DNA of 23,301 nt from the IMG/VR virus record IMGVR_UViG_2531839468_000008, positions 1 through 23,301 of that record, one strand, 5' to 3'. Made by a program: the position numbers and the translations under genes. This document shows positions 1 to 23,301 of the stretch, in pieces. The DNA is from a virus (lineage: Duplodnaviria; Heunggongvirae; Uroviricota; Caudoviricetes). The notes beneath the pieces are model-generated. The model had not been told where the DNA came from and made no database searches. It saw only the letters and a program-made list of their open reading frames with translations. The first letter of the stretch is position 1, and the number at the start of each line of letters is the position of its first letter.

Positions 1-9142: not shown

Positions 9143-9613
9143 ATGAAGGATGGTGCGCTGCTCAGGAGTTCTTCACTTTTTATTGCCTACATGGGATGCC
9201 TTGGATGGGGGAGTGCTTATTTCTATGGATGGGGTACTTCTTTTTACTACGGCTTCCCATGGTGGATTGTAGGTGCAGGTGTTGATGATGTTGCCAGAAG
9301 TTTATTTTTTGCAGTTATCGTCATTGCTATATTTCTTATCGGTTGGGGTATTGGTGTTGTATTCTTTTTCGCAGTGAAAAGAAAACATTCTATGCAAGAG
9401 CTAAATGTATTTCGCCTTTATTTTGCTGTGGAATTATTGTTTGTGCCGGCAATTATTGAGTTTTCTATATTGAGACAGAAGATTCAGGTACCTCTTTTGC
9501 TACTGTCAGCAGCGATTGCGCTGGCAGTTACAATTTCGATAAGATCTTATGGGCGATTTTTATCGGTATCATGCTTCTATGATAAGCCATTTATAAAAAA
9601 CATTTTTTTGTAG
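9143..9613 (+). CDS. Predicted multi-pass membrane protein of unknown function (Trp/Tyr/Gly/Phe-rich), in an AT-rich island
   Basis: ORF with SD-like GGGGTGG 4 nt upstream of the ATG at 9143; three to four hydrophobic segments (e.g. FFAVIVIAIFLIGWGIGVVFFFAV). The reading frame may continue past 9613 if a homopolymer length is wrong (see findings). Confidence 0.5.
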   Translation: MKDGALLRSSSLFIAYMGCLGWGSAYFYGWGTSFYYGFPWWIVGAGVDDVARSLFFAVIVIAIFLIGWGIGVVFFFAVKRKHSMQELNVFRLYFAVELLFVPAIIEFSILRQKIQVPLLLLSAAIALAVTISIRSYGRFLSVSCFYDKPFIKNIFL

Positions 9614-10288
9614 ATTGTGATGATTGCTTTTGTGGCATATTTCTGGCTTTTTCATTTCTGACAGGATATTACAAACCGCAGTTTAAGAAAGAATATGAAA
9701 TGATTAATTATAATGATGGTTGGTATTATGTTCTTGCTCGTTATGATAATTGTCTGGTTTTGTCTACTTCTTTCAATGCAGGTAGTAAAAGGTTTGTCAT
9801 TTATCAATCAGCACAAGATAAGAATCTTCAGGTTGATATTGTAAGGACCAGAATTTAATCGGCTGCATAAATAATATTTTAAGTTGCAAGTTGGCTATTC
9901 GTAGGAATAGAACCTTAGGCATGCTGAATGCGTTTTCTGAACATTGTTTTATAAACTGTGTCTGCTTGCTGTTGTGATCCTGCTTTTAGTGATGGTGATG
10001 ATGGATTTCACCAGCAGGATAATGTTGGTACTGACTGATGGCGCTCTGGTCTGCGGCATTGTGGTATTGCTGTGGCCGATGATGAAAGAACAGAATGAAT
10101 AATTCTTGACTTTTTTGTTTACTGTTTATTAAAAAATCAACCGCATGGTGAATCCTCCTTGGAGGGGCTAAATGATCGAGTTTTAAGGGCACGTAGCGAG
10201 TTCTGTTTGATCATTGCAGAACTTAGCGGGAGGCGCCATGCGTACATCACTAATGTTATTTCCTTCTATCATTTTCCTTGTGAGTTCT

Positions 10289-10315
10289 GGCTGCGCATGG
10301 CGCGGCCTTTTTTTT
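10289..10315 (+). terminator. Intrinsic terminator upstream of the nanS-like gene
   Basis: 8-bp stem GGCTGCGC / GCGCGGCC (one G·U pair) with a 3-nt loop, followed by eight T residues (10308-10315). Confidence 0.65.
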
Positions 10316-10401
10316 ATGACCTGCCACTGGCAGATGGTCATCCTGTGATTTGATTCCGGTTCCGGCTTTTTAACTCTGTTCCTGTACACGGGAGAAATTC
10401 G

Positions 10402-12339
10402 ATGTCGATTAAACATTATGATGTTGTCAGGGCGGCGTCGCCGTCAGATCTTGCGGAAAAGCTGACACACAAACTGAAAGAGGGCTGGCAGCCGTTTGGT
10501 AGTCCTGTGGCCATAACCCCTTATACCCTGATGCAGGCGATTGCCGCGGAGGGGGATGTGACCACGCCAGTGGTTGTGCCCGGCACGGGGGATGGTGGCT
10601 ATCCGGGAGTGGTCACCACGGAGCCAGATTATTACTACGTTATTCCACTGGCCGGGCAGTCGAACGGCATGGCTTACGGTGAGGGGCTTCCTCTGCCGCA
10701 GACATATGACCGTCCTGACCCGCGTATAAAGCAACTGGCTCGTCGCAGCACAGTGACGCCGGATGGCGCTCCCTGTAAATATAACGACATTATTCCGGCA
10801 GACCACTGTCTGCATGATGTACAGGACATGAGCCGTCTTAACCATCCGAAAGCTGACCTGTCGAAAGGTCAGTACGGAACCGTGGGGCAGGGGCTGCATA
10901 TTGCCAAAAAGCTGCTGCCGTTTATACCGGCGAATGCGGGTATTCTTCTGGTTCCGTGCTGCCGTGGTGGTTCAGCTTTCACCACCGGGGCAGATGGAAC
11001 ATACAGTGACGTGACCGGTGCCTCAGAGAGTTCTACCCGCTGGGGTGTGGGCAGGCCGCTGTATAAGGATCTCATCGGTCGTACAAAAGCCGCGCTGGCA
11101 AAGAACCCGAAAAATGTGCTGCTTGCCGTGGTGTGGATGCAGGGGGAATTTGACTTTGACGGAACGCCAGCAAATCACACAGCCCGTTTTACAGAAGTAG
11201 TGGAACAATATCGTACGGACCTTGCAGATATGGTGGGACAGTGCGCTGGTGGTTCTGCTGACGGTGTTCCCTGGATATGTGGAGACACAACTTATTTCTG
11301 GAAGCAGAAGAGCGAATCCACTTACCAGACGGTGTACGGCAGTTACAAAAACAAAACGGAAAAGAATATTCACTTTGTGCCGTTCATGACCGATGAGAAC
11401 GGAGCAAATGTCCCGACGAACAAACCGGAAGAAGACCCGGATATTCCGGCATCAGGATATTACGGTGCGGCCTCCCGGACGTCGGCAAACTGGACGTCAG
11501 CAGACCGTGCGAGCCATTTCAGCTCATGGGCACGCAGGGGGATTATTTCTGACCGTCTTGCCTCAGCGATTCTTCTCCATGCAGGACGGACGGCTGAACT
11601 GGTGGGTGGGGAACAGGTTGTGATGCCGCCGGATGAGAAGCCGTCACCGGACACACCATCAACACCGTCAACGGACGGGAAATCAGTGACAACGCTGCTT
11701 TATTACCGTGCAACAGAGTCAGGTGGTTTACTGAATCCGCAGGGATGGGGAGCTGAAGGAGGGCGTGCATTGGTAGTTGATGATGCAGGTGCTGCAGGAG
11801 GTAAGGCGCTGAGGTGGACCAAACAGACAGGAAGTTCCTCGTGGTTTATGCAGCATGATGTCGGTAATGGCGCAGACCTGCTGGAGAAGGGCGGGCTTAT
11901 CAGTTGTCGTTTTAAAGTTGATGGCACACTGACAGCTAATCAGTACGCACTGGCGCTGTACTGGCCGGTTTCTTCACTGCCTCAGGGCGTCACACTGGAA
12001 GGTAATGCCGGTCATAACCTGCTGGCGTCGTTTTACGTACAGAGCGATGCCACAGACCTTAATGTGATGTACCACAAGGGAAATGCTGGTCAGAACACGA
12101 AGCTGGGGTCATTCGGCGCATTTGATAACGAATGGCATACGCTGGGCTTCCGTTTTGCCGGTAACAACAGTATTGAGGTGACGCCGGTCATTGATGGTAA
12201 GGACGGGACGCCGTTCATGCTGTCACAGTCACCGGTCGGCACGTTTACGGCAGACAAATTGCGCGTGACCGATATCACTAGCGGTGCGACATATCCGGTG
12301 CTGATTGAAAGTATAACAGTGGAAGTGAATAACCCGTAA
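10402..12339 (+). CDS. nanS: Prophage NanS-like sialate O-acetylesterase (N-terminal DUF1737-like domain plus SGNH/SASA hydrolase domain), 645 aa
   Basis: Translation begins MSIKHYDVVRAASPSDLAEKLTHKLKEGWQPFGSPVAITPYTLMQAIAA…, the conserved N terminus of prophage NanS-p proteins; SD GGGAG is upstream of the ATG. Size and position (between Q and the lysis genes) agree with that family. Confidence 0.8.
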   Translation: MSIKHYDVVRAASPSDLAEKLTHKLKEGWQPFGSPVAITPYTLMQAIAAEGDVTTPVVVPGTGDGGYPGVVTTEPDYYYVIPLAGQSNGMAYGEGLPLPQTYDRPDPRIKQLARRSTVTPDGAPCKYNDIIPADHCLHDVQDMSRLNHPKADLSKGQYGTVGQGLHIAKKLLPFIPANAGILLVPCCRGGSAFTTGADGTYSDVTGASESSTRWGVGRPLYKDLIGRTKAALAKNPKNVLLAVVWMQGEFDFDGTPANHTARFTEVVEQYRTDLADMVGQCAGGSADGVPWICGDTTYFWKQKSESTYQTVYGSYKNKTEKNIHFVPFMTDENGANVPTNKPEEDPDIPASGYYGAASRTSANWTSADRASHFSSWARRGIISDRLASAILLHAGRTAELVGGEQVVMPPDEKPSPDTPSTPSTDGKSVTTLLYYRATESGGLLNPQGWGAEGGRALVVDDAGAAGGKALRWTKQTGSSSWFMQHDVGNGADLLEKGGLISCRFKVDGTLTANQYALALYWPVSSLPQGVTLEGNAGHNLLASFYVQSDATDLNVMYHKGNAGQNTKLGSFGAFDNEWHTLGFRFAGNNSIEVTPVIDGKDGTPFMLSQSPVGTFTADKLRVTDITSGATYPVLIESITVEVNNP

Positions 12340-12486
12340 GCAGGAAAAAAAGGCCGCCGGGGCAGGGAAAACAAGGAGCCAGAACCGGCGGCAAATGTCG
12401 TTATATCCAAAGCAAAACATGCAGGACACTTTTTTAACCAACAGGTATTAACGATGTCAACACCATATCAATAACCGGGAGGGATA

Positions 12487-12669
12487 ATGAGATTTGTACA
12501 GCTTATTTTATTGTATTTCTGCACGGTGGTGTGCACGTTATATCTGGTAAGTGGCGGGTATAAGGTTATCCGGAACTATATACGCAAAAAGATTGATGCC
12601 GCGGCGGCGGAAAAAATCAGCGCCAGCCAGTCAGCCGGAACAAAACCCGAAGAGCCTCTCATTTCGTAG
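12487..12669 (+). CDS. Small single-pass membrane protein (60 aa), hypothetical
   Basis: Strong SD GGGAGGG at 12477-12483 before the ATG at 12487; N-terminal hydrophobic helix LILLYFCTVVCTLYLV followed by a basic segment. Confidence 0.4.
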   Translation: MRFVQLILLYFCTVVCTLYLVSGGYKVIRNYIRKKIDAAAAEKISASQSAGTKPEEPLIS

Positions 12670-12706
12670 CAACTTTCTTAACAACACCTTTCAACGAGAA
12701 AATCCT

Positions 12707-12976
12707 ATGTCAGAAATAAAATCTCTGGTCACTGCTGAAGCAGTGAAGGACGTCCTGCGCTCTGAAGAAGTCAGAAGCGCACTGAAACAGCAACTCCGCC
12801 AGAATCTTGAGGCGCGTCTTGATGCTGAAGTGGATGCCATTCTGGATGAGCTGCTGGGGGGACCGGCTGCTCCTGAGCCTGAAGACGGCGCGGGTGACAG
12901 TGCTGTTTCAGATGGCGTTGTGTCTCAGCCTGACGGTAGCAGTGAGCCTCAGCCTGGCGGCGAAATGATGATGTAA
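12707..12976 (+). CDS. Hypothetical acidic protein (89 aa)
   Basis: Internal ATG of ORF-track ORF 12551-12976; translation MSEIKSLVTAEAVKDVLRSEEVRSALKQQLRQNLEARLDAEVDAILDELLGG…; the upstream part of the ORF-track ORF overlaps the preceding small gene. Confidence 0.45.
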   Translation: MSEIKSLVTAEAVKDVLRSEEVRSALKQQLRQNLEARLDAEVDAILDELLGGPAAPEPEDGAGDSAVSDGVVSQPDGSSEPQPGGEMMM

Positions 12977-13051
12977 CCATACGCAGGGGCTGTCGGTGTG
13001 AGCTGATGCCCCTCCTGTTGTTGTGAGCTTCCGGATTGCGGGAGACGGGGT

Positions 13052-13267
13052 ATGTACCAGATGGAAAAAATAACAACGGGTGTGTCATACACCACGTCAG
13101 CGGTGGGGACGGGATACTGGCTACTGCAGTTGCTGGACAAAGTCTCCCCATCCCAGTGGGTGGCAATAGGCGTATTGGGTAGCCTGGTGTTTGGCTTGCT
13201 GACGTATCTGACAAACCTTTATTTCAAGATTAAAGAAGATAAGCGTAAGGCTGCGAGAGGTGAATAA
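13052..13267 (+). CDS. S: Pinholin S (phage 21 S21 type) with dual-start motif (Met1 and Met4)
   Basis: Translation [71 protein letters not shown] matches phage 21 S along its length; two in-frame starts at 13052 and 13061. Confidence 0.9.
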
Positions 13268-13764
13268 TGTCGCCATCATTACGCAAGGCTGTTGCTGCTG
13301 CTATTGGTGGTGGGGCTGTTGCCATAGCGTCTGTGCTCATCACTGGTCCGAGTGGTGACGATGGCCTGGAAGGTGTCAGCTACATACCATACGAAGATAT
13401 CGTTGGCGTATGGACTGTATGTCACGGACACACCGGAAAAGACATCATTCCCGGTAAAACGTATACCGAAGCAGAATGCAAAGCCCTCCTGAATAAAGAC
13501 CTTGCCATGGTCGCCAGACAAATTAACCCGTACATCAAAGTCGATATACCGGAAACAACGCGCGGCGCTCTTTACTCGTTCGTTTACAACGTGGGCGCTG
13601 GTAATTTCAGAACATCGACGCTTCTTCGCAAAATAAACCAGGGTGATATCAAAGGCGCATGTGACCAGCTACGTCGCTGGACATACGCTGGCGGTAAGCA
13701 ATGGAAAGGGCTGATGACCCGTCGTGATATTGAGCGTGAAGTCTGTTTGTGGGGGCAGCAATGA
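13267..13764 (+). CDS. R: SAR endolysin R (lysozyme with N-terminal signal-anchor-release domain, phage 21 type)
   Basis: Translation [60 protein letters not shown]…; Gly/Ala-rich SAR helix followed by the lysozyme catalytic region. Start overlaps the S stop (TAATG). Confidence 0.9.
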
Positions 13765-14228
13765 GCAGGGTAACCGCGATTATCTCCGCTCTGGTTATTT
13801 GCATCATCGTCTGCCTGTCATGGGCTGTTAATCATTACCGTGATAACGCCATCGCCTACAAAGAGCAGCGCGACAAAAACGCCAGAGAGCTGAAGCAGGC
13901 GACCGCCACCATTACTGACATGCAGAAGCGCCAGCGTGCTGCTGATGCACTCGATGCTAAATACACGAAGGAGTTAGCCAATGCGAAAGCTGAAAATGAT
14001 GCTCTTCGGCGTAAGCTTGATAATGGTGGTCGGGTGCTCGTCAAAGGAAAATGCTCTGTGCCATCCTCAGCCGAAACCTCCAGCGCCTCCGGCATGGGCA
14101 ATGATGCCACCGTCGAACTCTCTTCAGTTGCTGGACGAAACGTTCTCGGTATCCGGGACGGAATTATCCGTGACCAAACAGCACTGAGAACGCTTCAGGA
14201 GTACATCAGGACGCAATGCCTGAAATAA
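13761..14228 (+). CDS. Rz: Spanin inner-membrane subunit Rz
   Basis: Translation [45 protein letters not shown]…, lambda Rz-like N terminus; start overlaps the R stop (ATGA). Confidence 0.85.
13981..14187 (+). CDS. Rz1: Spanin outer-membrane lipoprotein Rz1, embedded in the +1 frame of Rz
   Basis: Translation [44 protein letters not shown]…; lipobox MVVGC and a proline-rich mature part, entirely inside Rz. Confidence 0.8.
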
Positions 14229-14259
14229 TTTTTTTGCAAATCACAAAGTCAATTTAATG

Positions 14260-14286
14260 AGCCTCGCGATGCGGGGCTTTTTTATG
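14260..14286 (+). terminator. Intrinsic terminator after the lysis cassette
   Basis: 8-bp stem AGCCTCGC / GCGGGGCT (one G·U pair) with a GAT loop, followed by TTTTTTAT. Confidence 0.6.
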
Positions 14287-14426
14287 TCCGCAGTAAACGC
14301 GCATCTCACGCGCATATTAACGAGAGCCTTTCAGTAAGCGAGCCTGAGAAATGCCGTTATAGGTGGCGACCTCTCTCGGGCGGCTTTTCTGTGAGACAGG
14401 CTCACTTTCTAAAAGGTAAAGACGCT

Positions 14427-14951
14427 ATGAATAATCATTCAGTTATTCCAGCCTTCGACTTCCGAGAAATGGTGCAAGCCAAAAACGGAGAGGTCGTTAC
14501 CACATCCAGAAAAATTGCCAAGTACTTCGGCAAGCGACACGGTGATGTTCTCAGGAAAATCGAGCAGGTTAAGGTTGATTGCTCGCGTGAGTTTAGCCAA
14601 CGCAATTTTGCGTCGGCTGATTATATCGATGAGCAGGGCAAGGTTCGCCCGATGTACAGCCTGACGAAAGATGGCTGGATCATGGTTGTGATGGGGTTCA
14701 CCGGGAAAGCTGCTGCGGCAATCAAGGAGAGCTATATCGCAGCATTCAACTGGATGGCAGAGCAACTGAGCCGCCGCATGGCAATTGGCGAAGAAATGCA
14801 GCACCGCTACGCCATCAAAGAAACACGCTCAAAGCTGAAAGGTACGATCGGCAGTCGGTTAATGAACGAACGGAAGAGAGAGAAGCGTGTCCTGGCTGTC
14901 GAGCATGAATACATTTTGCAGGTGACACAGCCTGAACTGCTGATTAATTGA
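14427..14951 (+). CDS. rha: Rha-family phage regulatory protein
   Basis: Translation MNNHSVIPAFDFREMVQAKNGEVVTTSRKIAKYFGKRHGDVLRKIEQ…; the FGKRH(D/G)xVLR motif is typical of the Phage_pRha domain. Start is internal to ORF-track ORF 14391-14951. Confidence 0.8.
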   Translation: MNNHSVIPAFDFREMVQAKNGEVVTTSRKIAKYFGKRHGDVLRKIEQVKVDCSREFSQRNFASADYIDEQGKVRPMYSLTKDGWIMVVMGFTGKAAAAIKESYIAAFNWMAEQLSRRMAIGEEMQHRYAIKETRSKLKGTIGSRLMNERKREKRVLAVEHEYILQVTQPELLIN

Positions 14952-15328
14952 AGATGTCATTACAAAGCCTATCTACGGGTGGGCTTGATAATGGCTTATA
15001 CCCTGCACGGGATAACTTAACTGATATCCCTTTTAACGGATAAAGGTATTCAGGCCTGACACATCATGCGCTGTATCGTCGCCGTATTCCCGCATTAACC
15101 ATGACCGTAGCCCGACGGGGAACTCCTCTGCGCGAGTGTGCGGGAATAATCAAAAACGATGCACACCGGGTTTTTACCGCGCTAATGATTCGCGGGTTTG
15201 TCCCTCATGCTCGCCAGTCTTGTGCGAGGGTGGAAGAAACAGGGCATGTATTCAGGAGCGTGCGACCGTGGTCGCACGACGCTGGTCTGTCAGACATTGA
15301 ATTCATTGCGAATAAACCAGAACGCTTG

Positions 15329-15520
15329 CGGGTCCTTTCCGGCAATCCGACAGGTTACGGGGCGGCGACCTCGCGGGTTTTCGCTATTTATGAAAATTTT
15401 CCGGGAACCATGTCCGGTTTCTCTTCAAGTTAACTATATGAAAAATATAAAAACAGGTCTTCTGTGAACCGGACATGCACAAAAAATAGACATGTAAGCC
15501 GGACATGACCGGTTTTGTTG
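15329..15520. other. cos region: cosQ-like segment, cosN (12-nt cohesive end GGGCGGCGACCT at 15360-15371) and cosB with three CCGGACATG repeats
   Basis: GGGTCCTTTCCGGCAATCCGACAGGTTACG then GGGCGGCGACCTCGCGGGTTTTCGCTATTTATGAAAATTTTCCGG is the lambda cos junction almost base for base; downstream repeats at 15409-15417 (inverted), 15469-15477 and 15499-15507 with an AT-rich stretch between the first two. Confidence 0.85.
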
Positions 15521-15554
15521 TGATTGTGAGGTGAGAGTTTTTGCGAGGTGAGGA

Positions 15555-16063
15555 GTGGCTACGCAGACTGAAGTTGCCAGGCATTTAAGTCTGACCGATC
15601 GCCAGCTTCGCAGATTGCAGAAATTGCCGGGTGCCCCGATATCAAATAAGCGAGGGCAACTGGATCTGGATGCCTGGCGCGATTTTTACATATCGTATCT
15701 GAGGAGAAGTAAAAACGATGTGCCTGATTGGCGATAGCGAAGACGACTATGAGGAAAAATTGCTTATTGCCAGATGGGAACTGACAGCAGAACAGGCTGT
15801 TACACAGCAGTTAAAAATGAGGTGTCAAAGGAAAACTTATTGACACCGGGTTCTGTATTTTTGCCCTCAGTAAGCTGGCAATGGCGTTATCCAGTACGCT
15901 TGATTCCATCCCTTTATCCATGCAACGACAGTTTCCTGATTTAACACCGCGCCATCTTGACCATCTGAAAACCCTTATTGCGAAGGGGGCAAATCAGTGT
16001 GCGCGGGCGGGGGATAAATTACCGGATTTACTCGATGAATATATCAGAGCAACAACTGAATAA
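15555..16063 (+). pseudogene. nu1: Terminase small subunit Nu1, reading frame changes twice (or read errors)
   Basis: N-terminal part in ORF 15555-15737 (GTG start, HTH-like); C-terminal part in ORF 15881-16063 (…LSKLAMALSSTLDSIPLSMQRQFPDLTPRHLDHLK…, parallel to lambda Nu1 …LSRIAGEIASILDGLPLSVQRRFPELENRHVDFLK…). The middle segment is readable only in the third frame; shifts lie near A-runs at 15711-15715 and 15827-15835. Confidence 0.75.
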
Positions 16064-17960
16064 TATGATGAGTACTGTCACAACAGCATTACAGCCCCTG
16101 ATAAGGGCATTGCCGGTGACGCCAGTTGAATGGGCTGATCAAAATTATTATCTGCCGAAAGAATCTTCATATGGTGAGGGAGAATGGAAAACGCTGCCAT
16201 TCCAGATCGCCATTATGAACTGTATGGGTAACGACCAGGTTCGCACGGTTAACCTGATTAAATCTGCCCGTGTTGGCTATACAAAGATGTTGCTGGGGGT
16301 GGTCGGGTATTTATTGAGCATAAATCCCGAAACAGTCTGCTTTTTCAGCCCACGGATTCTGCCGCTGAAGATTTTATGAAGTCTCACGCGGAGGCGACGA
16401 TTAGGGACGTGCCATGCCTGAAAGACCTTTCCCCATGGCTGGGTCGTAAACATCGTGATAATACCCTCACGCTGAAACGCTTTTCATCGGGTGTGGGCTT
16501 CTGGTGCCTGGGCGGCGCTGCCGCCAAAAACTACCGTGAAAAATCCGTGGACGTGGTCTGCTATGACGAACTTTCCTCGTTCGAGCCGGATGTCGAAAAA
16601 GAGGGCTCGCCAACCCTGCTGGGGGATAAACGTATTGAGGGCTCTGTATGGCCAAAATCCATTCGCGGCTCGACGCCTAAAATCAAAGGCACCTGTCAGA
16701 TCGAAAAAGCCGCTAACGAGTCGGCACATTTTATGCGTTTTTATGTGTCCTGCCCGCACTGTGGGGAGGCGCAGTATCTGAAATTTGGCGATGAGTCCAC
16801 GCCTTTTGGCCTTAAATGGGAGAAGGACAGCCCCGAAAGCGTTTTCTACCTCTGTGAACATCATGGCTGCGTGATCCATCAGTCTGAGCTTGACCAGAAC
16901 AACGGGCGGTGGATCTGTGAAAACACGGGCATGTGGACCCGTGACGGCCTGATGTTTTTCAGCGCCCGGGGTGATGAAATTCCGCCGCCGCGCTCCATCA
17001 CTTTCCACATCTGGACGGCGTACAGTCCGTTCACCACCTGGGTACAGATAGTCTATGACTGGCTGGATGCACTGAAAGATCCCAACGGCCTGAAAACCTT
17101 TGTGAACACCACGCTGGGCGAGACCTGGGAAGAGGCCGTGGGCGAAAAACTCGATCACCAGGTACTGATGGATAAGGTGGTGCGCTACACGGCGGCGGTG
17201 CCTGCCCGGGTGGTTTATCTGACGGCGGGCATTGACTCGCAGCGAAACCGTTTTGAGATGTATGTCTGGGGATGGGCTCCGGGAGAGGAAGCCTTTCTGG
17301 TGGATAAAATCATCATTATGGGGCGTCCTGATGAGGAAGAGACGCTGTTACGTGTGGACGCGGCGATCAACAAAAAATACCGCCATGCAGACGGAACCGA
17401 AATGACCATTTCCCGTGTCTGCTGGGACACCGGGGGATCGATGGCGAAATCGTTTATCAGAGGTCAAAAAACACGGTGTTTTCCGGGTGCTGCCGGTAAA
17501 AGGCGCATCTGTCTATGGCAAGACCGGTGATCACCATGCCAAAAACCCGCAATCAGCGGGGCGTGTATCTGTGTGAAGTGGGGACGGACACCGCAAAAGA
17601 ATTCTCTATGCCCGTATGAAAGCCGATCCCACGCCTGTGGATGAAGCCACGTCGTATGCCATCCGTTTTCCTGATGATCCGGAGATTTTTTCGCAGACAG
17701 AGGCGCAGCAACTGGTCGCGGAAGAGCTTGTGGAGAAGTGGGAAAAAGGAAAGATGCGTCTGCTGTGGGATAACAAAAAGCGGCGTAACGAAGCGCTGGA
17801 CTGCCTGGTGTATGCCTACGCGGCATTACGTGTGTCCGTGCAACGCTGGCAGCTTGATCTGGCTGTACTGGCAAAATCCCGGGAGGAAGAGACGACCCGG
17901 CCAACCCTTAAAGAACTGGCAGCGAAGCTGTCCGGAGGAGTGAATGGTTACAGTCGCTGA
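16035..17960 (+). pseudogene. A: Terminase large subunit A, split over about five frame changes (or read errors)
   Basis: Lambda gpA-like segments read in successive frames: MNISEQQLNNMM…MLLGVVGY (to about 16310); FIEHK…WDTGG (ORF 16376-17530); IDGEIVYQRSK; KHGVFRVLPVKGASVYGK; PVITMPKTRNQRGVYLCEVGTDTAKE; then ORF 17616-17960. Shifts are at T-run 16308-16313, G5 17432-17436, A6 17466-17471, near 17510-17520 and A4 17594-17597. Confidence 0.85.
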
Positions 17961-18150
17961 ACTGCAGGCGCTGCGTCAGGCGCGCCTTGATTTATTAACC
18001 GGTAAACGGGTGGTGTCTGTCCAGAAAGATGGTCGCAGAATTGAATATACGGCGGCTTCTCTGGATGAGCTTAACCGGGCGATCAATGATGCGGAGTCGG
18101 TACTGGGGACAACCCGGCGTCGCCGTCGTCCGCTGGGAGTGAGGTTATGA
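17944..18150 (+). CDS. W: Head-tail joining protein W (68 aa)
   Basis: Translation MVTVAELQALRQARLDLLTGKRVVSVQKDGRRIEYTAASLDELNRAI… parallels lambda gpW; start overlaps the A stop. Confidence 0.9.
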   Translation: MVTVAELQALRQARLDLLTGKRVVSVQKDGRRIEYTAASLDELNRAINDAESVLGTTRRRRRPLGVRL

Positions 18151-19739
18151 AACGAACGCCTGTCCTGATTGATGTGAACGGCGTTCCGCTTCGTGAGAGT
18201 CTCAGCTACAACGGGGGCGGCGCAGGATTTGGCGGGCAAATGGCGGAGTGGTTGCCACCGGCGCAGAGTGCCGATGCGGCCCTGCTGCCCGCGTTGCGTC
18301 TGGGGAATGCCCGGGCAGATGATCTGGTGCGCAATAACGGAATAGCGGCCAATGCGGTGGCACTGCATAAGGATCACATTGTCGGGCATATGTTTCTGAT
18401 CAGCTACCGTCCGAACTGGCGCTGGCTGGGGATGCGGGAGACCGCAGCAAAAAGCTTTGTCGATGAGGTGGAGGCGGCCTGGTCGGAATACGCCGAAGGG
18501 ATGTCTGGCGAGATCGACGTGGAAGGAAAACGCACGTTCACGGAATTTATCCGTGAAGGTGTGGGCGTTCATGCGTTTAACGGCGAAATCTTTGTGCAGC
18601 CGGTCTGGGATACGGAAACCACGCAGTTATTCCGTACGCGTTTTAAAGCCGTGAGTCCGAAACGGGTGGACACGCCTGGACACGGTATGGGGAACCGTTT
18701 TCTGCGGGCCGGGGTGGAGGTCGATCGATATGGCCGTGCCGTTGCGTACCATATCTGTGAGGATGATTTTCCGTTCTCCGGGAGTGGACGATGGGAACGG
18801 ATCCCGCGTGAACTTCCCACCGGGCGTCCGGCCATGCTGCATATTTTCGAGCCGGTGGAGGACGGGCAGACCCGTGGGGCTAATCAGTTTTACAGCGTCA
18901 TGGAACGGCTGAAGATGCTCGATTCCCTGCAGGCAACACAGCTTCAGTCGGCCATTGTGAAAGCCATGTATGCAGCGACGATTGAAAGTGAACTTGATAC
19001 CGAAAAGGCCTTTGAATATATCGCCGGCGCGCCACAGGAGCAGAAGGATAATCCGCTTATTAATATTCTGGAGAAGTTCTCCAGCTGGTATGACACGAAT
19101 AACGTGACACTGGGCGGTGTCAAAATTCCGCGCCTTTTCCCTGGTGATGATCTGAAACTACAGACTGCGCAGGATTCAGACAATGGATTTTCTGCGCTTG
19201 AACAGGCGCTGCTGCGGTATATCGCCGCCGGTCTTGGCGTTTCCTACGAACAGTTGTCCCGTGATTACTCGAAGGTCAGTTATTCAAGTGCCAGGGCCTC
19301 TGCCAATGAGTCGTGGCGCTATTTTATGGGGCGGCGAAAATTTATTGCGGCCCGGCTGGCCACGCAGATGTTTTCCTGCTGGCTGGAAGAGGCACTTCTT
19401 CGGGGGATTATTCGTCCGCCACGGGCACGTTTTGATTTTTATCAGGCGCGATCAGCCTGGTCACGGGCAGAGTGGATTGGTGCCGGAAGAATGGCCATTG
19501 ACGGGCTCAAGGAGGTTCAGGAATCGGTGATGCGCATTGAGGCCGGACTGAGCACGTATGAGAAAGAGCTGGCGCTGATGGGCGAGGATTATCAGGACAT
19601 TTTCCGCCAGCAGGTCAGGGAATCTGCTGAGCGGCAAAAAGCCGGACTCTCACGTCCGGTGTGGATAGCGCAGGCGTATCAGCAGCAGATAGCGGAGAGT
19701 CGCAGGCCGGAAGAGGAGACAACACCACGTGAGACGTAA
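18147..19739 (+). CDS. B: Portal protein B (530 aa)
   Basis: Lambda gpB-like over full length (e.g. …FEPVEDGQTRGANQFYSVMERLKMLDSLQATQLQSAIVKAMYAATIESELDT…); intact single frame. Confidence 0.95.
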   Translation: MKRTPVLIDVNGVPLRESLSYNGGGAGFGGQMAEWLPPAQSADAALLPALRLGNARADDLVRNNGIAANAVALHKDHIVGHMFLISYRPNWRWLGMRETAAKSFVDEVEAAWSEYAEGMSGEIDVEGKRTFTEFIREGVGVHAFNGEIFVQPVWDTETTQLFRTRFKAVSPKRVDTPGHGMGNRFLRAGVEVDRYGRAVAYHICEDDFPFSGSGRWERIPRELPTGRPAMLHIFEPVEDGQTRGANQFYSVMERLKMLDSLQATQLQSAIVKAMYAATIESELDTEKAFEYIAGAPQEQKDNPLINILEKFSSWYDTNNVTLGGVKIPRLFPGDDLKLQTAQDSDNGFSALEQALLRYIAAGLGVSYEQLSRDYSKVSYSSARASANESWRYFMGRRKFIAARLATQMFSCWLEEALLRGIIRPPRARFDFYQARSAWSRAEWIGAGRMAIDGLKEVQESVMRIEAGLSTYEKELALMGEDYQDIFRQQVRESAERQKAGLSRPVWIAQAYQQQIAESRRPEEETTPRET

Positions 19740-21234
19740 TCTTTCACACATTATTGCCGCAGCATTCAATGAACCGCTGCTTCTGGAGCCCGCCTATGCG
19801 CGGGTTTTCTTTTGCGCGCTCGGGCGCGAGATGGGGGCAGCAAGTCTTTCGGTACCACAGCAGCAGGTACAGCTTGATGCTCCCGGAATGCTGGCTGAAA
19901 CGGACGAGTACATGGCCGGAGGTAAACGACCGGCCCGTGTTTACCGGGTGGTGAACGGTATTGCTGTACTGCCGGTGACCGGCACGCTGGTGCACCGGCT
20001 GGGTGGTATGCGGCCATTTTCCGGAATGACAGGCTATGACGGTATTGTCGCCTGTCTTCAGCAGGCAATGGCGGATAGCCAGGTGCGGGGCGTACTGCTG
20101 GACATTGACAGTCCGGGCGGGCAGGCCGCCGGCGCGTTTGACTGCGCTGACATGATTTACCGCCTCCGTCAGCAGAAGCCGGTCTGGGCACTGTGCAATG
20201 ACACGGCCTGTTCTGCAGCCATGCTGCTGGCGTCGGCCTGCTCCCGACGGCTGGTTACCCAGACATCCCGTATCGGTTCCATTGGCGTGATGATGAGCCA
20301 TGTCAGCTATGCCGGTCATCTGGCGCAGGCCGGTGTGGATATCACGCTGATTTACTCAGGGGCGCACAAGGTGGATGGCAATCAGTTTGAAGCGTTGCCG
20401 GCAGAGGTTCGCCAGGACATGCAGCAGCGGATTGATGCGGCGCGCCGGATGTTTGCCGAAAAAGTGGCGATGTTTACCGGTCTGTCTGTTGATGCCGTCA
20501 CGGGAACAGAGGCCGCCGTTTTTGAAGGTCAGTCCGGCATTGAGGCCGGGCTGGCGGATCAATTAATCAATGCGTCGGATGCCATCAGCGTGATGGCTGG
20601 GGCGCTGAACACACATGATACAGGAGGCACTATGCCGCAATTAACTGCAACGGAAGCCGCCGCGCAGGAGAACCAGCGAGTGATGGGGATCCTGACGTGT
20701 CAGGAAGCGAAAGGACGTGAACAGCTTGCCACGATGCTGGCAGGACAACAGGGCATGAGCGTTGAACAGGCCCGGGCGATTCTGGCCGCGGCGGCACCGC
20801 AGCAGCCGGTGGCATCCACGCAGAGTGAAGCCGATCGCATTATGGCGTGTGAAGAGGCGAAAGGTCGTGAACAACTGGCGGCAACGCTGGCGGCGATGCC
20901 GGAGATGACGGTGGAAAAAGCCCGCCCGATCCTGGCGGCTTCACCGCAGGCGGATGCCGGACCCTCACTCCGTGATCAGATCATGGCACTGGATGAGGCA
21001 AAAGGGGCTGAGGCGCAGGCTGAACAGCTGGCTGCCTGCCCGGGAATGACTGTGGAGAGCGCCCGGGCTGTGCTGGCGGCGGGATCAGGTAAGGCAGAGC
21101 CGGTCTCTGCATCCACAACCGCCCTGTTTGAACGCATCATGGCGAACCATTCACCGGCAGCGGTACAGGGTGGCGTGCCACAGACGTCAGCAGATGGTGA
21201 TGCGGACGTGAAAATGCTCATGGCCATTCCATGA
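19729..21234 (+). CDS. C: Prohead protease C (ClpP/SppA-like S49 peptidase) with in-frame Nu3-like scaffold region at the 3' end; 501 aa, longer than lambda C
   Basis: GTG start with AGGAGA 9 nt upstream; translation …AFNEPLLLEPAYARVFFCALG…DIDSPGG…IGSIGVMMSHVSYAG… is lambda gpC-like; the C-terminal third contains three related repeats of about 37 aa. Confidence 0.9.
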   Translation: MRRNLSHIIAAAFNEPLLLEPAYARVFFCALGREMGAASLSVPQQQVQLDAPGMLAETDEYMAGGKRPARVYRVVNGIAVLPVTGTLVHRLGGMRPFSGMTGYDGIVACLQQAMADSQVRGVLLDIDSPGGQAAGAFDCADMIYRLRQQKPVWALCNDTACSAAMLLASACSRRLVTQTSRIGSIGVMMSHVSYAGHLAQAGVDITLIYSGAHKVDGNQFEALPAEVRQDMQQRIDAARRMFAEKVAMFTGLSVDAVTGTEAAVFEGQSGIEAGLADQLINASDAISVMAGALNTHDTGGTMPQLTATEAAAQENQRVMGILTCQEAKGREQLATMLAGQQGMSVEQARAILAAAAPQQPVASTQSEADRIMACEEAKGREQLAATLAAMPEMTVEKARPILAASPQADAGPSLRDQIMALDEAKGAEAQAEQLAACPGMTVESARAVLAAGSGKAEPVSASTTALFERIMANHSPAAVQGGVPQTSADGDADVKMLMAIP

Positions 21235-21270
21235 AGCCAGTGCTGACCATCAACAGGAGTTTTTTACAAT

Positions 21271-21618
21271 ATGGTGACGAAAACCATCACTGAACAGCGT
21301 GCGGAAGTACGTATTTTTGCCGGTAATGATCCGGCTCATACCGCCACAGGCAGCAGCGGGATTTCCTCGGCAACACCGGCACTGACGCCCCTGATGCTGG
21401 ATGAAGCCACCGGGAAACTGGTGGTCTGGGACGGACAGAAAGCCGGTAGTGCGGTTGGCATACTGGTACTGCCGCTTGAAGGCACAGAGACGGCGCTGAC
21501 GTATTACAAGTCGGGAACCTTTGCGACGGAGGCAATCCACTGGCCTGAAAGTGTGGATGAACACAAAAAGGCCAACGCCTTTGCCGGCAGTGCCCTGAGT
21601 CACGCGGCGCTGCCGTAA
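21271..21618 (+). CDS. D: Head decoration protein D
   Basis: Translation …NDPAHTATGSSGISSATPALTPLMLDEATGKLVVWDGQKAGSAVGILVLP…TYYKSGTF… parallels lambda gpD. Confidence 0.9.
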   Translation: MVTKTITEQRAEVRIFAGNDPAHTATGSSGISSATPALTPLMLDEATGKLVVWDGQKAGSAVGILVLPLEGTETALTYYKSGTFATEAIHWPESVDEHKKANAFAGSALSHAALP

Positions 21619-21675
21619 CACGTTATCAGGCCACCGCGGTGGCCTGACTGATTTCTGAATGAAAGGAACTGATTT

Positions 21676-22704
21676 ATGGGATTGTTTACGACCCGCCAGT
21701 TACTCGGTTATACCGAACAAAAAGTTAAATTTCGTGCGCTGTTTCTGGAGCTGTTTTTCCGCCGTACGGTGAATTTCCATACCGAAGAGGTGATGCTGGA
21801 CAAAATTACCGGAAAAACGCCGGTGGCGGCCTATGTCTCCCCGGTTGTTGAAGGAAAAGTGCTGCGTCATCGTGGTGGTGAAACCCGCGTGTTACGTCCG
21901 GGCTACGTCAAGCCGAAACACGAATTTAATTACCAGCAGGCGGTTGAGCGCCTTCCTGGTGAAGATCCATCTCAACTGAATGATCCGGCTTACCGCCGTC
22001 TGCGTATCATTACCGATAACCTCAAACAGGAAGAGCACGCGATTGTCCAGGTGGAAGAAATGCAGGCGGTAAATGCTGTGTTGTATGGCAAATACACCAT
22101 GGAAGGAGACCAGTTCGAGAAAATTGAGGTCGATTTTGGCAGGTCGACGAAGAATAACATCACTCAGGGTAGTGGTAAGGAGTGGTCAAAACAGGATCGT
22201 GACACGTTCGATCCTACACATGATATTGACCTCTACTGCGACCAGGCCAGCGGTCTTGTGAATATTGCCATTATGGACGGTACCGTCTGGCGTCTTCTGA
22301 ATGGTTTTAAGCTGTTCCGCGAAAAACTGGATACCCGTCGCGGTTCAAATTCTCAACTCGAAACGGCAGTGAAAGATCTGGGCGCAGTGGTGTCCTTCAA
22401 GGGGTATTACGGCGATCTGGCCATTGTGGTGGCGAAAACGTCTTATATAGCAGAAGACGGTATCGAAAAACGTTATCTTCCAGATGGCATGCTGGTTCTG
22501 GGGAATACTGCTGCAGATGGGATCCGTTGTTACGGTGCCATTCAGGATGCTCAGGCGTTGTCCGAAGGTGTGGTGGCCTCTTCCCGTTATCCGAAACACT
22601 GGCTGACGGTAGGGGATCCCGCCCGTGAATTTACCATGACGCAGTCCGCGCCGCTGATGGTGTTGCCGGACCCGGATGAGTTTGTGGTGGTACAGGTGAA
22701 ATAA
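21676..22704 (+). CDS. E: Major capsid protein E (342 aa)
   Basis: Lambda gpE-like over full length (…PGYVKPKHE…AYRRLRII…VEEMQAV…KLDTRRGSNSQLETAVKDLG…GDPAREFTMTQSAPLMVLPDPDEFV…). Confidence 0.95.
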   Translation: MGLFTTRQLLGYTEQKVKFRALFLELFFRRTVNFHTEEVMLDKITGKTPVAAYVSPVVEGKVLRHRGGETRVLRPGYVKPKHEFNYQQAVERLPGEDPSQLNDPAYRRLRIITDNLKQEEHAIVQVEEMQAVNAVLYGKYTMEGDQFEKIEVDFGRSTKNNITQGSGKEWSKQDRDTFDPTHDIDLYCDQASGLVNIAIMDGTVWRLLNGFKLFREKLDTRRGSNSQLETAVKDLGAVVSFKGYYGDLAIVVAKTSYIAEDGIEKRYLPDGMLVLGNTAADGIRCYGAIQDAQALSEGVVASSRYPKHWLTVGDPAREFTMTQSAPLMVLPDPDEFVVVQVK

Positions 22705-22712
22705 TCCGTGAG

Positions 22713-22741
22713 CGGGGGCGAAATGCCCCCGTGTCTTTTTT
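22713..22741 (+). terminator. Hairpin followed by a T-run just after E (putative attenuator or partial terminator)
   Basis: 7-bp stem CGGGGGC / GCCCCCG with a GAAAT loop, then GTGTC and six T residues (22736-22741). Confidence 0.4.
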
Positions 22742-22755
22742 CACAGGGGGCTGAT

Positions 22756-23130
22756 ATGGCAACGAAAGAGCAAAATCTGAAACGGCTTGATGAACTGGCC
22801 CTGATTCTGGGGCGTGAGCCGGATATATCCGGGAGTGCCGCAGAGATAGCGCAGCGGGTGGCAGAATGGGAAGAGGAAATGCAGTCATCCGGCGATGATG
22901 TACAGGTTATGAATATGGATATCCGGGAGCGGGAAACCGCGGCTCATGATGTTCGTGAGGAAACATCCGGCGCGTTAACGCGCATCAGAGTTCTGACCTG
23001 CCTCCATCTCTGTGGCGTTGATGGTGAAACGGGGGAATCCGTTGAGCTTGCGGATGTTGGTCGGGTGATTCTGATTATGTCCTCAGATGCAAAAACACAT
23101 GTTGATGGTGGAATGGCTGTTTATGCGTGA
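22756..23130 (+). CDS. FI: DNA packaging protein FI-like
   Basis: Internal ATG of ORF 22708-23130; acidic protein with N terminus MATKEQNLKRLDELALILGRE… resembling lambda FI (MTKDELIARLRSLGEQLNRD…) in position and character. Confidence 0.7.
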   Translation: MATKEQNLKRLDELALILGREPDISGSAAEIAQRVAEWEEEMQSSGDDVQVMNMDIRERETAAHDVREETSGALTRIRVLTCLHLCGVDGETGESVELADVGRVILIMSSDAKTHVDGGMAVYA

Positions 23131-23301
23131 TTTTCAGAATGCCTTTGATGCCGCCCTTGCCGGGGTGGACAGTACGATTGTTGAAGTGATGGGCATCAGT
23201 GCGCAGTTCACCTCCGGTGCACAGCGTGGCGGCGAAGTTCAGGGGGTTTTTGACGATCCGGAGTCGCTGGGGTTTGCCAGTAGTGGGATCCGTATTGAAG
23301 G
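23123..23301 (+). CDS. FII: Head completion protein FII, 5' portion (continues past window end)
   Basis: ATG at 23123 overlapping the FI stop; translation MRDFQNAFDAALAGVDSTIVEVMGISAQFTSGAQRGGEVQGVFDDPESLGFASSGIRIE parallels lambda FII (MADFDNLFDAAIARADETIRGYMGTSATITSGEQSGAVIRGVFDDPENISYAGQGVRVEG). Confidence 0.8.
   Translation, partial: MRDFQNAFDAALAGVDSTIVEVMGISAQFTSGAQRGGEVQGVFDDPESLGFASSGIRIE

What the first reader, a model, noticed from the sequence alone, without database searches (positions are those of the whole stretch)
15555..17960. Terminase genes nu1 and A are riddled with frame changes while neighbouring structural genes are intact
nu1 needs two frame changes and A about five to read through, yet W, B (530 aa), C (501 aa), D, E, and on the early side O, P, Q and nanS, are single intact frames. 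A real concentration of lesions in the packaging enzyme would make this a packaging-defective cryptic prophage. If they are read errors, their clustering in 2.4 kb is itself odd and might reflect locally low coverage.
Basis: seen in the sequence. Interest (0 to 1): 0.5.

Follow-up and report, generated by a model that had tools for sequence, protein, structure and literature searches.

The report
Terminase frameshifts are probably sequencing errors
The eight frame breaks in this prophage's DNA-packaging genes are really in the deposited sequence, but they look like homopolymer miscalls in a 2011 draft assembly rather than biological decay, so the finding is most likely an artefact.

Summary
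Against intact relatives, nu1 (15555-16063) carries 3 single-base indels and A (16035-17960) carries 5, while W, B, C, D, E, O, P, Q and nanS are intact. The damage is not confined to terminase, though. cII has 2 such indels, a 247-aa TfpB-like gene has 3, and the ISEc20 transposase has 1.

The window is a whole contig, AFDT01000019.1, from the draft assembly GCA_000225085.2 of porcine ETEC strain 3030-2. Sister accessions from the same batch were sequenced on 454 Titanium and assembled with Celera.

All 14 private indels are +/-1 base:
- 11 shorten a homopolymer run.
- 1 doubles a single T.
- 2 insert the base of the preceding run one position late, which is the carry-forward/incomplete-extension pattern of flow-based sequencing.

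About 28 relatives were compared. None shares these indels except at one A7 hot spot. Relative L019 is identical to the window over the 5.9 kb just upstream and has intact nu1 and A. Substitution density in nu1-A is similar to that of the intact neighbours, and differences from the nearest complete genome are mostly synonymous, so there is no sign of decay.

The clustering is real (P about 3e-5) and only partly explained by homopolymer density, which points to a locally poor consensus.

Verdict: probable sequencing or assembly artefact (about 0.8); genuine terminase inactivation about 0.12. Interest is low.

The parts
15555..16063 (+). nu1 (terminase small subunit), split into three frames by 3 single-base indels. 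The intact homologue is 169 aa.
   Evidence: ORFs; alignment to L001, L002 and L019; Pfam Phage_Nu1 on the 15881-16063 fragment.
16035..17960 (+). A (terminase large subunit, gpA ATPase plus nuclease), split by 5 single-base indels. The intact homologue is 642 aa.
   Evidence: Pfam GpA_ATPase and GpA_nuclease match the fragments. The source's own gene calls are 104, 373 and 114 aa.
15728..15729 (+). Extra T (T read as TT); +1 frameshift in nu1.
   Evidence: absent from every relative examined.
15813..15817 (+). A5 run that is A6 in all relatives; -1 frameshift in nu1.
15827..15829 (+). A3 run that is A4 in all relatives; -1 frameshift in nu1.
16310..16312 (+). T3 run that is T4 in all relatives; -1 frameshift in A.
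17432..17436 (+). G5 run that is G6 in relatives; -1 frameshift in A.
17466..17471 (+). A6 run that is A7 in relatives; -1 frameshift in A. This run is a recurrent hot spot: it is also shortened in two RefSeq genomes annotated 'frameshifted'.
   Evidence: L005 has A6, L004 has A5.
17523..17523 (+). Extra A after 'AAG' (GCAAG[A]CCGG); +1 frameshift in A. The inserted base repeats the preceding run one base later.
   Evidence: The 29-mer spanning it is absent from viral contigs, genome contigs and metagenome contigs.
17600..17601 (+). A2 run that is A3 in relatives; -1 frameshift in A.
3493..3785 (+). cII, also frameshifted twice (G6->G5 at 3671-3675, A6->A5 at 3732-3736).
   Evidence: In the search of 5,426 complete E. 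coli genomes, the best hit (99.4% identity) is 2 bases longer than the window.
9116..9860 (+). TfpB-like 247-aa gene with 3 indels within 55 nt (A7->A6 at 9595-9600, extra T at 9611 after T7-G, T6->T5 at 9648-9652).
277..1736 (+). ISEc20 (IS110 family) inserted about 57 nt upstream of the N start. Its transposase is split by a 1-base deletion near 673.

Best explanation
The frameshifts are errors in the deposited consensus, not lesions in the phage genes. The window is a complete contig of a 2011 draft assembly of E. coli 3030-2. That assembly was very probably made from flow-based (454 Titanium) reads assembled with Celera. Flow chemistry miscounts homopolymer lengths, and through carry-forward and incomplete extension it can add a spurious copy of a run's base one flow cycle later. 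Where the consensus rests on few or poor reads, these miscalls survive.

nu1-A is about three times richer in long runs than the GC-rich head genes next to it, and on top of that it seems to be a stretch of locally weak consensus. The real genes are most likely one 169-aa nu1 and one 642-aa A, as in near-identical prophages.

Shown: the indel positions, types and privacy; the lack of a decay signature; the identity of the contig. Inferred: the sequencing platform of this particular assembly, and low local coverage or quality.
For: 1. Source. The exact portal protein occurs on one contig only, AFDT01000019.1 (23301 bp, equal to the window), from GCA_000225085.2. AFDT01 is strain 3030-2 (PMC4358887). 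Adjacent accession prefixes AFDQ, AFDR, AFDU, AFDV, AFDW, AFDY, AFDZ and AFEA were 454 Titanium 3-kb paired-end reads assembled with Celera v6 (PMC3491183).

2. Spectrum. All 14 private indels in the window are +/-1 base. Eleven shorten a run, one doubles a single T, and two insert the base of the preceding run after one intervening G (T7-G-[T] at 9611, AA-G-[A] at 17523). In 454 reads indels far outnumber mismatches and are tied to homopolymers and carry-forward/incomplete extension (PMC3116506).

3. Privacy. About 28 relatives from complete genomes, phage isolates, drafts, a Logan assembly and IMG/VR were compared. None has any of the 8 indels except at the A7 hot spot. Scans for the 17523 insertion found nothing in three collections.

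4. No decay signature. L019 is identical to the window over 9861-15727 (5.9 kb) and has intact nu1 and A. Against L019, nu1-A shows 7 substitutions in about 2.4 kb, and W to the contig end shows 24 in about 5.3 kb, so the densities are similar. Against L001, nu1 differs at 4 synonymous and 0 nonsynonymous sites, and A differs at 24 synonymous sites and 11 nonsynonymous codons.

5. The same lesion type hits unrelated genes: cII, the TfpB-like gene and the ISEc20 transposase.

6. A look-alike control. The Logan contig L033 shows 9 deleted bases, all in homopolymer runs, in 1.65 kb of the same gene.

7. Homopolymer opportunity. There are 24 runs >=5 in 2.4 kb of nu1-A against 17 in 4.7 kb of W-E.
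Against: - The platform and coverage of AFDT01 itself were not seen; they are inferred from sister accessions.
- Eleven long runs (up to T8, A7, T7) in the adjacent 9861-15727 are correct, so a uniform homopolymer error rate does not explain the cluster. A locally poor consensus must be assumed, and its cause is unknown.
- Six of the 8 private substitutions also sit in the two indel-bearing segments. That is more than pure 454 error would predict, and it could mean those segments have a separate history.
- Real slippage mutations also favour homopolymers.
- The prophage carries an IS between pL and N, so genuine defectiveness is not implausible.
Confidence: 0.8

Rival explanations
1. Genuine inactivation. 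The prophage of strain 3030-2 really carries eight slippage frameshifts in nu1 and A, so it cannot make terminase and is a packaging-defective cryptic prophage.
For: - Slippage in runs is the commonest natural indel type.
- The A7 run at 17466-17471 is also shortened in two RefSeq complete genomes annotated 'frameshifted'.
- ISEc20 sits between pL and N, so the prophage may already be non-inducible and free to decay.
- The four private substitutions in nu1-A include two nonsynonymous ones.
- Clustering survives run-length adjustment.
Against: - Eight indels against 4 private substitutions is far from the roughly 1:10 indel-to-substitution ratio of E. coli mutation accumulation (own knowledge, Lee et al. 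2012).
- There are zero differences in the adjacent 5.9 kb against L019.
- Once terminase is dead the head genes are equally neutral, yet 5.3 kb of them has 0 indels.
- No nonsense mutation, multi-base deletion or IS lies within nu1/A.
- No other assembly shares the lesions.
- Two insertions repeat the base of a preceding run across an intervening G, which slippage does not produce.
Confidence: 0.12
2. Consensus artefact from collapsed paralogues. Reads from two or more similar lambdoid prophages in the same genome were merged in this stretch, and the mixed alignment produced spurious indels and a few odd bases, whatever the per-read error type.
For: - The indel-bearing segments tend to be multi-copy in E. 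coli genomes: nu1-A has a median of 2 and up to 5 places per genome, and the 9050-10420 segment has a median of 6 and up to 11. ISEc20 is a repeat.
- The contig ends inside N and inside a head-tail gene, as expected if the assembler broke at repeats.
- Private substitutions co-localise with the indel clusters.
Against: - The other contigs of the assembly could not be read, so copy number in this genome is unknown.
- A collapsed repeat normally has high coverage and good run-length calls.
- The head genes B-E are often equally repeated, yet they are clean.
- The private bases were not seen in any other allele sampled, so they do not look like bases borrowed from a paralogue.
Confidence: 0.2
3. 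Mutator burst. A mismatch-repair-deficient phase in the strain's history produced transitions and run-length frameshifts together.
For: Seven of the 8 private substitutions are transitions, and the indels are +/-1 in runs. This matches the spectrum expected of a mismatch-repair-deficient mutator (own knowledge).
Against: - A mutator acts genome-wide. It would not spare eleven runs >=6 in the adjacent 5.9 kb or the whole of B-E.
- Indels outnumber substitutions.
- Transitions also dominate ordinary polymorphism.
Confidence: 0.03

Closest known systems
Terminase genes 1 and 2 of phage 21, and nu1/A of lambda-like prophages (Pfam Phage_Nu1; GpA_ATPase + GpA_nuclease)
   Same: - Gene order matches: cos, nu1, A, W, B, C, D, E.
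- The A-W stretch is 93.5% identical at DNA level to phage 21.
- The whole stretch is 98.0% identical to intact prophage copies in complete E. coli genomes, and W-to-end plus nu1-A is 99.5% identical to L019.
- Pfam domains match on the fragments.
   Different: As deposited, the two genes are broken into seven pieces by eight single-base indels. Most sampled homologues have single ORFs of 169 aa and 642 aa.
Homopolymer-length and carry-forward/incomplete-extension errors of flow-based (454) sequencing
   Same: Only +/-1 indels occur. Eleven of 14 are undercalled runs, one is an overcall, and two are insertions of the preceding run's base one position later. The indels are private to one 2011 draft contig. 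Mismatches are fewer than indels (PMC3116506).
   Different: The density in nu1-A (1 per 300 bases) is much higher than in the flanks of the same contig, so a local cause such as thin or poor coverage has to be added. The platform of this exact assembly is inferred from sister accessions.
Defective lambdoid prophages with frameshifted morphogenesis genes, for example in EHEC O157 genomes
   Same: Some complete genomes do carry a terminase A annotated 'frameshifted', at the same A7 run or at a G run.
   Different: Those copies have one frameshift site each. This one has eight, all unshared apart from the A7 hot spot, and the flanks are near-identical to intact phages.

Membership tests
Lambda/phage-21-type terminase (Nu1 + gpA) | Sequence matches the Phage_Nu1, GpA_ATPase and GpA_nuclease profiles | tested here: met
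   The fragments score above the Pfam cut-offs: Nu1 33.8 bits, GpA_ATPase 114.9 and 42.7 bits, GpA_nuclease 159 and 44.2 bits.
Lambda/phage-21-type terminase (Nu1 + gpA) | Synteny: nu1 overlapping A, followed by W, portal B, protease C, D and E | tested here: met
   same order and same overlaps as in the annotated relatives.
Lambda/phage-21-type terminase (Nu1 + gpA) | Each subunit encoded by one open frame (about 169 aa and 642 aa) | tested here: not met
   3 + 5 frameshifts in the deposited sequence. They are probably not real (see the best explanation).
Decayed pseudogene in a cryptic prophage | Lesions reproduced in independent assemblies or related strains | tested here: not met
   No relative shares them except at the A7 hot spot. 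No second assembly of the same strain was available.
Decayed pseudogene in a cryptic prophage | Relaxed selection: excess substitutions, with nonsynonymous changes as frequent per site as synonymous ones | tested here: not met
   nu1 differs at 4 synonymous and 0 nonsynonymous sites; A at 24 synonymous sites and 11 nonsynonymous codons. Substitution density is similar to that of the intact neighbours. With only 4 private substitutions (2 nonsynonymous) the test has little power for the most recent branch.
Decayed pseudogene in a cryptic prophage | Mixed lesion types, and spread into genes that become neutral at the same time | tested here: not met
   only +/-1 indels, and 0 indels in 5.3 kb from W to the contig end.
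Flow-based sequencing error (454-type) | Errors are +/-1 run-length miscalls or carry-forward/incomplete-extension insertions | tested here: met
   14 of 14 private indels fit.
Flow-based sequencing error (454-type) | The assembly was made from flow-based reads | not testable with these tools
   Inferred only. Sister accessions of the same batch were 454 Titanium/Celera; nothing was found for AFDT itself.
Flow-based sequencing error (454-type) | Low depth or low consensus quality at the affected sites | not testable with these tools
The only indirect evidence is the clustering that persists after run-length adjustment.

The most novel reading that the evidence does not exclude
The eight frameshifts are real. 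They arose in a short burst confined to the terminase genes of an otherwise pristine prophage, through some localised slippage-prone process or through selection for loss of packaging while the head genes are kept, as might happen if a capsid-forming element were being domesticated.
Probability: 0.08. Interest if true: 0.4.

Novelty: not a real feature. Interest (0 to 1): 0.08.

Why it matters
If the lesions were real, this would be one more packaging-defective lambdoid prophage, a well-known kind of object and of modest interest. As a probable artefact its value is practical. Pseudogene calls and 'defective prophage' inferences drawn from 454-era draft contigs such as AFDT01 should not be trusted without checking whether the lesions are private +/-1 run-length changes. 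The same caution applies to the cII, TfpB-like and ISEc20 transposase breaks in this contig.

Tried and rejected
- Programmed frameshifting was rejected. There are eight shifts in both directions, none conserved in relatives.
- An old decayed segment brought in by recombination was considered. Divergence from L019 does begin at nu1, but substitution density in nu1-A is similar to that of the intact head genes, and the indels are unshared.
- A mutator burst was rejected because long runs in the flanks are spared.
- An exact look-up of the 384-aa A fragment found nothing, probably because the source's gene call uses a different start.
- Exact look-ups of B and O returned only the source contig, so no second assembly of the same prophage exists in the collection.
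- Scans for the 17523 insertion and for private substitutions 16074 and 16389 found nothing. The control allele occurs only once in IMG/VR, so the absence of the private substitutions says little.
- Other contigs that call the same 114-aa C-terminal A fragment as a separate gene do so for unrelated reasons: an IS21-family insertion, N gaps, or their own run deletions.
- Literature searches for AFDT00000000 and GCA_000225085 found no genome paper.
- No tRNA gene and no Rfam family was found in the window.

Full report
**What is there.** The window is the late-early to head region of a lambdoid prophage with phage-21-type head genes. The listed + strand ORFs between 15555 and 17960 break into seven pieces. 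The stretch 15450-18150 matches annotated 'terminase small subunit / terminase large subunit / head-tail joining / portal' loci in 1,255 of 5,426 complete E. coli genomes at up to 98.0% identity. It also matches phage isolates such as PhiR12 (96.3%) and phage 21 (93.5% over A-W). Pfam confirms Phage_Nu1, GpA_ATPase and GpA_nuclease on the fragments.

**The lesions.** Base-by-base alignment to intact copies gives exactly eight single-base indels (L001, L002, twelve relatives, L019, L037).
- In nu1: an extra T at 15728, A6->A5 at 15813-15817, and A4->A3 at 15827-15829.
- In A: T4->T3 at 16310-16312, G6->G5 at 17432-17436, A7->A6 at 17466-17471, an extra A at 17523, and A3->A2 at 17600-17601.

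**The neighbours.** W, B (530 aa), C (501 aa), D, E and FI are intact, as are O, P, Q, nanS, S, R and Rz.
- cII has G6->G5 and A6->A5, 61 nt apart. In a search of complete E. coli genomes, the best hit (99.4% identity) is 2 bases longer than the window.
- A 247-aa TfpB-like gene has A7->A6, an extra T and T6->T5 within 55 nt.
- The transposase of an ISEc20 copy has AA->A.

**Where the sequence comes from.** An exact look-up of the portal protein returned a single contig in the whole collection: AFDT01000019.1, 23301 bp, from assembly GCA_000225085.2. That contig is the window. AFDT01 is E. coli 3030-2, a porcine ETEC strain (PMC4358887). I found no paper describing how it was sequenced. The accession prefixes that interleave with it (AFDQ, AFDR, AFDU, AFDV, AFDW, AFDY, AFDZ, AFEA) belong to one sequencing-centre project. 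That project used 454 Titanium FLX 3-kb paired-end libraries and Celera v6.0 (PMC3491183). The platform of AFDT01 is thus inferred, not shown.

**Error or biology: spectrum.** All 14 private indels in the window are +/-1 base. Eleven shorten a homopolymer and one doubles a single T. The two insertions that are not run extensions both add the base of the immediately preceding run after one intervening G: TTTTTTTG[T]A at 9611 and AAG[A]CC at 17523. That is what lagging or carried-forward strands give in a flow-based chemistry. It is not what replication slippage gives. The 454 error literature reports indels at many times the mismatch rate, tied to homopolymers and to carry-forward/incomplete extension, with reproducible hot spots (PMC3116506). 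A Logan assembly of an unrelated sample (L033) shows 9 deleted bases, all in homopolymer runs, in 1.65 kb of the same gene, which illustrates the look of such errors.

**Error or biology: privacy.** Looking up the window's exact C protein found 24 or more contigs. Several of them (L018, L019, L020, L022, L024) carry the same prophage module with nu1 at 169 aa and A at 642 aa. About 28 relatives were examined, and none has any of the eight indels. The one exception is the A7 run, which is also shortened in two RefSeq genomes annotated 'frameshifted'. A 29-mer spanning the 17523 insertion is absent from IMG/VR, the GTDB species representatives and the JGI metagenomes.

**Error or biology: history.** L019 is identical to the window from 9861 to 15727. 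That is 5.9 kb including T8, A7 and T7 runs. It then differs in nu1-A by the 8 indels plus 7 substitutions, and from W to the contig end by 24 substitutions and no indel. Substitution density is therefore similar in the broken genes and in their intact neighbours. Against L001, nu1 differs at 4 synonymous and 0 nonsynonymous sites, and A differs at 24 synonymous sites and 11 nonsynonymous codons, comparable to B and C. Only four substitutions in nu1-A are private. Eight indels against four private substitutions is far from the roughly one-in-ten ratio of spontaneous mutation in E. coli (own knowledge). If terminase had really died first, the head genes would have become equally neutral, yet they carry no indel.

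**The clustering.** It is statistically real: 8 of 11 private indels in 7406-23301 lie in 15% of the bases (P = 3e-5). Part of this is opportunity. nu1-A has 24 runs of five or more in 2.4 kb, against 17 in 4.7 kb for W-E, and the GC-rich head genes hold only one run of six. Composition is not the whole story, though. Within run-length classes nu1-A is still worse: 3/5 against 2/19 for runs >=6, and 3/144 against 0/603 for runs of 3-5. Eleven long runs just upstream are correct. A locally poor consensus is therefore needed.

Its cause is not established. The affected segments tend to be multi-copy in E. coli genomes, and the contig ends inside N and inside a head-tail gene, as if the assembler broke at repeats. 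So thin or mixed read placement in repeats is a reasonable guess. I could not read the other contigs or the reads.

One observation fits pure base-calling error less well. Six of the eight private substitutions also lie in the two indel-bearing segments.

**Verdict.** The best-supported explanation is sequencing or assembly error in a 454-era draft contig (about 0.8), with collapse of paralogues as a possible contributing mechanism. Genuine terminase inactivation stays at about 0.12, because neither the platform nor the coverage was seen directly, and because the prophage has a real IS insertion upstream of N that could make it defective anyway. As biology the finding deserves low interest. 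As a caution about pseudogene calls in such drafts it is useful.

Noticed in passing
window 277-1736: An ISEc20 copy (IS110 family, 99.8% identical to plasmid copies) is inserted about 57 nt upstream of the N start codon, between pL/nutL and N. N lies on the - strand at 1-218 and is cut by the contig end. The related prophage L002 is uninterrupted at this point. Unlike the frameshifts, this is a structural feature that could really cripple induction.
   Followed up: partly
window 3493-3785: cII is frameshifted twice (G6->G5 at 3671-3675, A6->A5 at 3732-3736). In a search of 5,426 complete E. coli genomes, the best hit is 2 bases longer. Same lesion type as in the terminase genes.
   Followed up: yes
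window 9116-9860: A 247-aa TfpB-like gene downstream of Q has three indels within 55 nt, in an A7-C-T7 context. The A7->A6 change is also present in one RefSeq genome annotated 'frameshifted' (L017), so this run is a recurrent hot spot like the A7 run in gene A.
   Followed up: yes
window 4164-4202: A 39-bp in-frame insertion in the O gene relative to L002. It consists of two extra iteron-like repeats (CATCCCTCAAAACGAGGGA / GGTTCCCCTAAAATGAGGGA) in the ori region. The resulting 312-aa O protein is found on no other contig in the collection.
   Followed up: partly
L004, L005, L006 (RefSeq complete E. coli genomes), positions equivalent to window 17466-17471 and about 16295: Three of twelve sampled complete genomes also have a terminase A annotated 'frameshifted', each through run-length change at one homopolymer run (A7->A6, A7->A5, and 2 extra G in a G run). 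These could be recurrent real slippage or recurrent assembly error.
   Followed up: partly
window 18221-19331 (portal gene B): Against L019, gene B carries 18 substitutions in tight patches (18221-18362, 18713-18801, 18956-18992), while the adjacent C protein is identical at amino-acid level. All but one of these substitutions (19132) occur in other alleles, so this looks like ordinary mosaic recombination among lambdoid head genes.
   Followed up: partly
window 8864-13051: The region between Q and the holin holds the TfpB-like gene, DUF3927, nanS (SASA esterase, 645 aa), DUF1378 and DUF826. It has no stx genes and no tRNA genes. No Rfam family was detected anywhere in the window.
   Followed up: yes
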